Part shown: one piece after another, positions 1 through 64,000 of the stretch | Numbering within the stretch: position 1 is the first letter of the stretch | How the letters are laid out: each line of letters opens with the position of its first letter | Sequence record: PZ543597.1 | Direction: 5' to 3' (one strand) | Source: a phage | DNA length: 64,000 nucleotides | Program-made: the position numbers and the translations under genes | The notes under the pieces: model-generated | Seen by the model: the letters and a program-made list of their open reading frames with translations, nothing else | Database searches by the model: none | Told to the model about the DNA's origin: nothing

Positions 1-334
1 AGGAATTTATCCTCACCGTAAAGACCCTACTAAAGCGGGCGGATTTATTCTTGAATCAGAGTGTGGAAAAATTAAGGTAAATGCTGGTTCAGGCTTAAAA
101 GATAAAGCTGGCGTAAAATCACATGAACTTGACCGTACTCGCATTATGGAAAACCAAAATTATTATATTGGAAAAATTCTAGAGTGCGAATGCAACGGTT
201 GGTTAAAATCTGATGGCCGTACTGATTACGTTAAATTATTTCTTCCGATTGCGATTCGTTTACGTGAAGATAAAATGAAAGCTAATACATTCGAAGATGT
301 ATTTGGTGATTTTCATGAGGTAACTGGTCTATGA
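1..334 (+). CDS. 30: DNA ligase, 3' end (5'-truncated by window edge; frame starts at nt 2)
   Basis: Translation from nt 2 reads ...GIYPHRKDPTKAGGFILESECGKIKVNAGSGLKDKAGVKSHELDRTRIMENQNYY...FGDFHEVTGL*, matching the T4 DNA ligase C-terminus as recalled; stop at 332-334. Confidence 0.9.
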   Translation, partial: GIYPHRKDPTKAGGFILESECGKIKVNAGSGLKDKAGVKSHELDRTRIMENQNYYIGKILECECNGWLKSDGRTDYVKLFLPIAIRLREDKMKANTFEDVFGDFHEVTGL

Positions 335-519
335 AAGCTTACTTAGAAACAATTGTCATTGCTCAAAAAGAAGGTGGAGATGTTTCTACTTCTGTATCAC
401 AAATCATGCTTGAATTTATAGATGCATATGCTTATAATAAATTTACAGAAACATTTGATGCCTATGAAAAAGGTCCGAAGTTTGAAATATACCGTACTCT
501 CTTACCACTAGATTATTAA
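331..519 (+). CDS. hypothetical small protein
   Basis: 62-aa ORF, start overlaps ligase stop (ATGA); followed by terminator hairpin. Confidence 0.5.
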   Translation: MKAYLETIVIAQKEGGDVSTSVSQIMLEFIDAYAYNKFTETFDAYEKGPKFEIYRTLLPLDY

Positions 520-545
520 AGGCCTTCGGGCCTTTAATTTTATAA
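518..545 (+). terminator. rho-independent terminator (GGCC-TTCG-GGCC stem-loop plus T-run)
   Basis: aaaggccttcgggccttt followed by aatttt. Confidence 0.6.
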
Positions 546-568
546 ATAGAATAAACACTAGAGAGGAT

Positions 569-2626
569 ATGATGGAACTTATTACAGAATTATTTGACGA
601 AGATACTACTCTTCCGATTACAAACTTAAATCCAAAGAAGAAAATACCACAAATTTTTTCAGTTCATGTTGATGACGCAATAGAACAACCAGGCTTTCGT
701 TTATGTACTTATACATCTGGAGGTGATACTAACCGTGATTTAAAGATGGGCGATAAAATGATGCACATCGTTCCTTTTACATTAACTGCTAAAGGTTCAA
801 TTGCTAAATTAAAAGGTCTCGGTCCAAGCCCAATTAATTACATCAATTCAGTTTTTACTGTTGCGATGCAAACGATGCGTCAGTATAAAATTGATGCCTG
901 CATGCTTCGTATTCTTAAGTCTAAAACTGCTGGTCAAGCTCGACAAATTCAAGTTATTGCTGATAGACTTATCCGCAGTCGTTCAGGTGGCAGATACGTC
1001 CTTCTTAAGGAACTCTGGGATTACGATAAAAAGTATGCATATATTCTTATACATCGCAAAAATGTATCACTAGAAGACATTCCAGGAGTTCCGGAAATTA
1101 GCACCGAGCTCTTTACTAAAGTTGAATCGAAGGTCGGTGATGTTTATATCAATAAAGATACTGGAGCTCAAGTAACTAAAAATGAGGCAATTGCTGCATC
1201 TATTGCGCAAGAAAATGATAAACGTTCTGACCAAGCTGTTATTGTTAAAGTTAAAATTTCCCGTAGAGCAATTGCACAAAGTCAGTCATTGGAATCTTCT
1301 AGATTTGAAACACCAATGTTTCAAAAATTTGAGGCTTCAGCAGCAGAATTAAATAAACCCGCCGACGCGCCTTTAATTTCTGATGCTAACGAATTAACTG
1401 TTATTTCTACTTCAGGATTTGCATTAGAGAATGCTCTTAATAGTGTTACAGCTGGAATGGCATTCAGAGAAGCTTCTATAATTCCTGAAGATAAAGAATC
1501 TGATGTTAATGCAGAAATAAAAAATAAAGCTTTAGAAAGATTACGAAAAGAATCTATTACTTCAATAAAAACTTTAGAAACTATTGCTTCTATAGTCGAT
1601 GATACTTTAGAAAAATATAAAAGTGCTTGGTTAGAAAGAAATATTAACAAGCATTCGCATTTAAATCAAGATGCTGCAAATGAGTTAGTGCAAAATTCTT
1701 GGAATGCAATAAAAACAAAGATTATTCGAAGAGAATTACGTGGATATGCTCTTACCGTTGGATGGTCATTGCATTCTATAGTCGAAAATAAAGATTCATC
1801 TAAATACACACCGGCTCAAAAACGCGGAATTCGTGAATATGTGGGTTCAGGATATGTAGACATGAATAATGCTCTTTTGGGATTATATAATCCAGATGAG
1901 CGTACAAGTATTTTAACAGCACCCGAAATAGAACAAGCCATCGATAATTTAGATTCAGCCTTTAAAAATGGCGATCGATTGCCAAAAGGTATTACTTTAT
2001 ATCGTTCACAGCGAATGTTACCTTCAATATATGAAGCATTGGTAAAAAATCGAGTTTTTTATTTTAGAAATTTTGTATCAACATCATTATATCCAAACAT
2101 TTTTGGTACTTGGATGACTGATTCAGCTGTGGGTGTTTTACCAGATGAAAAGCGTCTAAGCATTTCTATCGATAAAAATGATGAAGGGCTTGTTAATTCT
2201 AGCGATAATTTAGTTGGAATTGGATGGGTTATTACTGGGGCTGATAAAGTCAATGTTGTTTTACCCGGTGGAAGTTTAGCGCCTTCAAATGAAATGGAAG
2301 TCATTTTGCCACGTGGATTAATGGTCAAAATTAATAAAATAACCGATGCATCTTACAATGATGGAACAGTTAAAACTAACAACAAGCTTATTCAAGCTGA
2401 AGTTATGACTACGGAAGAACTCACCGAATCGGTAATTTATGACGGTGACCGTCTAATGGAAACTGGTGAATTGGTTGCAATGACAGATGATATTGAAATA
2501 GAAGACAGAGTTGACTTTGCATCATTTGTTTCATCAAATGTTAAACAGAAAGCAGAATCATCTCTCGGAATTATTGCGTCTTGCATAGATATTACAAACA
2601 TGCCTTACAAGTTCGTTCAAGGATAA
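569..2626 (+). CDS. alt: Alt, capsid-packaged ADP-ribosyltransferase (T4-type copy)
   Basis: 685-aa ORF; N-terminus MELITELFDEDTTLPITNL; C-terminal R-S-EXE motifs (TLYRSQ, NFVSTSL, EMEVILPRG); essentially the T4 Alt sequence as recalled. Confidence 0.9.
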   Translation: MMELITELFDEDTTLPITNLNPKKKIPQIFSVHVDDAIEQPGFRLCTYTSGGDTNRDLKMGDKMMHIVPFTLTAKGSIAKLKGLGPSPINYINSVFTVAMQTMRQYKIDACMLRILKSKTAGQARQIQVIADRLIRSRSGGRYVLLKELWDYDKKYAYILIHRKNVSLEDIPGVPEISTELFTKVESKVGDVYINKDTGAQVTKNEAIAASIAQENDKRSDQAVIVKVKISRRAIAQSQSLESSRFETPMFQKFEASAAELNKPADAPLISDANELTVISTSGFALENALNSVTAGMAFREASIIPEDKESDVNAEIKNKALERLRKESITSIKTLETIASIVDDTLEKYKSAWLERNINKHSHLNQDAANELVQNSWNAIKTKIIRRELRGYALTVGWSLHSIVENKDSSKYTPAQKRGIREYVGSGYVDMNNALLGLYNPDERTSILTAPEIEQAIDNLDSAFKNGDRLPKGITLYRSQRMLPSIYEALVKNRVFYFRNFVSTSLYPNIFGTWMTDSAVGVLPDEKRLSISIDKNDEGLVNSSDNLVGIGWVITGADKVNVVLPGGSLAPSNEMEVILPRGLMVKINKITDASYNDGTVKTNNKLIQAEVMTTEELTESVIYDGDRLMETGELVAMTDDIEIEDRVDFASFVSSNVKQKAESSLGIIASCIDITNMPYKFVQG

Positions 2627-2629
2627 ATC

Positions 2630-4687
2630 ATGGAACTTATTACAGAATTATTTGACGGCGCTTCGGCGCCGGTTGTTAACTTAAATCCTAAGCATAAAAT
2701 ACCTCAAATTTTTGCTATTCAAGCCGGTGAAGAAAGCGTGCTTCCTGGATTTAGATTTTGTACATACACCTCTGGTGGTGATACAAATAAAAACGTTAAG
2801 CCAGGCGATAAAATGATGCATATCGTAATGATAGGTGTTAATGAGAAACTATCATTAGTTAAACTTAGAAACTTGGGTGGAAATCCAATTGGTGTCATTA
2901 ATGCCGTTTTTGATACTGCTCTTCAAACAATGAAACAATATAAAATTGACGCATGCTTATTCCGCGTACTAAAGAGTAAAACAAATGGTGCAGCTCGTCA
3001 AATGCAAGTTATTGCCGACCGTTTAGTACGTACTAAAGGAGCAGGTCGATATGTTCTTTTAAAGGAAATCTGGGATTACGATAAAAAGTACGCATATATT
3101 ATGGTTTACCGTAAAAATGCCAATTTAGAAGACATTCCAGGTGTACCTCCTATTTCAACTGAGTTATTCACAAAAGTTGAATCAAAGGTTGGCGATGTTT
3201 ATGTAGATGTTAAAACGGGTAATGCTGTTCCTAAAGCTGTCGCTGTTGCCGCTTCTATTGCTTTAGAAAATGATAAGCGCACGGATCAAGCTGTTATTCA
3301 GAAAACTAAAATTAGTCGTCGATTAGCAGCACAAGCTCAATATTCTACTGTCGATGCTTCACTTCAGGGTGATAGCTTCGCTGCTAAGAAATATCAAGAG
3401 TTTGAATCTAAAGTTCCGGTATATAAAGCAGAAGGATCAATGAATTCTGGCGTTATTCAGATTGGTTCAAACTTCAGCAAAGGAGCTATCGGTGGTATGA
3501 GAAGTGCTTCTCGTTTTAAATCTAACGATTATGAACTAGAAAGCTTCCGAAATCATATTGCATTGGCCCATGCACGTTTACGTGATCCATCTATTAAGTT
3601 ACAGAGCGATATAACATATCAAGGTTCTCAGGAATATTTAAAGAATAAAGAATTTTTTGATTATAAAACTGATAAAATTTTAAGCGATCTTGCTGACATT
3701 AATATTTCTAATAGCTTTGATGTTATTAAGAAAATTATCAATGATTTAGTTAAAGGTTCTAAAGCCACGCCAGACGAAAAGGTAGCTATTATTCAATTTG
3801 TCATGAATGGCATTTATAAATTGATTAATGAATCTGCTGCTCAGGCATATGAATACGCAAGCACCGAAGTAACTCCAAAAGGATTAACTCAGGCTGAGTC
3901 TGATGTAATTGAAGATTATTGTGCAGATTCATATGTTGAAATGAACTCATTCCTCTTGGGTAAACCAGATTCTACCCGTGAAGAATATATGGAACGAGCT
4001 ATTAAACACATCGAGACAATGGATTCTGCCTTTGCCAAAGGTTCAGTTCTTCCTCCAGGAACTACGCTTTATCGTGGACAAGAAGTTACCTTTAAAACTT
4101 TACGTCATAATATTGAAAATAAAATGTTCTATTTCAAGAACTTCGTATCCACATCACTTAAACCAAATATCTTCGGTGAGCATGGTAAAAACTATATGGC
4201 TCTAGATGATTCCGGTGCAGTATTTTCTGGTGAAGGAGAAGGTTCAGTTGACGCAGAAGATTTGATGCATATGGGCAGTCACTCTGCTTATGCGAATGAA
4301 GATGCTGAAACTAGCGTGGGTATGGTAATTAAAGGAGCTGAGCGAATCAAAGTTATCGTTCCAGGTCATTTATCAGGATTTCCATCAGAAGCTGAAGTTA
4401 TTTTACCGCGTGGAATTTTGCTGAAGATTAATAAAGTGAGTACGTACATGATGAAAGAAACTGCTTATAACAAGTATCTAATCGAAGGCACAATCGTTCC
4501 TCCTTCTGAACAATTAGAAGAATCGGTATATGATGGCGACCATCTAATGGAAACTGGTGAAGTTCGTCCAATGGCTGGATTTAATCAATTCCTTGTAGAA
4601 GAATCAAAAGAAGAGGAAAACGAAGTTTCTCAAATCTTGGCTTCTTTGGTTAACATCAACGGAATGTCTAAAAAGTTCAAAATGTAG
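2630..4687 (+). CDS. Alt paralogue, ADP-ribosyltransferase with divergent central region
   Basis: 685-aa ORF 3 nt after alt; shares N-terminus (MELITELFD, CTYTSGGDTN, KQYKIDAC, GRYVLLKE) and C-terminal motifs (TLYRGQ, NFVSTSL, EAEVILPRG); residues ~230-400 unrelated to copy 1. Confidence 0.85.
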   Translation: MELITELFDGASAPVVNLNPKHKIPQIFAIQAGEESVLPGFRFCTYTSGGDTNKNVKPGDKMMHIVMIGVNEKLSLVKLRNLGGNPIGVINAVFDTALQTMKQYKIDACLFRVLKSKTNGAARQMQVIADRLVRTKGAGRYVLLKEIWDYDKKYAYIMVYRKNANLEDIPGVPPISTELFTKVESKVGDVYVDVKTGNAVPKAVAVAASIALENDKRTDQAVIQKTKISRRLAAQAQYSTVDASLQGDSFAAKKYQEFESKVPVYKAEGSMNSGVIQIGSNFSKGAIGGMRSASRFKSNDYELESFRNHIALAHARLRDPSIKLQSDITYQGSQEYLKNKEFFDYKTDKILSDLADINISNSFDVIKKIINDLVKGSKATPDEKVAIIQFVMNGIYKLINESAAQAYEYASTEVTPKGLTQAESDVIEDYCADSYVEMNSFLLGKPDSTREEYMERAIKHIETMDSAFAKGSVLPPGTTLYRGQEVTFKTLRHNIENKMFYFKNFVSTSLKPNIFGEHGKNYMALDDSGAVFSGEGEGSVDAEDLMHMGSHSAYANEDAETSVGMVIKGAERIKVIVPGHLSGFPSEAEVILPRGILLKINKVSTYMMKETAYNKYLIEGTIVPPSEQLEESVYDGDHLMETGEVRPMAGFNQFLVEESKEEENEVSQILASLVNINGMSKKFKM

Positions 4688-4716
4688 TTTACAAGTCCCT
4701 CGTGTTGTGTTATAAT
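4687..4716 (+). promoter_or_regulatory. T4 early-type sigma70 promoter (GTTTACA-N17-TATAAT)
   Basis: -35 TTTACA 4688-4693, 17-bp spacer, -10 TATAAT 4711-4716. Confidence 0.65.
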
Positions 4717-4747
4717 AATCTTACTGACATAACATGAGGAACACAAA

Positions 4748-5038
4748 ATGAAATCTTCTTTGCGCTTTTTAGGTCAAGAACTTGTAGTTGAAGGCGTTAT
4801 TCCTGCTGATAACGCTTTTAATGAAGCAGTTTACGATGAATTTATTAAAATTTTTGGAACAGATAAAAAGTTCGGAATTTTTCCTTCTGAAAATTTTTCA
4901 AAGCCAGAACAGACTGAAAGCATTTTCCAAGGTGTAGTAACAGGCAAATTTGAGTCAGAAGCTCCGGTAAAAATTGAAGTTTATATTGAAGACAGTTTAG
5001 TTGCTTCAGTTGCTGCTTTTATTTCATTCCGTAAATAA
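4748..5038 (+). CDS. hypothetical protein (alt-downstream early gene)
   Basis: 96-aa ORF with SD (gaggaa) and early promoter upstream; terminator downstream. Confidence 0.6.
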   Translation: MKSSLRFLGQELVVEGVIPADNAFNEAVYDEFIKIFGTDKKFGIFPSENFSKPEQTESIFQGVVTGKFESEAPVKIEVYIEDSLVASVAAFISFRK

Positions 5039-5040
5039 AA

Positions 5041-5066
5041 ATATGGGGACCGAAAGGTCCCCATTG
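5041..5066. terminator. bidirectional terminator hairpin between convergent genes
   Basis: GGGGACC-GAAA-GGTCCCC stem-loop at 5045-5062 flanked by A/T runs. Confidence 0.65.
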
Positions 5067-6032
5067 TTATATTGCTCCTAATATTTTACTTTGCGAATTG
5101 GCAATTCCTGTCATAGTATTAATGTTTGAAATGCTTCCTGCAGTTCCTCCTAATCTACTAAGTCGTGAAAGCGAATTAGATAGTCCAGTAACACCTCCAC
5201 TATTTCCGAGAACGCTTTGAATGCCATTTATAGCAGCAGATTCAAGCCATTCAAGCGCAGCTTGTCTATCAACTGCTCCAGCCTGCATGACTCTATACGC
5301 AAAAGTAACATCAAATGTAGTTATTTGATTATCTCCATCATATGATAACTCAGGAGCGCTCACTGACACTGGAATGCATCCGGTGAACATCACAGCAGTA
5401 TGAGGTAATCCATTACGAGCATGAAGATTAACCTGAATGTCTGCCTCGACATCTTGTGGCAAAGCACGCAGTCCAGTTACTGGGTCTTGAACAGCGTTAA
5501 CCCAGTCTTGCATTGCACGATAATTACATGCTTCTGAATCCATTCTAAATGAAATAACCAAAGGGTCTAATTCTCTCCCAGTTATACGAATATTAGGAGA
5601 ATTATAGTTCCAGTCAGTTTCATAGGATAATCTATTCTCTGGCATTTTTACAGAATATATCATCAATCCAGATGAGTTATATGCCATGTTAAAGAAGTCA
5701 ATTAAATATGTACCAACTGTAAATGAGCCCAATAAACTTTGAACTGTACGTTGACTCATGGCACCAATAAGATATTTACTAACCCCTGATTTTCTTATCA
5801 GTTTTTGTGTGCCAGCAGTAATTAGCGTGGTAATTCCCTGATTAATATCGCCTTGAGTCAATCCTAACCAATCTGAATTTAGACCCAAGTTATTATAAGA
5901 AAAGTTGCTAATTGAACTTATCAACGAAGAGCTTTTAGTTGATGGAGTTGTCGCAAAAACGCAGCTAAACATATTATTACGTTGGAAATCTGCATTTATT
6001 GCTTGATTATTAAATTCCTCTAAAGAATACAT
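5067..6032 (-). CDS. 54: baseplate tail-tube initiator gp54
   Basis: 321-aa ORF; position and length match T4 gp54; conserved gene order. Confidence 0.85.
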   Translation of the reverse strand: MYSLEEFNNQAINADFQRNNMFSCVFATTPSTKSSSLISSISNFSYNNLGLNSDWLGLTQGDINQGITTLITAGTQKLIRKSGVSKYLIGAMSQRTVQSLLGSFTVGTYLIDFFNMAYNSSGLMIYSVKMPENRLSYETDWNYNSPNIRITGRELDPLVISFRMDSEACNYRAMQDWVNAVQDPVTGLRALPQDVEADIQVNLHARNGLPHTAVMFTGCIPVSVSAPELSYDGDNQITTFDVTFAYRVMQAGAVDRQAALEWLESAAINGIQSVLGNSGGVTGLSNSLSRLSRLGGTAGSISNINTMTGIANSQSKILGAI

Positions 6033-7126
6033 TAAAAAGTCCCCGCATATAAAGAAGCACGGTTTAACGTGATAATTTCTCTCATAGTAATCTCAAGAGT
6101 AAATGTACTAGGGAGGTTTGGAGCAATAGCTAATCCGTTAAAGTTACCATTAGGTGTTTTATCAAATCTGATACTCTGTATTTGACATGGACCAAATATT
6201 TCCGTTTTTCCATCAAACTTAGATGTTGCACCAAAGTTTTTCACCATCCAAATTGTCGGGTTTGAAACTACTAGAACGTTAGTTAAACTCGACGTCATTT
6301 TCTCAAATAGTGTTTTATTTTTAGCTGCGTCTTCCGGAGATAAAGGTTCAATTAACGTAGAACGATACCAATCATCTAAATACCCCTTTATTTCAGCAGC
6401 ATATTGAGATTTACCCGTTTCACCATAAGAAAAATAGTTAAAATATTGATAGATATTAATAATAGCCATTAAATCTTCTGTTGAACGTGGAGTCAAATCC
6501 CATGTAAACACTTTAGTTCTATTTTCAGCGCCGCCATACATACTTCTGGCTGTCGTATAAATCTGTTCATTATTATCAGCCATTATACCTTGTGTTATAC
6601 TTTCCAGTGCCCCAAATACTGCAGTTGAAGCAATATTACTTAACACACCAGTAGCAGTACCTCCGCCTCTGCTGATAAGACTTTCTTGAACATCATTAAA
6701 TCGGTGTGATGATGTATCAACATCAGATTTAGATCTCGGCAAAAGAATATTTGCCACAGGAGCTTTACTTATTGTTCCTGAATTATTGTTTGATATTAAT
6801 CCATTTGATAGTTTTGATACTGTACTACTAATAGTGTTTCTAGCTGTACTTAAAATACTCGAAGATGAAGAAGAGTAGTTAGATCTCATCGATCTAAGAC
6901 TTCCAGAATCCCTAGATGACATATTGTATGCAGTAAATAATAATCCATTCTTATATAGATCTGTTACCTGGAAGTCCCCTGTAGTGTCATTACCACTAGC
7001 ACGCCCAGTTGGAAACTGGGCAGTGTATGTTTTAGTTCCTACTTCTGATTTAGTACTCTGTCCGGCTGAAATTTTCTCACCGGACTTTTTAATTAAATCA
7101 GCAGTTATTTCTTTAACAATTGCCAT
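6032..7126 (-). CDS. 48: baseplate tail-tube junction protein gp48
   Basis: 364-aa ORF, length and order as T4 gp48. Confidence 0.85.
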   Translation of the reverse strand: MAIVKEITADLIKKSGEKISAGQSTKSEVGTKTYTAQFPTGRASGNDTTGDFQVTDLYKNGLLFTAYNMSSRDSGSLRSMRSNYSSSSSSILSTARNTISSTVSKLSNGLISNNNSGTISKAPVANILLPRSKSDVDTSSHRFNDVQESLISRGGGTATGVLSNIASTAVFGALESITQGIMADNNEQIYTTARSMYGGAENRTKVFTWDLTPRSTEDLMAIINIYQYFNYFSYGETGKSQYAAEIKGYLDDWYRSTLIEPLSPEDAAKNKTLFEKMTSSLTNVLVVSNPTIWMVKNFGATSKFDGKTEIFGPCQIQSIRFDKTPNGNFNGLAIAPNLPSTFTLEITMREIITLNRASLYAGTF

Positions 7127-7134
7127 ATTATTCC

Positions 7135-8907
7135 TTAATTAACTCCAGTCGCATCAAATACACCAGGAGCAGTCGTGCTCGTTACGGGTGTCATATTATG
7201 AACGACAGTATTTTTCTTAATAACATTATTAGTATTATTGATTGAAGGAGATGCTTGTTGAACAGGAGCTTGTTGTGCTTTGTTCTTTTCAATAACCTGG
7301 ACTTGTTTTGCTTCTGGCGATTTAGCAGAAGTTTCAGGTTTGGCATTAGGCTGATTTTTCTTGAGTTCTTGATAAGTAGCATCAATTTTAGAAAATCTAG
7401 CAGCAAGTTCTTTTTTAACTGCCGGTGAATTATTTAAATCCGGGTCATCCATCCGTTTTTTAAGGTCTTCATAGGCAGCTTCAACTGATTTAACCGTTGA
7501 GTCTTTACTCATGTCAGCTGAATCAGCATATTTTTCAAAACGAATCATCGCGGCACGAGCTTCATTAGCCTTCATTAAAGCATTTTTTCTTTCTTCAGGT
7601 GAAAGTTGCTTTAATTTTTCTTCTTCCGCTGCACGTTCTTCGTCAGTTGTCAATGCTTCTTTATTATCAACACCACGAATCCAGTTAGATGCACGAGTTT
7701 TCCAGTTCGCAATTTTATCTAGTCCTTCTGCTATTGGACCGAGGTCTCCATTCATTCGTTTATCTTGATAATTTGCTACTTTTTCTTGGTCTTCTTTATT
7801 GAGAGATGCTCCAGTAGAATTTTGGAAATTTTCTAGTGCTCTTCCTTCTACTTCATCAGCGGTATCCTTCATACCAGGAATAACTCGAAGAATTGCCGCA
7901 GATAATTTAGCCATACCTAATTGGATAAGTTCACCTAAATTATAAAGAACCTTTCCAAGCCCTTCTACAATAGCTACTGTCAAACCGCCCCAATCTCCCG
8001 CTTCCCAGAATTTTTTAATTTCATCAATAGAACTAAAGATGCTCTGTAATAAAGGACCCCATGTTCCGGTTTCGCTAGAGAATTTAGTAAAGTCTGTACT
8101 AAACAAATCCCAAGCCTGTGAAAATTTATCTGACCAATATTTAAAATGAACCATCAACAGGTCTATTCCAACAACAACAGCCAATATCATTGCAGTCATT
8201 TTAGCAGCTTCAATAGCAGCACTGACGGTGTACTTAAATAACATGCTTGATATTTTATCAGTAATTGAAATGGATTTCTTAAATCCAAAATCAACAGTCT
8301 TTGTTAATTTATCTAAAGCTTGAGATAATTTTAAGTTAAATGCGTCTTTTTTCTGTTTTTCTTCTGGCGATTCTTGTTTGGGTTCAACTGGCTGAGGGGT
8401 AGGGAAAAAATCAGCATCAGGATCATTATTAACTGCTTCAGGAGCCGGTAATAAAGGACCCACAGATTCAGCTGTATCGTCCTCAACAACTTTAACAGGA
8501 ATAGCGCTTTCAACCGTAGCTAAACTAGTTCCTGTTTGTTGAATTCCGGCTGTCTGAATTTTTTGCTCTAGTAAACTTGTTAATTTATCTAATTTGCTCC
8601 CGAGCGATTCACCGATTTCTTTATTAATATTGTTGCCAATTTCGACAGTTTCAGCAATTAACTCAGAACCAGCAGTAGTATCACTTACTGCGCTTTCTAC
8701 ATTGTCAATTGCTCCAATTATTTCATTCGATTTTTCTTCGACAGTTTGAGCAATTAGTTCAGAAGCAGCTTGAGCATCATCCAATTTCGTAGATATATCG
8801 TTAAGTCCAGATAAAGTGTTGGAAGCGGATTTAGCCGCTTCCTGTGTTGGTTTATTATCTGAAATAACTTTTCTACGCATCGTTTGCATTTCTTGTGGCT
8901 TTTTCAT
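7135..8907 (-). CDS. 29: tail length tape-measure / baseplate hub protein gp29
   Basis: 590-aa ORF, length and order as T4 gp29. Confidence 0.85.
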   Translation of the reverse strand: MKKPQEMQTMRRKVISDNKPTQEAAKSASNTLSGLNDISTKLDDAQAASELIAQTVEEKSNEIIGAIDNVESAVSDTTAGSELIAETVEIGNNINKEIGESLGSKLDKLTSLLEQKIQTAGIQQTGTSLATVESAIPVKVVEDDTAESVGPLLPAPEAVNNDPDADFFPTPQPVEPKQESPEEKQKKDAFNLKLSQALDKLTKTVDFGFKKSISITDKISSMLFKYTVSAAIEAAKMTAMILAVVVGIDLLMVHFKYWSDKFSQAWDLFSTDFTKFSSETGTWGPLLQSIFSSIDEIKKFWEAGDWGGLTVAIVEGLGKVLYNLGELIQLGMAKLSAAILRVIPGMKDTADEVEGRALENFQNSTGASLNKEDQEKVANYQDKRMNGDLGPIAEGLDKIANWKTRASNWIRGVDNKEALTTDEERAAEEEKLKQLSPEERKNALMKANEARAAMIRFEKYADSADMSKDSTVKSVEAAYEDLKKRMDDPDLNNSPAVKKELAARFSKIDATYQELKKNQPNAKPETSAKSPEAKQVQVIEKNKAQQAPVQQASPSINNTNNVIKKNTVVHNMTPVTSTTAPGVFDATGVN

Positions 8908-9437
8908 TCAAATAATCCAATAATATTGCCAATTCCAGTTATTGGACCATTAGGGCCAGGAATTGCTAAAGTTGTAAAAATGTCATTTGCCCATTTTAAA
9001 ACGAATGCTGGCATCTCAAGAAAATTAATTTCTTTAACTTCATCATTGACCTTAAGCAAGCATTTGGATAACATATCGCTCACAGTTAAAAATTGTTCAA
9101 ATTTTCCAGGAGGTCTAAAATAAAATGTATTTCCTTGGTATTGAAATTCTAATCTTTGGCATACATAAACATCATTAATGTCATAAGTATAACCATCTAT
9201 TTCTTTACGAGATTTAATCTTTCCATTAAATTCCAATAAATGAATAGAAACGAAATCAACTTCTGCCGGTGACAAATTCGGACAAATAGAATCAATAAGA
9301 AGTTTTAAATTTTCATCAGGACCTTTAACATCTTTTAAAATGTTATAATGTTTAAGACCCATTTTAGGAATAGAAACTTCTTTATTGCTTATTGGAAGAA
9401 CTACTTTCTTCAGTGGTAGTATCAGATTTAAATTCAT
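8904..9437 (-). CDS. 28: baseplate hub distal subunit gp28
   Basis: 177-aa ORF, overlaps gp27 3' end; order as T4. Confidence 0.8.
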
Positions 9438-10557
9438 TTTTAACCTTAACTGGGTCTATTGTTTCCAGTTTCGTTGCATTAGTGAACATATATAGATGAG
9501 TTACTGAATTATTATTGGATAATTCATGAATAACTTCATCAACGTAAAATTCTGTTTTAAATTGGTTTTTACTATCATTAAAAATAATTTTAACGCCAGG
9601 AGTCAAGTTAAAATTACCGATAGTAGAACATTTAGCATAGCCATCGTATTGCGCCATAGTTTGAAGACGAATAGCTTCTTCGTATCCATTCCTATAAGTC
9701 ATTTCAGAATAAGCACCTGACCTTGACACTACAATAGAGTTTTCGCCCTTTCCTGTAGTAATCATTGGCAATGAAGAATCTAAAAATGAATGAGCATAGA
9801 TAGTAGCGTTTTTCATTGGGTCACGTTTGTGAGGATTCGATTTAGTCAACCAAACGAAATCATACGCTAATGGATATTTTAATTCTTGGATGAATTGACC
9901 TATTAAAGATGGCTCACCGACAATCATTGAATATGGTTCTTGATTTATCATCATATCATAGTCCATCATGTTAACTCCCATGATGTCTTGCCACACAAAC
10001 ACAAATTTGTCACTTCCTACAGCTAGAGCAACTTCTCTGACATATGACAAATAGTTTTCAAATGTACTAGTCCACGGAATATCAGGAACATAAGCATTTA
10101 TAGCATTTATTGCTGGAGTTAATAATGTGCGATCTTGATAAATGACACCAAGCATTTCCTTTATAGATTCACCTGCGTCAGGGAAAAACGGTCTGCCAAA
10201 TTTAAGATTTTCTATGGAATGAATAGTTCCCAATTCAATAGCAATGATGTTATCACCCTTTGAATCTACTGACACGGAAAAATGCTTACATCCATAAATT
10301 CGTGTTTTAACGTTATTAATATCGTTTGCATTAGCTACAGAAATCTGAATTATTTCATTTCCATCCATTTTTGTATGGATGTTTTTAGAATCATAAAACT
10401 GCAGCATTCCTTCATTTCGGCCATAAAGAGAATCCCGCATAGTTAATGTGGTAATAGTAGCAGCTAATTCAACAAATCTATTATTACTCCAAGCGTCGTA
10501 GCTATCAAATAATTTAACGCTGAGATTTGGATATCCAGGGCGTTGCAACATACTCAT
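9382..10557 (-). CDS. 27: baseplate hub subunit gp27
   Basis: 391-aa ORF, length and order as T4 gp27. Confidence 0.85.
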
Positions 10558-11306
10558 TATTGTTTATCCTTCTCAATCAGTTTTAATACGAATCCGCGCT
10601 CGGCAGGAATCATTTTCATTATTGAATTTAAGCTATAATTACTTTTTACGAGTGTGTGATTAATTTGATAAAAAGTAAATATCTCATCTGGGTTAACTAA
10701 TAGCTTAAACACATCTACTATATCAGTGTATTTTTTTACATACTTATTACAACACGACATATGCAATGTTAAATTAATAGGATTCATTGCATCAAGAATT
10801 TTTTCTAATGTTTCTATCTCGATGGCATCAACAAGTTCTATTTGACTTGATTCACTAATTTCCTTCCAATCATACCATATTTCATCTACTTGAACAGAAT
10901 GAATATTTTCAGTAATCATCTTTGCTTTATTTTCATAAAACTCAGAAGGAAACTTTAATTTAATTTTAACATTAGCTACATCAAAAACAGGTTCCTTTAA
11001 TTCTTTTTGATATATTTCAAATGGAACTGTCTTTTCTTTTTTACATTTTGGACATACAAATGTGACCGGTACTTTAGTTTTACCTATTGACCCTACAAAT
11101 ACCTGCAAAAATATAAATGGTTGCCAAGTCTTCGGATAGTCTCCAAAATAATCGGCAATTAAGTCAGCAATTATTTCTTTTTGTTCTTGTGGTGACCGAT
11201 GTTCTATATCGTTTCGAACTAACAAAAAATCTCGATAATCTTCTACCGTAAATGGTTTAAAACGATGAACACCATCTGGTAATTTACAACGAATAATGTT
11301 TGCCAT
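10557..11306 (-). CDS. 51: baseplate hub assembly catalyst gp51
   Basis: 249-aa ORF, length and order as T4 gp51. Confidence 0.8.
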
Positions 11307-11323
11307 AGATGCTCCTTTTATTC

Positions 11324-11335
11324 TATTTATAAATA
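11324..11335. promoter_or_regulatory. divergent late promoters (overlapping TATTTATA / TATAAATA) for gene 51 (-) and gene 26 (+)
   Basis: ctatttataaata in the 51/26 intergenic region; T4 late promoter consensus TATAAATA on both strands. Confidence 0.6.
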
Positions 11336-11356
11336 TGATAAATAAAGGAGCTAAAT

Positions 11357-11983
11357 ATGTATGAATACAAATTTGATGTGAGAGTTGGTTCTAAAATAAT
11401 CAACTGTCGCGCATTTACTCTTAAAGAATATCTAGAACTTATTACTGCTAAAAAGAACGGTTCAGTCGAAGAGATTGTTAAAAAGCTAATTAAAGACTGT
11501 ACAAACGCAAAAGATTTAAACCGCCAAGAATCAGAACTACTGCTGATTCATTTATGGGCACATTCTCTTGGAGAAGTTAATCACGAAAACTCCTGGAAGT
11601 GCACCTGTGGAACTGAAATACCAACTCATATAAATCTATTACATACACAAATAGATGCACCAGAAGACCTCTGGTATACACTGGGTGACATTAAAATTAA
11701 GTTCCATTACCCTAATATTTTTGATGATAAAAATATAGCCCACATGATAGTATCATGTATAGAAACAATTCATGCTAACGGTGAAAGCATTCCAGTTGAA
11801 GACTTAAATGAAAAGGAACTGGAAGATTTATATTCTATCATCACAGAGTCAGATATTGTAGCTATAAAAGATATGCTTTTAAAGCCTACTGTTTATTTGG
11901 CTGTTCCAATTAAGTGTTCAGAGTGTGGAAAAACTCACGCTCATGTAATAAGAGGACTCAAAGAATTCTTTGAGCTATTGTAA
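11357..11983 (+). CDS. 26: baseplate hub subunit gp26
   Basis: 208-aa ORF, SD aaggag, length and order as T4 gp26. Confidence 0.8.
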
Positions 11984-12381
11984 TGGCAAATATTAATAAG
12001 CTTTATTCTGACATTGACCCAGAAATGAAAATGGATTGGGACAAAGACGTTTCTAGATCTCTTGGATTAAGGTCAATTAAAAATAGCCTTTTGGGAATTA
12101 TTACAACCAGAAAAGGGTCAAGGCCATTTGACCCAGAATTTGGTTGCGATTTATCTGATCAACTTTTTGAGAATATGACTCCTCTTACTGCTGATACAGT
12201 TGAGCGTAACATCGAAAGCGCAGTAAGAAACTACGAACCGCGTATTGATAAATTAGCAGTTAATGTAATACCAGTTTATGATGATTATACTCTGATAGTA
12301 GAAATACGCTTTTCGGTCATCGATAACCCTGATGATATTGAGCAGATAAAACTGCAACTGGCTTCCAGTAATAGAGTATAA
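11983..12381 (+). CDS. 25: baseplate wedge protein gp25
   Basis: 132-aa ORF, length and order as T4 gp25. Confidence 0.85.
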   Translation: MANINKLYSDIDPEMKMDWDKDVSRSLGLRSIKNSLLGIITTRKGSRPFDPEFGCDLSDQLFENMTPLTADTVERNIESAVRNYEPRIDKLAVNVIPVYDDYTLIVEIRFSVIDNPDDIEQIKLQLASSNRV

Positions 12382-12407
12382 TGCTTCACGTATAAACGTG
12401 GTATAAT
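12382..12407 (+). promoter_or_regulatory. middle-mode promoter (MotA box TGCTTCA ~13 bp upstream of -10 TATAAT) for uvsY
   Basis: aTGCTTCAcgtataaacgtggTATAAT; MotA box consensus (a/t)TGCTT(t/c)A centred near -30. Confidence 0.6.
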
Positions 12408-12447
12408 GAATCTAAGTCCATCCAATAACAATTGAATAGAGAACAAT

Positions 12448-12861
12448 ATGAAATTAGAAGATCTTCAAGAAGAATTGAAGAAAGATGTGTTTATAGATTC
12501 GACTAAATTACAGTATGAAGCAGCTAATAATGTGATGTTATATAGTAAATGGCTTAATAAGCATTCAAGTATTAAAAAGGAAATGCTTAGAATTGAAGCG
12601 CAGAAAAAAGTTGCTCTTAAAGCTAAATTAGACTACTACTCGGGACGAGGAGATGGTGATGAATTTAGTATGGATCGTTATGAGAAATCAGAAATGAAGA
12701 CAGTTCTATCAGCTGATAAGGATGTTTTAAAAGTTGATACTTCATTACAATATTGGGGAATTTTATTGGATTTCTGTAGCGGAGCTCTTGATGCTATTAA
12801 ATCACGTGGATTTGCTATTAAGCATATTCAAGACATGCGAGCATTTGAGGCTGGAAAATAA
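12448..12861 (+). CDS. uvsY: recombination mediator UvsY
   Basis: 137-aa ORF, length and order as T4 UvsY. Confidence 0.85.
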   Translation: MKLEDLQEELKKDVFIDSTKLQYEAANNVMLYSKWLNKHSSIKKEMLRIEAQKKVALKAKLDYYSGRGDGDEFSMDRYEKSEMKTVLSADKDVLKVDTSLQYWGILLDFCSGALDAIKSRGFAIKHIQDMRAFEAGK

Positions 12862-13085
12862 TGAAATATAGCATTGATGATGCTTTTAATTATGAAGAAG
12901 AATTCGAAACGGAAATTCAATTCTTAATGAAAAAGTATAATCTCAAGCGTCAGGATATTCGTATCCTGGCCGACCACCCATGCGGTGAAGATGTACTTTA
13001 TATTAAAGGAAAATTTGCCGGGTATCTTGATGAGTATTTTTATTCTAAAGATATGGGCATTGATATGCATATGAGAGTTATATAA
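12861..13085 (+). CDS. hypothetical protein (uvsY.-1 position)
   Basis: 74-aa ORF, start overlaps uvsY stop. Confidence 0.6.
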   Translation: MKYSIDDAFNYEEEFETEIQFLMKKYNLKRQDIRILADHPCGEDVLYIKGKFAGYLDEYFYSKDMGIDMHMRVI

Positions 13086-13113
13086 ATAGATATATAATTT
13101 AGAGGAGACAATC

Positions 13114-13281
13114 ATGTCAGATAAGATTTGTGTTGTCTGTAAAACTCCAATCGATTCTGCATTGGTTGTTGAAACAGACAAAGGTCCTGTACATCCTGGG
13201 CCTTGTTATAATTACATTAAAGAACTACCGGTTTCAGAAAGTTCGGAAGAACAATTAAATGAAACACAACTTTTGCTATAG
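13114..13281 (+). CDS. small Cys-containing protein (uvsY.-2 position), below the ORF-track length cut-off
   Basis: ATG at 13114 preceded by agaggag; translation MSDKICVVCKTPIDSALVVETDKGPVHPGPCYNYIKELPVSESSEEQLNETQLLL*. Confidence 0.5.
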   Translation: MSDKICVVCKTPIDSALVVETDKGPVHPGPCYNYIKELPVSESSEEQLNETQLLL

Positions 13282-13336
13282 TGTGACCTTTAGTCTATAG
13301 TTTTGGCCCTTCCTTTTTGGTTGGGCCTTTTTTAAT

Positions 13337-13579
13337 TTAAAAGCTTTCTTCTACTTCATCGTCTGAATCTTCTAATTCAGCTCTTTTTCCTGCCAAAGCA
13401 TCTCTGACTGAGATGTCATCAGTATCTTTTAATTCAGTTTCTTTAACTCTTTTCTTATAATAAGCTTCAAGTTCTTCTAGACCTTCTATTGTTTGACAAG
13501 AGGCAATTTTACCCATAAATTCATCAATAGAAGCTTCATAAAGAAATTGTTTAAATTCTAGTAACATCTTTTTCTCCAA
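13337..13579 (-). CDS. UvsW.1 small acidic protein
   Basis: 80-aa ORF immediately downstream of uvsW on the same strand; acidic C-terminus. Confidence 0.7.
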   Translation of the reverse strand: MEKKMLLEFKQFLYEASIDEFMGKIASCQTIEGLEELEAYYKKRVKETELKDTDDISVRDALAGKRAELEDSDDEVEESF

Positions 13580-13592
13580 AGGGCCGAAGCCC

Positions 13593-15104
13593 TTATAAAT
13601 TAACTGTTTTCATTACGTAATTAAATTTTTCATCTGCGTAGCGCTGAATACGATCAATGCCATGTTTTAAAAGATAGTTCAAATGAACGTATTTCTTTTT
13701 CGTATTAGCAGATTTTGGCTTAACACCGCAATCATCAATGAGGTCCCAGACCGTTGCGATTGTTTTAGAACCATGCTTACGTAATACGCGACCTATTGTT
13801 TGCAATACAATAATTTTAGATTTAACACCGTGTGCTAAAACAACGTGATGCAGATTTTTAACTGAAATACCAGTAGAAAATACACCATAACTAGCTACTA
13901 TAATTATTCCTTTACCGTTTTCAGCTAATGTTTTCATTACATTACGGGTTTCGGTATCAACTTCCCCTGATACGTAATAAACTTTATCGTATTCATTTTT
14001 AATTAAATCGAAAATAGCTTTACCATGTGATACATGCTTAAACATGACAAAAGCGTTTTCATCTTTTTGTGCAAGTTTAATAGCTAATTTAGCAATCCAT
14101 TTATTTCTTTTACTGAGTCCAGTAATAATTTTTATTTCTTCTTGGTAAGTTTTTCCCTTTAATTTAGTAGTGAACTCATCGGGATAGCGAAGAAAAATAC
14201 TATTAATTTTTAGCTCAGTTACTTGTCCATCTTCCATCAATTTAGAAGTCGTTACTGGCTTAAATATTTCACCAAACATTCCAACATACTGCATGATATT
14301 AGCTTTGCCATCACGTAATGAACCTGATAGACCGAATTTGAACATGCAGTTATTTAAACCTGATATGATAGATGAAATACTTTTTCCTGTAGCAAGATGG
14401 CATTCATCATTCATCATCATTCCAAACTGCGAGAACCATTCTTTTGGTTGTTTTACTACAGTTTGCCATGTACCAACAATTACCGGTGCATCATTTTTAT
14501 ATTTATCATCTTTTGATGCTCCGCCGCCGATTTTCTTTATCATTGCATGACTGAATAAACGATAATCAACAAAGTCATCAGCCATCTGAGTTGTTAAAGC
14601 GGTTGTTGGAACAATGATAAGAATTTTACCTTCATAATTTTCCAAATAATAACGTGCAAGCAAAGCTTGAATTAAAGATTTACCTGCGGATGTTGGAAGA
14701 TTAAGAATTCTGCGACGATTAACTAATCCTTCGAACACTGCATCTTTTTGATACCAGTGCGGTTCAATTCTTTTATTTCCTGAATAGATTTCTAATTTAG
14801 AAAGCCATTCATCAAAATCTTTTCTTGATAATTCTTCTTTTTCGTTAATTTGCGGGTCAATCCAGGCTTTATAGCCAAAATTATCACAGAACTTTTTAAT
14901 TTGCCCGACTAAGCCGAATGGAAGAAGGCGATTATAATCTAAAAGACGGATTCGTCCATCCCAGTGACCATATTTGTATTTCGGATTAAAACGATACCCG
15001 TCAGCTTCAAAGCTAAAGAAATCACGGAGTTCATGAAATGTACTTTCTTCACAATCAATTCTCACGTGACTAAAATCATAAAAATGTACTTTAATGTCAG
15101 TCAT
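13593..15104 (-). CDS. uvsW: UvsW RNA-DNA/DNA helicase (SF2)
   Basis: 503-aa ORF; helicase motifs (PTSAGKS Walker A, DECH box); order as T4. Confidence 0.9.
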   Translation of the reverse strand: MTDIKVHFYDFSHVRIDCEESTFHELRDFFSFEADGYRFNPKYKYGHWDGRIRLLDYNRLLPFGLVGQIKKFCDNFGYKAWIDPQINEKEELSRKDFDEWLSKLEIYSGNKRIEPHWYQKDAVFEGLVNRRRILNLPTSAGKSLIQALLARYYLENYEGKILIIVPTTALTTQMADDFVDYRLFSHAMIKKIGGGASKDDKYKNDAPVIVGTWQTVVKQPKEWFSQFGMMMNDECHLATGKSISSIISGLNNCMFKFGLSGSLRDGKANIMQYVGMFGEIFKPVTTSKLMEDGQVTELKINSIFLRYPDEFTTKLKGKTYQEEIKIITGLSKRNKWIAKLAIKLAQKDENAFVMFKHVSHGKAIFDLIKNEYDKVYYVSGEVDTETRNVMKTLAENGKGIIIVASYGVFSTGISVKNLHHVVLAHGVKSKIIVLQTIGRVLRKHGSKTIATVWDLIDDCGVKPKSANTKKKYVHLNYLLKHGIDRIQRYADEKFNYVMKTVNL

Positions 15105-15141
15105 GTCTAAATACCATGTAATAAATATATCTATATTTATA

Positions 15142-15149
15142 CTGAGGAA
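15142..15149 (-). promoter_or_regulatory. late promoter (TATAAATA on minus strand) upstream of uvsW
   Basis: plus-strand tatttata 38 nt upstream of the uvsW start. Confidence 0.5.
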
Positions 15150-15154
15150 ATATT

Positions 15155-15835
15155 ATGATAGATAAAGATTATATTGCAGAGCTGAAGGCTCTTGATGATA
15201 ATAAAGAAGCTAAAGCTAAATTAGCTGAATATGCTGAACAGTTTGGTATAAAGGTCAAAAAGAATAAATCTTTTGATAATATCGTTATTGATATTGAAGA
15301 AGCCCTCCAGAAGCTCGCTAGTGAACCTATGCCAGAGACTGATGGGTTATCTATTAAAGACTTAATTGATGCTGCTGATGCCGCAGAAGGGTTAAAATAT
15401 GACGATGAAGAAGTCAATCCAGAAGCAGCACTTCTGATTGATTCTCCGGTTAAATCTGACATTAAAATTGAAGTAGTAGAAACGGATAAAATTCCTGAAA
15501 ATACCGATGTTTTGATTGAAGATACTCCTTTTGTTGAAGAAAAATTCGAACAGGCTGTAGCTGAGATTATTGAATCTGAAAAGCCGTCTGTATTTACTCT
15601 TCCGGAAAACTTTAGTCCGAATCTTCAGCTGATTGGAAAAAATCCAGGATTCTGCACTGTTCCTTGGTGGATTTATCAGTGGATTGCTGAAACTCCGGAT
15701 TGGAAATCTCACCCAACTAGTTTTGAACATGCGTCGGCACACCAAACTTTATTTAGCTTAATTTACTACATTAATCGTGACGGATCAGTTCTAATTCGTG
15801 AAACACGCAATTCTTCTTTCGTAACATTAAAATAA
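15155..15835 (+). CDS. inh: probable Inh (inhibitor of prohead protease gp21)
   Basis: 226-aa acidic ORF between uvsW and hoc, as in the T4 map; assignment by position and length only. Confidence 0.6.
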   Translation: MIDKDYIAELKALDDNKEAKAKLAEYAEQFGIKVKKNKSFDNIVIDIEEALQKLASEPMPETDGLSIKDLIDAADAAEGLKYDDEEVNPEAALLIDSPVKSDIKIEVVETDKIPENTDVLIEDTPFVEEKFEQAVAEIIESEKPSVFTLPENFSPNLQLIGKNPGFCTVPWWIYQWIAETPDWKSHPTSFEHASAHQTLFSLIYYINRDGSVLIRETRNSSFVTLK

Positions 15836-15844
15836 GGATAACTT

Positions 15845-17263
15845 ATGGCTTTTACAGTTGATATAACTCCTAAAACACCTACTGGAGTTATAGATCAGAC
15901 TCAGCAGTTTACTGCTACACCCAGTGGTCAAACTGGAGATGGACCTATTACATATGCTTGGACTGTAGATGATGTTCCACAGGAAGAAACATCTGCAACT
16001 TTTAGTTATGTACTAAAAGGACCTGCCGGTCAAAAAACTATTAAAGTAGTTGCAACAAACCCAGTTCCAGATACTGATGCTGAAACAGCTGAAATTAGTA
16101 CAACTATCACAGTTCAAAATAAGACACAGACAACTACCTTAGCTGTAACTCCTAATAGTCCTCCAGAAGGAGTAATCGGAACAGCTGTTGAATTTACTGC
16201 TGCCTTAGCTTCACAGCCATCGGGCGCATCTGCTACGTATCAATGGTACGTTGACGGTTCTCCTGTGAGCGAAGCAACTTCTGCTACATTCAATTATACT
16301 CCTACTACAAGCGGAGTTAAAACAATTAAGTGTGTAGCTCAAGTAACCGCGGCAGATTATGATACAAAGGAAGTTACTTCTAATGAAGTGTCACTGACTG
16401 TTAATAAAAAGACGCAGACAACTACCTTGGCAGTAACTCCTGATAGTCCTGCTGCTGGAGTAATTGGAACCCCGGTTCAATTTACTGCTGCCTTAGCTTC
16501 TCAACCTGATGGAGCGTCTGCCACGTATCAGTGGTATGTAGATGATTCACAAGTTGGTGGAGAAACTAACTCTACATTTAACTATACTCCAACTACAAGT
16601 GGAGTAAAAAGAATTAAATGCGTAGCCCAAGTAACTGCAGAAAATTATAATGAAAAGGAAGTTACTTCCAATGAAGTATCATTGACAGTTAATAAGAAGA
16701 CAATGAATCCACAGGTTGCATTGACTCCTCCTTCTATTAATGTTCAGCAAGATGCTTCGGCTACATTTACTGCTAATGTTACTGGCGCACCTGAAGCAGC
16801 ACAAATTACTTACTCATGGAAGAAAGATTCTTCTCCTGTGGAAGGGTCAACTAACGTATATACTGTTGATACCTCATCTATTGGAAGTCAAACTATTGAA
16901 GTTACTGCTGTCGTTACAGCAACTGACTATGATAGTAAAACAGTTAAAGCCACAGGTCAAGTTCAAGTGACTGATAAAGTTGCTCCGGAACCAGAAGGTG
17001 AATTACCTTATGTTCATCCTCTTCCACATCGTAGCTCAGCTTATATCTGGTGCGGTTGGTGGGTTATGGATGAAATCCAAAAAATGACTGAAGAAGGTAA
17101 AGATTGGAAAACTGAAGATCCAGATAGTAAATACTACTTGCATCGTTACACTCTTCAGAAGATGATGAAAGACTATCCAGAAGTTGATGTTCAAGAATCG
17201 CGTAATGGATACATCATTCATAAAACTGCTTTAGAAACTGGTATCATCTATACCTATCCATAA
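15845..17263 (+). CDS. hoc: Hoc outer capsid decoration protein with an extra Ig-like domain
   Basis: 472-aa ORF; N-terminus MAFTVDITPKTPTGVIDQTQQF and C-terminal capsid-binding region (PYVHPLPHRSSAYIWCGWWVMDEIQK) match T4 Hoc as recalled; contains two tandem ~96-aa Ig-like repeats. Confidence 0.85.
   Translation: MAFTVDITPKTPTGVIDQTQQFTATPSGQTGDGPITYAWTVDDVPQEETSATFSYVLKGPAGQKTIKVVATNPVPDTDAETAEISTTITVQNKTQTTTLAVTPNSPPEGVIGTAVEFTAALASQPSGASATYQWYVDGSPVSEATSATFNYTPTTSGVKTIKCVAQVTAADYDTKEVTSNEVSLTVNKKTQTTTLAVTPDSPAAGVIGTPVQFTAALASQPDGASATYQWYVDDSQVGGETNSTFNYTPTTSGVKRIKCVAQVTAENYNEKEVTSNEVSLTVNKKTMNPQVALTPPSINVQQDASATFTANVTGAPEAAQITYSWKKDSSPVEGSTNVYTVDTSSIGSQTIEVTAVVTATDYDSKTVKATGQVQVTDKVAPEPEGELPYVHPLPHRSSAYIWCGWWVMDEIQKMTEEGKDWKTEDPDSKYYLHRYTLQKMMKDYPEVDVQESRNGYIIHKTALETGIIYTYP
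16124..16699 (+). repeat. tandem duplication (2 x 288 bp) encoding two Ig-like domains within hoc
   Basis: aa repeats TQTTTLAVTP(N/D)SP...ASATYQWYVD...FNYTPTTSGVK(T/R)IKCVAQVTA...EVTSNEVSLTVNKK at 16124-16411 and 16412-16699. Confidence 0.85.
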
Positions 17264-17267
17264 TCTC

Positions 17268-17296
17268 AGGGGCTTCGGCCCCTTTCTTCATTTTAA
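17268..17296 (+). terminator. rho-independent terminator after hoc
   Basis: GGGGC-TTCG-GCCCC hairpin followed by tttcttcatttt. Confidence 0.65.
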
Positions 17297-17351
17297 AAGC
17301 ACACAAAACGCAATCAGAAAACGATGTATATAATGGCACCAACTCGATAAC

Positions 17352-17567
17352 ATGAGATTGATTATGAGAACTGAGGTTGTGGTGTTTACACTCCATGAGT
17401 CTGGAAAGTCATTCATTGAAATTGCTCGTGAATTGAACTTACAGGCAAAGGAAGTGGCTGTATTATGGGCTCGAGCTATGACTGCTAAGAATAAATTTGA
17501 GACTCGAGAAAAAGTTGTCTATAGAAAAAGACATATTAATAAAAAGGTGAAAAATGGAACAGTATGA
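17352..17567 (+). CDS. hypothetical small protein
   Basis: 71-aa ORF between hoc and rnlB. Confidence 0.45.
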   Translation: MRLIMRTEVVVFTLHESGKSFIEIARELNLQAKEVAVLWARAMTAKNKFETREKVVYRKRHINKKVKNGTV

Positions 17568-17832
17568 TCTTTATGAAAATGAATCTTTTGCTAATCAATT
17601 ACGCGAAAAAGCACTTAAAAGCAAACAGTTTAAGCTAGAGTGTTTTATTAAAGATTTTTCGGAACTTGCTAATAAAGCAGCTGAACAAGGTAAAACATAT
17701 TTTAGTTATTATTGCACTGCTCGCGATAAATTGATTACTGAAGAAATTGGTGATTGGCTGAGAAAAGAAGGATTTAGCTTTAAAGTCAATAGTGACCAGC
17801 GTGATGGTGATTGGTTAGAAATTACATTTTGA
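17554..17832 (+). CDS. hypothetical small protein
   Basis: 92-aa ORF with SD (aaggtga) upstream. Confidence 0.55.
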   Translation: MEQYDLYENESFANQLREKALKSKQFKLECFIKDFSELANKAAEQGKTYFSYYCTARDKLITEEIGDWLRKEGFSFKVNSDQRDGDWLEITF

Positions 17833-17841
17833 GGATTAATT

Positions 17842-18846
17842 ATGTTTAAAAAGTATAGCAGTCTTGAAAATCATTACAATTCTAAATTCATTGAAAAACT
17901 TTATAGTTTAGGATTGACTGGCGGCGAATGGGTAGCTCGTGAAAAGATTCATGGCACAAATTTCTCACTGATTATTGAACGCGATAAAGCAACTTGTGCT
18001 AAACGTACTGGTCCTATTCTTCCTGCTGAAGATTTCTTTGGGTATGAAATTATTCTAAAGAATTACGCTGATTCCATTAAAGCAGTACAAGATATTATGG
18101 AAACTTCAGCAGTTGTATCTTATCAAGTCTTCGGCGAATTCGCTGGACCTGGCATTCAGAAGAATGTCGATTATGGTGATAAAGATTTTTATGTATTTGA
18201 CATTATTGTTACTACCGAAAGTGGTGATGTGACTTATGTCGATGATTATATGATGGAATCATTCTGTAATACATTTAAATTTAAAATGGCTCCACTTTTA
18301 GGTCGCGGTAAATTTGAAGAGCTTATTAAATTGCCAAATGATTTAGATTCTGTCGTCCAAGATTATAATTTTACAGTAGACCATGCTGGATTAGTTGATG
18401 CAAATAAATGCGTTTGGAATGCCGAAGCAAAAGGCGAAGTATTTACTGCTGAAGGATATGTATTGAAACCTTGTTATCCTTCTTGGATGCCTAATGGCAA
18501 TCGTGTAGCTATTAAATGCAAGAACTCTAAATTTAGCGAAAAGAAAAAGTCTGATAAGCCTATTAAAGCTAAAGTTGAGCTGTCAGAAGCTGATAATAAA
18601 TTGCTGGGAATTTTAGCTTGCTACGTTACACTGAACCGAGTAAATAACGTTATTTCTAAAATTGGTGAAATTGGTCCAAAAGATTTTGGAAAGGTGATGG
18701 GACTAACTGTTCAAGATATTTTGGAAGAAACTTCTCGTGAAGGTATTACTCTAACTCAAGCGGATAATCCTTCTTTGGTTAAAAAGGAATTAGTTAAAAT
18801 GGTACAAGATGTACTTCGTCCGGCTTGGATTGAATTGGTAAGTTAA
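17842..18846 (+). CDS. rnlB: RNA ligase 2 (Rnl2)
   Basis: 334-aa ORF; [20 protein letters not shown]... with KIHGT nucleotidyltransferase lysine motif; near-identical to T4 Rnl2 as recalled. Confidence 0.95.
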
Positions 18847-18850
18847 ATAA

Positions 18851-18872
18851 AAAGGGACCGAAAGGTCCCTTT
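18851..18872. terminator. bidirectional terminator hairpin between rnlB (+) and gene 24 (-)
   Basis: aaagggacc-gaaa-ggtcccttt palindrome with flanking A/T runs. Confidence 0.65.
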
Positions 18873-18875
18873 GTT

Positions 18876-20159
18876 TTATTCATCAACGATAATTTTTGGT
18901 AGCTTAACACCTAATAAAACAGACAAATCTGAACGACCCGCCATTTTATCCATGTCTCCACCATCAATTATTCTTGCTTCTTTTTCATCTTTTGCTACAG
19001 TGTAAGGATTTGCAGATAAAGCATATCTAACTAATAAACCGATAGATGGCTGCAAACTTTCTGGATCAACTACAACTTTAAATGCACCTACATGTTCAGG
19101 GTCATCTAAGTCAAGACCTTCTGTATACGGAGCATAGAAAATTGATCCAACAATTTCTTTTTCGCCGATATTTTCTACTACACCAACGATTACATAATCT
19201 AATGGGCTGTTAGTATCGCAATAAAGCGGTAAACCATTAGCTAAGAACCCGTAGGCATTTTGTGAAAGATATTTATCATCTTCTGGTTTATGTTTTAACC
19301 AACCTGATGCAGCAAGAATCGCAGCGGCACGAGCTGAAGCAACACAGAACGTTGCTGTATAAGTTGATTCTTTTTGGATATGTGAAACCATTTCACATAC
19401 CATTCGGTATAATGAACGACCAGCTTCAGGTGCAGATGCATAGCTCAAATCAATGAATCCAGTATCAGTAATTCCTGTAACTTTATAGCGTTTTGATACT
19501 GTAATCAAAGACTGTAAAATATCTTTATTGATTTCATCCGCCATTTCAGTTGCAAGCAAATCTTCCAGGAAATTAGGAGCATCGAATCCATTTGCTTCTA
19601 AATCTTGTGCTAATTCAACTGTGATACCAGTTTTAAGTTTACGAGATTTAACTGCGGTTTGCCATTTATTAATCTGGAATCTAGCATCCGCAATTTCACT
19701 ATCAGAGCTTTCAAATTTGCTTGTTGACGCTGCGTCAGAAAATAGACGAACCTTTAAAAGAACAATTGCAATCTGAAGAGCTAATTCTAAATCGCTTTCT
19801 TCAATATCAGCAAATGGTGTATCTTCTAATACTTTATAAACGATATTATTATATTTGAATAAATCGCCCTTATTGAGAGTTAATTTAGACTCTTCTGTTA
19901 ATTCTGTGATTTGTTCTCGGTCTACATATCCAGCTTCGCCAGCATAAGTAGCACCAGTTTTAAATGTAAATTCATTGTATGGGTTAAGGTATTTGATACC
20001 GTAAAAAGCAGCAACAGGTTGATTAGTTCTTTGCGTTGCTACAATGTCAGAATATATTAATTTAGTGGTAGCGCGAGTCAAAGCAACGAGATTTGGGCGA
20101 CCGATTGAGTTGCTATTCGTTGTGGTTGATTCGCGCAAAAGTTCGTTGATTTTAGCCAT
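18876..20159 (-). CDS. 24: head vertex protein gp24
   Basis: 427-aa ORF, gp23-like fold, length and order as T4 gp24. Confidence 0.9.
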   Translation of the reverse strand: MAKINELLRESTTTNSNSIGRPNLVALTRATTKLIYSDIVATQRTNQPVAAFYGIKYLNPYNEFTFKTGATYAGEAGYVDREQITELTEESKLTLNKGDLFKYNNIVYKVLEDTPFADIEESDLELALQIAIVLLKVRLFSDAASTSKFESSDSEIADARFQINKWQTAVKSRKLKTGITVELAQDLEANGFDAPNFLEDLLATEMADEINKDILQSLITVSKRYKVTGITDTGFIDLSYASAPEAGRSLYRMVCEMVSHIQKESTYTATFCVASARAAAILAASGWLKHKPEDDKYLSQNAYGFLANGLPLYCDTNSPLDYVIVGVVENIGEKEIVGSIFYAPYTEGLDLDDPEHVGAFKVVVDPESLQPSIGLLVRYALSANPYTVAKDEKEARIIDGGDMDKMAGRSDLSVLLGVKLPKIIVDE

Positions 20160-20186
20160 TGCGCTTTCCTTTTGGTTTATATGATT

Positions 20187-20194
20187 TATTTATA
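20187..20194 (-). promoter_or_regulatory. late promoter (TATAAATA on minus strand) for gene 24
   Basis: plus-strand tatttata in the 23/24 intergenic region. Confidence 0.55.
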
Positions 20195-20210
20195 CCATAA
20201 AAACAACTAA

Positions 20211-20229
20211 AGGGACCCGAAGGTCCCTT
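20211..20229 (-). terminator. terminator/attenuator hairpin downstream of gene 23
   Basis: GGGACC-CGAA-GGTCCC stem-loop. Confidence 0.55.
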
Positions 20230-20242
20230 AAATCGTCAAAGA

Positions 20243-21808
20243 TTAGATACCTTTAACATATACACGGCGGAAGTAAGCATTTTTACCAAGGCTATTCAGA
20301 ATAGAAGGCATACCGCTCTGGATGCGAGAAGCCGGAGCCTGAGCAGCGGATTCTGCAAATGGGTTAATACCGATACCGTAACGAGTTTTGAATCCCATTA
20401 CCGGTTGGAAGTTCTTCGGATCGGAACCACGCAGCGGAGTCAGAGCTACATATGGAGCGTAGTAAATACCAGCATCCATTTCGTTCGGACCTTTATAACC
20501 TACAGTGAAATAATCCTGTTTAGCATACTGGTCGATATATACACGGTATTTACCACCCAGAACACCAGCAAATACTGACTTGGTAGTATCAGTGTTAAAG
20601 CCGGTAGCCAGACCCTGTGCAGCATAAGAAATGCCGGTATCAACTGAAGCCAGAACGTTAACTACGTTACGGGAAGCGATAATGAAGTTACCTTCGCCGC
20701 GACCAGTCTGACGAGCAATTTCAACTGCTTCTTTGTCAATCTGGAACAACAGAGCTTTAAAGGATTCACCTGCCCAGCGAGCACCACGAATATCGATTGG
20801 GTCCTGGAAGTCAAATACACCAGCTTTAGAACCCGGAGTCAGGGTCATACCAGATTTACCAACCTGAGCGGAGTAGTTAATCCAATCAACAACTTCACGG
20901 TTGATTTCCAGCATGATTTCGGTAGCCAGAATACCAGACAGTTCAGCATCAGCATCCATACCGTGAACAGCGCGGAGGTCTTGTGCTAATTCGATAGAGT
21001 AAGCAGCTTTCAGCTGACGAGATTTAGCTTCGATAACTTGTTTATCGATACGGAAGCCCATTTCATTCCATGGGTTATCGGTAGAACCGTTGAAACCTTC
21101 CTGGAGTTCAGCGATAGAAGTAGCCATACCTTCAGCGATTTCTACCAGTACACCAGCTTCCATTTGTTTCTTAATTTCTGCATCTAATTTAGCTGCGTCA
21201 GATGCACCAGCATCGATTGTTACTACAGCAGAAGCCTGCAGATACACAGTACCAGTTTCCTGGAAGAAGTGAGTATAGATATCACCTACAACGGTTTGTG
21301 TGCTAGCAGCCAGAGCTGGGAATTTCTTAGCAGCACCCTGACCAGAGAACATTGCATCTGGACCATACATTGGGTGGAATGCTTCTTTAGCGCCGGCAGC
21401 GATTGGGTCTTTACCATATACTGCGCGCAGTGCGAATACCTGACCAGTTGGGCTGTTCATCGGCTGAACACCGCAAATATCGAAAGCAATCAGGTTAGGA
21501 ATAGCACGACGTACCATACCCATAACAGCTGGGCCAATCTGAGTTACTGCGCCAGAAGTCTGACCAGCAGCGATGTTAGTAGCGTTGTAACCGTGGTCAC
21601 CACCGATTTCAGCTTCTGTTAAGAAAGAACCGAATGCCTGAGCAATTTTTTCGTCTTTGTACTCTGGAGCTGTCTGGAAATCTTTTTCCTGGTTTTCAAA
21701 GATTTTAGCGATAATCGCTTGTTTGCTATTAGCAATTTCCGGTAAACCTTCACCTTCCAGTAATGGCTTCCATTTGTTCAAAAGTTCAGCTTTAGTTTTG
21801 ATAGTCAT
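20243..21808 (-). CDS. 23: major capsid protein gp23
   Basis: 521-aa ORF, length and order as T4 gp23. Confidence 0.95.
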   Translation of the reverse strand: MTIKTKAELLNKWKPLLEGEGLPEIANSKQAIIAKIFENQEKDFQTAPEYKDEKIAQAFGSFLTEAEIGGDHGYNATNIAAGQTSGAVTQIGPAVMGMVRRAIPNLIAFDICGVQPMNSPTGQVFALRAVYGKDPIAAGAKEAFHPMYGPDAMFSGQGAAKKFPALAASTQTVVGDIYTHFFQETGTVYLQASAVVTIDAGASDAAKLDAEIKKQMEAGVLVEIAEGMATSIAELQEGFNGSTDNPWNEMGFRIDKQVIEAKSRQLKAAYSIELAQDLRAVHGMDADAELSGILATEIMLEINREVVDWINYSAQVGKSGMTLTPGSKAGVFDFQDPIDIRGARWAGESFKALLFQIDKEAVEIARQTGRGEGNFIIASRNVVNVLASVDTGISYAAQGLATGFNTDTTKSVFAGVLGGKYRVYIDQYAKQDYFTVGYKGPNEMDAGIYYAPYVALTPLRGSDPKNFQPVMGFKTRYGIGINPFAESAAQAPASRIQSGMPSILNSLGKNAYFRRVYVKGI

Positions 21809-21826
21809 TTGTGTTAACCTTTAAAA

Positions 21827-22636
21827 TTAGAAACGAGATGCGACTTTCGCATATACACTTACAATATCTTCTGCACCAGGTGCAGCTTTATCTTCTACAG
21901 CTTCAGTGACGAAATTCAGTCCGGCTGCTTCAGTATCAGGAGTATTTATACTCTCAGTAATAGTGCTTTCATCTTTATTAGATTTCTTCACCATTTCTAC
22001 GATTGCACTCAATTTACTTGAGAATGCATCTGAATAATCCATACCTTCGACCAGAGCAGAGACTTTTTCTTTTTGAGACTCAGTCAGATCTTTAGTACTT
22101 TCGCTCAATGCCACTTCACGCTGCACATAATTGATATATGCGTCACGCTTATTGAGTTCTTCGAACAGACGAGCTGATTCTTCTTTATGTTCTTGCAGTT
22201 CTTCTTCCATTTCAGCTACAACATCAACTGATTCTTCTGGAACAACAACGTTGTGTTCAACAAAGAGCTCTTTCAATCCACCAAGCATGGATTCAAACAG
22301 TTCGGCTTTGATACCTTTATCTACTGCTAATTTATTTTCAGTGAGCCATTCTTTTGCAAGATGGTCAAGGAATTTAGAAGCTTGCTCAGCGATTTTCTTC
22401 TCAGCTTTTTCTTCTGCTTCTTCTTTATTTTTTTCTACTTCTTCTTCTGCTTTTTCAGCAATTTTAGCGATATGAGATTCAGCTAATTTAACGGCGTGCT
22501 GCTTGACGGTAGCTTCGAATACAGTGCCGAAAGTTTCTTTTGCTTCCGGAGAAATATTAACTGATTCGAAAATACTATCAAGAGCAACGGAAGCATCAAT
22601 TTTTTGCGCTTCAGCAATCAGTTGTTCTTTAAGCAT
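21827..22636 (-). CDS. 22: prohead core scaffold protein gp22
   Basis: 269-aa ORF, highly acidic/coiled, length and order as T4 gp22. Confidence 0.9.
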   Translation of the reverse strand: MLKEQLIAEAQKIDASVALDSIFESVNISPEAKETFGTVFEATVKQHAVKLAESHIAKIAEKAEEEVEKNKEEAEEKAEKKIAEQASKFLDHLAKEWLTENKLAVDKGIKAELFESMLGGLKELFVEHNVVVPEESVDVVAEMEEELQEHKEESARLFEELNKRDAYINYVQREVALSESTKDLTESQKEKVSALVEGMDYSDAFSSKLSAIVEMVKKSNKDESTITESINTPDTEAAGLNFVTEAVEDKAAPGAEDIVSVYAKVASRF

Positions 22637-22666
22637 TTTGTAGTCCTGTTGTTTAGATAATAATAT

Positions 22667-23305
22667 TTATAACGCTTTTTTCATGGCCTCTGCGAGAGCC
22701 ATATAGGCGTCATCGGCACTTGTATCGGCTTCCGCCGTCTGTGATTCGGTAATTTCCTTAGGAGTTACCCATGCATCTGGAGCACTTGGACCCCATACTG
22801 CATCAACACCTACAGTTAATTTGAATCCTTCGTTTACGATACGATAACCTTTATTTGTGTCAGTCAATGAACCTAATCCACGAGAAGAAACTCCTGGAAT
22901 CCATCCGGCACGAATATTAGCTGCTAATTTATCTCCAGGACCATGGTCACCTTCAATAACACGAGCTCGTCCGTATACGTCATTTCCTTTCCACCACATA
23001 TCTTCTATAATGATAGCGGCTTGCATCGGGTCAACATTAGCGCGTGGAGGATGATTTAATTCTCCGAGAGCTTGTTTAGTTAAAACTTGCTCATTAATAT
23101 AGTCTTTTACCGCTTTTTCTAATATGCGTTTTGGATAAAGACGTTTATTTCTATTGACGACTTCTGCTTGCATGAATATTCCTTCGATGTATAAACCCGG
23201 TTTTAAACCTAAGTTTTTTCCATCGTGGGATTCAAGCATTGGCACACCATCAATAATTTCGCCAGGTTGACCCCAAGTTTCAATTAGTAATTGGGGTTCA
23301 TTCAT
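22667..23305 (-). CDS. 21: prohead core protease gp21
   Basis: 212-aa ORF, length and order as T4 gp21. Confidence 0.9.
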   Translation of the reverse strand: MNEPQLLIETWGQPGEIIDGVPMLESHDGKNLGLKPGLYIEGIFMQAEVVNRNKRLYPKRILEKAVKDYINEQVLTKQALGELNHPPRANVDPMQAAIIIEDMWWKGNDVYGRARVIEGDHGPGDKLAANIRAGWIPGVSSRGLGSLTDTNKGYRIVNEGFKLTVGVDAVWGPSAPDAWVTPKEITESQTAEADTSADDAYMALAEAMKKAL

Positions 23306-23730
23306 TAGCTTAATCCTAATGCTTTACGGCGTTTAAGAGCTTTTTTACGCTTACGCTGAGCACGAGATTGACCTGCTGGATTGGCAATCTTCGTTTTGGT
23401 AGCTTTGCGAGCAATTTGTCTACGTTTTGCTTTAGACAGCCCAGTGGTTTGAAATGCATTACGTTCGCGTGTTTTGCGGTCTTTAGTACGTGTAATTTCA
23501 CCACGAGCTGAAACGTGCTTAACAATGAATTCATTTAACGGCATATTTTCATTAATAGAAGCTAATGCAACTGCTAAATCAGTTTCATCATCAAGCATAT
23601 TCTCGACAATTGTATTTATATCGTCTTTATTTAAAGCAGAAGACAATTCGTCAAAGCGACCCTGTGCTTCAGGAATAAGTGCTTCGACATTCTCGAGAAC
23701 TAATTCATGAGTTTCAGGGATCAGAAGCAT
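23305..23730 (-). CDS. 68: prohead core protein gp68
   Basis: 141-aa ORF with basic C-terminus, order as T4. Confidence 0.8.
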
Positions 23731-23977
23731 TATTCATCATCCTCGTCTTCGTCATCTTCGTCAGAGTCTTTGTCTTTTTTGTCGTCTTTATCATCACCAT
23801 CTTCGTCTTCGTCATCATCCTCGTCTTCAGGTTCTTCACCTTCGATTAAGAAATTACGAGCGATAGCGATTTTTTCTTCTTTAATTAAATCAATCGTTCT
23901 TGCAGCCATGGCTTCAGCAAATAATTTACGAGCGGCTACGAGGTCGTTTGATTTAATAGCTTCAATTAAACCTTCCA

Positions 23978-23978
<1 letters not shown>
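23730..23978 (-). CDS. 67: prohead core protein gp67 (poly-acidic C-terminus)
   Basis: 82-aa ORF ending in a D/E-rich tract; order as T4. Confidence 0.8.
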
Positions 23979-25603
<1,625 letters not shown>

Positions 25604-25635
25604 TTAAGCAGGATGGGGATTTCTCCCCATTCATT

Positions 25636-26127
25636 TTATTCCCAATAATCGAGAGCGAGAGTTACTTCAAAGGTTTGGATTTCATTGTTTGAATCCCAAT
25701 CTAATTGAAGTTCACCCACGTTAGTAGGCCACAGGCCTTTAATTTCGACTTCTTTTGTTACAGTTTTAGCGTCACGAGCATATTGACGAACAACAGCACT
25801 CTTTTTATACTCTGCTGGTTTTCCACCAGTAATTTCGTTTCCTTGTCCAGCAGCAATGCTTTGCCAGTCAACAAACTTCTGGCGTGCATCATGCGCCTCA
25901 TCATTCATTACTGTAATAGTCCAATCATCGAATGTACGATCGCCTGCTACGTTAATTTTACGGTTCATAAATCCGACTGGAATTTTTTCTACAATACCAG
26001 CTGGTAAAGCAGTGGCTTTGCATTGAAACGTAAAATTTTGTCCAAGATAAGAAATTTCTACTTGGAATAAGTTAGGTCGAGCAAAATCACCAGATTCAAA
26101 CGCTCGTGTTACATCATCTACAAACAT
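25636..26127 (-). CDS. 19: tail tube protein gp19
   Basis: 163-aa ORF, length and order as T4 gp19. Confidence 0.9.
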   Translation of the reverse strand: MFVDDVTRAFESGDFARPNLFQVEISYLGQNFTFQCKATALPAGIVEKIPVGFMNRKINVAGDRTFDDWTITVMNDEAHDARQKFVDWQSIAAGQGNEITGGKPAEYKKSAVVRQYARDAKTVTKEVEIKGLWPTNVGELQLDWDSNNEIQTFEVTLALDYWE

Positions 26128-26243
26128 ATTAGCCTCTGTAGTATTTATATCCCTATGTTTAACCTAGGGCATATAGAATTAAAGAATTAAGGATATAGTG
26201 TATTTATATGGCCTGCCGAAACAGGCCTTTAGAATGCACCGTA

Positions 26244-28223
26244 TTAACCTGCAAGACCAGTTAACTCATCGAAATCTGCACCAGTAGCAGTTGCTACGAA
26301 GTTCAAGGTAATGTAGTTAATGCTTCTAGCCGGTTGGATGTAGAATGTTGCAACAAACTCATTTCTATCAATTACTGACGGAGTGTTATTTGTTGTATCG
26401 CAAACTACACGATATTCATAAATTCCACCGAGAGCTTTAATTCCCTGTAAGTATTGGGCAGTTTCTGTGCGGAATGATGAACGAGTAAACGCGTTGTTTA
26501 ATTCGAACAAACGATATTTTGAACTACGTCCGATATTCGTTTTCAACATATTAAACAGACGACGAACGTTAATACGATCAAATGGAGAAGGAACAGAAGT
26601 AGCTGTTTTATCACCATATAATACGTAACCATCACCACCTGTACCAGTTACTGGGTTGATAGCTTCTTGGTATAAACGGTCGCGCTGAGCTTGGCGAGTT
26701 TCAATAGCAAGTTTAATAACGTTAAGAATCTGACCGCGATTATAACCAGCTGGAGACATCCAAGTCTGAGAAACGTTATCGGTTCTTGCACATAAACCGG
26801 CAATATCAGCTGCTAATGGAACCCAGCGATTTACATCATTATATTTGTCATACTGATATTTGTAGTTACCATCAATTGCTGCATAGGTTGAACTGATATT
26901 AAAGTTATTATCAGTGTATGAACCTGCTGCGGTTCTCCAATTGACTAAGTTATCAACAGCACGAGTTACAGGAATTCCAACTACAGTTTCACGCGGTGGT
27001 GAGCACAATACTAAGCAATCTTGGCGTGCATCCCCAATTGAAACGACGTGTTTTTGGACAGTAGATGCTGTTTCTAAAGATTCACCGGCGCAAGAACCAG
27101 CAATAAACAACTGAACATCAACAGATTCACGGTCAGCAAAGAAGTCCCAAGCTTCCATCAAATCTCCTGCTGTGACCTCAGAATTTGATGATAATCCACC
27201 AGACAGAGTTAAAATTCCAGAGAAGCCTTCTGGCCAGTTTTGTGCAGTTGCAAAAATATATTCTGAACCGCCTTTTGCGAAAAAGTCATCAATATAGATG
27301 TTACTATCATAAATGTCTTTTTCACCACGCTTTGTTGAAAGAACAATACTTTGAACAATAGCATCATTACGGCGAACTATAATAGCGTATTGTGAATCAG
27401 TTTGCGGTCCATATCCAAACACTGCCTTAGCAGTAGATGCGCGTGTTCCGCCACCTGGATAAATTGGGAGTAATGCAGAAGCTCCTTTTGCGTAGTCAGC
27501 TTTAGATACGATTTCGATTTCGATTTTATCGCCCAACTCGCCTGGATAAAGAGCTACTACTCCTGGAATTCCATATTTTTCGAGATTTGCTTGAAAGTCA
27601 ACCGCTGTCATAGCAGCTTCAGCATTTTCAATTTCAGCTAATAAAATACCGGAATCAGTAATAATTTTTCCGAGAGTTATTACTGCAGCTAAGCCAGATG
27701 AAGACGAAGAAATTTCCGCGGTCCAGTTAGAACCTAGTTCTGGATATTCACCGACTTCTTTCGCTTTAGCGATAATTTTTGCGGTAGGAATATTAATTTT
27801 CTTAATTTTTCCATCAGCATCTACTTCGGTAATTTTACCCTCTGTTTCAACATCTTCTGAAACATACTTAACTGTGATTTTATCTCCAACCGCGTAGTTA
27901 CTACCTGGGGTAGAAATAGTGTATTCAATATTACCAGCAATCGGAGATGAGTTTTTAGCGGTATCTCTATCGACAGCACGCACAACTCGCAAATCATTTC
28001 CATATTGTAAGAAATTCATTGCAGACATAAAATAATCAGCAGTTTCAGCTGTAGGTTGACCAAAAGTATTAACTAAATCTACTTCATTTGTAACCTGTTT
28101 AATCTGAAAAGCAGGACCCCACTGGAATTTACCGGCCAAAGCTGCTGTACCAGTAGAGTTATTAACCACGGTGCTTTGAACCGTAGTTTCTTTGAGCTCA
28201 ATGCCCGGAGATAATAAAGTCAT
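26244..28223 (-). CDS. 18: tail sheath protein gp18
   Basis: 659-aa ORF, length and order as T4 gp18. Confidence 0.95.
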   Translation of the reverse strand: MTLLSPGIELKETTVQSTVVNNSTGTAALAGKFQWGPAFQIKQVTNEVDLVNTFGQPTAETADYFMSAMNFLQYGNDLRVVRAVDRDTAKNSSPIAGNIEYTISTPGSNYAVGDKITVKYVSEDVETEGKITEVDADGKIKKINIPTAKIIAKAKEVGEYPELGSNWTAEISSSSSGLAAVITLGKIITDSGILLAEIENAEAAMTAVDFQANLEKYGIPGVVALYPGELGDKIEIEIVSKADYAKGASALLPIYPGGGTRASTAKAVFGYGPQTDSQYAIIVRRNDAIVQSIVLSTKRGEKDIYDSNIYIDDFFAKGGSEYIFATAQNWPEGFSGILTLSGGLSSNSEVTAGDLMEAWDFFADRESVDVQLFIAGSCAGESLETASTVQKHVVSIGDARQDCLVLCSPPRETVVGIPVTRAVDNLVNWRTAAGSYTDNNFNISSTYAAIDGNYKYQYDKYNDVNRWVPLAADIAGLCARTDNVSQTWMSPAGYNRGQILNVIKLAIETRQAQRDRLYQEAINPVTGTGGDGYVLYGDKTATSVPSPFDRINVRRLFNMLKTNIGRSSKYRLFELNNAFTRSSFRTETAQYLQGIKALGGIYEYRVVCDTTNNTPSVIDRNEFVATFYIQPARSINYITLNFVATATGADFDELTGLAG

Positions 28224-28254
28224 TTTTAATCCTCTTTAATATGCTTTAATATAT

Positions 28255-31392
<3,138 letters not shown>

Positions 31393-31433
31393 GATTTCTC
31401 CTAATCTGGGCTTTAATTAGTTTATAATATTTA

Positions 31434-33135
<1,702 letters not shown>

Positions 33136-33166
33136 TTAAAATCCTTTGGGGCCTTGCGGCCCCATG

Positions 33167-34624
33167 TTATGCTGGTGATAAAAAGGTAGAAAGTAGTACC
33201 CATTCGCCGTCTTTACGAACGTAAGCTTGGCCATCTTTTGGAGCTTCAGGAATATAACCTGCTTCTTGTAGAGCTTGAACGCTGCTCTGTAAAGAGGATA
33301 TATTGTCTTTAGCTGTATTTACTTCATGTGTGACTGCCGCAATGTTAGTTTCATTCGTTTTTATAGAATTAGTTAATCCTCGTTCTTCAACAGTTGATCC
33401 GTCAGGATTATTTCCATTTATAAGTGAAGTAAGTTCAATAACTTGACCTTTAATTCCTGTTCTATTATTTCCTATTTCAACTTGTATATTTTGAACATTA
33501 TTGTTTAAAACTGAAACTTCTCCTTCAAGCACTGAAACTTTATTTAATAGAGATCCAGAAGGAGACGGTTGTCCTCCGCTGGAGTCAGTTCCAACAATTT
33601 GATTTAACCACGAAACATTCGCTCTTAAACCAGACGAAGTGTTTTCACCAACAATTCCGTTTAAAGACTCAATAGAAGTTGTGTGATTTTTAATTTTTCC
33701 TTTAATACTAGAAGGAATATCATCTGAACCTATAGAAGTTTCAATAGCCGTTAAGCGCTGTTTAACACCTTCACTCTGATTTAATTCATTATTAATAGCT
33801 TCAATGCTACTTTTGTTATTATTAATTTCTGTTATTATAGAAACATTTTCTGGGTATCCAATAGAAGATTTAATTTCTGCTATATCAGAAATTATTAAAG
33901 TTTGTTTATCATCTATGGTGTTTAATCTATTATAAATATTTGGCCCAAAATCTACTGGTTTATTACCAAGTTCATCACGTAATTTACCAACTTCAACAGT
34001 TAATGATCCTACGTCAGATTCAGTAAATTTATTTTCTAATTCACTTAAACGACTGCCTTGTGAAGATAATAATGTACTATTTGTTATTATTCTGTGTTTC
34101 ATTCCTGTGCTAGCATTACCAACAACAGGAAGACCGTTAATGTCTTGGCCAGAATATTGTCCTAATTCCTGTTTAATCCACAATAAATCATTTCTAATTG
34201 TTCTATAAACAGAGTTTTCTTCATCATTAAATGGACCTATATCAGCAATAATTTTGTCAACTGTATTATTAGTTCCAGTTAATATATCAGTGTGTTCACT
34301 GGTAAGTGTCTTTAAATTCGATATGTCATTTTTATTAACACTGATCTGCGATAGTGCTTCTATATCTCCTGATACATCTAAAACTCCTTGAATTGTTTTA
34401 ATATCTTTCTGTGATGTTTCAATGGCAGTTTTAAGAATTCCCACATTTTCATCAAGAACTTCGACGTTTTTAAACACGGAAACAATTGGTCTATTCATTG
34501 ATCCATCATTTCCATACTTAGTACTAGCTCCTAATATTTCTTCACCATTTTTAATCCATGAAATACGTTCCTGACCTTCGTCAGGAACGCTATCAACAAA
34601 AGGTAACTCTTTTAATTCAATCAT
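33167..34624 (-). CDS. wac: fibritin (whisker antigen control)
   Basis: 485-aa coiled-coil ORF ending in the foldon [27 protein letters not shown]. Confidence 0.95.
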
Positions 34625-34633
34625 TTGTAATCC

Positions 34634-36184
34634 TTAGTAATGAACTTTAATAATATAGTTTAATGATATATTCCATGGTCTAGTTTCATAACCAATTAAT
34701 CCTTCACGATTAAGTGTACCATGAGCATCTCTCGGTCCACCTAATTCAAATCCATCATTAGTGAAGTATGAAGCATTATCCCAGTCGGAATATTTTCTAG
34801 TTCCAAGATATCCTTGATAAACTGACGCGCCAAATGGGCCTTCACTTCTGTTATATTCACCCCAACCACCAGCATGTTTATGGTATGACATTTGTTGTGC
34901 CTGAACACCACCAACATGCATTCCGTCACATCCTACGCCCAGTCTATCCTTTCCATAGCCATCTTGTCCACGTTGATTTAAAATATGACCGCCTGTGCCG
35001 GCTCCTCTGACGAAAAGACCCCGCATATCAGGAACGCCAGGATTATTCCAATCGCCACCAAATCTTGTTCCAACTACGTTTCTATAATCAGGAAATTGGT
35101 CACCTGACACGGTTCCACCATGACACATAATCCAACCTGGAGGTGCTGAATCACCCGCAAACATCATAATAGTTCCAACCGGAACTCGTTCGGACGCATA
35201 TCTTTCAGTGGCAACAGGTTGATCGCCATTTTTCCACATTCCACCGCGTGACCAAATTCCATTTGCTGTAAGATGGTCTAAATTTAAAGAACCATTAATA
35301 GTTTGTCCACCACGAGTATTAATTACATCTGCGTTCCATGCTAATGCTCCAGAGCTATCACCTTCAGGGGCAATACCGGCTTGCGTCGTTAATTTAACTA
35401 CTCCACGCATAGAACCGGTAGCTCCTCGACCATTTAGTGTTTCACCTGTTACTGCAACACCACCCAAATTATTATTAATTTCAGTCTGCGTTCCTAGGCG
35501 TATAACACCCTTATATTCATGTGTTGCAACAGAATTCATAAAGGTATACGGGGAAATTGCATATCCTTCGCGGAGAGTTCCTTGACGAATTTGTGCAACA
35601 GTAGATAATTGAACTACTCCTCTCACCGATTCTGTTGCAGTGTCTTCTGAAGGAGCTATTTGCGAAATTAATTTTATTGCAAGTTTTTGGGTTTTTAGCG
35701 GAGTCATCGCAGTAGTATCATCAACTCCAGCCAAAGCTGCAGGTGTAGATGATATTTTAATAACCCCGTTTGATGACTCAGACGAATATCTATTTTTGAA
35801 CACATCGTCAGTGTGGTATTTCAGTTTTTGTGGTGTTATTGATGAATTATTATCTGAGCCTTTTAATGTTTCTTCATTTGTTGAATAACGCGTTAAACCA
35901 TATTTAGTTTCAGTAGCATTTGGATACAATAATCTTGTTGCTAATGTAGCTGGTGTAACGATTTTAGAATTATTAGTTCCATCTAAAACCTCTTGCTCTG
36001 ACGCAATCATTGCTATTCCTTTAACTTCCATAGTTGCATCAGGAATACCATTTACGCCGATATTACTTATTTTTGATAATGCAGACTGTACTGTCGTAAC
36101 AGTGCCAGGAAAATTCGATCCAGTAGGATCGAATTTAACATATTTTGATTCATTTGATACGTGCTGATATGTATTGTTACTCAT
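34634..36184 (-). CDS. 12: short tail fibre gp12
   Basis: 516-aa ORF, order as T4. Confidence 0.9.
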
Positions 36185-36840
36185 GCTACTCTCTCAAAAT
36201 AATAAAATACTGTAGGTTGTGTGTGACTATCTAGCGTAACAGTTTGCGCACCTAATAATTGCCAAGTTCCATACCCAGGTTTAGAAGGAGAAATTATTTC
36301 CTGTTTGAAAGTAATTCCTTTATCAGAGTATTGTTCTAAGATATGTTCTTGGTTATCTAAATACTTAACTTGTATTTTATTTCCTATGGTAGGATGGTCT
36401 TCAAATGAATCAATTGCAATAAATTTTACAACCATTTCCTGTAGAGCTATTCTAACGGCACTAGTAAATTCAATTGAAGTCATTCCATTAGTAGCTTTAA
36501 CTGGAATACCAAACATGTTAACAATAACTGGGTCACCTGATTTGACTGAAGTATCAGTAACAGTTCCTTCAAATGACCAATAGTCGGTTTGTTGCACGCC
36601 AGTAGGAGATACGCCGCTTATATTAACTAATACAGCTCCAACCGGTTGCTCTGCCATATTTCTAACATCATTGATAGCAGATTCTACATTCGGGTCATAA
36701 AAACCTTTTGCTATTTGTGAAATTGTTACAGCGCCTACTGGCTGATTATTCATAACCGAAATATCATTTTTCTTAGTTCTAAAACCAAGAAAATCTGCTA
36801 AGCGGGAAATAACTCCCGCTTTATTATTAAGTAAACTCAT
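36181..36840 (-). CDS. 11: baseplate wedge / short-fibre attachment protein gp11
   Basis: ORF 36181-36858; start set at internal ATG ([10 protein letters not shown]..., 219 aa) overlapping the gp10 stop, as recalled for T4 gp11. Confidence 0.8.
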
Positions 36841-38645
36841 TATGCAATCCTTATCCAACGGTATACAGTAATAGACGGTTGAATATTACTAATATTAGTA
36901 GGAGGAGTATGTGAAGAGTTTGTTGTTGCGTAGTCTTCACGATATTTTGTATATATAGGACCAGTTTCGTCTGGGTCATATTGACAACCTCCAATAATAA
37001 CTGATCCGTTTTCATCTTCAATTAAAACTTTTTCATCAGTTTTAGTCGCAGGAAGATTTGCGTTCTCAAGTGTCACCGATGTTGTTCCAACTGTTCCACC
37101 GGCAGTATGTGAAGGATTTCCGCTAGAATCTAAATCATTATTGTTTAAAGCAAAGTTTGGATCCGTAACATCATCATTCCATCCTACTAAAACTTGTCCT
37201 TTACCAAATAATTTCCATGAACCAAATCCCATATAAGTCACCGGATTATTTGGATTTATAGCATTTTCATAAATTGAACCTACAGGATAAATGCTATCGA
37301 AAATAGATGATATTGAATTATACGTTCTAGTATAAGAATCAACTTTTTCAACATTTGGCCAACCGATTTTATCAAAATCTGTTAAGGCTACATCACCAGT
37401 AACTTCGGTAGATGATCCTTTACTAACATAACGGTCATCCGTTAATTCAATGATGTCATCTTTTTCTAAAAGAGTTCCTAAATCATTATTGAACCACGTT
37501 ATAACGATTATATCACCTGATTCAAATTTTCTATCAAATAAAAGACTGACAGGTTTTCCATCTTCATATTCTATAGAATAATCTGTGTTAGATTCTTTCC
37601 ATTCACCACCAAGAGATATACATCCTGCTTGCGTATCTGAGTTAGCACCTTCACACAAAAACAGAGGATATCCTGCTGTTCCAGCTTGTTGTTGTAAAAT
37701 TCCATTAAAACGAACTTCAAGAGAATTAGGATTAATAGGTTCTCCAGGAATTAATCCAAATGCAGAGAATGGAATTGATTTCATTGTTGATAAATCAGTA
37801 ACGTAAATACTTCCTTCTAAAGAAGTTTTTGACGTTAATTTTGAATCTAATACTTTTATTTGGCGTCTTGTATATGAACTTCTCCATTGTGATATACCAT
37901 CCATAAATGTTTCAATTTGAACAGTGTCACCAATATTACAAGGCTGTCTTAACCTAATATTAAATCCATCAAGAGGAATCAATTCTCCTTCATTTTCCCC
38001 AGGAGAGCCAAAGTCACTGTTTTCACTAAATACATCGCCGTAATATAATTCATTACCACGGTGTTTTACTCGGATGTTATTAACATTATAGCTAGTTCCG
38101 CGGAAAACATCTAAAAAGTCTGTTTGTCCTTGAACTTCGACTAAAAATTCTTTACGTGCTACATTACTAATATCTGAACTAATAATTTTGTCAATTTGTT
38201 TGTTTTTGACATATTCCCAACGTCCTGGAGCACAATAAACGAGCTCTAAATCACTAAATTGAATATTAATTTCAACTGACGATGACGACCCTTTAATTGT
38301 ATCCCCAGAAGCAGCTACTAAAGTAACTGGATTAATGTTCCATGTTGCAAATACATCCCTAGCTCTAATTACTTTATTATAATCATTAACAGTTCCTTTA
38401 GGAAGTTGTAAAGTTACTCTTCCAGAAGAGGTATTAATAGCGTATGATTTTCCCCACTTAGCTTTTAATGTTTGACCGGATGAAGCATTATAAGTTTTCC
38501 AGGCACCGGCTGAATATGGAACATCTCCATCGCCAAGTTCATAATAAAGTTCATCAAAGTTTTCATTTATTTTTATACCACCTTTACGCAGGTAGTCACC
38601 GGTACCATCATCAACAACATTACCGATATTAATATTTTGTTTCAT
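36840..38645 (-). CDS. 10: baseplate wedge protein gp10
   Basis: 601-aa ORF, order as T4. Confidence 0.9.
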
Positions 38646-39511
38646 TATTGAGCCACCCCGATTTTCTGCGTAGCGATAACTTTAACTGCTGCTCTCATAC
38701 CGACAGTTGAAGAACTTATAGTTGCCGTTACATAATTTTCTTTAATACTAAATGCAATATTAGCGATTTCGTCTTCTTCTGTTTCATTTCCAACCCGCAT
38801 GACAGCATATTCAGAAGAAATGACCGCTGAATTAACAGTATCTACAAGAATATTTATTTCTGCCGTTTTAATTTTTCTTCCATCTACTGATTGGCATGTA
38901 ACTAACAATTTAGCCATGTTATATTCAGTACGATGAAACAATGGAATGTCAACTGACCCAGATGTAGAAATATTCCATGTACCTTCGGCCGGTGATTCCT
39001 TTTGACCAAACATACTTTCAATAGAATAATTCCAAACCGACGTAGAATTATCAGATGAAATACAACGTAAAGTAACTTTACTATATGGACTAGTTACTAC
39101 TAAATTACCTGAAACGCCTTTAATTGAATCAATAGCCTGAATCGTTAAAGGATTAGTAACTGATATTGATCCATTAGAGTTAATGAATTCAACACAATCG
39201 CCAAGTTCTCCTCTTTCAATAATAACTTTAACACCTACAGTAGAGGTATCAATATCATGTCTAGTGCCAACTTTCACTGGAGTTGCGTACTCCGCGATAG
39301 AGTGCTTTTGATAATATCCAGTAGCATGGATAATTTGACCATCTGCTCCAGTGCCATTTGCTACTGCCATTTTACGCTGATCGCCAAACGCATTATAAAT
39401 TGCGTTAAAATCACTATTAATTTTATTACCACCGTCGAATAAGATATCACCAGTAGAAGCGTTACCAATTTCGCCGGTATCAATCAATTTCTTTGGTTCT
39501 TGAATGAACAT
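38645..39511 (-). CDS. 9: baseplate wedge / long tail fibre socket gp9
   Basis: 288-aa ORF, order as T4. Confidence 0.9.
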   Translation of the reverse strand: MFIQEPKKLIDTGEIGNASTGDILFDGGNKINSDFNAIYNAFGDQRKMAVANGTGADGQIIHATGYYQKHSIAEYATPVKVGTRHDIDTSTVGVKVIIERGELGDCVEFINSNGSISVTNPLTIQAIDSIKGVSGNLVVTSPYSKVTLRCISSDNSTSVWNYSIESMFGQKESPAEGTWNISTSGSVDIPLFHRTEYNMAKLLVTCQSVDGRKIKTAEINILVDTVNSAVISSEYAVMRVGNETEEDEIANIAFSIKENYVTATISSSTVGMRAAVKVIATQKIGVAQ

Positions 39512-39540
39512 AGCGGTTTCCTTATGAGTTTATAGTATTT

Positions 39541-39570
39541 ATAAAGAAAAAGGGAGCCCATGGGCTCCCT
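39541..39570 (-). terminator. terminator hairpin between genes 8 and 9
   Basis: agggagccca-tgggctccct palindrome followed on the minus strand by a U-rich tract. Confidence 0.55.
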
Positions 39571-39574
39571 TAAT

Positions 39575-40579
39575 TTAAAATGTAAACAGAATATTGATTT
39601 CTTCTGTCTGATCCATTGCCATGATAATAGGTGGCCTATTTTCCATATAAATCATTTCGCCCGAATGCCTCATTAAATCTTCTGGATCATAATAATCCTT
39701 TTCAGCTTTAACATTTGGGTCATTTGGATGAGCTTTAGCTTCAAGAGGATTTGTGATTATTGATATTTGTCTAAATCCTTTATTTCCTGGCAATGCAGCA
39801 TCAGGAAAGTAAACTGAATCTAAATATGCTTTAAAACGGATAGTATTTGCCTTAACCCGGTAAATTAATCCAAAATCATCTTGTTGCCAAGTGAGATTAT
39901 CTTCATACCCCCATCTAGTTGGGTCTTCTTTTAATTCCTCAGGCCAAGGAACTACGATATATTCATTTGTGCATCTATTTATAGATACATCGGGCGGAAT
40001 CTCAAAAAGATATTCCCAAACATATCCGTCTCCAGGTTCGATTGTTCCTTCCGCATCTCCTCGACCTTCAGGAGGAGTCATTGACCTAACAGAAGGAGTC
40101 CATTTTCCGCCTAATTTGAGGCATTCATCCTTATTAGTTAAAGATGCTATTGAACACATTCCGGTATCAGGAACATCTAAACAACGATATACTAACCAGC
40201 CTGCGCCTGATTCAGTAGCGTTGTAAGGAGCTGAGTTACACACTACAATATCGTTAATTCTAAATGTGTATGGATCCGGATATCTAGTATCTCCCCAATC
40301 TCTGCGAGGAATAACAGCATCAAGCATTGATGGAAGAACTTTTACTGTTCCCATCATATGCGTCCACATGTCAGTTACGCCTAATACAGAATCGGTTGGA
40401 TAAGGTGGGGCAAAGCCCACCTCATTTTCATTTGATGACCACGGTTCTGATCTTCCAAATGTGATAAAGATAGTGTTTTTATCCGGACCACTTCCAATTG
40501 AATTATAAAAATTCAGCATTTTTTCTGTTCTAAATTTTGAAGTAACTATCGCACGATAGATAACACTTGAATCATTCAT
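39575..40579 (-). CDS. 8: baseplate wedge protein gp8
   Basis: 334-aa ORF, order as T4. Confidence 0.9.
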   Translation of the reverse strand: MNDSSVIYRAIVTSKFRTEKMLNFYNSIGSGPDKNTIFITFGRSEPWSSNENEVGFAPPYPTDSVLGVTDMWTHMMGTVKVLPSMLDAVIPRRDWGDTRYPDPYTFRINDIVVCNSAPYNATESGAGWLVYRCLDVPDTGMCSIASLTNKDECLKLGGKWTPSVRSMTPPEGRGDAEGTIEPGDGYVWEYLFEIPPDVSINRCTNEYIVVPWPEELKEDPTRWGYEDNLTWQQDDFGLIYRVKANTIRFKAYLDSVYFPDAALPGNKGFRQISIITNPLEAKAHPNDPNVKAEKDYYDPEDLMRHSGEMIYMENRPPIIMAMDQTEEINILFTF

Positions 40580-42212
40580 CTATTTTAACCTGTGTTGGAT
40601 TTTCAGGGTCTCTTGGATTTCCTATATTATCTTTTAGACGTTTATTAACTAAATCCCTAAATTGCGCAAATGTTGTTCCAGAAGCATCAAATAGGGGACT
40701 CATTAATTTACGTCGTTCAGACGGCAATTGACCTTGAAATATTGAATTATTATTTTCAGCATTATAGTCATCAGGAAGAGGATATTCTACACCAGCCATT
40801 GGGCCAGGCTCATAAATTGCTTCGCCTGTTACTGAATCATACTCAATTTCACCGGTTGGAGTTAATTTAGCTACTCTATCAGCATATTCAGTAGGCAATC
40901 CAGAATCCCATTTATAGTTTTTGTATTTATTAATTATAGTCTCTGTATGTTTAAGAGTTAAACCAACATTAATAAACATCGTTAAAAGGGTAATTGCTAT
41001 AAATCCAAATCCTACTGGATGAACAAAACGAATAACGTCAGATTTCCAGCGGGAAGAAGGTAAATTGGATTTAATTTTCATTACATAGTATGATCTACTT
41101 CTATTAATATAGTCTATATTGTTTTGAAGCAAATCCTTTCCTTTAACTCCACGAATAATTTCGCCTTCAAAACTAGGGAGTCTTTCTGCTTTAACTTCTT
41201 GACCAGCAATTAATCTTCCCAAAAGATTATGAATAGTTACGGTCCATTGCAATTTACCATTAGAATAACTTCTTTCTATATAAGTAACATTACATCTTCC
41301 TGTGGCTGTATAAATCGTTTGTCCTACTAAATCTTCAGTCAAAGAATCAGATTGAACGATTATGTCATATTCAGTACCAGCCCCAGATTCAATTTCAATT
41401 TCAACTTCTTCATTATAAAGAACTTTAAAAAGAAATTTGTATGATGCTTCAATTCCTTTAGTAGAATAAAAATCATAACTACGTGATTCAAAAAATCTTG
41501 CAACAGCATCACGTTTGTCAGCATTTAAATAAATGTTTCTTTTATATATCTCTGACCACAAATATTCCCACGCATGCTCTTCTCGTGGATACTGATTACG
41601 AATTAAATTTCGTAAATTATTATACTGAGTTCCGTATCCGTCAGAAAGATATTGAATATATGCTTCACAAAATGCCTCAAAATTCGAATCCTGCAACAAA
41701 TAAGAATCAGGCATCATTGTGCCAATTAATGGTCTTAAATCAGGGTCAGCTAATCCATGCTCTTCTTCTGGCGACCAAGGAGTCTCATGCTCTTGGTTTT
41801 GTAAAAATGCTTTTAAAAATACTCCAGTCGGCTTCCAAATAATTTCTACTGTATCTCTCACACGATAGTTAAAATCATAATAAGAAATTATTTCACCAGA
41901 AGATTTATAAAAAAGCATCCCAGACGCATATTTTTTAAATCCCGTGAATTTAACATTTGGCATTACTATCGTACAATCACCATCATCCCAGTATTCATGA
42001 ACTAATCTATCTGGTGATGTTTCCGGAATATTTTCTATAACTTTAGTGTATTTTAAATCAGCATAAACTACTACAGCTCTATTAGAGTTGTTTATCCAGC
42101 ACCGTGTATTAGACTTTTTAGACCAGTTAAAGAATGGTTCTGCATAGTATTTCATTGGCTGAGGCGTAAAAGTTTCCCAATCAGACTTTTCATCTGCTAT
42201 AAATGCCATCAT
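40572..42212 (-). pseudogene. 7: baseplate wedge gp7, C-terminal fragment (downstream part of a gene split by a 169-bp tandem duplication)
   Basis: 546-aa ORF starting MMAFIADEKSDWETF..., the same residues that end the upstream fragment; removing one repeat copy restores a single 1032-aa reading frame. Confidence 0.8.
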
Positions 42213-42400
42213 ATGATAATGCTTATCAGCTATAAACTACTACAGCTCTATTAGAGTTGTTTATCCAGCACCGTGTATTAGACTTTTTAGACCAGTTAAA
42301 GAATGGTTCTGCATAGTATTTCATTGGCTGAGGCGTAAAAGTTTCCCAATCAGACTTTTCATCTGCTATAAATGCCATCATATGATAATGCTTATCAGCT
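42063..42400. repeat. perfect direct tandem duplication, 2 x 169 bp, inside gene 7
   Basis: 42063-42231 and 42232-42400 are identical by inspection (ataaactactacagctctattagag...gataatgcttatcagct); unit length not a multiple of 3. Confidence 0.9.
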
Positions 42401-43839
42401 AACCATTCACGAGGAAATTCATATTTAACGGCACCGATTAACTGATATTTTGCTACAGTTTCAGGGTCATTAACAACGTTATCATTTAAAAATTTAAAAT
42501 TACTCGAAGATAGAGAAACTAATTTACCATCAGTTGACATATTCGCATACCCAGGTTGAATACGTCTTCTTTCTTCTTCAGTGTTGCCAAAAACTCTTTT
42601 CCACGTTTTTGTGTCATGATTTAAAACATATATTCCTTTATCAGTAGAATCAATTATTTTTGACGTTCTAGGATTAGCATTTAATGTTTCAACTTCACCG
42701 ATAATAAGAGCAAAAACTTTATCACCAATAGAATCCATTTTATAGCATACTGCTTTAGGATTTCCAGTTATAGTCATTGTATCAGGTTCAAATAGCCTTT
42801 CCGAATATGTTGGAGATAATGGATCAGAATCTATAGGTGCATTGCTCGTTTTTATATATCTAACTTTATCTCTGGCAACAACATAGATATAATCATCCGT
42901 ACAAGTAATGGCTTCAGCTATACGATATACATTCGCTGGTAAAGTCGCATAAGTACCAAAGATTTCTACATCAAATCCTAAATGTAACTGGTCGCCAAGT
43001 TTAGCAAATGTTATATCCTGCGAACTGAATCTGACATCATCTGCTGACCATCTAACGTCAGTCGATTTACGGCCATAGAAAATCTTGTCGTATCCTAGAA
43101 CGTATGTTGTGTTCGCAGATTGGTAATATACTGTCTTAGATAAAGGATATCCTACACGGTCATTGAAGAGCTTTACGGCTTTCCAGGTTTGTCCTTTATC
43201 ATTGGATACTTTAACTACAGGTTGATAGCGCTCAAAAAGATATAGAATTCCTTCTGATTCCATCAAATAAACTCGGTTAATATCCTTACATACTTGCTGA
43301 ATAGAACCTTGTATTTCATGATACTCATTTTCACCAATAATAAAATTACTTATTGATGAAACATCAACATACGATGGGCTGAATTGAAATGATTCATTCA
43401 TCAATGCAGCCATTATAGTGTCATTGTTAAAATTAACATAATCAGAATTATTAAGAGTAAATTTTTCCTGAATGAATTTATTGGCTAATTGCATTTCAAT
43501 CATGTTTTGAAATGTATAAGCATTTGTAGCAAAAGTTTCAAACTCTTCGGTATAAATCCAATCAGACTGCTCAAAATCTTGCGCAGCTGTAGCTACTCTG
43601 ATAATGTATGATGTCAATGGGTCAGCATCATCAAAAAAGAAGCTGTTATTTGCAGTATATCCTAAGTTAATCCATCTGTATTGATTACTCGGGAGATTTT
43701 CCCCCGAGTTCGTTTTTGTCTCAGCGATTTCTACAAAATAGTAGAAATTAGCACCAACGTCATCCCAGCGTACTTGCACCTGATTTGCGGATAACTTGGA
43801 AATTCTGAGACTAGTGACTGAAGGTGCTTTTACTGTCAT
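42226..43839 (-). pseudogene. 7: baseplate wedge gp7, N-terminal fragment (terminates just inside the second repeat copy)
   Basis: 537-aa ORF; its C-terminal ~56 aa are encoded by repeat copy 2 and it stops 5 nt into copy 1. Confidence 0.8.
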
Positions 43840-45818
43840 TGTGATATAGGCTCCAAATCGATAGTTAAGTATTGTGGACGTAAGTCATTTTCAAATACAA
43901 TCAGTGAACCGTCGCGAGTAAAGATAACATCATCGGTTGGGTCAGAATATAATTCGATGGTCTGAACTTCAAATTTTTCAGATGTTAAATTAATTTTAGC
44001 GATATTCCAATAAATCACATCAGCTGGATAATTTATTTCACCGATAACATAGTATTTGTCGCGTCCATCAGAATTTGCTAATTTGTTAAAATCGTTGCCT
44101 GTATATGGCTGAATGTTTTCATTTTCTGTAACATCGCCAGAAGCAAATGGACCAATAATAACTTTACCAATTCCTTTAGAATCTCGGTCTGTTGATACTA
44201 TGCGAACGTCATATAATACATCTTCTTCTAAACCAGTATCAGGATTTACAACCTTTCGTCCAGAATTAAATGAAAACGTATTAGATTCCATAGAACGATC
44301 TTTTATTTGATTATTGTATTTAATACCTGCTTCAGGCGTTTTATAGAAGTTTTGTACTTCACGAACAATTTGAATTGTCGCTGATGAGCCAATGATAGAA
44401 TGATCTGCATCATCTACATATGTCAACATCTTAGATTTAGCGAAAGATGAATTAAAAATTTCTACGTCTTCGGTATAATAACGATCAATTTTATCAATTA
44501 TTTGACCTTCGAGCCACTGTTCGGATTCTTGCAGCTTATTTAAAGCATATGTGACTTTTAAATTAGTCTTAATAAAAAGATAATTAGGAGAAATAATTGA
44601 TGGCGTAATAGGAGCTAAATTATAGTCTTTGAGATAATTTTTAATATCTTCACGCTGTACAGTAGTTAAATACAGACCTGATTTAGGTTTAGCAGCAATA
44701 AATGCATAACCAGGTTTAGTAGAATCAGTGAAAGTCTGAACTGCTTGAATAATAGAACCAAATCTCTCTGAAACGAATGTATCATAGTCAGTCGCAGTTA
44801 CGCAGCGTTGCTGGGTTTCGCGTTTAATAGTACCCAATTCGCGGATACGCTCAATATCTTCTGGATCACCGCCGCCATCTGCCCCAACAAAATCTGGGTC
44901 ATCGTTTGGATTTTCATTAATATTGATGACAGTTATATTTGTTAATGTATCTGCGTATGAAAATCCGACTGCTCCGTTCGCGTCAGCACCATTAGTACTG
45001 ATGTACTCAATAACAATCGTAGAGTTCTGAGTAGGTTTAAGACCTCCGATATAATTAGCGGTCAAAGCTCCTTCAGAAGCATTAACAGAAATTTCACCTT
45101 CACCAAAATAGAATTCAGTATTTCCATCAATAGTTTCACGCATGTAGTAAATTGTCGATGTAGAACCAGCATGAACCATTGACTTTCTTGTCCAGTTAAT
45201 CCATTCTGCTCCATCAACGTATAATTTAACCTGGTTTCTATCAATATTTTTATCATAAATGATAATAGGTGTTAATTTATCATAAATGATTTCAGTTCTT
45301 ACTATACGTCCCTGGGCCAATTTTAAACGCGGAAAATATTGGTTATTTTTATCACGAATAGCAATAACGTCTTCGGTAGAAACGAAGTTATATGGATTAA
45401 CAGAAGTATCTTTTGCATATGCTAAAAAGCGAGTTCCGCGAGGAATAGTAATGTAATTCCTATTCAATGCGTCGGTGCATGTTAACATAATTTCGGTCTG
45501 CGCAGCGGATTTTGAAGTAGGTAAATATCCGTTATCTTGTGCAGCTTGAACAACTGAACTTCGTAAGTTAGCAGTACGCATAAAGCTTTCATACACAGCA
45601 GCATTACCAAACTGTTGAATGTACAGCGTATTATAAGCCAAAAGGTCGCACAGAACGTTTAATCTTGAGCCTTCAAAATCATAATCCAAAAATTCATTTT
45701 GGCCATTAAGCCATTCAATGAGGTTTTGTTTTATTTCAGCAAATGTACCCCCGACGAATATCTCGGGAATAGCATTTGCTGTTCTTGTTAATTGATAATT
45801 TACAGGGGTATTTGCCAT
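43836..45818 (-). CDS. 6: baseplate wedge protein gp6
   Basis: 660-aa ORF, order as T4. Confidence 0.9.
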   Translation of the reverse strand: MANTPVNYQLTRTANAIPEIFVGGTFAEIKQNLIEWLNGQNEFLDYDFEGSRLNVLCDLLAYNTLYIQQFGNAAVYESFMRTANLRSSVVQAAQDNGYLPTSKSAAQTEIMLTCTDALNRNYITIPRGTRFLAYAKDTSVNPYNFVSTEDVIAIRDKNNQYFPRLKLAQGRIVRTEIIYDKLTPIIIYDKNIDRNQVKLYVDGAEWINWTRKSMVHAGSTSTIYYMRETIDGNTEFYFGEGEISVNASEGALTANYIGGLKPTQNSTIVIEYISTNGADANGAVGFSYADTLTNITVININENPNDDPDFVGADGGGDPEDIERIRELGTIKRETQQRCVTATDYDTFVSERFGSIIQAVQTFTDSTKPGYAFIAAKPKSGLYLTTVQREDIKNYLKDYNLAPITPSIISPNYLFIKTNLKVTYALNKLQESEQWLEGQIIDKIDRYYTEDVEIFNSSFAKSKMLTYVDDADHSIIGSSATIQIVREVQNFYKTPEAGIKYNNQIKDRSMESNTFSFNSGRKVVNPDTGLEEDVLYDVRIVSTDRDSKGIGKVIIGPFASGDVTENENIQPYTGNDFNKLANSDGRDKYYVIGEINYPADVIYWNIAKINLTSEKFEVQTIELYSDPTDDVIFTRDGSLIVFENDLRPQYLTIDLEPISQ

Positions 45819-45826
45819 TTTAAATC

Positions 45827-46120
45827 CTATTTAATGAATACTTTAGATGATGCCTGAGCCACAGTATCACCGCATGATATTGGATCAGCCATTTGAACCG
45901 CTTTCTTTCCAGTGACATATACCTTAGAAGTTCTAGGTTGTGTCACTCCGCCATGTGTTTCATATGGCTTTTTAATTTCTGTATGTTCTGTAATTGGATC
46001 ACCTGCTACGAGAACAGCAATTCCTCCAGTGAATACTTTACTTTGTGTAGCATTCACAACTGTTGGAGGCCATGCTTCATGGCCGGCAGTAACACACTTA
46101 TCATAACTTAATCCTGACAT
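45827..46120 (-). CDS. 5.4: PAAR-repeat spike tip protein gp5.4
   Basis: 97-aa ORF between genes 5 and 6, Gly/Val-rich PAAR-like sequence. Confidence 0.8.
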
Positions 46121-46678
46121 CTATGACCTCTCATACACATAGCTTCTTAATTTATTAGCCCAACGACTCCAATTTCCAACTATAGTTTTAGTATAATTTT
46201 TAACGAGAGTTTTTCTTACTGGAGCAGGAGGATCTGTCGGTTCAGTAGTATCAGAAGATGACCTAGAATTACTGCCAGAACCTCCAGATTCACTTTGTTC
46301 TTGGTAGTCATATATTAATGTTACTTCGTAAGTGAATGTCTTCTGGAGGTTTTGAGGAGCTTTCCATAAATACAACTGAGTATCAGAATCAGTAGGAAGT
46401 TCTTCCCATGAAGCAGCAGTTTTAAATTCATCGCCTAAACGATATTTCAACGCGTCATTTCCAAATCCAAACACAGATTCATATGTTCCGTATAAGCGAT
46501 TTTCTTCTACTAAAACCCCAGGAGTTTCTTCGTAACTAGTTATATTTATAGATACTAACGTTTCACCTGTTTCTAATTGAGCGGTAAAGGTGACGTCGAT
46601 AGAAGAACCTTCCATGGATTCTCCTAAATCAGCGCTCATTGGAAGTATATTAGCCAATGTCAATCCTCGATCCATCAA
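46121..46678 (-). CDS. hypothetical protein (gene 5.1 position)
   Basis: 185-aa ORF between 5 and 5.4, slight overlap with gene 5. Confidence 0.6.
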
Positions 46679-48377
46679 TTGTGTATTGACCAGATGAAAT
46701 AGAACTCATAGATGCCATTTTTTCTGTCCAATCGCCACCAACGTCCCAATCAACTGTCCCAGCAACTTTCCAAGAAAGATTTCCATTTACTGTATTAGTC
46801 TGATTTCCTTCAACTAAAGTGGTAGCATCCCCTTTAACTGTAATGTCAGCATTACCTTCAACTACAATAGTAACATTACCTTTGACTAGGATAGTTCCAT
46901 TACCTTCAACTGTCTTAGTTTCATCGCCACGGACAAATATTGTATTGCTTCCATCTATCTGGTGAAGACGATTATCCATGTTGTAATAAATTTCTGATCC
47001 ACCGACGTTAGTCTTTTTATCACCGGCTACCAAAAAATTACCATCAGCGTTGGTTATATCATACAAATTATCAACAGTTTTTCTTGTTCTTCTTCCTGAC
47101 GGTGATACTTCTTCATAAGTTCCAGTTGGATGAACTAATCTGTATCGTTCTTGCCCAGGGGTATCATCAAATTCCTGAATATGTCCACTTTCAGTTTCCA
47201 TTGTATGCACATAAGGATATTCACCTTTATATGAAGAAACTGGTTCTTTGAATAAAATTCTCGAGTCATTTGGAATAGGAGGGTCAGCAGGGTCAGAAGA
47301 TTTAGCTACAGTAGCAGCCATTGCTGATAGAGACTTAGCTGGGGTTTTCACTTCAACGCCATATGATTCTAAATTTCCCGTAAGAATAATCATGGTAACA
47401 CGGGATGCACGGCCTTTTGTTTGTTGATACCATAATGAATCACGACCGGCTTTATACGCTTTTTCCCAATCTCCTGCTAACATAGCAGTTAACATTGTGT
47501 TAAATTTAGCTACACCACCAACACCCATCTGAAATGCCATATTTTCTAACGCCATTTGACGAGAACGGTTGACAGCTTGCCAGACTGGTCCTACTTTAGA
47601 ATGTGATTTAATGTCCCGTTGCATATCAGCCAAATCACGTTCAAATAAAGTCGTCGCCTCTTCCATCGTAATAGAACCTGGGTTTCCAGTAATTTCACGA
47701 CCAACTTGTTTTGATAAAACTTTATTAATTTGAGCCATATCACGAACTGGCTGCTTTATGATAAGATGACCAATACCAATTGTCGGATATCCTTCAGTAT
47801 CCCAATAAACTTTTAGTCTTAATCCTTCATCACGGCGAAGCATGTCAGCCATTGACATATTTGGATTATCATCGGTTGGAATCTCTGATAGTGGTCTATC
47901 ATCGGGATTTATTGCAGTGTCTAAGTTACTATCTTGGATAATGTTAGAAGACGAATCATATCCTACTTCTCCGCCTTGGTTTAATACATTAGTATCATTT
48001 CCTAAACGTCTAGGATATTGCCCAGTTGGGTCAGAAAATCCTTCAAGTCTATTCGGTTTTTCGCGAACTATTCCACCATACGTGCCAAGGACAATTCCGT
48101 TAGTTTTCCATTTGTCTAAAAAATGACCATAAACTCTAGTTCCTTCTACCGGTCCAGTAACAGAACCTCCAATTCCAGACATTGCTGCAGAAGTTATAGG
48201 TTGAATAACTGACATCCATGGTAATTTTTCAGTTGGAATACCCATTACATCGCCTTGTGCTCTTTGAGGTGGATGCAGACCAACCACACGAACACGAACA
48301 CGACCTAATTTTAATGGGTCCATTCTATCTTCAACAACACCAACAAACCAATTAAGGTTATTACTTATCATTTCCAT
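46650..48377 (-). CDS. 5: baseplate central spike with lysozyme domain gp5
   Basis: 575-aa ORF; lysozyme-like segment (LRLKVYWDTEGYPTIGIGHLI) and C-terminal beta-helix VxGxxxxx repeats. Confidence 0.95.
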   Translation of the reverse strand: MEMISNNLNWFVGVVEDRMDPLKLGRVRVRVVGLHPPQRAQGDVMGIPTEKLPWMSVIQPITSAAMSGIGGSVTGPVEGTRVYGHFLDKWKTNGIVLGTYGGIVREKPNRLEGFSDPTGQYPRRLGNDTNVLNQGGEVGYDSSSNIIQDSNLDTAINPDDRPLSEIPTDDNPNMSMADMLRRDEGLRLKVYWDTEGYPTIGIGHLIIKQPVRDMAQINKVLSKQVGREITGNPGSITMEEATTLFERDLADMQRDIKSHSKVGPVWQAVNRSRQMALENMAFQMGVGGVAKFNTMLTAMLAGDWEKAYKAGRDSLWYQQTKGRASRVTMIILTGNLESYGVEVKTPAKSLSAMAATVAKSSDPADPPIPNDSRILFKEPVSSYKGEYPYVHTMETESGHIQEFDDTPGQERYRLVHPTGTYEEVSPSGRRTRKTVDNLYDITNADGNFLVAGDKKTNVGGSEIYYNMDNRLHQIDGSNTIFVRGDETKTVEGNGTILVKGNVTIVVEGNADITVKGDATTLVEGNQTNTVNGNLSWKVAGTVDWDVGGDWTEKMASMSSISSGQYTIDGSRIDIG

Positions 48378-48951
48378 AAGATTTCTCCATTATACGTATA
48401 AGGTCGTTCATAAATGAATTAATGTCTGATTTTGCTATTATTTTTATTTGACGAAGTTTTTCATTTTCAAGAACAGCATCTTCATACGTATTAACAGCAG
48501 CAAGTGCTCCTTCATATTGAGGATATTTTCTAGCTTTATCACCTTTATCATACCAAACATATGGATTATCATCGTATGATATTAAATTATAAAATTTTTC
48601 ACCGTTCTCATTCACATGATATACTATTTGGTCTCCACCTACATTTTTGTATTTTTGTATAGATGCTTGATAAGCTGCTTCTTGTGAAGTAATCCATCCA
48701 TAATACGGGTCATAATTATCATTACACATCAATAAAACCCAATACAACTGTGGATTTCCATATATAGTATTTGCTAATTCTTCCGGGCGTGGTGAACCTT
48801 TGATATAATAAGTACGTAAGCGGTATCCCGCAAGAGCGCGTTTAAAATAGTCTTTATAGTTTCTAAAAATATCTGTCATAGGAATAGTCGGCGCGTTTTT
48901 ATTCACCGTTTTGGCCGCATATTCAATCGGATCAAAAAATGTAAAGAGCAT
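48361..48951 (-). CDS. 53: baseplate wedge protein gp53
   Basis: 196-aa ORF, order as T4. Confidence 0.85.
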   Translation of the reverse strand: MLFTFFDPIEYAAKTVNKNAPTIPMTDIFRNYKDYFKRALAGYRLRTYYIKGSPRPEELANTIYGNPQLYWVLLMCNDNYDPYYGWITSQEAAYQASIQKYKNVGGDQIVYHVNENGEKFYNLISYDDNPYVWYDKGDKARKYPQYEGALAAVNTYEDAVLENEKLRQIKIIAKSDINSFMNDLIRIMEKSYGNDK

Positions 48952-48954
48952 GGG

Positions 48955-48977
48955 CCCTCCTGTTTATAAATATATTA
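48955..48977. promoter_or_regulatory. divergent late promoters between gene 53 (-) and gene 4 (+)
   Basis: tgtttataaatatattatctatttataagg contains TATAAATA (plus) and TATTTATA (minus-strand TATAAATA). Confidence 0.55.
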
Positions 48978-48998
48978 TCTATTTATAAGGAGAATCCA

Positions 48999-49451
48999 AT
49001 GGCATATTCTGGAAAATGGGTTCCTAAAAATATATCAAAATATAGAGGTGACCCTAAAAAAATTACGTATAGATCAAATTGGGAAAAATTCTTTTTTGAA
49101 TGGTTAGATAAAAATCCAGAAATTATTGCATGGGGTAGTGAAACAGCAGTAATTCCTTATTTTTGTAATGCAGAAGGGAAAAAACGTAGATACTTCATGG
49201 ATATTTGGATGAAAGATTCTTCTGGACAAGAATTTTTTATTGAAATAAAACCTAAAAAAGAAACACAACCACCAGTTAAACCAGCACATCTAACAACTGC
49301 AGCGAAGAAAAGATTTATGAATGAAATTTATACATATTCCGTTAATACTGACAAATGGAAAGCAGCGCAATCTTTAGCTGAAAAGCGTGGAATAAAATTT
49401 AGAATTCTAACAGAAGATGGATTACGAGCTCTTGGCTTTAAGGGGGCATAA
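48999..49451 (+). CDS. 4: head completion protein gp4
   Basis: 150-aa ORF, order as T4. Confidence 0.85.
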
Positions 49452-50275
49452 TGGCTATTTTTCAAATAATTAATGAAAGCACTCCCCAAGTTCCAAAGGT
49501 TAAGCAATCATTAAACGAAAAGAAATGGATTCAGATAGGTCTTGAATACAGAAAGGCCAAAGCAAAAGGAATGACAGGAAAGCAATTTGCTGAAGAAAGA
49601 GGAATCAAATACTCTACGTTTACTTCGGCAATGTCAAAATATGCTTCAGGAATTAAAACAGCTGAAAAGATTCAAAAGCTTGAATCAAAACCAATGAATA
49701 AACTCAATAAGCAAGAAAGACAACTGCTTATGATAAATTCATTCAGGCAAACATTGCGTGATAAAATTCGTAATGAAGGTGCAGCAATTAATAATAAAAC
49801 CAGAAAGTGGTTTGCTGAAACTATTAAGCAAGTAAAAGGACATAAGGTTGTTCGCCCGCAGCCGGGACGAATATATGCTTTTGCTTATGATGCTAAACAC
49901 AAGGAAACTCTTCCTTACTGGGATAAATTTCCTTTGATAATTTACCTTGGTTTAGGTAAGCATAATTTAATGTACGGATTGAACTTGCACTATATTCCAC
50001 CTAAAGCTCGCCAGCAATTCCTAGAAGAGCTTTTAAAGCAATATTCAAATACACCTACTATTACTAATAAAACGAAATTAAAAATTGATTGGAGTCAAGT
50101 GAAAGGATTTAGGGGTGCAGACCAAATGATTAAGGCATATATACCTGGTAATATTATGGGTAGCCTTGTTGAAATCGCCCCGAAAGACTGGGCGAACGTT
50201 GTGTTAATGCCACTTCAGCAGTTCGTTTCAAAAGGAAAACGTTTCTCTGCAAACAAAGTCTGGTCAAATATCTAA
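49451..50275 (+). CDS. 2: DNA end-protector protein gp2
   Basis: 274-aa ORF, order as T4. Confidence 0.85.
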
Positions 50276-50381
50276 TTCTATTATCTTCCATTCTTTTCTA
50301 TTGTTTGTTCTAATTGGAATTGAATGGAAGGGACTTAGACCCATTATACCACCAACATTTATAAAGCATTATGAGGAATAT

Positions 50382-50912
50382 ATGTCGCAAGCACTGCAAC
50401 AAATTTTTAACCAAGCAAATACAACTAACTTTGTAGTATCAATACCACATAGTAATACTACATCTGCTTTTACTTTAAATGCTCAGTCAGTTCCTATTCC
50501 AGGAATTAGGATACCTGTTACTGATACCGTGACTGGGCCGTTTGGACTAGGCAGAGCACAACGTCCAGGAGTTACATTTGAATACGATCCACTCATCGTG
50601 AGATTTATAGTTGACGAAGAGCTTAAGTCGTGGATAGGAATGTATGAATGGATGCTAGGAACTAGTAACTATCTTACAGGCGAAAATACTGCCCAAAAAA
50701 CAGGTCCTGAATACATTACGCTTTACATTTTAGATAATAGTAAAACTGAAATCGTGATGTCAATAAATTTTTATAAGCCTTGGGTTTCTGACCTGTCTGA
50801 AGTAGAATTTAGCTACACGGAAGATTCAGACCCAGCTTTAGTATGCACAGCAACGATTCCTTATACGTATTTTCAAGTAGAAAAAGATGGCAAAATTATA
50901 GCAGAAGTTTAA
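50382..50912 (+). CDS. 3: tail completion / sheath stabilizer gp3
   Basis: start placed at internal ATG (MSQALQQIFNQANTT..., 176 aa) with SD gaggaa; ORF track extends to 50301. Confidence 0.8.
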   Translation: MSQALQQIFNQANTTNFVVSIPHSNTTSAFTLNAQSVPIPGIRIPVTDTVTGPFGLGRAQRPGVTFEYDPLIVRFIVDEELKSWIGMYEWMLGTSNYLTGENTAQKTGPEYITLYILDNSKTEIVMSINFYKPWVSDLSEVEFSYTEDSDPALVCTATIPYTYFQVEKDGKIIAEV

Positions 50913-50961
50913 TGCTTCAGTTTCATGTGTTATAATCTTAACTAAATTTGAGGAGAAACAC

Positions 50962-51686
50962 ATGAAACTAATCTTTTTAAGTGGTGTAAAGCGTAGTGGA
51001 AAAGATACTACTGCAGATTTTATCATGAATAATTATTCTGCAGTTAAATATCAACTTGCTGGTCCTATTAAAGATGCATTGGCTTATGCATGGGGTGTAT
51101 TTGCAGCAAACACTGACTATCCTTGCTTAACTCGTAGAGAGTTTGAAGGAATTGACTATGATCGTGAGACTAATTTGAATTTGACTAAATTAGAAGTAAT
51201 TATGATTATGGAACAAGCATTTTGCTATCTTAATGGTAAAAGCCCAATTAAAGGTGTGTTTGTTTTTGATGACGAAGGAAAAGAATCAGTTAATTTCGTA
51301 GCATTTAACAAAATTACTGACGTTATAAATAATATTGAAGATCAATGGTCAGTCCGTCGTCTGATGCAAGCCCTAGGTACGGATTTGATTGTTAATAACT
51401 TCGACCGCATGTACTGGGTAAAATTATTTGCTTTAGATTATCTTGATAAATTTAACTCAGGTTATGATTATTATATCGTTCCTGATACCCGTCAAGATCA
51501 TGAAATGGATGCGGCTAGGGCGATGGGTGCTACAGTAATTCATGTAGTTCGTCCTGGTCAAAAATCCAATGATACACATATTACAGAAGCTGGATTGCCA
51601 ATTCGTGATGGCGATTTAGTAATTACAAACGATGGTTCTCTTGAAGAACTTTTTTCTAAAATTAAAAATACACTAAAGGTACTATA

Positions 51687-51687
<1 letters not shown>
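50962..51687 (+). CDS. 1: deoxynucleoside monophosphate kinase gp1
   Basis: 241-aa ORF with P-loop GVKRSGKDT; order as T4. Confidence 0.9.
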
Positions 51688-52372
<685 letters not shown>

Positions 52373-52385
52373 TTTCACAAAGTTG

Positions 52386-52414
52386 TTTACATAGGGTTTT
52401 AGTTGTGATACTAT
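52386..52414 (+). promoter_or_regulatory. early-type promoter (TTTACA-N17-TACTAT) embedded in an inverted repeat
   Basis: -35 52386-52391, -10 52409-52414; ATAGGGT/ACCCTAT arms at 52391-52397 and 52416-52422. Confidence 0.6.
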
Positions 52415-52448
52415 TACCCTATCAAAACAAAACCAAATGGAAATCAAA

Positions 52449-52682
52449 ATGAAAACTTACCAAGAATTTATTGCTGAAACTGCTGATGTAAAAGTTGAGT
52501 TTATTTACACTGGCAAGAAAGATAAAATGGGTGAAATGCCTCATGGAGTTCTTCGTGATGCATTAGATAATTTCGGTCAACTCGCCGCAGAAGATTACGG
52601 TGATAAAATTGTTGTTACTGGTCCTGCTGCAGTTATTGAAAAATGGGCAGCAGAAAATAAATCAATTTTTCGTAAAAAATAA
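52449..52682 (+). CDS. internal-protein-like head protein with capsid-targeting leader (MKTYQEFIAE)
   Basis: 77 aa from the internal ATG; N-terminal MKTYQEFIAE is the T4 IP capsid-targeting/gp21-cleavage motif (L/I-x-E). Confidence 0.75.
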   Translation: MKTYQEFIAETADVKVEFIYTGKKDKMGEMPHGVLRDALDNFGQLAAEDYGDKIVVTGPAAVIEKWAAENKSIFRKK

Positions 52683-52683
52683 G

Positions 52684-52712
52684 TTTACTTTTAGATAGGG
52701 TAGTGATACTAT
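52684..52712 (+). promoter_or_regulatory. early-type promoter (TTTACT-N17-TACTAT) embedded in an inverted repeat
   Basis: -35 52684-52689, -10 52707-52712; GATAGGGTA/TACCCTATC arms at 52694-52702 and 52713-52721. Confidence 0.6.
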
Positions 52713-52740
52713 TACCCTATCTACTACTGAGGAGAATAAA

Positions 52741-52926
52741 ATGAAACGTTGTGAATTAATTCGAAATGTTGCTATTGCAATTTCTGCTTCCGCTTTTAGT
52801 TTTTCAATGTTTGTTGGATTTATATGTGGATTATTGACTACAGCAGAAAATGTGTTTTCACTTGTAGTAGCATTTTTAATTGGTTTAATTGCTATTGTTA
52901 TGGATAAAATTTCTAAAGGTGAATAA
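52741..52926 (+). CDS. small hydrophobic (two-TM) protein
   Basis: 61-aa ORF with two hydrophobic segments, SD gaggag. Confidence 0.55.
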   Translation: MKRCELIRNVAIAISASAFSFSMFVGFICGLLTTAENVFSLVVAFLIGLIAIVMDKISKGE

Positions 52927-53324
52927 TGAACGTTGAATATTATGTATATGCGGATTACGAAAATAATCCGTCTAAAGATGAAGATAATCGTTTAGGTGTA
53001 GATGCTTTCGATTCCCCTGCGGCGGCATGGCAATGGGTTGAAAGAACCGATATTCCTTACCGTTATATTGAAGTGGTTGACCACGCAGGAAACAAGTATC
53101 CTAAGGAAGCATATGTTGCTTCCGGGAAGGTAAATTTCCTTTTGTTTGCAGGTGATAATTATTATCCCCGTGGTGGGTATACCGATTTAATTGCTAAAGC
53201 ATTCTCTGAAGATGAACTCCGTGACATTATCAAAGAAAATGAAAACAAACCGATGGATTCTAATCGCTTTGATTGGTGGCAAATCGTAAATGCTAATACT
53301 CACACTATTGTTGATGAAGGCTGA
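52926..53324 (+). CDS. hypothetical protein
   Basis: 132-aa ORF, start overlaps the previous stop. Confidence 0.55.
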   Translation: MNVEYYVYADYENNPSKDEDNRLGVDAFDSPAAAWQWVERTDIPYRYIEVVDHAGNKYPKEAYVASGKVNFLLFAGDNYYPRGGYTDLIAKAFSEDELRDIIKENENKPMDSNRFDWWQIVNANTHTIVDEG

Positions 53325-53326
53325 TA

Positions 53327-53614
53327 ATGATTCTTTATGCGAAAGTATCATCCATTGAAAATGGATATAAATATGATCAAGACGCGGCTAAAGCTTTGAT
53401 TGATGATTATGGCATTTTAACATGTTTTGAAGTTGAAAAGGTTTACATTGACCGTTCATCTTCTCAAGTTAAATTAGTGAAGGAAGAACGTAAATTTAAT
53501 ACAGTAAATTTTGATTTCTTTATTGAAACAGAAAAAGGTCCTCTTGAATATGATATTTTCAAGAATCCTTTGGGTCTTGAATGCATCGTAAATATGTATT
53601 ATTATAAATGGTAA
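53327..53614 (+). CDS. hypothetical protein
   Basis: 95-aa ORF. Confidence 0.5.
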   Translation: MILYAKVSSIENGYKYDQDAAKALIDDYGILTCFEVEKVYIDRSSSQVKLVKEERKFNTVNFDFFIETEKGPLEYDIFKNPLGLECIVNMYYYKW

Positions 53615-53711
53615 ATATGCTTTAAGAATTATTTGTTATTATTAACTCATATCGCACTGATTAATACCCTCTATCATCAAGGGTTCTTGCTTAAGAGCCT
53701 TTGTTAATAAT

Positions 53712-53784
53712 TGGGAATTAGCCAAGTTGGTAAGGCACTGGATTTTGATTCCAGGATGCAAAGGTTCGAGTCCTTTATTCCCAG
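53712..53784 (+). tRNA. tRNA-Gln (anticodon UUG)
   Basis: acceptor TGGGAAT/ATTCCCA, anticodon loop tTTTGAt, T-loop GGTTCGAGTCC. Confidence 0.85.
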
Positions 53785-53785
53785 C

Positions 53786-53872
53786 GCGAGAATGGCCAAA
53801 TTGGTAAAGGCACAGCACTTAAAATGCTGCGGAATGATTTCCTTGTGGGTTCGAGTCCCACTTCTCGCACCA
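53786..53872 (+). tRNA. tRNA-Leu (anticodon UAA), type II, CCA encoded
   Basis: acceptor GCGAGAA/TTCTCGC, anticodon loop CTTAAAA, long variable arm, 3' ACCA. Confidence 0.85.
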
Positions 53873-53877
53873 AATTT

Positions 53878-53951
<74 letters not shown>

Positions 53952-53961
53952 ATTTAATTTA

Positions 53962-54035
53962 CTCCGTGTAGCTCAGTTTGGTAGAGCGTCTGCTTTGGGA
54001 GCAGAATGTCGTAGGTTCAAATCCTGCCACGGAGA
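53962..54035 (+). tRNA. tRNA-Pro (anticodon UGG)
   Basis: acceptor CTCCGTG/CACGGAG, anticodon loop TTTGGGA, T-loop GGTTCAAATCC. Confidence 0.85.
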
Positions 54036-54037
54036 CT

Positions 54038-54127
54038 GGAGGCGTGGCAGAGTGGTTTAATGCACCGGTCTTGAAAATCGGCAGTCGCTCCGGCGACTCA
54101 TAGGTTCAAATCCTATCGCCTCCGCCA
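54038..54127 (+). tRNA. tRNA-Ser (anticodon UGA), type II, CCA encoded
   Basis: acceptor GGAGGCG/CGCCTCC, anticodon loop CTTGAAA, long variable arm. Confidence 0.85.
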
Positions 54128-54132
54128 GTTTT

Positions 54133-54208
54133 GCTGATTTAGCTCAGTAGGTAGAGCAACTCACTTGTAATGAGAAGGTCGGCGGTTCGATTCCGTCAAT
54201 CAGCACCA
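54133..54208 (+). tRNA. tRNA-Thr (anticodon UGU), CCA encoded
   Basis: acceptor GCTGATT/AATCAGC, anticodon loop CTTGTAA. Confidence 0.85.
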
Positions 54209-54209
54209 A

Positions 54210-54284
54210 GGCCCTGTAGCTGGAAGGTTCAAGCAAGCGACTCATAATCGCCAGATGGTGGTTCAATTCCACCCAGGGCCACCA
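54210..54284 (+). tRNA. tRNA with CAU anticodon (Ile via lysidine, or Met), CCA encoded
   Basis: acceptor GGCCCTG/CAGGGCC, anticodon loop CTCATAA. Confidence 0.8.
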
Positions 54285-54293
54285 AATTAATTT

Positions 54294-54380
54294 GGGGAGT
54301 TATCCCGTAGAGGTAGCGGTGTGGACTGTAAATCCATTGTCATTGCGACTCGGGTGGTTCGACTCCACCACTCCCCACCA
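54294..54380 (+). tRNA. tRNA-Tyr (anticodon GUA), type II, CCA encoded
   Basis: acceptor GGGGAGT/ACTCCCC, anticodon loop CTGTAAA, long variable arm. Confidence 0.8.
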
Positions 54381-54384
54381 ATTT

Positions 54385-54459
54385 GGATGTGTAGCTCAAT
54401 GGCAGAGCGATCGCCTGTTAAGCGATTGGTTATAGGTTCGAATCCTATCACGTCCGCCA
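54385..54459 (+). tRNA. tRNA-Asn (anticodon GUU), CCA encoded
   Basis: acceptor GGATGTG/CACGTCC, anticodon loop CTGTTAA, T-loop GGTTCGAATCC. Confidence 0.8.
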
Positions 54460-54573
54460 AATTTGTGACAACTGTCACATTAATATCTACTTGACGCGAT
54501 TATAGGGGTTGAACTGATCACTCTTCTCTTAATTTCGTGTGAAGACATCTTGATTGTTGGAGTAGGTATTAAT

Positions 54574-54649
54574 GTGGCCGTAGTTCAGTTGGTAGAACTC
54601 GAGATTGTGATTCTCGTAGTCATGGGTTCGACTCCCATCGGTCACCCCA
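54574..54649 (+). tRNA. tRNA-His (anticodon GUG), CCA encoded
   Basis: acceptor GTGGCCG/CGGTCAC, anticodon stem CGAGA/TCTCG with loop TTGTGAT, discriminator C. Confidence 0.75.
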
Positions 54650-54653
54650 ATTA

Positions 54654-54729
54654 CGGGGCATAGCTCAGAAGGAAGAGCAAGGACCTTCTAAGTCCTAGGT
54701 CGTAGGTTCGATCCCTACTGCCTCGACCA
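54654..54729 (+). tRNA. tRNA-Arg (anticodon UCU), CCA encoded
   Basis: acceptor CGGGGCA/TGCCTCG, anticodon loop CTTCTAA, T-loop GGTTCGATCC. Confidence 0.85.
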
Positions 54730-54747
54730 ATTATAAGTGAGGAAAAT

Positions 54748-55098
54748 ATGAAAGGTAATGTTTATTTAGTAGTTCATGATTTAACATTCTATTTTAATCA
54801 TAATGATACTGTTATTTCTGAACGTGTAATTAATTTGCTTTATCAGCATGCAGATTATGTTTATGTCGAAAACGAATATGGTCATTGGCAATTTCTCAAA
54901 AATCGTTCATTTGGTTTAGATGGTTACGAATATTTTGATCGTAAAGACCTTTTAGATACAATTCCGTTATCTACACAATATCAAAATCATAAGTCTTTAC
55001 ATAAATGCCGGCTAATTCGAAATGCTGAATCCGCGTATGAAGCAATTGATTTGTGGCGTAAACGCCGTGAATATATTGATTCTTTAAAAGAATATTAA
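54748..55098 (+). CDS. hypothetical protein
   Basis: 116-aa ORF with SD (gaggaaa) directly after tRNA-Arg. Confidence 0.6.
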   Translation: MKGNVYLVVHDLTFYFNHNDTVISERVINLLYQHADYVYVENEYGHWQFLKNRSFGLDGYEYFDRKDLLDTIPLSTQYQNHKSLHKCRLIRNAESAYEAIDLWRKRREYIDSLKEY

Positions 55099-55405
55099 GA
55101 AACCGGGTCGCTACCGGTAAGTCGTCGGACTGATGTTCCCTGGAGTATAGTTTCCTCCCACAGTTTTACTGTGTTCTGGCTCTTTACTATCACAGCAGAA
55201 ACGGCGCACCGAATTATCGATTCGAGGAAATATCTTTGCCGTAAGCCGAGTAGCGTTTTTGACGGAACGTTCGGATATGGTCGAGATATGGCCTTTTAAA
55301 AATATTGAGTAGCGTCAACTACTTAATAACCGGGTTCGAATCCCGGCGTTTCGTACAAACACTTGCCTTAGCAGGTGGAACCCCGACAAGGTTGCCGCAA
55401 GGCTT

Positions 55406-55434
55406 AGCCCCGACCGAAAGGTTGGGGCTTTTTG
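55406..55434 (+). terminator. rho-independent terminator (copy 1 of a repeated 31-bp terminator)
   Basis: agccccgacc-gaaa-ggttggggct + ttttt. Confidence 0.7.
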
Positions 55435-55435
55435 G

Positions 55436-55443
55436 TATAAATA
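55436..55443 (+). promoter_or_regulatory. late promoter TATAAATA upstream of the internal-protein gene
   Basis: exact TATAAATA 36 nt upstream of the ATG at 55479. Confidence 0.65.
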
Positions 55444-55478
55444 TTAGTATATTAAATCTACAAATTAAAACAGGAAAT

Positions 55479-55955
55479 AAGATGAAATCATATACTCAAT
55501 TTTTAAATGAAGCGGTGTTAAATGAAGCATCTAGCACCGAAATTCAAGCTGTTGCAAAAGCTGCCATTGCCGCGGGTAAATATTCCTATAAAGATGCTTC
55601 TGATGAATCGCGATTCCAGTTTGCACGCGACATGAAAGCGGAAGGATTTACGGGAAATGCAGTTAGTATGGCCTGGAAAAGTTTAGTTGCTACTGGCGCT
55701 GCTTTTGCAAAGGCTTCGGGTAAACCTGCTCCTAAAGCAGATCCTAAAGCGGCACAAGAAAAAAATATCGTTAAAGGAATTATCGCTAAATATGAAGCTA
55801 TCCTTAAAGAGCTTTTAGTAATCAAAACCGAAGGCCAAAAGTTAGCCCGTGCTTATAGTTTCAAAGATAATCCACATGTTCACTCTCTTGAGTATGTTGA
55901 AGACATCCAAAAAATTATTAAAGACCGCATTTGGTCTGCTAAACAAATCAAATGA
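55479..55955 (+). CDS. internal-protein-like head protein with capsid-targeting leader (MKSYTQFLNEA)
   Basis: 158 aa; start at internal ATG with SD aggaaa; leader fits the IP capsid-targeting motif; Ala/Lys-rich body. Confidence 0.75.
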   Translation, partial: KMKSYTQFLNEAVLNEASSTEIQAVAKAAIAAGKYSYKDASDESRFQFARDMKAEGFTGNAVSMAWKSLVATGAAFAKASGKPAPKADPKAAQEKNIVKGIIAKYEAILKELLVIKTEGQKLARAYSFKDNPHVHSLEYVEDIQKIIKDRIWSAKQIK

Positions 55956-55962
55956 CATTCTT

Positions 55963-55990
55963 AGCCCCGACCGAAAGGTTGGGGCTTTTT
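55963..55990 (+). terminator. rho-independent terminator (copy 2 of the repeated 31-bp terminator)
   Basis: same 31-bp hairpin sequence as at 55403-55433. Confidence 0.7.
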
Positions 55991-56080
55991 AGTTTGAATC
56001 ACTCGGATAACGCTGTTACGGATAGTAACAAAGTAATAAATAATTAATAACCAACCGATAAATTATTTCAAGGATTTTAA

Positions 56081-56644
56081 ATGAAAACCTATGCCGAATT
56101 TTTAACCGAAGCAGCAAAATTACCATCTGAAGCAGATCTTACTAAAGTATTCTTCCAATTGGACCCAAAAGACCGCGGCGATTTTCTTAAGTGGAAAGCT
56201 AAAGCTATTGAAATGTACAACATCGATAATAGTTCTTTTACAATGAGTCAAGAAAATAAATTCAATAAAGCATTTTTCAAAATTTCTAAGAAATTGGCAT
56301 CTGGCGCTCAGGTTCCTAAATCTGTGTTAGCTACTCCTGAACGCGCACCTGTTAAAATTTCTAAGAATATGTTCGACACTAAAAAATACGTTAATGCTTT
56401 GAATAAAGCTCTTGATGCATTGGATGATGCAAAGAAGGCAGCCCGCGATCTTCAAGACGTGTACACCGATTTTGACCGCAAAACTAAAGGTTCTATTTCA
56501 AATAGCGAACGCAATAGTGTAAGTGTTTATTCTGATAGCCTTGATGTTCTTGGCGATGCGTATACTGAAATTAAAAATCGTATTAACACTGCATCTAAGC
56601 TAAAAGCTGCTGCAGAAGCTATAATAAGTAAACTAGGTAAATAA
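56081..56644 (+). CDS. internal-protein-like head protein with capsid-targeting leader (MKTYAEFLTEA), IPIII-sized
   Basis: 187-aa ORF; leader MKTYAEFLTEA; SD aaggat. Confidence 0.75.
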   Translation: MKTYAEFLTEAAKLPSEADLTKVFFQLDPKDRGDFLKWKAKAIEMYNIDNSSFTMSQENKFNKAFFKISKKLASGAQVPKSVLATPERAPVKISKNMFDTKKYVNALNKALDALDDAKKAARDLQDVYTDFDRKTKGSISNSERNSVSVYSDSLDVLGDAYTEIKNRINTASKLKAAAEAIISKLGK

Positions 56645-56652
56645 TTTTAAAT

Positions 56653-56677
56653 CCCTATCTAAATGATAGGGCTTTTT
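56653..56677 (+). terminator. rho-independent terminator
   Basis: CCCTATC-taaat-GATAGGG hairpin + cTTTTT. Confidence 0.65.
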
Positions 56678-56810
56678 GGTATCTAGGCCTTTCTGGACCT
56701 CTCTAGGCATCATTTAGTTTCTACCCTTTATAATATATTATCCTATCCTTTAACTGCCCCTTCCCTCCCTAGAATTCCCTAAAACTTTTTAAAATTTTTT
56801 CACAAAACTG

Positions 56811-56839
56811 TTTACATCCCCGTTCTTCCATGGTACTAT
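56811..56839 (+). promoter_or_regulatory. early-type promoter (TTTACA-N17-TACTAT)
   Basis: -35 56811-56816, -10 56834-56839. Confidence 0.65.
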
Positions 56840-56883
56840 ACAACTATCAACTACTGATACAGAAAAACAACTTGGAGAATGAA

Positions 56884-57147
56884 ATGGATAATTACGGCGA
56901 ACTGTTCAACTTCTTTATGAAATGCGTTTCAGAAGATTTCGGTCGTACAGTGAATGATATTAAAGTTATCGGTCCTGATCATCCGATGTTTGAAACTTAC
57001 GCAGTAATGGGTAATGAAGACGGTCAGTGGTATACTGTAAAAGTTGTGATTAACATGTTCACAGCAGAAGGTTATGTTAAACTGTCTTCTAAAGTTTATC
57101 ATGACAACGACGAAATCGCAGAAGAATATTTCAATAATATGAAATAA
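56884..57147 (+). CDS. hypothetical early protein
   Basis: start at internal ATG (MDNYGELFNFF...) with SD ggaga, downstream of the predicted promoter; ORF track begins at 56830. Confidence 0.55.
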   Translation: MDNYGELFNFFMKCVSEDFGRTVNDIKVIGPDHPMFETYAVMGNEDGQWYTVKVVINMFTAEGYVKLSSKVYHDNDEIAEEYFNNMK

Positions 57148-57148
57148 G

Positions 57149-57177
57149 TTTACACAGGCTCATGATTGAGATATTAT
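57149..57177 (+). promoter_or_regulatory. early-type promoter (TTTACA-N17-TATTAT) overlapping a 28-bp palindrome
   Basis: -35 57149-57154, -10 57172-57177; aggctcat...atgagcct inverted repeat 57156-57183. Confidence 0.6.
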
Positions 57178-57202
57178 GAGCCTATAATTTGAGGAAAATA
57201 TT

Positions 57203-57538
57203 ATGAAACGTAACTTTAGCAAAGATTTTTGCAATAGAAATGATTACCCTGAAGAGCTTTTTGAATCTAAGGACTTTAAAGAGTTTAATGAACGTTCTCA
57301 AAACATACCTGTACAATGGGTGTTAGATTATGCCAATCGTATCTTTGAAGGTGTGCGGGATATTTGTCCTGATGATGAAGCTCCTTATTTTAAAAAGGCT
57401 TGGGAACTCGCCAATCAAGCATATATCAATGCTTCAGAATCTTATAAAGGTACTGACGACGATTTTATTTTACTGGCTATTAACGATGCCATTGTCGAGT
57501 CCATCAACGTCTTTATCGACGAGCTAGACGAAGAATAA
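57203..57538 (+). CDS. hypothetical early protein
   Basis: 111-aa acidic ORF with SD gaggaaa. Confidence 0.6.
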   Translation: MKRNFSKDFCNRNDYPEELFESKDFKEFNERSQNIPVQWVLDYANRIFEGVRDICPDDEAPYFKKAWELANQAYINASESYKGTDDDFILLAINDAIVESINVFIDELDEE

Positions 57539-57539
57539 G

Positions 57540-57568
57540 TTTACAATCTATTAAAAACGTGATATTAT
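57540..57568 (+). promoter_or_regulatory. early-type promoter (TTTACA-N17-TATTAT)
   Basis: -35 57540-57545, -10 57563-57568. Confidence 0.65.
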
Positions 57569-57595
57569 CTAATTGTATCAATCTAAGGAAATACT

Positions 57596-58189
57596 ATGAA
57601 CACACTGAAGAAAATTGTTGAGTTTATTCGCACTAAACTTGGTTCTGCTATGGCTAAAAATCTATCTGTTGAAGAACAGTATACTGCTGCAGCAGCAAAA
57701 CTACTTGATAAAATTAAAGATCTAAAAACTGCTTCTATTAAATCTATTAATGAAGAAAAACGTATTCGTGAACTTGTTATCGAAAAGAATCGACAGGCCG
57801 AATCAAAAGAGCGTGAAATTCGTAAACTTCTTTCCGAAGGTCAAGATGTAACAATGCATGCTAAACTCGGTTTACTATATCGCCGAACAGCTGAGCAGTT
57901 GACTACTAAAGCTGACGGTTATGCTGAAATGCGAATTGAAATCGCCAAGAAAGTAGTTGAGTTAGATGATGCTCGTCAAGAACTTGCAGTTAAATTGGAA
58001 TATATCCGTGAAACTCGTGCAGCAAATGCCCTTGGAATTAGTACTGCCGATGATGTAGTTGAAATCGCAGCGCTGACTAAGGTTGATATTGAAGATACCC
58101 TTGCTCGAGTTGAAACCTTTAACGGTAATATTTCCGGGGTTGAAACTACCTCTGCCGATGTCCAGGAATATATTAATTCTCTGAAATAA
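57596..58189 (+). CDS. coiled-coil protein, possible PspA/IM30-like
   Basis: 197-aa ORF, heptad-rich, charged; loose resemblance to the E. coli PspA helical pattern from memory; not verified. Confidence 0.6.
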
Positions 58190-58194
58190 TGATA

Positions 58195-58215
58195 AGGGGC
58201 TTCGGCCCCTATTAC
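58195..58215 (+). terminator. probable terminator hairpin
   Basis: GGGGC-TTCG-GCCCC hairpin after the stop; weak T-run. Confidence 0.5.
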
Positions 58216-58230
58216 TTGGAGTAAATAGGA

Positions 58231-58836
58231 ATGAAAATGCAAAGTGATTTCAATTCAATGTTTGAAGAGTTCCAAAGACAGGTTGATGTTCCAGATCAAT
58301 TATTAAATGCTCTTAAACGTATGGCAGAAGGACGTAATTACTATTGGGGGTCTTCATACGAAACTGATGAAAGTCTTTCTGGATTTTATAAAGGTAAAAA
58401 GTCTTTAATACGTCCTGGAATACTCATTAAAAGTATTGAATCAATTCATTCATTGACGTGTGATTTTGATGTTGAATTTACTGATTTCATTTCTCCTGAA
58501 TGGACAGTTTGTTATTTAAATGACGATTATGATTATCTTGGCGTTTATAGTTTAAGTGACGCATGGTTTAAACGTAATTTACAAAAGTCAAATTTGTTCT
58601 ATATTGATACTACGGTAAAATTTCAGGGAAAGAAATATTTCTTTACTCTTATAGTTGATTCTGAAACGAAGCATGAGAATAAACGTATTCTTAGTAAAAA
58701 GAATATCTTAACTATTGTTGATGATCTTTTTGATAAATTCGTAGAAAATCCCAATTTTGAAAGCGATTTATTACTAGAAAAATTTGTTAAGGAATGTAGA
58801 GAATATGTCAAAACCATCACTATACCTTCCAAGTAA
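58231..58836 (+). CDS. hypothetical protein (first member of the C-terminal F-V-K-E-C-R junction family)
   Basis: 201-aa ORF; C-terminus EKFVKECREYV. Confidence 0.6.
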   Translation: MKMQSDFNSMFEEFQRQVDVPDQLLNALKRMAEGRNYYWGSSYETDESLSGFYKGKKSLIRPGILIKSIESIHSLTCDFDVEFTDFISPEWTVCYLNDDYDYLGVYSLSDAWFKRNLQKSNLFYIDTTVKFQGKKYFFTLIVDSETKHENKRILSKKNILTIVDDLFDKFVENPNFESDLLLEKFVKECREYVKTITIPSK

Positions 58837-59197
58837 ACCGTTGAAGTATGAATTAAAGCGCCAGCTAATTCCTACTGATGTATTAATAGGTCCTGTTATA
58901 CTCATATCATTTGTAATTCTATTGATTATTGGAGGTGTTTTAGATGTTATGACTGATATTGATTCTGGCGAAATACTTGTGTTAATGCTAATTCTTCCAT
59001 TAATAGTTCCACTTTTATTAGTACCTGTAAATTGGGTAGGATACTGGTATCAAGGAAGACATTATCGTAAACGTGTACGCGAATGGAAAGCTCAGTGTAA
59101 AAAGATTAAAAAGGAACACCAGTTTAAACTTGCCGCGTATGAATTTGATGAAATTATGAAATTTGTTAAGGAATCACGATGCAAAAGCCAAAACTAA
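58805..59197 (+). CDS. small two-TM membrane protein (paralogue family)
   Basis: start placed at internal ATG (MSKPSLYLP...); two hydrophobic segments; C-terminus FVKESRCKSQN. Confidence 0.5.
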   Translation: MSKPSLYLPSKPLKYELKRQLIPTDVLIGPVILISFVILLIIGGVLDVMTDIDSGEILVLMLILPLIVPLLLVPVNWVGYWYQGRHYRKRVREWKAQCKKIKKEHQFKLAAYEFDEIMKFVKESRCKSQN

Positions 59198-59541
59198 ATA
59201 AAGTCAAATATTCGTTTTCTGAGTCATTTTTAATTTTTGCTGTGGCGTTGGCTGCAGCTCTTGCGGGTAGTCTTTTTGGATTGTTAATTGACTGTCTTAT
59301 TTTAAACATTGACGGCACAGTAAATATAATAGAAGTTTGGAGTGAACTTCACTATACCAAAATTATTTCATTGTTTTCATTTTTTGGTATTATATTATAT
59401 TTTCATTATGATAATTTTAAAATAAATTGGCAAAGAAAAAAGGATTACAAAATACAATTAAAGGAATATAATAACTACATGTCTTATATTGAAAATGAAT
59501 CAATGAAAGAGTTTGTGAGTGATTGCAGGAAAATCAAATGA
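59179..59541 (+). CDS. small two-TM membrane protein (paralogue family)
   Basis: 120-aa ORF; two hydrophobic segments; C-terminus EFVSDCRKIK; SD aagga. Confidence 0.55.
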   Translation: MQKPKLNKVKYSFSESFLIFAVALAAALAGSLFGLLIDCLILNIDGTVNIIEVWSELHYTKIISLFSFFGIILYFHYDNFKINWQRKKDYKIQLKEYNNYMSYIENESMKEFVSDCRKIK

Positions 59542-60026
59542 TTTTAAAAACTCGCTGGTATGATTTAGATGATGGGGACGATAGCATTTCAGTTGATAGA
59601 GTTGACTGGAATGGCTGTTCCGAAGATATGAAAAATTTGCTGATTAGGGAGTTTAGAATGGGATATCAACCAGTTAAGCCATCTACTGCAACAGATGATA
59701 AATTCGTGTGTATTCATAATGGTCGCGCTAAATTAACGAACGCTGATTGGTTCACAGATAAAATTATGATTCTGTGGTACATTATTAGTTTTCCTGTGAC
59801 ATCATTTGTATTTTGCTTCTTTGGAGAAAGTCCAGTAGGCAGAACGGGAGATTGGATTCTTTTAATCATACTTGTTAATATTTTTACAGCAGCAGTACTA
59901 TCAGGAATATGGTGCGTGTTCATTGAAATGCCATGGCGTTTACGTAGGCAGCAAAAGATTTTTGATGAAAAGAAATATACTCAAAATTTAAATAACTTTA
60001 TCACTGAATGCAGGAAATTAAAATGA
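59538..60026 (+). CDS. small two-TM membrane protein (paralogue family)
   Basis: start placed at internal ATG (MILKTRWYDL...) with SD aggaaa; two hydrophobic segments; C-terminus FITECRKLK. Confidence 0.55.
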   Translation: MILKTRWYDLDDGDDSISVDRVDWNGCSEDMKNLLIREFRMGYQPVKPSTATDDKFVCIHNGRAKLTNADWFTDKIMILWYIISFPVTSFVFCFFGESPVGRTGDWILLIILVNIFTAAVLSGIWCVFIEMPWRLRRQQKIFDEKKYTQNLNNFITECRKLK

Positions 60027-60463
60027 AAACATTATCAGCTGGTATTATCTTTATGACAGAAGATAAAGATTTATTCATGGGACGGGTTACTGGTTCTCGT
60101 AAGCCTGGAATGATGGCACATCGCTGGGATATTCCAAAGGGCCGTGTAGAAAATTCTGATTTAAACGCACTAGATGCAGCACGAAGAGAATGTTTAGAAG
60201 AGACTGGTTTTAGCAATTATAATCCAGACCTTCTAGAAGACCTAGGTGTATTTAAATATTCTAGTAATAAAGACTTACAGTTATTTTATTATACGATTCC
60301 AGTAGAGCATGAGATGTTTAGAAATTGCCATTGCGAGTCTTATTTTGAAAATAAAGATGGTGTTATGATTCCAGAGATGGATGCTTTTGCTCTTATTCCT
60401 CGTACTCAGTGGCAATATGTGATGGGTCCTTCACTTTACCGAATAATGAACAGCCTCTTTTAA
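60023..60463 (+). CDS. nudE: Nudix hydrolase NudE
   Basis: Nudix box GRVENSDLNALDAARRECLEETGF (G-x5-E-x7-REUxEExGU); immediately upstream of e as in T4; start at ATG with SD aggaaa. Confidence 0.85.
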   Translation: MKTLSAGIIFMTEDKDLFMGRVTGSRKPGMMAHRWDIPKGRVENSDLNALDAARRECLEETGFSNYNPDLLEDLGVFKYSSNKDLQLFYYTIPVEHEMFRNCHCESYFENKDGVMIPEMDAFALIPRTQWQYVMGPSLYRIMNSLF

Positions 60464-61266
<803 letters not shown>

Positions 61267-61268
61267 TG

Positions 61269-61297
61269 TTTACTTCCTCCAAGGACTTTGATACTAT
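61269..61297 (+). promoter_or_regulatory. early-type promoter (TTTACT-N17-TACTAT) upstream of denV
   Basis: -35 61269-61274, -10 61292-61297. Confidence 0.6.
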
Positions 61298-61324
61298 ACA
61301 TTCATCAACTACTTGGAGGAAATT

Positions 61325-61741
61325 ATGACTCGTATCAATTTAACACTTGTTTCTGAACTGACCGACCAACATCTTATGGCTGAGTATCGTGAATTGCCAC
61401 GTGTTTTTGGTATAGTTCGTAAGCATGTGGCAAACGGTAAGCGCGCTAAAGATTTTAAAATATCTTCTAAATTTATTTTAGGTTCTGGTCATGTTACTTT
61501 CTTTTACGATAAGTTAGAATTTTTGCGAAAGCGTCAATCGGACATTATAACGGAATGCTTAAAACGCGGGTTCAGTATAAAAGATACTGAAGTTCCTGAC
61601 ATCAGCGATATTCCAGTAGAATGGAAAAATGATTATAATCCATGCAAATCAGCTATTAAGTTGAGTCAACAACGACTCGATGAAAAAATTTTAATGAAGC
61701 CACACTGGTATAAGTATTACGGCAAAAATATTTACATTTAA
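61325..61741 (+). CDS. denV: endonuclease V (pyrimidine-dimer DNA glycosylase)
   Basis: 138 aa from [12 protein letters not shown]...; matches T4 EndoV as recalled; ORF track extends 4 codons upstream. Confidence 0.95.
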
Positions 61742-61886
61742 ATAACATGGGAATAACCTGGACCTCATGATTCTATGAGGGATTCCCGCCAACCTGTAAT
61801 AAGGTCGAGCCCAAGTGCGGTAATGGGTAAATACAGAAATGGACAATTCATGCGCCATGGAATGGCCCAAATTTAGAGAGAATAAA

Positions 61887-62426
61887 ATGAGAACATTTTT
61901 AACTGGTCCTTATCTATCCCTGATGAATGCTTTTACACACCATTCTGATGCTAGAGTAGAAGAAATTTGTAAAAACGAATATATCCCACCATTTGAAGAC
62001 TTACTTAAGCAGTATTGCACACTTCGACTAGACGGTGGACGTCAATCCGGTAAATCAACTGCTGTGACTAACTTTGCTGCTAATTGGCTGTATGACGGTG
62101 GAACAGTTATTGTTCTTTCTAATACTTCAGCTTACGCTAAAATTTCTGCAGGCCACATTAAAAAAGAATTTTCTCGTTATTCTAGTGATGATATTCGATT
62201 CCGCTTATTTACTGATTCTGTCCGTAGTTTTATCGGTAATAAAGGAAGCAAGTTCAGAGGTTTATCTCTTTCGCGAATTTTGTATATAATCGATGAGCCT
62301 GTTAAATCTCCTGATATGGATAAAATTTACGATATTCATATTGAAACTGTGCAACACTGCTGTAATAGTAAATGCTGCATTGGCGGTATTACTCGTCCGC
62401 AGTTTTTCGTAATTGGAATGCAATGA
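61887..62426 (+). CDS. hypothetical P-loop (Walker A) protein
   Basis: start at ATG with SD (agagag); motif GGRQSGKST; 179 aa. Confidence 0.6.
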   Translation: MRTFLTGPYLSLMNAFTHHSDARVEEICKNEYIPPFEDLLKQYCTLRLDGGRQSGKSTAVTNFAANWLYDGGTVIVLSNTSAYAKISAGHIKKEFSRYSSDDIRFRLFTDSVRSFIGNKGSKFRGLSLSRILYIIDEPVKSPDMDKIYDIHIETVQHCCNSKCCIGGITRPQFFVIGMQ

Positions 62427-62752
62427 TGACAGATACGCAACTTTTCGAATATCTTTATTTTTCGCCAAAAACTATTAAAAATAAATTGGTGAATCATTTT
62501 GAAATTTTGGCAAATAACAACGTCTTGAGCGAATTTTATCCCAAGCAATACAAATTACAAAAAGGTGTATTCAAAGGATGCAGAGTTTTGTGCACTGCTC
62601 CTAATGCAAGATTAATGAATAAAATTCCATATTTTACCATGGAATTTATTGATGGACCATTTAAAGGATTAATTACTCAAAGTTTAATGGCATATGATTC
62701 TGAGCCATTTTTAATTAAAGAACAGTCTTGGATAAATTTATTTTCTAATTGA
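62423..62752 (+). CDS. hypothetical protein
   Basis: ATG overlapping the previous stop (ATGATGA); 109 aa. Confidence 0.5.
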   Translation: MMTDTQLFEYLYFSPKTIKNKLVNHFEILANNNVLSEFYPKQYKLQKGVFKGCRVLCTAPNARLMNKIPYFTMEFIDGPFKGLITQSLMAYDSEPFLIKEQSWINLFSN

Positions 62753-62758
62753 GGTTAT

Positions 62759-63121
62759 ATGAAAGCATATCAAATTCTTGAAGGCACGCATAAAGGTACT
62801 ATTTATTTTGAAGATGGTATTCAAGCACGAATTATTGTTTCTAAAACCTTTAAAGAGGACTCTTTTGTAGACCCAGAAATTTTCTACGGTTTGCATGCCC
62901 GTGAAATTGAAATTGAACCACAGCCTACAGTTAAAATTGAAGGTGGTCAACACCTGAACGTTAACGTTCTGCGTCGTGAAACTCTGGAAGATGCAGTTAA
63001 GCATCCGGAAAAATATCCGCAGCTGACCATCCGTGTATCCGGTTATGCAGTTCGCTTTAACTCTCTGACTCCGGAACAGCAGCGCGACGTTATCGCTCGT
63101 ACCTTTACTGAGAGCTTGTAA
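62759..63121 (+). CDS. glycyl-radical cofactor protein (GrcA/YfiD-like)
   Basis: 120 aa; C-terminal ~60 aa ([59 protein letters not shown]) match E. coli GrcA as recalled, with glycyl-radical motif RVSGY. Confidence 0.9.
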
Positions 63122-63342
63122 TGGCAAAGATAATTATTGAAGGTTCTAAAGATGTGTTAAATGCTTTCGCAGAATGGTTTAGTAATTCAGGCGAACAGCA
63201 ATTTAATGAAGCGTGGAATATGGGTGATATTAGTGGAATTTATCCTACGACAGAAATTTCTGTTCAGGGATATGGCATTCATGAACCTATTCGTTTAGTT
63301 GAATATGATTTGGGAACGGGCGAGGAAGTCAAATATGATTGA
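63121..63342 (+). CDS. hypothetical small protein
   Basis: 73-aa ORF, start overlaps the previous stop. Confidence 0.5.
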   Translation: MAKIIIEGSKDVLNAFAEWFSNSGEQQFNEAWNMGDISGIYPTTEISVQGYGIHEPIRLVEYDLGTGEEVKYD

Positions 63343-63601
63343 AGATATTAAAGGTTATAAGCCGCACACTGAAGAGAAAATCGATAAAGTGAATGCTATC
63401 AAAGACGCTGAAGTTCGTTTAGGACTTATCTTTGATGCTTTATATGATGAATTCTGGGAAGCACTAGATAATTGTGAAGACTGTGAATTCGCGAAGAATT
63501 ATGCTGAAAGCCTCGATCAGTTAACTATTGCTAAAACGAAACTCAAAGAATCCAGTATGTGGGCTTGTCGTGCAGTGTTCAAACCAGAGGAAAAATACTA
63601 A
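63335..63601 (+). CDS. hypothetical small protein
   Basis: start at ATG with SD gaggaag overlapping the previous stop; 88 aa. Confidence 0.5.
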
Positions 63602-63879
63602 TGACTCAATTAAGCGCAGGGTTTGGTTATGAGTATTATACTGCCCCTCGTCGTGTATCTGTTGCTCCTAAGAAAATTCAAAGTCTTGATGATTTCCAGG
63701 AAGTAGTCCGTAACGCTTTCCAGGACTATGCACGCTATCTTAAAGAAGATTCACAGGACTGTCTCGAAGAAGATGAAATTGCTTACTATACGCAGCGTCT
63801 TGAACAGCTCAAAAATCTACATGAGGTTCGTGCCGAAGTTTCAAAGTCTATGAATAAATTGATTAGATTTAAAGAATAA
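63601..63879 (+). CDS. hypothetical small protein
   Basis: start at TAATG overlap ([13 protein letters not shown]...); 92 aa. Confidence 0.5.
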
Positions 63880-63882
63880 CTG

Positions 63883-63911
63883 TTTACTTTTCCTCTTGAC
63901 TGTGGTATAAT
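63883..63911 (+). promoter_or_regulatory. early-type promoter (TTTACT-N17-TATAAT)
   Basis: -35 63883-63888, -10 63906-63911. Confidence 0.6.
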
Positions 63912-63939
63912 TTTTCTATCAGTTAAGAGGAGAATAACA

Positions 63940-64000
63940 TGACTATCAACACAGAAGTTTTTATCCGTCGAAATAAGCTTCGTCGTCACTTTGAGTCGGA
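63940..64000 (+). CDS. hypothetical protein, 5' end only (truncated by window edge)
   Basis: ATG with SD gaggag; MTINTEVFIRRNKLRRHFES... Confidence 0.4.

Follow-up and report, generated by a model that had tools for sequence, protein, structure and literature searches.

The DNA analyzed here is a stretch of 64,000 nucleotides of phage origin (sequence record PZ543597.1), referred to below as the window. Judged from its sequence it is from a Tequatrovirus, i.e. a T4-like phage: positions 54700-56750 are 100% identical to Tequatrovirus D5505, YUEEL01 and Yersinia phage ZN18, among others. A total of 763 phage records match part of this region, and 128 cover at least 80% of it, spanning the two genes dealt with below. 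On the T4 map the + strand of the window is the minus strand; read along this + strand, the gene order is 57B, the ipI locus, trna.4-trna.2, 11 tRNA genes, a 116-aa open reading frame (ORF), rnaD, rnaC, a variable locus, e.8, e.7 and e.6. The variable locus has the layout rnaC - T copy 1 - TATAAATA - gene 1 - T copy 2 - AATAAATA - gene 2 - T3 - ~200 nt - e.8, where T denotes predicted terminators, and the coordinates of its features are collected in Table 1. The right-hand flanking gene, e.8, is annotated in T4, RB32, T2 and RB14. An Rfam scan of 53000-57000 returned tRNAs only, with no family for rnaC, rnaD or the terminator hairpin.

Upstream of the variable locus, the 116-aa ORF (54748-55098) occupies the space from tRNA-Arg to rnaD, with a stop codon overlapping the rnaD start. 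This ORF is variably present in relatives: T4, RB32, RB14 and PST are without it, and in T4, RB32 and PST the homing endonuclease gene segB is found upstream of tRNA-Arg, in its place.

Table 1. Features of the variable locus between rnaC and e.8 and of its flanks (positions in the window).
Feature	Position	Strand	Basis or remark
rnaD-like small RNA (T4 species 2 RNA homologue)	~55095..55211	+	pairwise alignment to RB68 GenBank annotation
rnaC-like small RNA (T4 species 1 RNA homologue)	~55217..55355	+	mapped from RB68 and T4 annotations
Terminator repeat copy 1 (predicted), hairpin 55406-55429 and T5	55403..55433	+	exact repeat, terminator scan, fold -21.6 kcal/mol
GGGCTTTTTGGTAT, first copy of 14-nt repeat	55425..55438	+	bounds 1244-nt segment absent from T4 and BP32
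Late promoter motif TATAAATA of gene 1	55436..55443	+	motif search; 3 nt after copy 1
Gene 1, 157-aa protein, phrog_2280 (unknown function)	55482..55955	+	ORF, N-terminal motif, PHROG match E 2e-60
Terminator repeat copy 2 (predicted), hairpin 55963-55986 and T5, at the end of gene 1	55960..55990	+	exact repeat, terminator scan, fold -20.5 kcal/mol
Putative late promoter variant AATAAATA of gene 2	56035..56042	+	read from sequence
Gene 2, 187-aa protein	56081..56644	+	ORF; N-terminus MKTYAEFLTE/A; phrog_2280
Third terminator T3 (predicted), hairpin 56653-56671 and T run	56653..56677	+	terminator scan, fold, repeat search
GGGCTTTTTGGTAT, second copy (3' half of T3 and GGTAT)	56669..56682	+	bounds same 1244-nt segment
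e.8 homologue, conserved right-hand flank of variable locus	56884..57147	+	T4 e.8 start, 2 mismatches in 30 nt

The first-pass annotation of this DNA had proposed that identical 31-bp repeats at 55403-55433 and 55960-55990 bracket a gene at 55479-55955 together with its late promoter. The two repeats are exact and both are on the + strand, and the bracketing and the promoter motif between the copies could be confirmed, but the start of the gene had to be moved: its ATG is at 55482, and 55479 is one in-frame codon upstream. The 31-mer, CTTAGCCCCGACCGAAAGGTTGGGGCTTTTT, has exactly two copies in the window, where no further match was found at up to 3 mismatches, and none of 100 dinucleotide shuffles contained a match to it. 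In each copy a stem of 10 bp, 7 of them GC pairs, is closed by a GAAA loop and followed by T5; the RNA folds at -20.5 to -21.6 kcal/mol (z-scores -3.7 and -4.5), and none of 200 shuffles was as stable. Both copies are thus textbook predicted intrinsic (Rho-independent) terminators, a GC-rich hairpin followed by a U run, which would end transcripts at these sites. Copy 1 closes the tRNA-rnaD-rnaC block, and this hairpin with its T run recurs in T4 and T2 at the equivalent site downstream of rnaC, the T4 31-mer differing in its first base from copy 1 of the window. In GenBank records, including those of D5505 and fPS-65, the hairpins are annotated only as predicted terminators. A repeat search identified a third member of the family at 56647-56686, 68% similar, which is the terminator of the next gene, so that the start-to-start spacings of the three members are 557 and 687 nt. 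The inner stem of this third member, T3, differs, and its 3' half, GGGCTTTTT, is common to T3 and the 31-bp repeat. Just upstream of copy 1, at 55381-55394, the sequence CCCCGACAAGGTTG echoes the terminator stem CCCCGACC-GAAA-GGTTG, and the same is observed in T4; it may be a degenerate extra terminator copy or part of a structure in the 3' trailer of rnaC.

A ubiquitous terminator with no association to cassette boundaries would have refuted the cassette proposal of the first-pass annotation. The exact 31-mer is not ubiquitous: it was found at 516 places in 420 phage records, once or twice per genome, and in this locus only wherever inspected. Assuming that no record has three copies, these figures imply that about 96 records carry it twice. 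Within Tequatrovirus, hairpin variants (GA to AG, C to T, and G to A in the loop) keep the full 10-bp stem, with energies of -18 to -21 kcal/mol, and the versions in Mosigvirus and Dhakavirus retain the hairpin with an internal loop. Compensatory changes in the Mosigvirus hairpins were considered and rejected, as folding gives an internal 2x2 loop, and no covariation is claimed.

The promoter motif of gene 1, TATAAATA, matches the T4 late promoter consensus (described in PMC2988020) and is kept in all the gene-1-bearing Tequatrovirus loci inspected. Upstream of gene 2 the motif is present as a variant with A in place of T at the first position, the change seen most often in the 50 listed T4 late promoter sites (9 of 50; PMC2988020). 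Both sites are predicted to fire late. Gene 1 was found by tblastn in 512 records and gene 2 in 165 phage records, in one place each. The two proteins match the same PHROG, phrog_2280, and pairwise similarity between them is confined to the N-terminus. Searches against Pfam gave no significant match for either protein. An AlphaFold2 model of the gene 1 product, built on a 9-sequence alignment, is all-helical (pLDDT 73, pTM 0.44), and a Foldseek search of this model against PDB and BFVD returned its own orthologue only, with no informative fold match. The ipIV of Yersinia phage PST, of the same length (157 aa) and located in the ipII/ipIII locus, was considered as a relocated gene 1 and discarded, the two being unrelated (BLASTP E 3.6).

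Comparison of the locus across related phages, as had been suggested in the first-pass annotation, was done with 25 loci from GenBank phages and IMG/VR, 23 of them from Tequatrovirus; an exact-pattern scan of IMG/VR gave 5 loci, too few for a census. The outcome favoured the cassette proposal. All four possible states occur among the 23 Tequatrovirus loci: both genes in 5 (the window, D5505, CrRp10 and two IMG/VR contigs), gene 1 only in 9 (RB68, RB32, NBEco003, UFV06, UPWr_E4, slur02, CM8 and two IMG/VR contigs), gene 2 only in 4 (RB14, G3F7, Killian and CT01), and neither gene in 5 (T4, T2, BP32, PST and RB9). Rough proportions in Tequatrovirus, derived from 60 records taken at even steps down the match ranking and from tblastn counts, are 25% with both genes, 50% with gene 1 only, 10% with gene 2 only and 15% empty. 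In the tabulated Tequatrovirus loci gene 1 always lies between two terminators of the family, and a single terminator is found wherever gene 1 is absent. Divergent alleles of gene 1 (70-80% identity) sit between the same flanking repeats. The Mosigvirus phages JK36 and ChristianSchoenbein, whose gene 1 alleles have about 70% identity, likewise carry a related hairpin on each side of the gene. Dhakavirus IME08 has the upstream hairpin and the late promoter, but its downstream terminator is unrelated. The locus of ChristianSchoenbein is a mosaic (1214-2364 of that locus), with gene 1 being 71% and gene 2 96.8% identical to those of the window, and the hairpin that separates the genes marks the shift in similarity.

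The breakpoints of these states could be placed on the window sequence. The gene-2-only phages RB14, G3F7 and Killian are without exactly 55403-55959, 557 nt that make up one repeat copy and the spacer, and have a single terminator left; gene-2-only phages read rnaC-T-AGTTTGAATCAC..., continuing as the window does after copy 2. In T4 and BP32 the missing segment is 55439-56682 (1244 nt), bounded by the 14-nt repeat GGGCTTTTTGGTAT; in T4 the hairpin and T run after rnaC are followed directly by GGTATCTAAGCC... and e.8, with no intervening gene. In the gene-1-only phages copy 2 runs straight into GGTATCTAGGCC..., which in the window is found after T3, and about 687 nt bounded by GGGCTTTTT are missing. 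This last junction was read directly from the sequences, since a global mafft alignment misplaced the gap for RB68 and RB32.

Variants of the repeat also point to exchange between its copies. The stem variants CCCCGACC and CCCCAGCC both pair fully, and each is seen at either copy depending on the phage: RB32 combines GA at the first copy with AG at the second, and in one IMG/VR contig the two are the other way round. Among the empty sites, BP32 carries AG, the copy-2 variant of RB32, and T4, T2, PST and RB9 carry GA. Such swapping would fit crossover or conversion within the repeat and the formation of empty sites more than once, although with few loci this is suggestive only. Identical 31-mers are present on both sides of gene 1 in 5 of 5 both-gene loci and in 2 of 9 gene-1-only loci; in the remaining 7 of these 9 the copies differ by 1-3 nt, and homogenisation is therefore not constant.

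An exact 14-nt direct repeat of another sequence, AAAATTTCTAAGAA, occurs within gene 2 at 56279-56292 and 56354-56367, and in Shigella phage CT01 gene 2 (1801-2289 of its locus) has lost 75 nt in frame, equivalent to 56279-56353 of the window, so that its protein has 162 aa vs 187 aa. The missing segment falls exactly between the two copies of AAAATTTCTAAGAA, and this is a second, independent repeat-bounded deletion in the same locus.

These data suggest the following model. The variable locus would be a string of self-contained units, each made of a late promoter (or a variant of it), a gene and a terminator. Recombination between terminator copies would remove a whole unit and leave one working terminator, the terminator sequence shared by the ends of all units making the removal clean. 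Possible routes are unequal crossing-over, strand annealing and slippage in the course of T4 recombination-dependent replication, and such loss of a unit, or its opposite involving two genomes, would yield the four natural states. In a phage with both genes, the deletion junction would read rnaC-T-AGTTTGAATC. It is known that T4 deletes and amplifies segments between homologies of 6-10 bp in the laboratory (PMC9391042), and since such lengths suffice in T4, an exact 31-bp repeat with copies 557 bp apart should by inference be a good substrate. Cassette recombination is supported by comparative evidence, namely the breakpoints of natural variants. We infer from them that recombination at the repeats, and not elsewhere, made the indels; the direction assigned to each event is likewise a reading of the sequences. 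The first-pass annotation had described the bracketed unit as a cassette that could be exchanged, duplicated or deleted. Deletion and exchange agree with the indel breakpoints at the repeats, the consistent bracketing and the divergent alleles found in the same frame of repeats; duplication is unsupported, as none of the 512 records with gene 1 has two copies of it.

Several known systems resemble this arrangement. The elements named PeSLs (promoter-early stem-loop) by Krisch and colleagues combine a stem-loop with an early promoter and lie on either side of variable ORFs in T4-type phages (PMC2839356, PMC4122927); they recombine to delete or insert the flanked ORFs, with mini-circles detected by inverse PCR (Arbiol et al., 2010, PMC2839356; Comeau et al., 2014, PMC4122927). 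As in PeSLs, a stem-loop or terminator is found here directly upstream of a promoter, a Shine-Dalgarno sequence and an ATG; small accessory genes of hyperplastic regions have copies on both sides, close relatives gain or lose the flanked gene cleanly while one element stays, and the mechanism proposed is recombination between the flanking elements. Unlike in PeSLs, the promoter is the late one TATAAATA, vs early sigma-70-like or middle promoters in PeSLs, and no sigma-70-like site was found next to either terminator copy. In our case only the 31-bp terminator is repeated, each copy being followed by a different promoter, and the family has 2-3 members at one locus vs dozens dispersed over the genome. 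The case would thus work as PeSLs do but lacks two of their defining features, the early promoter and the dispersed multi-copy family.

According to the same two reports (PMC2839356, PMC4122927), PeSL-like sequences were described by Repoila et al. (1994) at two variable internal-protein (Ip) loci of T-even phages. What is given there of that work resembles our locus in that variable genes for injected head proteins, whose targeting N-terminus is conserved, are shuffled among T-even phages in association with repeated promoter/stem-loop elements. The elements in question were reported to be built on T4 early promoters, with weak stem-loops rich in AT, at the loci ipI and ipII/ipIII, vs a strong GC-rich terminator and a late promoter at a different locus, from rnaC to e.8, in the present case. 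The window also contains a 39-nt element, GTTTACATAGGGTTTTAGTTGTGATACTATTACCCTATC, in three copies 72-77% alike (52385-52423, 52683-52721 and 57148-57186), which resembles a T4-type early promoter (GTTTAC ... TACTAT) with the inverted repeat TAGGGT/ACCCTA. Copies 1 and 2 of this element bracket the ipI-locus gene at 52449-52682 and match the PeSL-like elements of T-even Ip loci.

The locus can also be compared with the short-repeat deletions of T4 (Srikant et al., 2022, PMC9391042), in which a segment between direct repeats is lost, one repeat is retained and the same recombination machinery is involved. Those are laboratory events at chance homologies of 6-10 bp, vs a 31-bp functional element and events deduced from natural variants here. 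The repeat itself had been noticed before, as the GenBank record of RB32 annotates its gene 1 homologue as 'flanked by 34 bp imperfect direct repeat', and the principle of cassettes bounded by regulatory elements was already known for T4-type phages and for their internal-protein loci; our literature search found no paper analysing the terminator repeat at rnaC-e.8.

We regard the loss and gain of units by recombination at the terminator copies as the likely explanation of these patterns. The main competitor is a passive role of the terminators, whose copies would be relics of one old insertion or tandem duplication, the pattern having spread solely by recombination in the flanks (rnaC and e.8). 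Flank recombination is compatible with the data: whether the upstream ORF 54748-55098 is present does not depend on which of genes 1 and 2 a tabulated locus carries, each of the four states being found with it and without it, so that crossing-over in the flanks between co-infecting phages also spreads states, and frequently. The non-identical copies in most gene-1-only phages would agree with passive terminators too, and the match of both genes to the same PHROG is compatible with an old tandem duplication of a gene plus its terminator. What this explanation does not account for is that three different indels (557, ~687 and 1244 nt) all end inside repeats of the terminator family, or that the same hairpin variant can occupy either copy position, one empty site having the copy-2 variant; moreover, the length of the exact repeat far exceeds the homologies that suffice for deletion in T4 (PMC9391042). 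Passive copies on their own seem to us unlikely. Even so, few founding events at the terminators are strictly required as a minimum, and selection could also favour indels that end in terminators, as only those keep the expression signals intact.

Mobility of the PeSL type, with excision of the cassette as a mini-circle, re-insertion at element copies elsewhere and movement of the gene between loci, would have precedent in the mini-circles of RB49 and phi1 shown by inverse PCR (PMC2839356), in the PeSL-like layout of a stem-loop immediately upstream of the promoter, and in the PeSL-like elements reported at T-even internal-protein loci, one pair of which flanks the ipI-locus gene of the window. 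Against this, both genes have one place per genome in every record that carries them, and this was always between rnaC and e.8, and never at another locus, in the loci inspected; the terminator is present at most twice per genome, which leaves no other landing sites, and the promoter is late and not early sigma-70-like. We consider such mobility very improbable here. Chance similarity or an assembly artefact has nothing in its favour and is rejected, given the shuffling results, the independent genome records with the 31-mer twice and the 128 records spanning both genes; the presence of the exact 31-mer in 420 phage records argues by itself that the repeat was not created by assembly.

Four genes of the window start with a motif resembling a capsid-targeting sequence, MKxYxxF[LI]xE (52449-52682, 55482-55955, 56081-56644 and 60985-61266). 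Two of them are in the classical Ip loci and belong to phrog_8111, 'internal virion protein', and phrog_3499, 'internal head protein', the latter located between the lysozyme gene e and the next gene; the other two are genes 1 and 2, whose rnaC-e.8 interval is distinct from both Ip loci named in the literature consulted. The ipI-locus gene of the window has the N-terminus MKTYQEFIAE/T, and those of genes 1 and 2 are similar (the slash marks a prohead-protease-type site, L/I-x-E before a small residue, by motif match only). That of gene 1, MKSYTQFLNE/AVLNE/A, looks like a capsid-targeting sequence with a second LNE/A site, again by motif match only. T4 IPI, IPII and IPIII have in common with genes 1 and 2 the motif MKxYxxF(L/I)xE followed by Ala, and all of them are small, non-essential and variably present, with late promoter motifs; past the N-terminus there is no similarity in sequence or fold. 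Homology of gene 1 to a named Ip family was not detected, its matches being phrog_2280, of unknown function, with no Pfam and no fold match. Gp140 of Yersinia phage fD1, which is 98% identical to the gene 1 product, was listed as particle-associated by LC-MS/MS, in a data set of low specificity where 113-137 of 277 proteins were flagged. The label of 'internal protein' for gene 1 is thus based on the N-terminal motif, the late promoter motif and that one virion proteome. Taken together, the products of genes 1 and 2 are probably packaged in the head and injected with the DNA.

T4 IPI, IPII and IPIII are injected inhibitors of GmrSD-type restriction (PMC12373910, PMC3012670). A broader proposal would be that rnaC-e.8 is a third, unnamed injected-protein locus of T-even phages, that its junctions of terminator and late promoter are the late-gene counterpart of PeSLs, acting as preferred crossovers to swap anti-defence proteins unit by unit, and that genes 1 and 2 encode new inhibitors of host defence, e.g. 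of the GmrSD type. As a whole we hold this proposal to be speculative and doubtful.

The variation described here is an ordinary case of gain and loss of accessory genes, and leaves the current understanding of phage genome plasticity unchanged. It does provide a natural example, at base-pair resolution, of how T4-like phages add or drop single accessory genes with the neighbouring expression signals undamaged, the junction between units being always the same terminator. For isolates used in phage therapy, stocks may be heterogeneous at this locus through the 557-bp deletion between the exact 31-bp repeats. Finally, the locus brings to attention two uncharacterised, variably present and probably injected proteins that are candidates for a role in anti-defence, as T4 Ip1-3 turned out to have.

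What the first reader, a model, noticed from the sequence alone, without database searches (positions are those of the whole stretch)
55436..56644. Pair of capsid-targeted internal-protein genes with unrelated cargo domains
Two adjacent ORFs begin with the T4 internal-protein capsid-targeting leader (MKSYTQFLNE-A and MKTYAEFLTE-A), each ending in the L/I-x-E cleavage motif of prohead protease gp21. The first is driven by an exact late promoter TATAAATA. Their bodies (158 and 187 aa) are unrelated to each other. In T4, injected internal proteins include IPI*, an inhibitor of the GmrSD restriction system, so these are candidate injected anti-defence effectors.
Basis: partly seen in the sequence, partly recalled or inferred. 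Interest (0 to 1): 0.7.

Follow-up and report, generated by a model that had tools for sequence, protein, structure and literature searches.

The report
Two paralogous T4-type internal head proteins
Two neighbouring late genes of a T4-like phage encode small basic proteins carrying the signal that loads proteins into the phage head for injection with the DNA; they are distant copies of one widespread, unannotated family that phage T4 itself lacks, and not two unrelated cargoes.

Summary
ORF1 (55482-55955, 157 aa) and ORF2 (56081-56644, 187 aa) both start with the T4 capsid-targeting sequence (MKSYTQFLNE|A, MKTYAEFLTE|A) ending in the L-x-E site of prohead protease gp21. An exact TATAAATA lies 46 nt upstream of ORF1.

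One claim is wrong: the bodies are not unrelated.
- Both hit phrog_2280 over their full length.
- Enriched profiles align end to end (hhalign 97-98%; 93% without the leader, far above shuffles).
- AlphaFold gives both the same layout: three-helix N-domain, basic Pro/Ala/Lys linker, long helical hairpin.

Each gene is a self-contained cassette (late promoter, gene, terminator). Relative to T4 the pair is a 1244-bp insertion between the rnaC terminator and e.8. T4 has neither gene, phiD1 only ORF1, RB14 only ORF2.

Relatives sit at the same locus in at least five other T4-like genera, and every copy inspected is called "hypothetical". Neither body resembles T4 IPI, IPII or IPIII. The ORF1 orthologue of phage fD1 was found in purified virions by published mass spectrometry.

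Best reading: packaged, gp21-trimmed, co-ejected internal proteins. This is a new member of a known kind. An anti-defence role is plausible by analogy with IPI and IPIII but untested.

The parts
55406..55435 (+). Intrinsic terminator closing the rnaC-like RNA region (10-bp stem, GAAA loop, T tail). Its tail GCTTTTTGGTAT is the left junction of the insertion and supplies the first bases of the late promoter.
55436..55443 (+). Exact T4 late-promoter octamer TATAAATA, 46 nt upstream of the ORF1 ATG
55472..55477 (+). Shine-Dalgarno AGGAAA of ORF1
   Evidence: read directly from the sequence
55482..55955 (+). ORF1, 157 aa, phrog_2280 member. The predicted mature protein is 16.0 kDa (15.5 kDa if also cut at Glu15), pI 9.5.
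55482..55526 (+). ORF1 propeptide: capsid-targeting sequence MKSYTQFLNE|A (codons 1-10), followed by AVLNE (residues 11-15), which ends the second L-N-E|A site
   Evidence: rules from PMC9026906 and PMC12991175
55963..55992 (+). Terminator after ORF1. Together with the 3 bases before it (55960-55990), it is a 31-bp exact repeat of the terminator upstream of ORF1.
56035..56042 (+). Near-consensus late promoter AATAAATA, 46 nt upstream of the ORF2 ATG (RB14 has GATAAATA here)
56081..56644 (+). ORF2, 187 aa, phrog_2280 member. The predicted mature protein is 19.6 kDa, pI 9.5. The capsid-targeting sequence MKTYAEFLTE|A occupies 56081-56110.
56653..56682 (+). Terminator after ORF2. Its tail GCTTTTTGGTAT is the right junction; T4-collinear sequence resumes at 56683.
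55439..56682 (+). 1244-bp two-cassette insertion relative to T4, flanked by a 12-nt direct repeat GCTTTTTGGTAT
22667..23305 (-). gp21 prohead protease (Pfam Peptidase_S77, E 8.6e-111), the enzyme expected to remove the leaders
21827..22636 (-). gp22 scaffolding core protein (Pfam T4_CASP, E 2.5e-90). The internal proteins are built into this scaffolding core and, in T4, co-purify with gp22.
   Evidence: PMC9026906
52449..52682 (+). Third gene with the leader in the window (77 aa, MKTYQEFIAE|T), at the T4 ipI site; phrog_8111 'internal virion protein'
60985..61266 (+). Fourth gene with the leader (93 aa, [10 protein letters not shown]|SILNE|A), Ip5-like, between e and denV where T4 has ipIII and ipII; phrog_3499 'internal head protein'

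Best explanation
ORF1 and ORF2 are two distantly paralogous internal head protein genes of a T4-like phage (Tequatrovirus). They belong to an unannotated family, phrog_2280. Each is a self-contained late cassette: N-ATAAATA late promoter, ribosome-binding site, gene, intrinsic terminator.

Inferred pathway, following the T4 IPIII paradigm:
1. The genes are transcribed late.
2. The 10-residue N-terminal capsid-targeting sequence takes the protein into the gp22 scaffolding core of the prohead.
3. gp21 cuts after Glu10, and in ORF1 probably again after Glu15.
4. The mature ~16 and ~19.6 kDa basic (pI 9.5) all-helical proteins stay in the head with the DNA and are ejected into the cell with it.

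Shown here: the leader, the cleavage sites, the promoter elements, the paralogy, the cassette boundaries, the synteny, the presence of gp21 and gp22 in the window, and published virion detection of the ORF1 orthologue.

Inferred: the actual targeting, the cleavage, the copy number, the ejection, and the role in the host.

My best guess for that role is a DNA-associated first-minutes function, meaning coating or escorting the entering DNA through the basic Pro/Ala/Lys linker and helical domains. That may include blocking a host defence. No specific target can be named.
For: Leader and promoter
- The leader and L-x-E sites are present. The pattern occurs 4 times in 572 ORFs and never in 100 shuffles.
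- The T4 rules for residues 4, 7, 8 and 10 are met (PMC9026906). The I/L-x-E specificity of gp21 is reported in PMC12991175.
- TATAAATA lies 46 nt before ORF1 and AATAAATA 46 nt before ORF2. N-ATAAATA lies 33-48 nt upstream in 10 of 10 family genes from six genera.
- gp21 and gp22 are encoded in the same window.

Protein properties
- The mature forms have pI 9.5 and net charge +7 and +9, like T4 IPIII (pI 9.65) and IPII (pI 9.56).
- fD1 g140, 98% identical to ORF1, is a strict-threshold particle-associated protein in virion LC-MS/MS.

Paralogy
- Both hit phrog_2280 over the full length.
- hhalign gives 97-98% over the full length and 93% without the leader, with score 47.9 against a shuffle maximum of 18.7.
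- The Karamvirus protein links both by BLASTP at 1e-5.
- The AlphaFold layouts match.

Cassette structure and synteny
- Four haplotypes share junctions at the terminator tail: T4 empty, phiD1 with ORF1 only, RB14 with ORF2 only, the window with both.
- The locus is syntenic in Karamvirus, Marfavirus, Mosigvirus, Kanagawavirus and Jiaodavirus.
- The complete genome of phage D5505 carries identical copies of both genes and has no IPI, IPII or IPIII body.
Against: - There is no direct evidence that ORF2 is in virions.
- The fD1 proteome called 113 of 277 gene products particle-associated, including clearly non-structural ones, so its specificity is limited.
- No neo-N-terminal peptides have been shown, so cleavage is unproven.
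- ORF2's promoter octamer departs from consensus at its first base.
- ORF1 has an internal L-K-E (residues 108-110) whose fate is unknown.
- Frameshifted or truncated alleles exist in phages G29, G4500 and OE5505, and RB69 has a split gene, so the genes are dispensable.
- The AlphaFold models are only moderately confident (mean pLDDT 72.6 and 64.3), built from shallow alignments.
- DNA binding by the linker is inferred from composition alone. The linker is short in these two proteins (net +2 and +4) and longer and more basic only in distant relatives.
Confidence: 0.75

Rival explanations
1. Specific injected anti-defence inhibitors. Each mature protein binds and blocks a particular host immunity protein in the first minutes of infection, as IPI* does with GmrSD. 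This is a claim about the role in the host and is compatible with the packaging pathway of the best explanation.
For: - Precedents exist: IPI* (PMC3012670), and T4 IPIII, which is required on ECOR17 and works from a plasmid without its leader (PMC9391042).
- The two cassettes are present or absent independently, and disrupted alleles occur.
- The family diverges much faster than its neighbour e.6: 24-33% identity against 54-88% over the same phage pairs.
- Alternative subtypes occupy the locus within one genus, Mosigvirus (JS09 versus APCEc01).
Against: - ORF2 is 95-100% identical in 164 of 165 records that carry it, which does not suggest rapid diversification.
- The locus and architecture are conserved across at least six genera with different hosts, which fits a general role better than a strain-specific target.
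Confidence: 0.3
2. Bulk internal proteins with no specific host target. They are abundant basic filler that neutralises or organises packaged DNA, or assists core and prohead assembly, as reported for T4 IPIII mutants. This too concerns only the role of the proteins and is compatible with the packaging pathway.
For: - Size and charge match IPII and IPIII.
- In the complete D5505 genome they are the only large basic proteins with the leader, and IPII and IPIII are absent.
- Distant orthologues have a Pro/Ala/Lys-rich basic linker with net charge up to +9.
- The fold is non-enzymatic and helical.
- The locus is syntenic across genera.
- The IPIII assembly phenotype is described in PMC9026906.
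Against: - They are not a strict replacement for IPIII. Both types occur together in Shfl2, ECML-134, ZCEC14, UFV13, VIPECOOM03, Lutter and JS98.
- T4 and T2 manage without the family.
- The supposedly bulk protein IPIII now has a host-range phenotype, so bulk and anti-defence roles are not exclusive.
- The N-domains are far better conserved than a filler would need: 58% identity between the ORF1 N-domain and the Klebsiella phage KP1 protein.
Confidence: 0.4
3. Not packaged. They would be cytoplasmic late proteins whose N-terminus merely descends from an ip gene by recombination, with the leader vestigial.
For: - ORF2 has no virion evidence.
- The fD1 particle-associated list is permissive.
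- D5505 has a 54-aa ORF beside the primase gene with the same kind of N-terminus, so the motif may occur outside true internal proteins.
Against: - In T4 the first 10 residues alone suffice for targeting, and every critical position is kept.
- The leader and the cleavage Glu stay conserved across subfamilies whose bodies share under 30% identity. M1 and E10 are the only invariant columns of the family alignment, which implies selection on the leader itself.
- Late promoters are conserved.
- The ORF1 orthologue passed the strict MS threshold.
Confidence: 0.08
4. Two unrelated cargo domains, each captured independently behind a leader, as the finding's title says.
For: Pairwise BLASTP finds only the 11-residue leader. 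hhalign on shallow alignments was negative.
Against: - Both belong to phrog_2280.
- Enriched profile comparison and shuffle controls show homology of the bodies.
- A transitive BLASTP link runs through the Karamvirus protein.
- The predicted architecture is the same.
- The locus and the promoter spacing are the same.
Confidence: 0.05

Closest known systems
T4 internal protein III (IPIII, ipIII; phrog_5341)
   Same: - The leader is nearly identical (MKTYQEFIAE|A).
- It is a late gene cleaved by gp21.
- The mature protein is about 20 kDa with pI about 9.6, close to ORF2 (19.6 kDa, pI 9.5).
- It is dispensable and is ejected with the DNA.
   Different: - The bodies show no detectable homology: hhalign probability is 7-22% and comes from the leader only, and the PHROG differs.
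- The locus differs: T4 ipIII lies between e and denV.
- IPIII and this family occur together in many phages.
T4 IPI / IPI* (GmrSD inhibitor; phrog_4363)
   Same: It is a small internal protein with a leader, processed by gp21 and injected. It is the only internal protein with a defined anti-defence mechanism.
   Different: - Its propeptide is 19 residues long.
- It is reported as a compact alpha/beta fold (PMC3012670), whereas both models here are all-helical.
- There is no sequence similarity.
Polymorphic T-even internal proteins Ip4, Ip5, Ip7 (Repoila et al. 1994; RB14 and T2 annotations)
   Same: This is the same phenomenon: diverse bodies behind a conserved leader, held in variable cassettes at a few hot spots. 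The window's 93-aa gene is itself Ip5-like (48% identical to the Ip5-type gene of phage D5505).
   Different: - ORF1 and ORF2 are not homologous to Ip4 (phrog_3155; same 157-aa length by coincidence) or to Ip5.
- They occupy a third hot spot, between rnaC and e.8.
- No record inspected names them as internal proteins. Curated RB14 calls its copy 'RB14ncORF136c hypothetical protein'.
phrog_2280 (function unknown)
   Same: Both proteins are full-length members (E 2e-60 and 2e-53).
   Different: The PHROG has no annotation. The leader, late promoter, synteny and virion evidence gathered here supply one.

Membership tests
T4-type internal head proteins (carrying a capsid-targeting sequence, processed by gp21) | N-terminal capsid-targeting sequence M-K-T/S-Y/F-x-E/Q-F-I/L-x-E with the critical residues 4 and 7 | tested here: met
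   MKSYTQFLNE and MKTYAEFLTE. The pattern matches 4 of 572 ORFs and none in 100 shuffles. Rules from PMC9026906.
T4-type internal head proteins (carrying a capsid-targeting sequence, processed by gp21) | gp21 site L/I-x-E| at the end of the leader | tested here: met
   L8-N-E10|A and L13-N-E15|A in ORF1; L8-T-E10|A in ORF2. Only the sequence motif is shown; actual cleavage was not tested.
T4-type internal head proteins (carrying a capsid-targeting sequence, processed by gp21) | Late transcription from a TATAAATA promoter | tested here: met
   The octamer is exact for ORF1. ORF2 has AATAAATA at the same 46-nt spacing. N-ATAAATA is conserved in 10 of 10 family genes. Promoter activity itself was not tested.
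T4-type internal head proteins (carrying a capsid-targeting sequence, processed by gp21) | The phage encodes the gp21 protease and the gp22 scaffolding core | tested here: met
   Window 22667-23305(-) matches Peptidase_S77 (E 8.6e-111); 21827-22636(-) matches T4_CASP (E 2.5e-90).
T4-type internal head proteins (carrying a capsid-targeting sequence, processed by gp21) | Protein present in purified virions (ORF1) | tested here: met
   fD1 g140 (98% identical) is a strict-threshold particle-associated protein in Table S3 of PMC8309999. Caveat: 113 of 277 gene products were called particle-associated.
T4-type internal head proteins (carrying a capsid-targeting sequence, processed by gp21) | Protein present in purified virions (ORF2) | not tested
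   I found no virion proteome of a phage that carries ORF2.
T4-type internal head proteins (carrying a capsid-targeting sequence, processed by gp21) | Ejection into the host with the DNA | not testable with these tools
   This needs labelled-virion infection or reporter fusion experiments.
T4 IPI, IPII and IPIII sequence families | Homology of the mature body | tested here: not met
   BLASTP matches only the leader. tblastn finds no body match in the D5505 genome. hhalign gives 7-35%. The PHROGs differ.
IPI*-like anti-restriction proteins | Compact alpha/beta fold and inhibition of GmrSD | tested here: not met
phrog_2280 | Full-length match to the family profile | tested here: met
   ORF1 E 2.3e-60 (residues 1-157); ORF2 E 2e-53 (residues 1-181).

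The most novel reading that the evidence does not exclude
phrog_2280 would be a fourth major class of internal protein, Tevenvirinae-wide and overlooked because T4 and T2 lost it. It would be a two-domain, injected protein whose conserved N-domain engages a conserved partner, either a widespread host defence or the entering DNA end. Its variable C-terminal hairpin and basic Pro/Ala/Lys linker would be under arms-race or DNA-binding selection. The two tandem paralogues here would then cover two different targets.
Probability: 0.3. Interest if true: 0.6.

Novelty: new member of a known kind. Interest (0 to 1): 0.42.

Why it matters
Internal proteins reach the cell together with the phage DNA, before any phage gene is expressed. 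That makes them prime candidates for first-response counter-defence: IPI* blocks GmrSD, and IPIII is needed on ECOR17 against an unknown system.

This work assigns a large family, annotated only as "hypothetical", to that class. ORF1 occurs in 512 phage records and ORF2 in 165, and relatives occur in at least six genera.

It also defines the exact cassette boundaries. That makes clean deletions, cassette swaps and complementation with the leaderless protein straightforward. The leaders could serve as alternative tags for loading foreign proteins into non-T4 therapeutic phages.

The terminator-bounded cassettes add a concrete example of how T-even phages shuffle accessory genes at regulatory-element junctions.

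Tried and rejected
- Pfam, PADLOC and PDB sequence searches gave nothing above threshold.
- hhalign on the first, shallow alignments (A1 against A2) was negative (17%). It became positive only after orthologues from other genera were added.
- The N-domains and C-domains compared separately are not significant (2.9% and 25%). The homology claim therefore rests on the whole body, the shuffle controls, the PHROG and the BLASTP bridge.
- I rejected the idea that ORF1 and ORF2 strictly replace IPII and IPIII. D5505 lacks those proteins, but many phages carry IPIII together with ORF1 or ORF2.
- I rejected RB14 Ip4 (also 157 aa) as an ORF1 homologue; the sequences are unrelated.
- The phmmer search of 1.84 billion representatives with ORF2 found only 6 hits, and the profile word-index search found 30. 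All lie on T4-like contigs and none has an informative name.
- Literature searches on Ip4, Ip5 and Ip7 names returned inositol-phosphate papers. Repoila et al. 1994 is not held. Petrov et al. 2010 does not discuss internal proteins. The fPS-65/fPS-90 paper has no proteomics.
Full report
**What the window is.** The region is 99% identical to many Tequatrovirus (T4-like) genomes such as D5505 and U115. The window's + strand corresponds to the T4 minus strand. The local gene order is:
- gene 1, 57A, 57B;
- a 77-aa gene carrying the capsid-targeting leader;
- trna.4, trna.3 and trna.2, then eleven tRNAs;
- a 116-aa ORF, then an rnaD/rnaC-like region;
- ORF1 and ORF2;
- e.8 through e.2, nudE, and e (lysozyme);
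- a 93-aa gene carrying the leader, then denV.

**Check of the observation.** ORF1 is 55482-55955 (157 aa). ORF2 is 56081-56644 (187 aa).
- They start MKSYTQFLNE|A and MKTYAEFLTE|A. T4 IPII and IPIII start MKTYQEFIAE|A.
- T4 genetics places targeting at residues 4 and 7 and processing at residues 8 and 10 (PMC9026906). gp21 cuts after Glu in I/L-x-E (PMC12991175). All of these positions are kept.
- ORF1 has a second L-N-E|A at residues 13-15. This double site recurs in the 93-aa gene and in distant family members.
- A strict leader pattern hits 4 of 572 ATG-ORFs in the window and none in 100 shuffles.
- TATAAATA is at 55436-55443. The octamer is enriched in the window: 24 copies against 9.9 expected.
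- ORF2 has AATAAATA at 56035-56042. Both octamers start exactly 46 nt before their ATG.
- Across ten family genes from six genera, an N-ATAAATA octamer always lies 33-48 nt upstream, usually right after a terminator. I therefore regard ORF2's element as a probable late promoter. This is an inference.

The two bodies are not unrelated.
- BLASTP sees only the leader, and shallow profiles were negative.
- Both proteins match phrog_2280 over their full length (2.3e-60 and 2e-53).
- I enriched the ORF2 side with a distant relative from the exhaustive search (P0026) and with syntenic orthologues from Karamvirus, Marfavirus, Mosigvirus and Kanagawavirus. hhalign then aligns the two families over 155-158 columns at 96.8-97.8% probability (E 5e-12 to 3e-10).
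- With the leaders removed the match is still 93.2% with score 47.9. Column-shuffled controls give 12.1 +/- 2.0 (maximum 18.7, n=150), and the reversed alignment gives 15.9.
- Other proteins carrying the leader (T4 IPII, T4 IPIII, Ip4, and the 77- and 93-aa genes) score only 22-34 against these profiles. That is the contribution of the leader alone.
- The Karamvirus protein hits the ORF1 C-terminal half and full-length ORF2 by plain BLASTP, each at 1e-5.
- Caveat: the N-domains and C-domains compared separately are not significant.

**Architecture.** AlphaFold2 gives both proteins the same order of elements (mean pLDDT 72.6 and 64.3):
- a leader helix;
- three short helices, forming the N-domain;
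- a disordered linker rich in Lys, Pro and Ala;
- two long helices forming a hairpin.

**Cassette structure.** Relative to T4 the two genes form a 1244-bp insertion (55439-56682). It lies between the rnaC terminator and the sequence leading to e.8, and is flanked by the 12-nt repeat GCTTTTTGGTAT formed by terminator tails. ORF1 is bracketed by a 31-bp exact repeat of the same terminator. Four haplotypes share these junctions:

| Phage | Content at the locus |
|---|---|
| T4 | empty |
| phiD1 (fD1) | ORF1 only |
| RB14 | ORF2 only |
| this window | both |

T2 also has no annotated gene at this locus. Each gene is therefore an independent unit of promoter, gene and terminator. Gain or loss most plausibly occurs by recombination at the repeated terminators. 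This is an inference.

**Distribution.**
- ORF1 is found in 512 phage records and ORF2 in 165.
- A family member sits at the syntenic position in Mosigvirus, Karamvirus, Kanagawavirus, Jiaodavirus and Marfavirus.
- The family diverges far faster than its neighbour e.6: 24-33% identity against 54-88% over the same phage pairs.
- Within Tequatrovirus, however, ORF2 is 95-100% identical in 164 of 165 records.
- Frameshifted or truncated alleles occur in G29, G4500 and OE5505, and RB69 has a split gene.
- Every source name I saw is 'hypothetical protein', including curated RB14 ('RB14ncORF136c'). By contrast the window's 77-aa and 93-aa genes are widely named internal head proteins.

**Mechanistic context.**
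- The window encodes the gp21 protease (Peptidase_S77, E 8.6e-111) and the gp22 scaffold.
- A complete genome with identical ORF1 and ORF2 (D5505) has no IPI, IPII or IPIII body homologue. In that phage these are the only large basic proteins carrying the leader.
- This is not a strict replacement. IPIII occurs together with ORF1 or ORF2 in Shfl2, ECML-134, ZCEC14, UFV13, VIPECOOM03, Lutter and JS98.

**Experimental support from the literature.**
- The fD1 virion proteome (PMC8309999) lists g140 (67942-68415, 157 aa) as a strict-threshold phage-particle-associated protein with no T4 counterpart. It is 98% identical to ORF1.
- The method was permissive: 113 of 277 gene products were called particle-associated. 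The result is supportive, not decisive.
- I found no proteome covering ORF2.

**Function.**
- The idea that T-even internal proteins are a diverse set sharing only the leader, evolving against host defences, is established (Rao and Black 2010, PMC3012670, citing Repoila et al. 1994).
- IPIII is required on ECOR17 and works in trans without its leader (PMC9391042).
- By analogy an anti-defence role is plausible here, but nothing in sequence or fold identifies a target.
- The basic linker, the helical non-enzymatic build and the deep synteny fit a general DNA-associated role at least as well.
- I put about 0.75 on the pathway of packaging, trimming and ejection. For the role in the host, which is a separate and non-exclusive question, I put about 0.4 on a mainly bulk, DNA-associated or assembly role and about 0.3 on a specific anti-defence target.

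**Verdict.** The feature is real and correctly recognised as internal-protein genes. It is a new, unannotated, widespread member of a known kind, not a new kind. The title claim of unrelated cargo domains is refuted, and the anti-defence claim is untested.

Noticed in passing
window 52449-52682 and 60985-61266: There are two further genes with the capsid-targeting leader. One is 77 aa (MKTYQEFIAE|T) at the T4 ipI site. The other is 93 aa, Ip5-like ([10 protein letters not shown]|SILNE|A), between e and denV, where T4 has ipIII and ipII. Both mature forms are near neutral (pI 6.3-6.5, or 8.1 for the 93-aa gene if its second site is also cut), unlike ORF1 and ORF2. The ATG of the 93-aa gene overlaps the stop codon of e (ATGA).
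   Followed up: partly
window 55100-55400: This is an rnaD/rnaC-like stable-RNA region, collinear with T4 species 2 and species 1 RNAs. No Rfam family matches it. Phage G29's record annotates part of it (about 55263-55356) as tRNA-Lys(ttt), but ARAGORN finds no tRNA there.
   Followed up: partly
window 53712-55098: The tRNA cluster has 11 genes (Gln, Leu, Gly, Pro, Ser, Thr, Met/Ile-CAU, Tyr, Asn, His, Arg) against 8 in T4. T4's homing endonuclease segB is absent. A 116-aa ORF of unknown function (54748-55098) follows tRNA-Arg.
   Followed up: no
L003 17445-17609 (-) (phage D5505, outside the window): A 54-aa ORF beside the primase gene starts MKTYKEFIKE|D, a near-perfect capsid-targeting leader. 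It continues as a Gly/Ser/Lys/Glu-rich low-complexity tail. It may be another tiny internal peptide, or evidence that the motif occurs outside true internal proteins.
   Followed up: no
P0024, P0023, P0013 (metagenome and assembly proteins): These are chimeric proteins. P0024 joins ORF2 residues 97-122 directly to the NudE body (window 60008-60463), implying a natural deletion of about 3.9 kb that removes e.8 to e.2. P0013 fuses a trna.3-like N-terminus to the last 30 residues of ORF1. They suggest frequent illegitimate recombination in this accessory region, or assembly artefacts.
   Followed up: no
L001 5081-5643 (phage G29); also G4500, OE5505 and RB69 ORF148c/149c: ORF2 is frameshifted into two CDSs in several isolates. 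ORF1 is N-terminally truncated in OE5505. Both genes are therefore dispensable at least for propagation.
   Followed up: partly
ORF2 protein cluster: One automated source (JGI/IMG) names the ORF2 protein 'isopenicillin N synthase-like dioxygenase'. No Pfam or fold evidence supports this, so it is almost certainly a spurious transfer.
   Followed up: partly
L011 versus L013 (Mosigvirus JS09 versus APCEc01): Within one genus the same locus carries different subtypes of the family: a 208-aa long-linker type in JS09 and a 154-aa ORF1 type in APCEc01. The neighbouring e.6 matches the window's e.6 at the same level (88% identity) in both phages. The cassettes are therefore exchanged as alleles.
   Followed up: partly

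What the first reader, a model, noticed from the sequence alone, without database searches (positions are those of the whole stretch)
57596..58189. Coiled-coil protein with possible PspA/IM30-like character
A 197-aa, highly charged, heptad-rich protein with its own early promoter and terminator. By eye its helical charge pattern and segments such as [12 protein letters not shown] loosely resemble the PspA/IM30 membrane-stress family. A phage-encoded PspA-like protein could stabilise the inner membrane during infection. This rests on memory-based similarity only.
Basis: inference. Interest (0 to 1): 0.45.

Follow-up and report, generated by a model that had tools for sequence, protein, structure and literature searches.

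The report
Phage T4 e.6: hidden PspA/ESCRT-III homolog
This early gene of a T4-like phage (the ortholog of T4 e.6, until now a "hypothetical protein" present in over a thousand phage genomes) is a very diverged relative of the bacterial membrane-repair protein PspA/Vipp1 (ESCRT-III superfamily), so the phage probably carries its own inner-membrane stabiliser.

The parts
57540..57568 (+). T4-early / sigma-70-type promoter-like site: -35 TTTACA (57540-57545), 17-nt spacer, TG at 57560-57561, -10 TATTAT (57563-57568)
   Evidence: 10 of 12 matches, TG present. T4 e.6 RNA is classed as early (PMC9697503 supplement). Function as a promoter is inferred, not shown here.
57585..57589 (+). Shine-Dalgarno AAGGA, 6 nt before the ATG
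   Evidence: Read directly from the sequence.
57596..58189 (+). CDS, 197 aa plus stop: ortholog of T4 e.6, a divergent PspA/IM30 (ESCRT-III superfamily) protein
   Evidence: 98% identical to T4 e.6; link to PspA/Vipp1.
57602..57661 (+). Helix alpha0 (aa 3-22): cationic amphipathic N-terminal helix, the putative membrane-binding element
   Evidence: AF2 helix 3-22 at low pLDDT. muH 0.45, net charge +3, contiguous hydrophobic face L4/I7/V8/I11/L15/A18/M19. Aligns to alpha0 of PspA/Vipp1.
57668..57835 (+). Helix alpha1 (aa 25-80), first arm of the hairpin
   Evidence: pLDDT 68-95; aligned to PspA/Vipp1 alpha1.
57836..57850 (+). Hairpin tip (aa 81-85, EGQDV). The conserved family motif G-x-x-V-x-T-H-A-K-L-x-L-L-x-R-R follows it and aligns to PspA/Vipp1 G-x-E-x-L-A-R-x-A-L
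   Evidence: conservation; alignment.
57851..58030 (+). Helix alpha2/3 (aa 86-145), second arm of the hairpin
58064..58120 (+). Alpha4 region (aa 157-175; short helices 157-160 and 165-175).
   Evidence: low to moderate pLDDT; lower-confidence part of the hhalign alignment.
58151..58183 (+). Alpha5 (aa 186-196), ending in the conserved Y-x-x-S-L-K. Aligns to the PspA/Vipp1 C-terminal (D/E)ELAxLKA. The protein stops here, so there is no Vipp1-type alpha6
58195..58210 (+). GC-rich hairpin AGGGGC-UUCG-GCCCCU, 5 nt after the stop codon and 20 nt before the e.5 start. No U-tract, so it is a possible weak terminator or RNA-stability element
   Evidence: Listed as a predicted terminator in PMC5931544.

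Best explanation
The gene is the ortholog of T4 e.6. It encodes a highly diverged, phage-borne member of the PspA/IM30/Vipp1 family, the bacterial branch of the ESCRT-III membrane-remodelling superfamily. That ancestry is shown here.

The mechanism is inferred. The gene is transcribed from a host-RNA-polymerase early promoter within minutes of infection. The soluble protein would bind the cytoplasmic face of the inner membrane through its cationic amphipathic N-terminal helix (alpha0). It would then polymerise through its alpha1/alpha2-3 hairpin and C-terminal helices into ESCRT-III-like rings, rods or carpets that seal leaky or stressed membrane and preserve the proton-motive force.

The rationale rests on established knowledge of the system, not on a test made here. 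T4 shuts off host transcription, so the infected cell cannot induce its own sigma-54/PspF-dependent psp operon. Meanwhile the inner membrane is punctured by injection, is hit again by superinfecting phage, and later fills with holin, whose premature triggering is PMF-sensitive. A phage-supplied PspA would protect energy supply and lysis timing.
For: Identity: 98% identical to T4 e.6.

Homology to PspA/Vipp1:
- A 46-sequence family profile against 177,635 PDB sequences puts Vipp1 sll0617 on top at E=9.1e-5. Eight of the top 9 hits are Vipp1/PspA, all aligned 1-146 to 1-147. The same hits appeared below threshold with the shallower profile.
- hhalign of the family against PspA/Vipp1 profiles gives 89.9% probability and 92.7-93.7% (E about 2-4e-7), over 196 co-linear columns covering both whole proteins.
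- Controls: the real score is 50.4. Reversed profiles score 16.4 and 22.7, column shuffles 12.1+/-1.7, and heptad-preserving 7-column block shuffles 15.6+/-3.0 with a maximum of 26.1.
- The signal rises with family diversity and survives removal of the four Pfam-positive-branch rows (P0185/6/7/9): 88.7%.

Transitive link through Pfam:
- P0185 and P0186 match the T4-like-only profile at E=1.4e-21 and 2.6e-20 over the full length, in a library of 1.8 billion proteins.
- P0186 is 24% identical to the window protein over 194 aa (E=5e-12) and falls in the same PHROG, phrog_1203.
- P0185 and P0186 score 35.1 and 39.0 bits on PF04012 PspA_IM30, above the curated cut-off of 33.9 (E=1.4e-8 and 8.9e-10). 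The same hit is precomputed.

Structure:
- The AF2 model has alpha0, a hairpin at 25-80/86-145 with pLDDT about 90, and short C-terminal helices.
- Foldseek ranks 1-9 in PDB are all Vipp1, from two species (probability 0.99-1.0, best E=9e-4), with archaeal ESCRT-III CdvB2 further down.
- In the viral library, after the e.6 family itself, an uncharacterised protein comes at rank 6, then a giant-virus Snf7 and a phage protein annotated PspA/IM30.
- Alpha0 has muH 0.45 and charge +3, compared with muH 0.42 for PspA and 0.57 for Vipp1.

Expression: early RNA, and the protein is detected.
Against: - The window protein on its own has no PF04012 hit at E<=10, no PDB sequence hit, and only 6% hhalign probability. 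The claim therefore rests on family-level and transitive inference.
- E. coli PspA itself is only a weak hit for the family profile (E=3.9).
- A prefoldin coiled coil reaches E=9e-4 in the same PDB search, so compositional noise lies close to the significance level.
- Alpha0 and residues 147-162 are modelled with pLDDT below 50, and the C-terminal third is the least confident part of the hhalign alignment.
- There are no pspF/B/C-type partners nearby.
- Nothing here tests membrane binding, polymerisation or any phenotype. I found no report of a phenotype for T4 e.6.
Confidence: 0.65

Rival explanations
1. It is PspA-derived but repurposed as a regulator or decoy rather than a membrane-repair polymer. 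For example, it could co-assemble with and poison host PspA polymers, or bind the AAA+ activator PspF or another host partner through the alpha1 surface, as E. coli PspA does. Either would manipulate the host envelope-stress response.
For: The best-conserved and best-aligned part is alpha0 to alpha3, the region that in E. coli PspA carries the PspF-binding surface (established knowledge, not tested here). The C-terminal third is divergent and poorly modelled. Phage early proteins are often host-takeover factors; PHROGs places the neighbouring membrane protein e.2 in its 'moron, auxiliary metabolic gene and host takeover' category.
Against: T4 shuts off host transcription early (established knowledge), so regulating a sigma-54 host operon would bring little benefit. 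The family is conserved in phages of hosts as different as Aeromonas, Serratia, Klebsiella and Erwinia, which favours a generic target such as the membrane over a specific host protein. The amphipathic alpha0 is retained.
Confidence: 0.12
2. It has a PspA/ESCRT-III fold but is used for a phage-specific membrane task rather than general leak repair. Candidates are sealing the injection channel, contributing to superinfection exclusion or resistance to lysis from without, holding holin-loaded membrane during lysis inhibition, or organising a membrane-attached assembly or replication site together with the neighbouring small membrane proteins.
For: It is expressed early. Small membrane-protein genes recur near the gene: e.4/e.3/e.2 in this window, an N-terminal-TM protein directly downstream in Kuttervirus FEC14 and in L089, and a 7-TM protein directly upstream in L088. 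This recalls the PspA-PspBC and LiaH-LiaI pairings (established knowledge).
Against: These neighbours are not detectably homologous to each other across phage families or to PspB, PspC or LiaI, so the association may simply reflect the general density of membrane ORFs in early regions. No phenotype data were found.
Confidence: 0.15
3. It is a generic coiled-coil or helical-hairpin protein with no common ancestry with PspA. On this view the similarity is convergent or compositional, and the function lies elsewhere, for example as a scaffold or adaptor.
Against: Reversed, column-shuffled and heptad-block-shuffled controls score 12-26 against 50.4 for the real alignment. The alignment is co-linear from residue 1 to the C-terminus of both families, with matching length and helix boundaries. 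Two family members pass Pfam's curated PF04012 threshold. Foldseek's top 9 of 350,542 chains are all Vipp1.
Confidence: 0.07

Closest known systems
PspA (phage shock protein A, E. coli; Pfam PF04012 PspA_IM30)
   Different: Only about 10-12% identity in the hhalign alignment. The window protein itself does not reach any Pfam score. It is encoded by a lytic phage under an early sigma-70-type promoter rather than in a sigma-54/PspF-controlled pspABCDE operon, and has no PspB/C/F partners.
Vipp1/IM30 of cyanobacteria and chloroplasts (PDB 7o3w, 6zvr, 8qfv)
   Same: The best sequence-profile hit (E=9.1e-5) and the best Foldseek hits (ranks 1-9). Comparable alpha0 amphipathicity.
   Different: No C-terminal alpha6 extension, since the protein ends at alpha5. 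There is no thylakoid context. Nucleotide-pocket residues were not examined.
LiaH (Bacillus PspA homolog, anchored by the small membrane protein LiaI)
   Same: Family member P0186 gives a sub-threshold match to NCBIfam LiaH over residues 7-137 (E=0.005). Small membrane-protein genes lie nearby.
   Different: The match is far below NCBIfam's cut-off. The nearby membrane proteins show no detected similarity to LiaI or PspB/C.
ESCRT-III proper (Snf7/CHMP; archaeal CdvB)
   Same: Same superfamily fold. CdvB2 filaments appear at Foldseek ranks 11-34, and a giant-virus Snf7 at rank 7 in the viral library.
   Different: No Snf7 Pfam match, and no Vps4-type ATPase was noted among the neighbouring genes. 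The e.6 family is closer to the bacterial PspA/Vipp1 branch.
Phage proteins already annotated as PspA/IM30 (e.g. Acinetobacter phage vB_AbaM_ME3, UniProt A0A172Q0S7)
   Same: It shows that phages can carry this superfamily. It is a Foldseek hit to the e.6 model (E=5.5e-3, probability 1.0).
   Different: Only 16% identity, and it is not part of the e.6 family (phrog_1203). tblastn with E. coli PspA finds just two unverified metagenomic records among 50,697 phage records and none of the e.6 genes.

Membership tests
PspA/IM30 family (Pfam PF04012) | The protein itself matches the PF04012 profile at or above the gathering score (33.9 bits) | tested here: not met
   No PF04012 hit for the window protein even at E<=10. 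None among the top 25 families for 30 close homologs.
PspA/IM30 family (Pfam PF04012) | Unambiguous homologs of the protein (same family) match PF04012 above the gathering score, giving transitive membership | tested here: met
   P0185 scores 35.1 bits (E=1.4e-8) and P0186 39.0 bits (E=8.9e-10); P0187 scores 22.3 bits. They are linked to the window protein by E=1e-21 and 3e-20 full-length profile hits, by BLASTP E=5e-12, and by the shared phrog_1203.
PspA/IM30 family (Pfam PF04012) | Co-linear profile-profile similarity to PspA/Vipp1 over alpha0 to alpha5, above compositional controls | tested here: met
   hhalign 89.9-93.7% probability over 158-196 columns starting at residue 1. Controls score 12-26 against 50.4. 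HMM search against PDB finds Vipp1 at E=9.1e-5.
PspA/IM30 / ESCRT-III superfamily | The fold: an N-terminal helix, a long alpha1/alpha2-3 helical hairpin, then shorter alpha4 and alpha5 | tested here: met
PspA/IM30 / ESCRT-III superfamily | An amphipathic N-terminal helix alpha0 able to bind membrane | tested here: met
   In silico only: muH 0.45, net charge +3, a contiguous hydrophobic face flanked by Lys/Arg. Comparable to PspA (0.42) and Vipp1 (0.57).
PspA/IM30 / ESCRT-III superfamily | Homo-oligomerisation into rings, rods or helical polymers with domain-swapped alpha5 | not testable with these tools
   Needs multimer modelling or EM of purified protein.
PspA/IM30 / ESCRT-III superfamily | Membrane binding or remodelling, and maintenance of PMF | not testable with these tools
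   Needs liposome assays, localisation, and membrane-potential measurements in e.6-deleted infections.
Psp regulon PspA sensu stricto | Genetic linkage to pspF and pspBC (or to a LiaI-type anchor), and negative regulation of PspF | tested here: not met
   The neighbours e.8, e.7, e.5, e.4, e.3 and e.2 have no Pfam match and fall in PHROGs of unknown function or 'membrane protein'. The E. coli operon is shown for comparison.
Vipp1 subfamily | A C-terminal extension (alpha6) beyond the PspA core | tested here: not met
   The protein ends at alpha5 (197 aa), and the alignment reaches the PspA C-terminal LKA motif.
Eukaryotic/archaeal ESCRT-III (Snf7, PF03357) | A match to the Snf7 profile | tested here: not met
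   No Snf7 hit at E<=10. There is only fold-level similarity to CdvB2 and a viral Snf7.

The most novel reading that the evidence does not exclude
Two large families of lytic myoviruses (T4-like Straboviridae and Vi1-like Ackermannviridae, over 1,000 sequenced genomes) carry their own ESCRT-III-superfamily membrane-repair polymer. It would be expressed early to replace the host Psp response that the phage itself silences. By holding the proton-motive force it would set the lysis clock, preventing premature holin triggering and sustaining lysis inhibition, and would protect against superinfection damage. This would be the first functional viral PspA, and a virus-encoded ESCRT-III in bacteria, in contrast to eukaryotic viruses, which hijack host ESCRT-III.
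Probability: 0.3. Interest if true: 0.75.

Novelty: new member of a known kind. Interest (0 to 1): 0.6.

Why it matters
T4 is the reference lytic phage, yet about half of its genes still have no known function. e.6 is one of the conserved ones: it occurs in 1,107 phage records, and in every listed row is labelled 'hypothetical', 'e.6' or, apparently wrongly, 'host specificity protein'. Assigning it to the PspA/Vipp1/ESCRT-III superfamily gives a concrete hypothesis that can be tested directly with existing T4 genetics: a phage-encoded inner-membrane stabiliser. It also extends this ancient membrane-remodelling superfamily into bacterial viruses, and it connects to old unexplained observations on how infected cells keep their membrane energised until programmed lysis. 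Finally, it allows correction of an apparently wrong annotation that is spreading through the databases.

Tried and rejected
- Direct single-sequence tests found nothing and would have wrongly refuted the idea: Pfam at E<=10 and phmmer against PDB.
- Scanning 30 close homologs one by one against Pfam gave only scattered coiled-coil noise (HAUS6_N, DUF4407, USP8_interact and others).
- The exhaustive HMM search of 1.8 billion representatives did not reach PspA itself. It returned only a closed family of 45 proteins, but it supplied the divergent members that made the link.
- My attempts to obtain a diverse PspA profile through the search for homologous proteins and the search for related loci on genomes returned only Enterobacterales PspA at 82% identity or more. 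I replaced these with a 7-sequence set drawn from PDB alignments, plasmids and metagenomic fragments.
- The AFDB50 fold library was unavailable.
- NCBIfam gave nothing above threshold.
- Literature searches for T4 e.6, or for phage-encoded PspA/ESCRT-III, found no functional study.
- The 'host specificity protein' and 'tail completion protein' labels on orthologs were considered and rejected. The protein has early RNA, is cytoplasmic-type and all-helical, and no listed row, cluster name or searched paper gave a basis for those names.
- Conserved synteny of e.7 and e.5 with e.6 across phage families was tested and not found.

Full report
**1. What is there.** The window is a Tequatrovirus (T4-like) genome segment. 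The 3.7 kb around the finding is 95-96% identical to many T4-type phages. The gene order is e.8, e.7, [finding], e.5, e.4, e.3, e.2, nudE, e (lysozyme), which is that of T4. The ORF at 57596-58189 (+) encodes 197 aa and is 193/197 identical to T4 e.6, annotated 'conserved hypothetical protein'. It has 33 K+R and 34 D+E residues.

A T4-early/sigma-70-like promoter lies at 57540-57568 (TTTACA, 17 nt, TATTAT, preceded by TG), and an AAGGA ribosome-binding site lies upstream of the start codon. The same promoter motif also precedes e.8 and e.7. Five nucleotides after the stop codon there is a 6-bp GC hairpin with a UUCG loop (58195-58210). It has no U-tract and an unremarkable folding energy, so calling it a terminator overstates the case, although others have listed it as one (PMC5931544). 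T4 e.6 is genuinely expressed: a time-resolved omics study classes its RNA as early and its protein as 'middle' (PMC9697503 supplement).

**2. Direct tests fail.** The single protein has no PspA_IM30 hit in Pfam even at E<=10. It falls in PHROG 1203, 'unknown function', and has no phmmer hit in the PDB. Thirty close homologs scanned one by one give only scattered coiled-coil families.

**3. Family-level tests succeed.** The family is conserved at about 197-203 aa across T4-like phages of Escherichia, Klebsiella, Serratia, Yersinia, Pectobacterium and Aeromonas. An exhaustive HMM search of 1.8 billion representatives returns a closed family of 45 proteins.

- With the shallow profile, Vipp1 appears only at E=1.8-4.4, but already aligned 4-143 to 4-145.
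- With a 46-member profile that includes the divergent members (A2), Vipp1 sll0617 becomes the top hit among 177,635 PDB sequences at E=9.1e-5. Eight of the top nine hits are Vipp1/PspA, all aligned 1-146 to 1-147. A prefoldin coiled coil at E=9e-4 marks the noise level.
- Profile-profile comparison with a PspA profile gives 89.9% probability. With a more diverse 7-sequence PspA/IM30 profile it gives 92.7-93.7% (E about 2-4e-7) over 196 co-linear columns that span both proteins end to end.
- Controls that preserve coiled-coil composition score far lower than the real score of 50.4. The reversed template scores 16.4, the reversed query 22.7, 60 column shuffles 12.1+/-1.7, and 60 seven-column block shuffles 15.6+/-3.0 with a maximum of 26.1.
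- The signal scales with family diversity: 6% for the single sequence, 17% for close T4-like members only, 68% for members at least 28% identical to the window protein, and 88.7% for the whole family without the Pfam-positive branch. This is the behaviour expected of true remote homology.

**4. A transitive bridge through Pfam.**
- Two divergent family members, P0185 and P0186, match the T4-like-only profile at E=1.4e-21 and 2.6e-20 over their full length.
- P0186 is 24% identical to the window protein over 194 aa (E=5e-12) and falls in the same PHROG 1203.
- Both exceed Pfam's curated gathering score for PF04012 PspA_IM30: 35.1 and 39.0 bits against 33.9, E=1.4e-8 and 8.9e-10, residues 6-146 against profile positions 2-143. 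The same hit is on record in the precomputed annotation.
- This branch belongs to Ackermannviridae (Kuttervirus and Taipeivirus-like phages).

**5. Structure.** AlphaFold2 on the family alignment gives a mean pLDDT of 74.7. It shows a low-confidence N-terminal helix (3-22), a confident hairpin (25-80 and 86-145, pLDDT about 90), and short helices at 157-175 and 186-196.

- Foldseek against 350,542 PDB chains puts Vipp1 from two cyanobacteria at ranks 1-9 (probability 0.99-1.0, best E=9e-4). Archaeal ESCRT-III CdvB2 follows further down.
- In the viral structure library, after the e.6 family itself (ranks 1-5) and an uncharacterised protein at rank 6, the next hits are a giant-virus Snf7 and an Acinetobacter phage protein annotated PspA/IM30.
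- The N-terminal helix is cationic and amphipathic (muH 0.45, charge +3), like alpha0 of PspA (0.42) and Vipp1 (0.57).
- The protein ends at alpha5 with a conserved Y-x-x-S-L-K that aligns to the ELAxLKA end of the PspA core. It therefore lacks Vipp1's alpha6.
That specific cue was fortuitous.

**6. What it most likely does.** What is shown: ancestry in the PspA/IM30/ESCRT-III superfamily, early expression, a predicted ESCRT-III-type topology, and an amphipathic alpha0. What is inferred: the protein binds the inner membrane through alpha0 and polymerises to seal stressed membrane and preserve PMF.

The biological logic rests on established knowledge, not on tests made here. T4 abolishes host transcription, so the sigma-54/PspF-dependent psp operon cannot be induced. 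Meanwhile the membrane is stressed by injection, by superinfection and by holin accumulation.

I rank three rivals below this: a regulatory or decoy role towards host PspA or PspF, a phage-specific membrane task carried out with neighbouring small membrane proteins, and a merely convergent coiled coil. The reasons are given in the rivals section.

**7. Known or new.** No public source names the protein as PspA-like. UniProt has 'Uncharacterized 22.0 kDa protein in e-segB intergenic region', and many records carry 'hypothetical protein' or an apparently spurious 'host specificity protein'. tblastn with E. coli PspA against 50,697 phage records finds only two unverified metagenomic fragments and none of the e.6 genes. 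Full-text searches found no paper on T4 e.6 function or on phage-encoded PspA/ESCRT-III. At least one unrelated phage protein is already annotated PspA/IM30, and Pfam already reaches the Ackermannviridae branch. I therefore rate this as a new member of a known kind, not a new kind.

**8. Verdict.** Overall confidence in the combined statement is 0.65, and interest is 0.6.

Noticed in passing
window 58784-60026 (e.4 58784-59197, e.3 59179-59541, e.2 59523-60026); also L091:4647-5225, L089:5650-6210, L088:4097-4933: Three consecutive small ORFs with predicted TM segments (two, one and two) follow e.5. Successive genes overlap by 19 nt, including e.2 with nudE. They share a C-terminal F-[VI]-x-[ED]-C-R-K motif, which suggests tandem paralogs with translational coupling. 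Membrane-protein genes also lie directly beside e.6 homologs in Ackermannviridae (an N-terminal-TM protein downstream) and in a metagenomic contig (a 7-TM protein upstream), but these are not detectably homologous to each other. They could be membrane partners of the PspA-like protein, by analogy with PspBC or LiaI.
   Followed up: partly
window 59523-60026 versus T4 L001:2153-2461: e.2 is a 167-aa ORF here (TTG start) that overlaps nudE. The annotated T4 e.2 is only 102 aa and ends 161 nt before nudE. PHROGs has one full-length family (phrog_2203, 'membrane protein') plus separate families for the N-terminal and C-terminal parts. This suggests the gene is split or truncated in T4 and some relatives.
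   Followed up: no
window 54748-56644 and 60970-61266: About 2.1 kb holding three ORFs lies between the tRNA cluster and e.8, where T4 has only rnaC/rnaD and a short gap. Two of the ORFs (internal Met in 55305-55955, and 56081-56644), together with the ORF after the lysozyme gene (60970-61266), begin MK[ST]Y..FL.E. From memory, this resembles the capsid-targeting leader of T4 internal proteins. They may be extra or variant internal proteins.
   Followed up: no
window 53712-54729: A cluster of 11 tRNA genes (Gln, Leu, Gly, Pro, Ser, Thr, Met/CAT, Tyr, Asn, His, Arg), compared with 8 in T4. No segB homing-endonuclease gene interrupts it.
   Followed up: no
window 56811-56839, 57149-57177, 57540-57568: The same early-promoter-like motif (TTTACA, 17 nt, TA[CT]TAT; two of the three have an upstream TG) precedes each of e.8, e.7 and e.6. 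This gives tandem early promoters for three consecutive small genes.
   Followed up: no
public records of e.6 orthologs (e.g. H89, H91-H93; UniRef names; BFVD A0A5Q2F7S5): Orthologs are widely labelled 'host specificity protein', and one Ackermannviridae homolog 'tail completion protein'. I saw no basis for either name in the listed rows, the cluster names or the papers searched. It appears to be a propagating mis-annotation.
   Followed up: partly
L085:3001-3675 (MT835668.1) and L086 (MT839532.1): Two 'UNVERIFIED Bacteriophage sp.' gut-metagenome scaffolds encode canonical full-length PspA proteins (31% and 28% identical to E. coli PspA). They are the only BLAST-detectable PspA genes among 50,697 phage records, and could be genuine phage genes or bacterial contamination.
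   Followed up: no

Follow-up and report, generated by a model that had tools for sequence, protein, structure and literature searches.

A C-terminal peptide shared by the adjacent early genes e.5, e.4, e.3 and e.2 of a T4-type phage overlaps the Shine-Dalgarno sequences of the genes that follow

The stretch of phage DNA that was analysed (record PZ543597.1, 64,000 nucleotides, here called the window) belongs to Tequatrovirus. It is about 93% identical to T4 and shares 93-97% DNA identity with roughly 500 Tequatrovirus records. The region under study lies on the early strand between e.6 and nudE/e, and the gene order e.6, e.5, e.4, e.3, e.2, nudE is that of the T4 annotation. The proteins encoded by e.5, e.4, e.3 and e.2 are 82-94% identical to their T4 orthologues (UniProt P39223, P39222, P32274 and P32273, respectively), and each gave a full-length match to one PHROG family with the whole profile covered (Table 1). 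On these matches, the region can be identified as the e.5-e.4-e.3-e.2-nudE block of early genes in a T4-type phage. A stem-loop marks the 5' boundary of this tightly packed block, and the equivalent site in the Mosigvirus MM02 is annotated as a terminator. Within the block, each gene overlaps the next one, by 32 nt (e.5/e.4), 19 nt (e.4/e.3) or, in the form of ATGA, by 4 nt (e.3/e.2 and e.2/nudE). Tight packing itself is ordinary for T4-type phages, and 21 of the 44 neighbouring gene pairs in the window form tight junctions.

Table 1. Genes, tail motifs and Shine-Dalgarno (SD) sequences of the e.5-to-nudE block. Positions are those of the window.
Feature	Position	Strand	Details
Stem-loop	58195-58210	+	AGGGGC-TTCG-GCCCCT; G+C-rich, UUCG loop; between e.6 and e.5
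e.5	58231-58836	+	201 aa; ends in EKFVKECREYVKTITIPSK; PHROG 2607, E 1e-107
e.5 tail motif	58783-58800	+	F-V-K-E-C-R; ends 11 codons before the stop
SD of e.4	58789-58794		AAGGAA, e.5 codons K-E; 10 nt from the ATG at 58805
e.4	58805-59197	+	130 aa; ends in MKFVKESRCKSQN; PHROG 2604, E 1e-70
e.4 internal tail-like stretch	59084-59110	+	W-K-A-Q-C-K-K-I-K, aa 94-102; resembles the e.3 and e.2 termini
e.4 tail motif	59162-59179	+	F-V-K-E-S-R, then C-K-S-Q-N and stop
SD of e.3	59168-59173		AAGGAA, e.4 codons K-E; 5 nt from the ATG at 59179
e.3	59179-59541	+	120 aa; ends in KEFVSDCRKIK; PHROG 2330, E 4e-59
e.3 tail motif	59512-59529	+	F-V-S-D-C-R, then K-I-K and stop
SD of e.2	59527-59532		AGGAAA, e.3 codons R-K; ATGA overlap at 59538-59541
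e.2	59538-60026	+	162 aa; ends in NNFITECRKLK; PHROG 2203, E 1e-78
e.2 tail motif	59997-60014	+	F-I-T-E-C-R, then K-L-K and stop
SD of nudE	60012-60017		AGGAAA, e.2 codons R-K; ATGA overlap at 60023-60026
nudE (T4 e.1)	60023-60463	+	Nudix hydrolase, last gene of the block; Pfam NUDIX, E 1.7e-13; likely start

The T4 annotation lists the four proteins as "conserved hypothetical" or "predicted membrane protein", unrelated to each other and placed in separate PHROG and Pfam families. The e.2 of the window is intact, whereas the gene carries a frameshift in laboratory T4 and is truncated to 102 aa, so that at least this one of the four is dispensable there.

All four proteins carry the motif F-[IV]-x-[DE]-[CS]-R at or close to the C-terminus. 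A preliminary description of this DNA had reported the same C-terminal motif in four consecutive genes, and all the strings that it quoted were found in place. Its statement that the genes end with the motif was borne out for e.4, e.3 and e.2, but not for e.5, in which the motif lies upstream of the end. In e.4 the position held by Cys in the other three proteins is a Ser, and a Cys follows two residues on. Six-frame translation of the window contained four matches to the motif, all of them in these four tails, against an expectation of 0.42 (mean of shuffled sequences, 0.41). A scan of 170.6 kb, spanning an entire T4-type genome, added two matches, both in non-ORF frames, and the motif was thus absent from any other real gene. 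When the last 20 residues of 84 ORFs were scored all against all (3486 pairs), e.3/e.2 ranked first, e.5/e.2 third, e.5/e.3 sixth and e.5/e.4 eleventh.

The motif was defined post hoc, and pairwise BLASTP E-values were just 0.007-0.1, as might be expected if four short C-termini in an A+T-rich genome were alike by chance. Against this stand the number of matches, their placement at the C-termini of adjacent genes, the lack of another real-gene match in the genome, and the presence of the tail in orthologues from three further genera and in two more genes. Conservation in the other genera rules out a chance resemblance, which we consider vanishingly improbable, and the similarity claimed by the preliminary description is upheld in this respect.

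The tail persists in Mosigvirus, Dhakavirus and Kanagawavirus, even where a different gene lies downstream. The genes found after it are e.4, e.3, e.2, nudE, a 78-aa gene (Dhakavirus and RB69), a 101-aa gene (Mosigvirus) and ORF132c (RB69). There is one tail-bearing gene in Dhakavirus, two in Kanagawavirus, four in Tequatrovirus and five in Mosigvirus, a variation in copy number that fits gain by duplication. RB69ORF133c (101 aa, two TM) ends in NFIKECRGK, the Kanagawavirus e.2-like protein in KFVKGCRNGRRS, and Kanagawavirus gp135 (106 aa, two TM) in DFVKGCRNGRN. The tail columns are invariant in family alignments. Only F and R are universal: the Cys is replaced by Ser or Ile in e.4 proteins, and the Glu by Gly in Kanagawavirus.

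Between Tequatrovirus and its Mosigvirus or Dhakavirus orthologues, which are 31-55% identical, the residues F, E, C, R and K are retained despite changes in their codons. Synonymous changes were seen for Arg (AGG to CGT, AGG to AGA, CGA to AGA), Cys (TGC to TGT), Ile (ATC to ATT) and Phe (TTT to TTC), and the Arg of the motif is encoded by AGA, AGG, CGA or CGT. At the level of sequence comparison, these data show an old C-terminal peptide of the approximate form h-x-x-F-[IV]-x-[E/D/G]-C-R-[K/N/E] under amino-acid-level selection. Judging from the synonymous changes, the motif is kept by selection on the protein; neither recent copying of DNA nor the ribosome-binding site (RBS) alone accounts for it. 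Across the Tevenvirinae, the alignments show that the tail marks small, predicted inner-membrane proteins encoded immediately upstream of nudE (e.2, e.3, e.4, RB69ORF133c and Kanagawavirus gp135) and also the soluble orphan e.5. In a limited literature search, no paper or record describing the shared tail was found, and the peptide is, to that extent, a new signature of a small family of phage membrane proteins.

The DNA that encodes the tail has a second role. At each of the four junctions the 3' end of the upstream ORF contains an SD sequence (UAAGGA or AGGA) with a duplex dG of -4.3 to -6.1 kcal/mol, 5-10 nt from a start that overlaps the upstream gene, as the preliminary description had proposed. 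It had further described the junction as conserved. This applies to the location of the SD, which falls in the tail every time, but not to the codons that form it, K-E in the e.5 and e.4 tails and R-K in those of e.3 and e.2. Across this phage and its relatives, the purine-rich tail codons that serve as SD for the following gene, whichever it is, are AAG-GAA, GAG-GAA, AGG-AAA, AAA-GGA (encoding K-G) and CGA-GGA-AAA, and the start of that gene comes 5-10 nt later, at or ahead of the upstream stop.

The placement of the nudE start at the tail junction of e.2 was also supported. The ATG at 60023 is better placed than the upstream ATG at 60008, the start annotated in T4, which is without an SD (dG +1.3). 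Both the SD energies and the N-termini of NudE from Dhakavirus, RB69 and Kanagawavirus indicate that 60023 is likely to be the true start.

The dual use of the tail DNA raises the possibility that ribosome binding alone has shaped the tails, each of which must encode an SD, an A/U-rich leader and the next start, and that the peptide as such is without function. Such convergence would explain the SD in every tail, and also the Kanagawavirus Gly (GAA to GGA), a radical replacement that nevertheless keeps the purine-rich SD AAAGGA. The TTT-RTT immediately 5' of the SD is U-rich, a property of translational enhancers. In further tight junctions of the window, the tail of the upstream gene likewise encodes an SD (e.g. 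at ...FEAGK and ...SKGE), and a constraint of intragenic SDs on C-termini is known (PMC6728339). However, the peptide is the same where the SD codons differ. The use of four Arg codons and of two each for Cys, Phe and Ile implies variation at synonymous sites, an SD does not require F, C or R, the other 17 tight junctions of the window have unrelated tails, and no further real gene in the genome has the motif. We therefore regard convergence driven by the RBS as quite unlikely.

Equally, the junction DNA might be a patch of homology for recombination or gene conversion, used for swapping, duplicating and deleting cassettes in the manner of PeSL, the intergenic promoter-plus-terminator units, with a sigma-70-type early promoter ahead of a stem-loop terminator, described in 2010 (PMC2839356), for which a role in gene shuffling in T4-type phages is documented. 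The tails of e.5 and e.4 are marked by a 16-nt repeat without mismatches (16/16; AAATTTGTTAAGGAAT, at 58780 and 59159), those of e.3 and e.2 by a 30-nt repeat of 80% identity (at 59512 and 59997). The genes that follow the same junction vary by genus, as does the copy number. Local homogenisation is hinted at by two identical tails in Kanagawavirus (FVKGCRNGR) and by the terminal K-[IL]-K that e.3 and e.2 share in Tequatrovirus but not in the Mosigvirus orthologues. As in PeSL, short conserved sequences recur where non-essential genes meet in a variable region, with neighbours that differ between related phages. Unlike PeSL, the junctions described here are coding, leave no intergenic space and have neither a promoter signal above background nor a stem-loop. 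A promoter scan returned 19 promoter-like sites against 14.8 expected.

The repeats are moreover very short, and the tail DNAs of e.5 and e.4 are not identical to each other in Mosigvirus. Orthologous tails group by gene across genera (ECREYVK in e.5, FVKExRCKS in e.4), which argues for vertical descent. A scan of IMG/VR for the motif joined to ATGA (TTYRTNNNNGARTGYMGNAAATGA) found 52 stretches, of which the real ones were confined to the e.2 and e.3 families. About 20 belonged to a conserved non-coding stretch 5' of a parA-like gene in elements of about 52 kb, and the rest were short or frame-broken. This outcome indicates that the junction is not a widespread mobile module, and a recombination linker appears quite improbable. 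A 19-nt repeat just 3' of the e.3/e.2 and e.2/nudE starts (local alignment p ~0.01) was judged to be due to chance because its two copies are read in different frames within two conserved proteins and Dhakavirus lacks it.

Outside the tail, the four proteins are not of one kind. On the basis of hydropathy and charge only, the three proposed two-TM proteins each have two hydrophobic segments, at residues 26-46 and 57-84 in e.4, 16-37 and 62-77 in e.3, and 76-96 and 106-129 in e.2. The e.4 and e.3 proteins have an acidic loop, e.2 has an acidic N-terminal domain of 75 aa, and all three have a basic C-tail (net +9 in e.4). Hydropathy and the positive-inside rule predict that both termini are cytoplasmic (N-in/C-in). 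In e.5, a soluble protein of unrelated sequence, no hydrophobic segment was found. It is an orphan, confined to Tequatrovirus and Mosigvirus in tblastn searches, and an exhaustive phmmer search of 1.84 billion representatives returned six matches, namely its own clusters, fragments and one weak match to a repetitive protein of 1007 aa.

Similarity between the bodies of the proteins is marginal. The e.3 and e.4 profiles match with E 3e-5 over 37 tail columns, and e.3 has a weak match to PHROG 2604, the e.4 family (E 0.0056). The match of e.3 with e.2 (E 1e-4) is limited to the 14-residue tail, and the comparison of e.4 with e.2 was not significant. For e.5, hhalign picked up the 7-residue tail alone (E 0.089), and the comparison of e.5 with e.4 was not significant. 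Matches to proteins of other genera were obtained for e.3 (RB69ORF133c, E 1.5e-5) and for the e.2 family (Kanagawavirus gp135, E 2e-4 over 87 columns). An N-terminal M-[SQ]-K-P-x-L is invariant in both the e.4 and the e.3 family. The proposal of four paralogues is thus consistent with the shared layout and the weak profile similarity, mostly in the tail, of e.4, e.3 and e.2, but does not extend to e.5, which shares the tail only. Cassette duplication agrees with the copy numbers in the different genera, with the reservation that e.5 is not a paralogue and that the homology of the bodies is marginal.

Searches of Pfam, NCBIfam and PADLOC gave nothing above threshold for e.5 to e.2, the PHROG families are unannotated or labelled just "membrane protein", and word-indexed homologue searches recovered close relatives only. 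Some NCBI records of e.3 and e.4 relatives bear the name "sulfurtransferase", which we rejected as it has no NCBIfam support. Small two-TM inner-membrane proteins of phages with N-in/C-in topology and a charged C-tail include T4 Imm and the class II holins. The e.4, e.3 and e.2 proteins resemble these in size, in the two hydrophobic segments and in the basic C-terminus, predicted here to be cytoplasmic, but no match linked them to a functionally characterised family in Pfam, PHROG, NCBIfam or PADLOC. A role as holins is unlikely, since their RNA is early and not late.

In T4, early RNA has been reported for all four genes, and the four proteins were classed from mass spectrometry as early, early, late and middle in accumulation (PMC9697503 supplements). 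These differing classes do not favour a complex of fixed stoichiometry or strict coupling. Overlapping gene pairs in which an intragenic SD constrains the upstream C-terminus and ATGA supports termination-reinitiation have been described (Huber et al. 2019, PMC6728339). The junctions studied here resemble such pairs in being co-directional, with the SD within the upstream ORF, a constrained C-terminus and, at e.3/e.2 and e.2/nudE, an ATGA. They differ in that the constrained C-terminus is a conserved peptide common to several genes, that two of them overlap by 19 and 32 nt, and that coupling is putative. By their geometry, termination-reinitiation is plausible at the two ATGA junctions, whereas ordinary initiation at an unstructured SD would be likelier at the two longer overlaps, which lack the stop/start overlap of 4 nt (ATGA) or 1 nt that goes with termination-reinitiation. 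The 70-nt folds at the four junctions were no more stable than shuffled sequences (z -0.30 to +1.12), and none revealed a structure that would block independent initiation downstream.

These results bear on the preliminary description in its literal form, four paralogous tandem cassettes, each with its own tail, RBS and start, that are obligatorily coupled. The common layout and weak profile similarity of e.4, e.3 and e.2, the N-terminus M-x-K-P-x-L common to e.4 and e.3, the two ATGA overlaps and the copy number differences are compatible with it. The isolated position of e.5, the lack of significant similarity between e.4 and e.2, the two long overlaps, the absence of RNA structure masking the starts and the different temporal classes of the T4 proteins are not, and we consider this form of the proposal unlikely.

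An account that combines a shared peptide under selection, the use of its DNA as SD, diverged duplicates of a membrane hairpin and a docking function of the tail appears reasonably probable to us. Two constraints, from the peptide and from the RBS, act together on the junction, and this explains why no other part of these fast-evolving genes is as well conserved. Divergence of duplicates of one hairpin-plus-tail gene would account for e.4, e.3, the membrane portion of e.2 and the additional copies seen in other genera, and e.5 may have acquired the tail or converged on it. Tight packing would lead to roughly co-ordinated translation from one early transcript. The tail may end a cytoplasmic helix that extends from TM2 without a break, one face of which would present F, I/V and C, with basic residues after them. 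The AF2 models of e.5 and e.2 predict that the tail is helical, and in that of e.2 a single helix comprises TM2 and tail. Since both models are of low confidence (pLDDT 42.6 and 48.1, respectively), the helix and its amphipathic face are tentative, and hydrophobic-moment tests were individually non-significant (a fraction of 0.05-0.42 of the shuffled sequences scored at least as high). The tail is probably a common docking element by which the proteins would bind each other, or one shared partner, at the inner membrane face early in infection. Our best guess for the tail is a helical docking element on the cytoplasmic side, shared by proteins that work together.

About half of the T4 genes, e.2 to e.5 included, are still without a function. 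The conserved tail ties together four uncharacterised early proteins of adjacent genes, as well as relatives of them in three further genera, and provides a concrete and cheap experimental handle. It also offers a clear natural example of a short sequence on which selection acts at two levels, as a protein motif and as a ribosome-binding site, a dual constraint that is relevant to the recoding or refactoring of phage genomes. In addition, the likely start of nudE is corrected.

By analogy, the tail could be an address or docking tag that unites soluble e.5 with the hairpin proteins e.4, e.3 and e.2 in one early inner-membrane assembly or on one host target, a more specific idea that we rate as unlikely. 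The conserved Cys might then provide a shared metal or disulfide contact. If true, T4 would have an unrecognised early membrane machine, serving for example to exclude superinfecting phages or to counter host defence. The analogy is with the T4 capsid targeting sequence (CTS), an N-terminal peptide of the MKTYQEFIAE type common to IPI, IPII, IPIII and Alt, which directs these proteins into the prohead and is then cleaved off. The ORFs at 56081 and 60970 of the window provide examples. Like the CTS, the tail is a short terminal peptide on neighbouring, otherwise dissimilar phage proteins, and the proposed address role is that of the CTS. Unlike the CTS, it is C-terminal and occurs on early membrane and cytoplasmic proteins.

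The [IV]-x-E of the motif resembles the site of the T4 prohead protease. We rejected this interpretation in view of the Asp in e.3, the Gly in Kanagawavirus and the nature of the proteins, which are early and not part of the virion. CaaX-like lipidation was likewise rejected, as the number of residues after the Cys varies (2, 4 or more). A further stretch resembling the tail lies inside e.4 (Table 1). Its significance is uncertain; BLASTP and hhalign paired it with the e.3 and e.2 tails non-significantly. Within the e.4 family, its W, Q, C and K do not vary.

The window is from a Tequatrovirus: its region 58100-60500 is 90-97% identical to about 500 T4-like genomes and 93.4% identical to T4 itself. 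Gene names were assigned by mapping onto annotated T4 and by full-length PHROG matches; the minus-strand ORFs of the region are short and without support. In T4, the RNAs of e.5, e.4, e.3, e.2 and nudE were all classed as early, and the proteins as early (e.5, e.4), middle (e.2, nudE) or late (e.3) by RNA-seq and proteomics (PMC9697503, supplementary files 4 and 6), indicating that the four proteins encoded upstream of nudE are real and expressed. At the place of the stem-loop preceding e.5, Mosigvirus MM02 has an annotated terminator; here the plus strand lacks a clear T-run.

Genes and features of the e.6-e region, and tail-bearing proteins of other phages
Feature	Position	Strand	Size	Description	C-terminus
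e.6	57596-58189	+	197 aa	upstream neighbour of the block
Stem-loop AGGGGC-TTCG-GCCCCT	58195-58210	+	16 nt	G+C-rich, stable, between e.6 and e.5
e.5	58231-58836	+	201 aa	soluble	...LLLEKFVKECREYVKTITIPSK-stop
e.4	58805-59197	+	130 aa	membrane	...DEIMKFVKESRCKSQN-stop
e.3	59179-59541	+	120 aa	membrane	...ESMKEFVSDCRKIK-stop
e.2	59538-60026	+	162 aa	membrane	...NLNNFITECRKLK-stop
nudE	from 60023	+	146 aa	Nudix (Pfam E 1.7e-13)
e	60500-60988	+	162 aa	lysozyme
RB69ORF133c			101 aa	two hydrophobic segments	...NLENFIKECRGK-stop
Kanagawavirus Q7622 e.2-like protein				directly 5' of the 106-aa protein	...EFDKFVKGCRNGRRS-stop
Kanagawavirus Q7622 two-TM protein (gp135)			106 aa	nudE directly 3'	...LTDFVKGCRNGRN-stop

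The preliminary description had proposed four paralogous genes sharing a C-terminal tail, and all four tails and junction strings that it listed were found in the window. In a six-frame translation of the whole window, F[IV]x[DE][CS]R had exactly four matches, all at these C-termini (expected, 0.42), and including the remainder of T4 (170.6 kb in total) gave only two further matches, both in non-ORF frames. An all-against-all comparison of the C-terminal 20 residues from 84 ORFs (3486 pairs) ranked e.3/e.2 first, and of the other five pairs among the four genes, three were in the top eleven. The tails of e.5 and e.4 share an exact 16-nt DNA repeat, and those of e.3 and e.2 a 30-nt repeat of 80% identity. 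Motif counts, pair ranking and DNA repeats thus exclude a chance resemblance, and the similarity is real.

The claim that the same DNA encodes the tail, the Shine-Dalgarno (SD) sequence and the start of the next gene also held, with real overlap at all four junctions: 32 nt (e.5/e.4), 19 nt (e.4/e.3) and 4 nt each, as ATGA, for e.3/e.2 and e.2/nudE. Such packing is very ordinary, since 21 of the 44 neighbouring plus-strand ORF pairs in the window overlap or lie at most 15 nt apart, in many cases with the upstream tail containing the SD; no other tight junction in the window carries a tail like the motif. SDs inside the upstream gene of an overlapping pair are established in the literature, as is the restriction they impose on the C-terminus of that gene (PMC6728339).

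Orthologues from other genera were compared to see whether the protein or the RNA is conserved. In Mosigvirus (MM02, RB69), e.5 ends in ...QFIMECREYVKANPIHAK-stop, e.4 in ...EFVKEIRCKSLNS-stop and e.3 in ...NFIKECRK-stop, followed by an unrelated 101-aa gene, and e.2, elsewhere in the region, ends in ...RFITECRNLR-stop, with a 78-aa gene after it. Of the four genes, only e.2 is present in Dhakavirus (...SFIEECRK-stop), where it precedes the same 78-aa gene. Orthologues are 31-55% identical overall, yet every family alignment has invariant tail columns. In codon alignments, the conserved residues persist through synonymous changes at Arg (AGG to CGT, AGG to AGA, CGA to AGA), Cys (TGC to TGT), Ile (ATC to ATT) and Phe (TTT to TTC), and the tail is therefore selected at the amino-acid level. 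The next gene's SD always lies within the tail, but its codons differ between genes and genera: AAG-GAA (K-E) in e.5 and e.4, GAG-GAA (E-E) in Dhakavirus e.2, AGG-AAA (R-K) in Tequatrovirus e.3 and e.2, AAA-GGA (K-G) in Kanagawavirus and CGA-GGA-AAA (R-G-K) in RB69ORF133c. Duplexes with the 16S 3' end range from -4.3 to -6.1 kcal/mol, at a spacing of 5-10 nt. Both the synonymous-site pattern and the shifting position of the SD within the motif contradict an origin of the tails from ribosome binding only. RNA constraint may dominate at just one position, since the E to G change in Kanagawavirus spares the SD and alters the residue. The most conserved nucleotides of e.5 are those overlapping e.4 (0.87-0.90 versus 0.61 overall), as expected from dual coding. 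Together, the synonymous changes, the constant supply of an SD and the dual-coding conservation indicate that the junction is under both peptide and ribosome-binding constraints, neither being sufficient alone.

An outward search starting from Dhakavirus e.2 yielded further tail-bearing genes (see table). At both Kanagawavirus Q7622 junctions, the ATG of the next gene is embedded in R-N-G. Across the T4-type loci retrieved, every match to the relaxed motif lay no more than 11 codons from a stop. Genes e.5, e.4 and e.3 are found only in Tequatrovirus and Mosigvirus, while e.2 extends to Dhakavirus and Kanagawavirus. Profile comparisons linked e.3 with e.4 (E 3e-5, 37 columns), ORF133c (E 1.5e-5, 18 columns) and e.2 (E 1e-4, 14 columns, tail only), and e.2 with ORF133c (E 8e-5, 13 columns) and gp135 (E 2e-4, 87 columns, spanning the hairpin); e.4 versus e.2 and e.5 versus e.4 were not significant. 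An invariant N-terminus, M-[SQ]-K-P-x-L, is common to e.4 and e.3. The membrane members all combine two uncharged segments with a short acidic loop and a basic C-tail (net +1 to +9), a layout that predicts both termini, and with them the tail, to be cytoplasmic (N-in/C-in). The proposed paralogy is thus likely for three of the four genes but not for e.5, which has no hydrophobic segment and no significant match to e.4. We read the hairpin proteins as old, strongly diverged duplicates, numbering 1, 2, 3 or 4 by genus, and e.5 as an unrelated soluble protein with the same tail.

An internal stretch of e.4, W-K-A-Q-C-K-K-I-K (aa 94-102; 59084-59110), can be aligned to the ends of e.3 and e.2, without statistical support; its W, Q, C and K do not vary within the e.4 family. 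As judged from this statistically unsupported alignment, e.4 may consist of a hairpin, an old tail and a 28-aa extension with a second, e.5-like tail.

The junctions might also be recombination linkers comparable to PeSLs (PMC2839356). The genes downstream of the tail do vary, and very similar tails occur inside one genome (Kanagawavirus; e.3/e.2 of Tequatrovirus), but across genera orthologous tails cluster by gene, the repeats are short (16-30 nt), and the motif-plus-ATGA junction, when searched for in IMG/VR, was confined to these families. Recombination may therefore contribute without being the main explanation. A degenerate DNA pattern also matched a conserved stretch (...GAGGAATGCCGNAAATGA) in about 20 related IMG/VR elements of ~52 kb (L027, L029-L033, L040 and others); it is non-coding, lies immediately 5' of a parA-like gene (MTRQATTYVIGNFKGGVGKT) and is unrelated to the phage tail.

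Translational coupling of the block, as also proposed, is at this stage an inference. The classical geometry for termination-reinitiation is seen at the two ATGA junctions and not at the 19-nt and 32-nt overlaps. At none of the four junctions was folding more stable than in shuffled sequence (z -0.30 to +1.12), so RNA structure would pose no obstacle to independent initiation. Strict co-accumulation of the four proteins was not seen in T4 (PMC9697503, supplementary files 4 and 6).

No library scanned, including Pfam, PHROG and NCBIfam, gave a functional match, and e.5 had no distant relatives among 1.84 billion representatives. Several NCBI records call e.3 or e.4 relatives "sulfurtransferase", and one relative is named "DNA primase"; lacking support in the NCBIfam and Pfam scans, these names look like propagated annotation errors. 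AF2 models of e.5 and e.2, both of low confidence, place the tail in a helix, continuous with TM2 in e.2. With the spacing h-x-x-F-[IV]-x-x-C, the hydrophobic residues fall at i, i+3, i+4 and i+7 and so share one helical face, after which come basic residues; the hydrophobic moments (0.53-0.71) are moderately high and individually not significant. The predicted cytoplasmic location, the conservation independent of the downstream gene and the presence on a soluble neighbour suggest, tentatively and with the odds somewhat against it, a common docking element through which the four proteins would interact, with one another or with a single common partner, on the inner face of the membrane. The T4 capsid targeting sequence, a short terminal peptide common to neighbouring, dissimilar proteins, provides a precedent. 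As a signature of e.2, e.3, e.4, e.5, RB69ORF133c and Kanagawavirus gp135, the tail appears to be undescribed in the literature searched, and it adds modestly to a type of arrangement already known.

A second, unrelated small-gene array, absent from the window, has the common C-terminus G-x-W-[VFY]-x-S-S-x-x-C-stop in Mosigvirus MM02 (L002 3731-4525, the tails followed by TAAGGAA(t/a)ca(t/a)tATG) and in Dhakavirus (L007 and L011 125-573). Common tails with common junctions therefore recur in such variable regions.

The T4 annotation starts nudE at an upstream ATG (60008; MQEIKMKT...) inside the e.2 tail codons (gaATGc). This ATG lacks an SD (dG +1.3), while ATG 60023 has AGGA at 6 nt and the ATGA overlap with the e.2 stop, and NudE of other genera aligns from 60023 onward; the shorter, 146-aa protein is the likelier one (region concerned, 60008-60025). 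The gene e.2 is intact in the window and nearly all relatives. In laboratory T4 (strain "wild", L001 3943-4427, KJ477684), a frameshift splits it into an annotated ORF of 102 aa and a remnant of 63 aa retaining TM2 and tail; the halves correspond to PHROGs 35263 and 35580.

The stretch directly 5' of e (60466-60499) has one TATAAATA late-promoter box at 60466-60473, another at 60479-60486, and a strong SD, AGGAGG (dG -11.5), which fits the late expression of this gene from its own promoters. ORFs 56081-56644 and 60970-61266 start with the capsid-targeting-type sequence MKTY[AS]EFL, like internal head proteins. The e-denV interval holds one such gene in the window versus ipIII and ipII in T4, and Dhakavirus loci hold two to four, in varying order.

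Follow-up and report, generated by a model that had tools for sequence, protein, structure and literature searches.

It is highly probable that a gene for a small glycyl-radical protein in this phage, the ortholog of T4 vs.6/Y06I, carries in its radical-domain half a tract converted from the grcA gene of the bacterial host, and that the process has been recurrent. The DNA analysed (sequence record PZ543597.1, 64,000 nucleotides) is referred to throughout as the window, and the features concerned are listed below by position, strand and identity.

61313-61741, denV-like (T4 endonuclease V-like) open reading frame, upstream of the grcA-like gene
62751..62754, plus strand, Shine-Dalgarno-like GAGG, 4 nt 5' of the ATG, read from the sequence
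62759..63121, plus strand, coding sequence of 120 aa, ortholog of T4 vs.6/Y06I (ORF 63.1), a GrcA/YfiD-like autonomous glycyl-radical cofactor
62759..62936, plus strand, phage-type 5' segment, codons 1-59 and one base (GC 0.345, GC3 0.203)
62937..63111, plus strand, tract of host origin attributed to gene conversion, matching the chromosomal grcA of E. coli at 100% over 175 nt
63032..63046, plus strand, RVSGY glycyl-radical motif, from the translation and from alignment to GrcA (PDB 6owr) and to PflB 697-759
63112..63121, plus strand, phage-type tail, the third base of codon 118 followed by AGC TTG TAA
63121..63342, plus strand, vs.5-like open reading frame, downstream, the A of its ATG being the last A of the TAA of the grcA-like gene

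The gene is the ortholog of T4 vs.6/Y06I, an assignment made because it lies in the same denV to regB block and shares 97-99.7% DNA identity with T4-type phages. Identity was 99.7% to the gene labelled 'GrcA' in phage HP3 and 97-99% to its counterparts in T4, T2, RB14 and AR1, where the label vs.6 is used for several of them; record X04567 of T4 lists the ortholog as ORF 63.1. The gene order in the best-matching phages is denV, vs.8, vs.7, vs.6, vs.5, vs.4, vs.3 and regB, and the annotated neighbours in HP3, JS09 and T4 X04567 agree with the block in the window, the downstream open reading frames matching too. The GAGG at 62751..62754 overlaps the TGA stop of the preceding vs.7-like open reading frame (62372..62752). 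With its own Shine-Dalgarno sequence and stop codon, the 120-aa reading frame encodes a small stand-alone protein and not the C-terminus of a large enzyme. Between the denV-like and vs.8-like reading frames the intergenic segment 61742-61838 was raised in GC content (∼0.47); it matched nothing in Rfam, and neither promoter nor terminator signals rose above background there. An Rfam scan of 61000-64000 returned no match, and promoter and terminator scans scored no better than shuffled sequence.

The two halves of the protein differ in their relation to E. coli GrcA. Residues 61-120 were identical to GrcA 68-127 at 60 of 60 positions, RVSGY included, and the radical glycine, G95, is encoded by GGT at 63041-63043. 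Residues 22-59 aligned weakly with GrcA 28-66 (∼35% identity) and residues 1-21 were unalignable. The tract encodes residues 61-117 in full and parts of codons 60 and 118, corresponding to GrcA 68-124, and its product also aligns to PflB 697-759; the 5' segment codes for the part equivalent to the N-terminal half of GrcA, a half that NMR shows to be disordered. The protein matched the Pfam family Gly_radical (PF01228) at 66.8 bits against a cut-off of 22.2. The NCBIfam equivalog model for GrcA, TIGR04365, aligned over residues 20-120 with 153.3 bits, a score that falls under the cut-off of 170 because the N-terminal half is divergent and phage-specific; scanned alone, the 5' half gave no Pfam or NCBIfam match.

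According to Wagner 2001, as related in PMC8683613, T4 Y06I is, like YfiD, radicalised by PFL activase in vitro and restores activity to oxygen-cleaved PFL. Residues 61-127 of YfiD form the structured domain that inserts into PFL and residues 1-60 are disordered, although the N-terminal half counts for binding to cleaved PFL and for efficient activation (PMC8683613). Nolan 2006 (PMC1524935) mentions the Gly_radical domain and nothing more, apart from a guess that the protein takes part in nucleotide metabolism. By orthology to Y06I, the window protein would be radicalised by PflA and would rescue oxygen-cleaved PflB. The likeness to Y06I, a protein for which the first-pass annotation had mentioned a report of PFL repair, is thus borne out by synteny and DNA identity, and the repair itself is reported for Y06I in PMC8683613. 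Both proteins have 120 aa, and in both phages the gene follows vs.7 and precedes vs.5 downstream of denV; the 5' halves are ∼97% identical in DNA and both genes carry the E. coli-type tract. They differ at one site in the tract, where T4 has CAT (His72) and the window, like E. coli GrcA, has CGT (Arg), and in the last three codons, which are GAG AGC TTG in the window and GAA AGT TTG in T4. The codon 72 difference was read from T4 X04567 (L276), 801-1163, against the region of 63014-63016 in the window.

E. coli GrcA/YfiD (TIGR04365; IPR011140; PDB 6OWR) is likewise a small stand-alone glycyl-radical protein, with PflA and oxygen-cleaved PflB as the expected partners in both cases. The phage protein, however, is 7 residues shorter and its N-terminal half is phage-specific; given the role of that half in YfiD, regulation or affinity may differ in the phage. 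The C-terminal glycyl-radical domain of PflB (and TdcE) has the same fold and motif, but in DNA the tract is ∼80% identical to host pflB and 100% identical to grcA. The gene and its biochemistry are already known, and nothing new on function is reported here.

By blastn, 62937-63121 matched chromosomal grcA at 183 of 185 positions in all 5426 of 5426 complete E. coli genomes. Pairwise alignment with the commonest E. coli grcA alleles gave 175 consecutive identical bases out of 175, at 62937-63111. In 5156 of the 5426 genomes grcA was no less than 99% identical to the tract, and in 13 of 30 sampled matches the figure was 100%; such identity is far beyond chance. Directly 5' of the tract, at 62933-62936, the phage has AAAA where E. 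coli has CGCG, and over the 5' half similarity to grcA DNA did not exceed ∼50%. The last three codons, GAG AGC TTG in the phage and GAA AGC CTG in E. coli, contain two synonymous differences. The left junction therefore falls between 62936 and ∼62944, within TTGAAGGTGG, and the right junction between ∼63106 and 63112.

Composition changes within the same gene. From the 5' to the 3' half, GC content goes up from 0.345 to 0.492 and GC3 from 0.203 to 0.443. No higher GC3 occurred among 1505 windows of 61 codons drawn from every open reading frame of at least 120 aa in the 64-kb window, and the value of the 3' half equals their maximum (mean 0.231, sd 0.062, z = 3.4). In the 3' half CTG was used for five of six leucines, CCG for all three prolines and CGT or CGC for all six arginines; window-wide, CTG accounts for 7% of leucine codons and CCG for 14% of proline codons. 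A GrcA-like C-terminus of ∼60 residues with RVSGY, encoded by E. coli-preferred codons in a GC-richer 3' half, is what the first-pass annotation had described, and on each point it was correct. The break along the gene is sharp and not uniform, and the BLASTN result, with its 175-nt perfect tract, is the opposite of the low identity to grcA that would have spoken against recombination.

A megablast of 1-62900 against the same 5426 E. coli genomes matched no chromosome, its only hits coming from the tRNA array. Among coding stretches of the window, GC content is highest (∼0.53 at 21281-21600) inside the gp23-like major capsid open reading frame (20243-21808, minus strand); this stretch had no match to E. 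coli DNA, and its GC peak looks like high-expression composition and not host transfer. Eleven tRNA genes (Gln, Leu, Gly, Pro, Ser, Thr, Met, Tyr, Asn, His and Arg) at 53712-54729 form a further GC-rich spot at ∼54 kb, which was regarded as ordinary; T4 has 8 tRNA genes. Within this array ∼54289-54445 was 82-89% identical to plasmid tRNA arrays in 212 E. coli genomes, and the plasmids concerned are possibly phage-plasmids; the array matched no E. coli chromosome.

The right-hand end of the gene is variable. Among Tequatrovirus and Mosigvirus the last three codons were GAA AGT TTG, GAG AGC TTG, GAG AGT TTG, GAG AGT CTG or GAG AGT CTA, which reflects either differing right junctions or later mutation. 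Codon 118, GAG, lies inside the annotated ribosome-binding site of the downstream vs.5-like gene (63110-63114 in the window; L164 1674-1677; T4 and Mineola records). This role may keep the last codons from replacement by host sequence, a weak argument since T4 has GAA at this position.

The age of the tract was assessed from its distribution among related phages. In the phage collection 480 records had a 5' half of at least 95% identity and another 152 (Mosigvirus) one of 80-90%, and 643 had a 3' half of at least 95% identity; the tract is present in essentially all Tequatrovirus, T4 record X04567 included, and in Mosigvirus, amounting to ∼640 genomes. Seven Tequatrovirus copies (the window, T4 and L002-L006) and three Mosigvirus copies (JS09, L007 and L008) were compared in detail. 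Between the two genera the flanking 300 and 220 nt were ∼70% identical and the 5' halves differed at 19-20 sites, 12 of them synonymous, whereas the tracts differed at 0-2 sites (Fisher p = 8e-5). For both genera together pi was 0.0127 in the tract and 0.0645 in the 5' half (p = 0.005). Because the tract is far less diverged than the 5' half and the flanks, it is younger than the split between Tequatrovirus and Mosigvirus, and it reached both genera either independently from the host or by exchange between phages. Within Tequatrovirus the segregating sites were roughly equal in number (7/172 in the tract and 11/177 in the 5' half), and the tract therefore predates the sampled diversity and is not recent for this phage. 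A CGC variant was common to phage L003 and E. coli L73, and is a candidate for a natural grcA polymorphism carried by a phage tract. The first-pass annotation had proposed a recent recombination with host grcA; the host origin held, while 'recent' applies only relative to the split between the phage genera.

The same gene position is occupied by a different tract in the Klebsiella phages of the genus Jiaodavirus (Mineola, JD18 and others), in which GC content was 0.56-0.60 in the tract and 0.36 in the 5' half. Twelve copies were sampled; a scan of IMG/VR with the Mineola protein gave a single full Jiaodavirus contig, and GenBank records were added. Klebsiella-type alleles of grcA were obtained from a pattern scan of metagenomes, which yielded 30 contigs of ∼57% GC. 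The nearest named references of these contigs were a Klebsiella MAG (83-84%) and Raoultella (82-83%), and those aligned (L165, L168, L174 and L185) showed ung-grcA synteny as in E. coli. The contigs of alleles L165 and L168 were 92.7% identical over 3 kb, and therefore come from different species.

Individual phages matched individual alleles of this set. The metagenomic phage contig L170 had 0 differences from allele L165 over 158 nt, and L028 had one; Mineola had 0 differences from allele L168 and carried the L168 state at 5 of the 5 sites that separate L165 from L168. Among 11 Jiaodavirus copies there were 21 segregating sites in 158 nt of tract against 7 in 177 nt of the 5' half (p = 0.003), and pi was 0.0425 in the tract and 0.0105 in the 5' half, an approximately 4-fold excess; nearly all of the tract variation was at third codon positions. 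The diversity of the tract thus mirrors that of the host gene, E. coli grcA being nearly monomorphic and the Klebsiella and Raoultella alleles diverse. Relative to T4, the right junction of Jiaodavirus is displaced upstream by ∼10-15 nt, to where the phages' own tail departs earlier from host sequence, and such a shift fits junctions set by the limits of homology. On this evidence the Klebsiella phages acquired their tracts independently, from at least two host alleles. The first-pass annotation therefore needs a second refinement, since recombination with grcA is neither private to this phage nor, to judge by the Klebsiella-type tracts of Jiaodavirus, a one-off.

The one alternative with appreciable standing, although we think it unlikely, is that a single host-to-phage conversion took place in one E. 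coli phage lineage and the tract was then spread between phages at co-infection, transfer from the host being rare at least where E. coli phages are concerned. The left junction interval and the tail type are the same in Tequatrovirus and Mosigvirus, as a single conversion would predict, and the similar diversity of tract and 5' half in Tequatrovirus means that one old event per genus would be enough. Jiaodavirus phages with 0/177 differences in the 5' half, however, carry different exact Klebsiella alleles, their tracts differing from each other at 3-10 sites. Spread between phages would also need a crossover in or near flanks that are only ∼70% identical. Recurrent conversion from host grcA accommodates these observations and is preferred here.

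Several smaller patches of host-like sequence were encountered at this locus. In Raoultella phage Ra_O-1 (L279) five of seven variant sites in the tract, counted against the main Klebsiella-type allele, matched the Raoultella MAG allele L121, from which the phage differed at 13 sites overall; this is suggestive of partial conversion in its isolation host. Contig L195 (OIEZ01001054.1) combines at ∼3617-3901 a 5' part like that of grcA with a 3' end like that of PflB (TKEQQKDVITRTFTQSM); it arose either by chimeric assembly or, in a Klebsiella-type genome, by conversion between grcA and pflB. At positions 140-173 of the block, 7 derived sites are common to L195 and Klebsiella phage KP179 (L283). 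There are hints here of pflB as a further donor, a pflB-like patch being suspected only in KP179. In L023 (IMG/VR 3300008607_000007), block 156-209, 53 nt were identical to grcA of Haemophilus parainfluenzae (L143, L147), and the sister contigs L021 and L024-L026 differed from L023 at several sites in this stretch. The patch may be a short conversion in a Pasteurellaceae phage; it was borderline after multiple testing and was left uncounted.

Full-length homologs lacking a host-identical tract were found in CC31-type, RB16/RB43/KP15-type, T5-type and other phages. Compared with 81 sampled bacterial grcA genes, their 3' blocks reached no more than 72-83% identity to the best match (the genome scan for bacterial references covered 80 of more than 574 loci, K. 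pneumoniae not among them). Over its 5' half the window gene falls in with these phage homologs; the 5' halves of Mosigvirus and Jiaodavirus are 89% and ∼72% identical to it, and the tail GAG AGT CTA TAATG is common to Mosigvirus and to the non-mosaic RB16- and KP15-type phages. Since phage homologs exist and both the 5' half and the tail are shared with phages, the gene was already resident when an internal segment was replaced. The event is best described from these comparisons as a gene conversion with both junctions inside the reading frame, and not as capture of a whole gene.

Capture of a complete grcA from the host, followed by rapid divergence of the 5' half and conservation of the 3' half, is very improbable. 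Residues 22-59 can be weakly aligned with GrcA 28-66 and TIGR04365 spans residues 20-120, as would be expected of a captured gene, but identity rises from ∼50% to 100% within a few bases, at synonymous sites too, GC3 steps from 0.20 to 0.44, and the 5' half and the last three codons are common with the tract-free phage homologs. Transfer in the reverse direction, by which bacterial grcA 3' ends would derive from phage, has an equally slight probability. Shared alleles alone give no direction; the composition of the tract, however, is that of the host and not of the phage, the phage 5' half has no bacterial counterpart, and the bacterial gene, uniform from end to end and set in conserved ung-grcA synteny, has diverged among enterobacteria together with its flanks.

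In the RB16-type phages (L014-L016) the radical-domain block of 61 residues was 100% identical to the E. coli GrcA protein, while 31 of 183 nt (17%) differed from E. coli, all of them synonymously. Either purifying selection on this block is very strong, or the block was converted long ago and has since drifted to phage codon usage. Protein identity despite synonymous divergence means that conversion is not needed to meet the constraint on the protein, and the E. coli phages RB16 and RB43, unconverted though the block is ∼83% identical to grcA, count against conversion. So strongly constrained a domain might be thought to reach nucleotide identity by convergence, through selection on codons, mRNA structure or protein and with no transfer, yet we regard this as still less probable than whole-gene capture: the RB16-type phages satisfy the protein constraint without identity of DNA, and the Klebsiella phages match alleles at sites that are synonymously polymorphic between Klebsiella species. 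An artefact of assembly or contamination, by which host reads were merged into a phage contig, is hardly conceivable, for although host DNA contaminates phage preparations in general, nothing specific points to it here, the same mosaic occurs in ∼640 independently sequenced phage genomes including T4 X04567, and both the reading frame and its overlap with the next gene are undisturbed.

Under conversion from host grcA, a resident and diverged phage homolog would have recombined with E. coli grcA, and gene conversion would have left the tract at 62937-63111. The tract fills nearly all of the block over which the phage and host genes can be aligned as DNA; its ends coincide with the ends of that homology, the left one at the start of the structured glycyl-radical domain and the right one a few bases before the stop codon. 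Recurrence would account for the E. coli allele in two genera of E. coli phages and for differing Klebsiella alleles in Klebsiella phages. The T4 recombination machinery may act on fragments of the host chromosome during replication of phage DNA. A converted tract, being ∼85-90% or more identical to any enterobacterial grcA, would make the next conversion easier, a putative ratchet. The homology to the right of the junction, only ∼10 nt, is short for canonical homologous recombination and counts against conversion.

The fit of a host-identical radical domain to the PflB and PflA of the host may be the reason why converted alleles persist. As a spare part, the C-terminal domain would be radicalised by host PflA and dock into oxygen-cleaved PflB, restoring PFL activity during infection. 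Against an adaptive value, purifying selection alone can hold the protein sequence, as in the RB16-type phages. We consider the chances about even that in strictly virulent T4-type phages the radical half of vs.6 is a host-tracking cassette, repeatedly overwritten by grcA, and possibly pflB, of the current enterobacterial host and kept by selection. If so, the tract would record the recent host species of a phage lineage, which would explain the E. coli allele in Tequatrovirus isolates grown on Yersinia, Citrobacter or Proteus. An exact match to PflB and PflA would then maximise the rescue of host fermentative metabolism during infection, and the locus would be a natural reporter of homologous chromosomal sequence of the host entering phages that break down the DNA of their hosts.

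The closest parallel is the intragenic recombination between host and phage described for psbA and psbD of cyanophages (Sullivan et al. 2006, PMC1484495). There too a virulent T4-like phage carries a host-derived metabolic gene that has swapped segments with host alleles, giving mosaics with compositional breaks. The present case differs in the host, which is enterobacterial, and in the gene; only the segment for the structured domain is replaced, on a long-resident phage 5' half, and the matches are at the level of alleles, with 0 differences over 158-175 nt in at least two host genera. As in other host-phage mosaics, sharp breakpoints of identity were found together with a compositional break, and the segments have incongruent histories that point to independent events in different lineages. 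No paper was found in the literature on the nucleotide-level mosaic of vs.6 or on its recurrence, although an earlier mention is possible. The kind of evolutionary process is known, and recurrent conversion following the alleles of the host adds a new example of it.

The new content is therefore evolutionary and not functional. Unusually clean evidence, resolved to single alleles, comes from this locus for recombination of virulent T4-type phages with homologous host chromosomal genes in nature, although such phages degrade host DNA, and for its having happened more than once and with more than one host genus. The tract is a possible sequence marker of the recent host of a phage lineage, and the locus would be suited to an assay of gene flow by means of a synonymously marked host grcA. 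It also constitutes a natural experiment on which region of the spare part must match the host, the structured domain being host-identical and the disordered, binding-related N-terminal half phage-specific.
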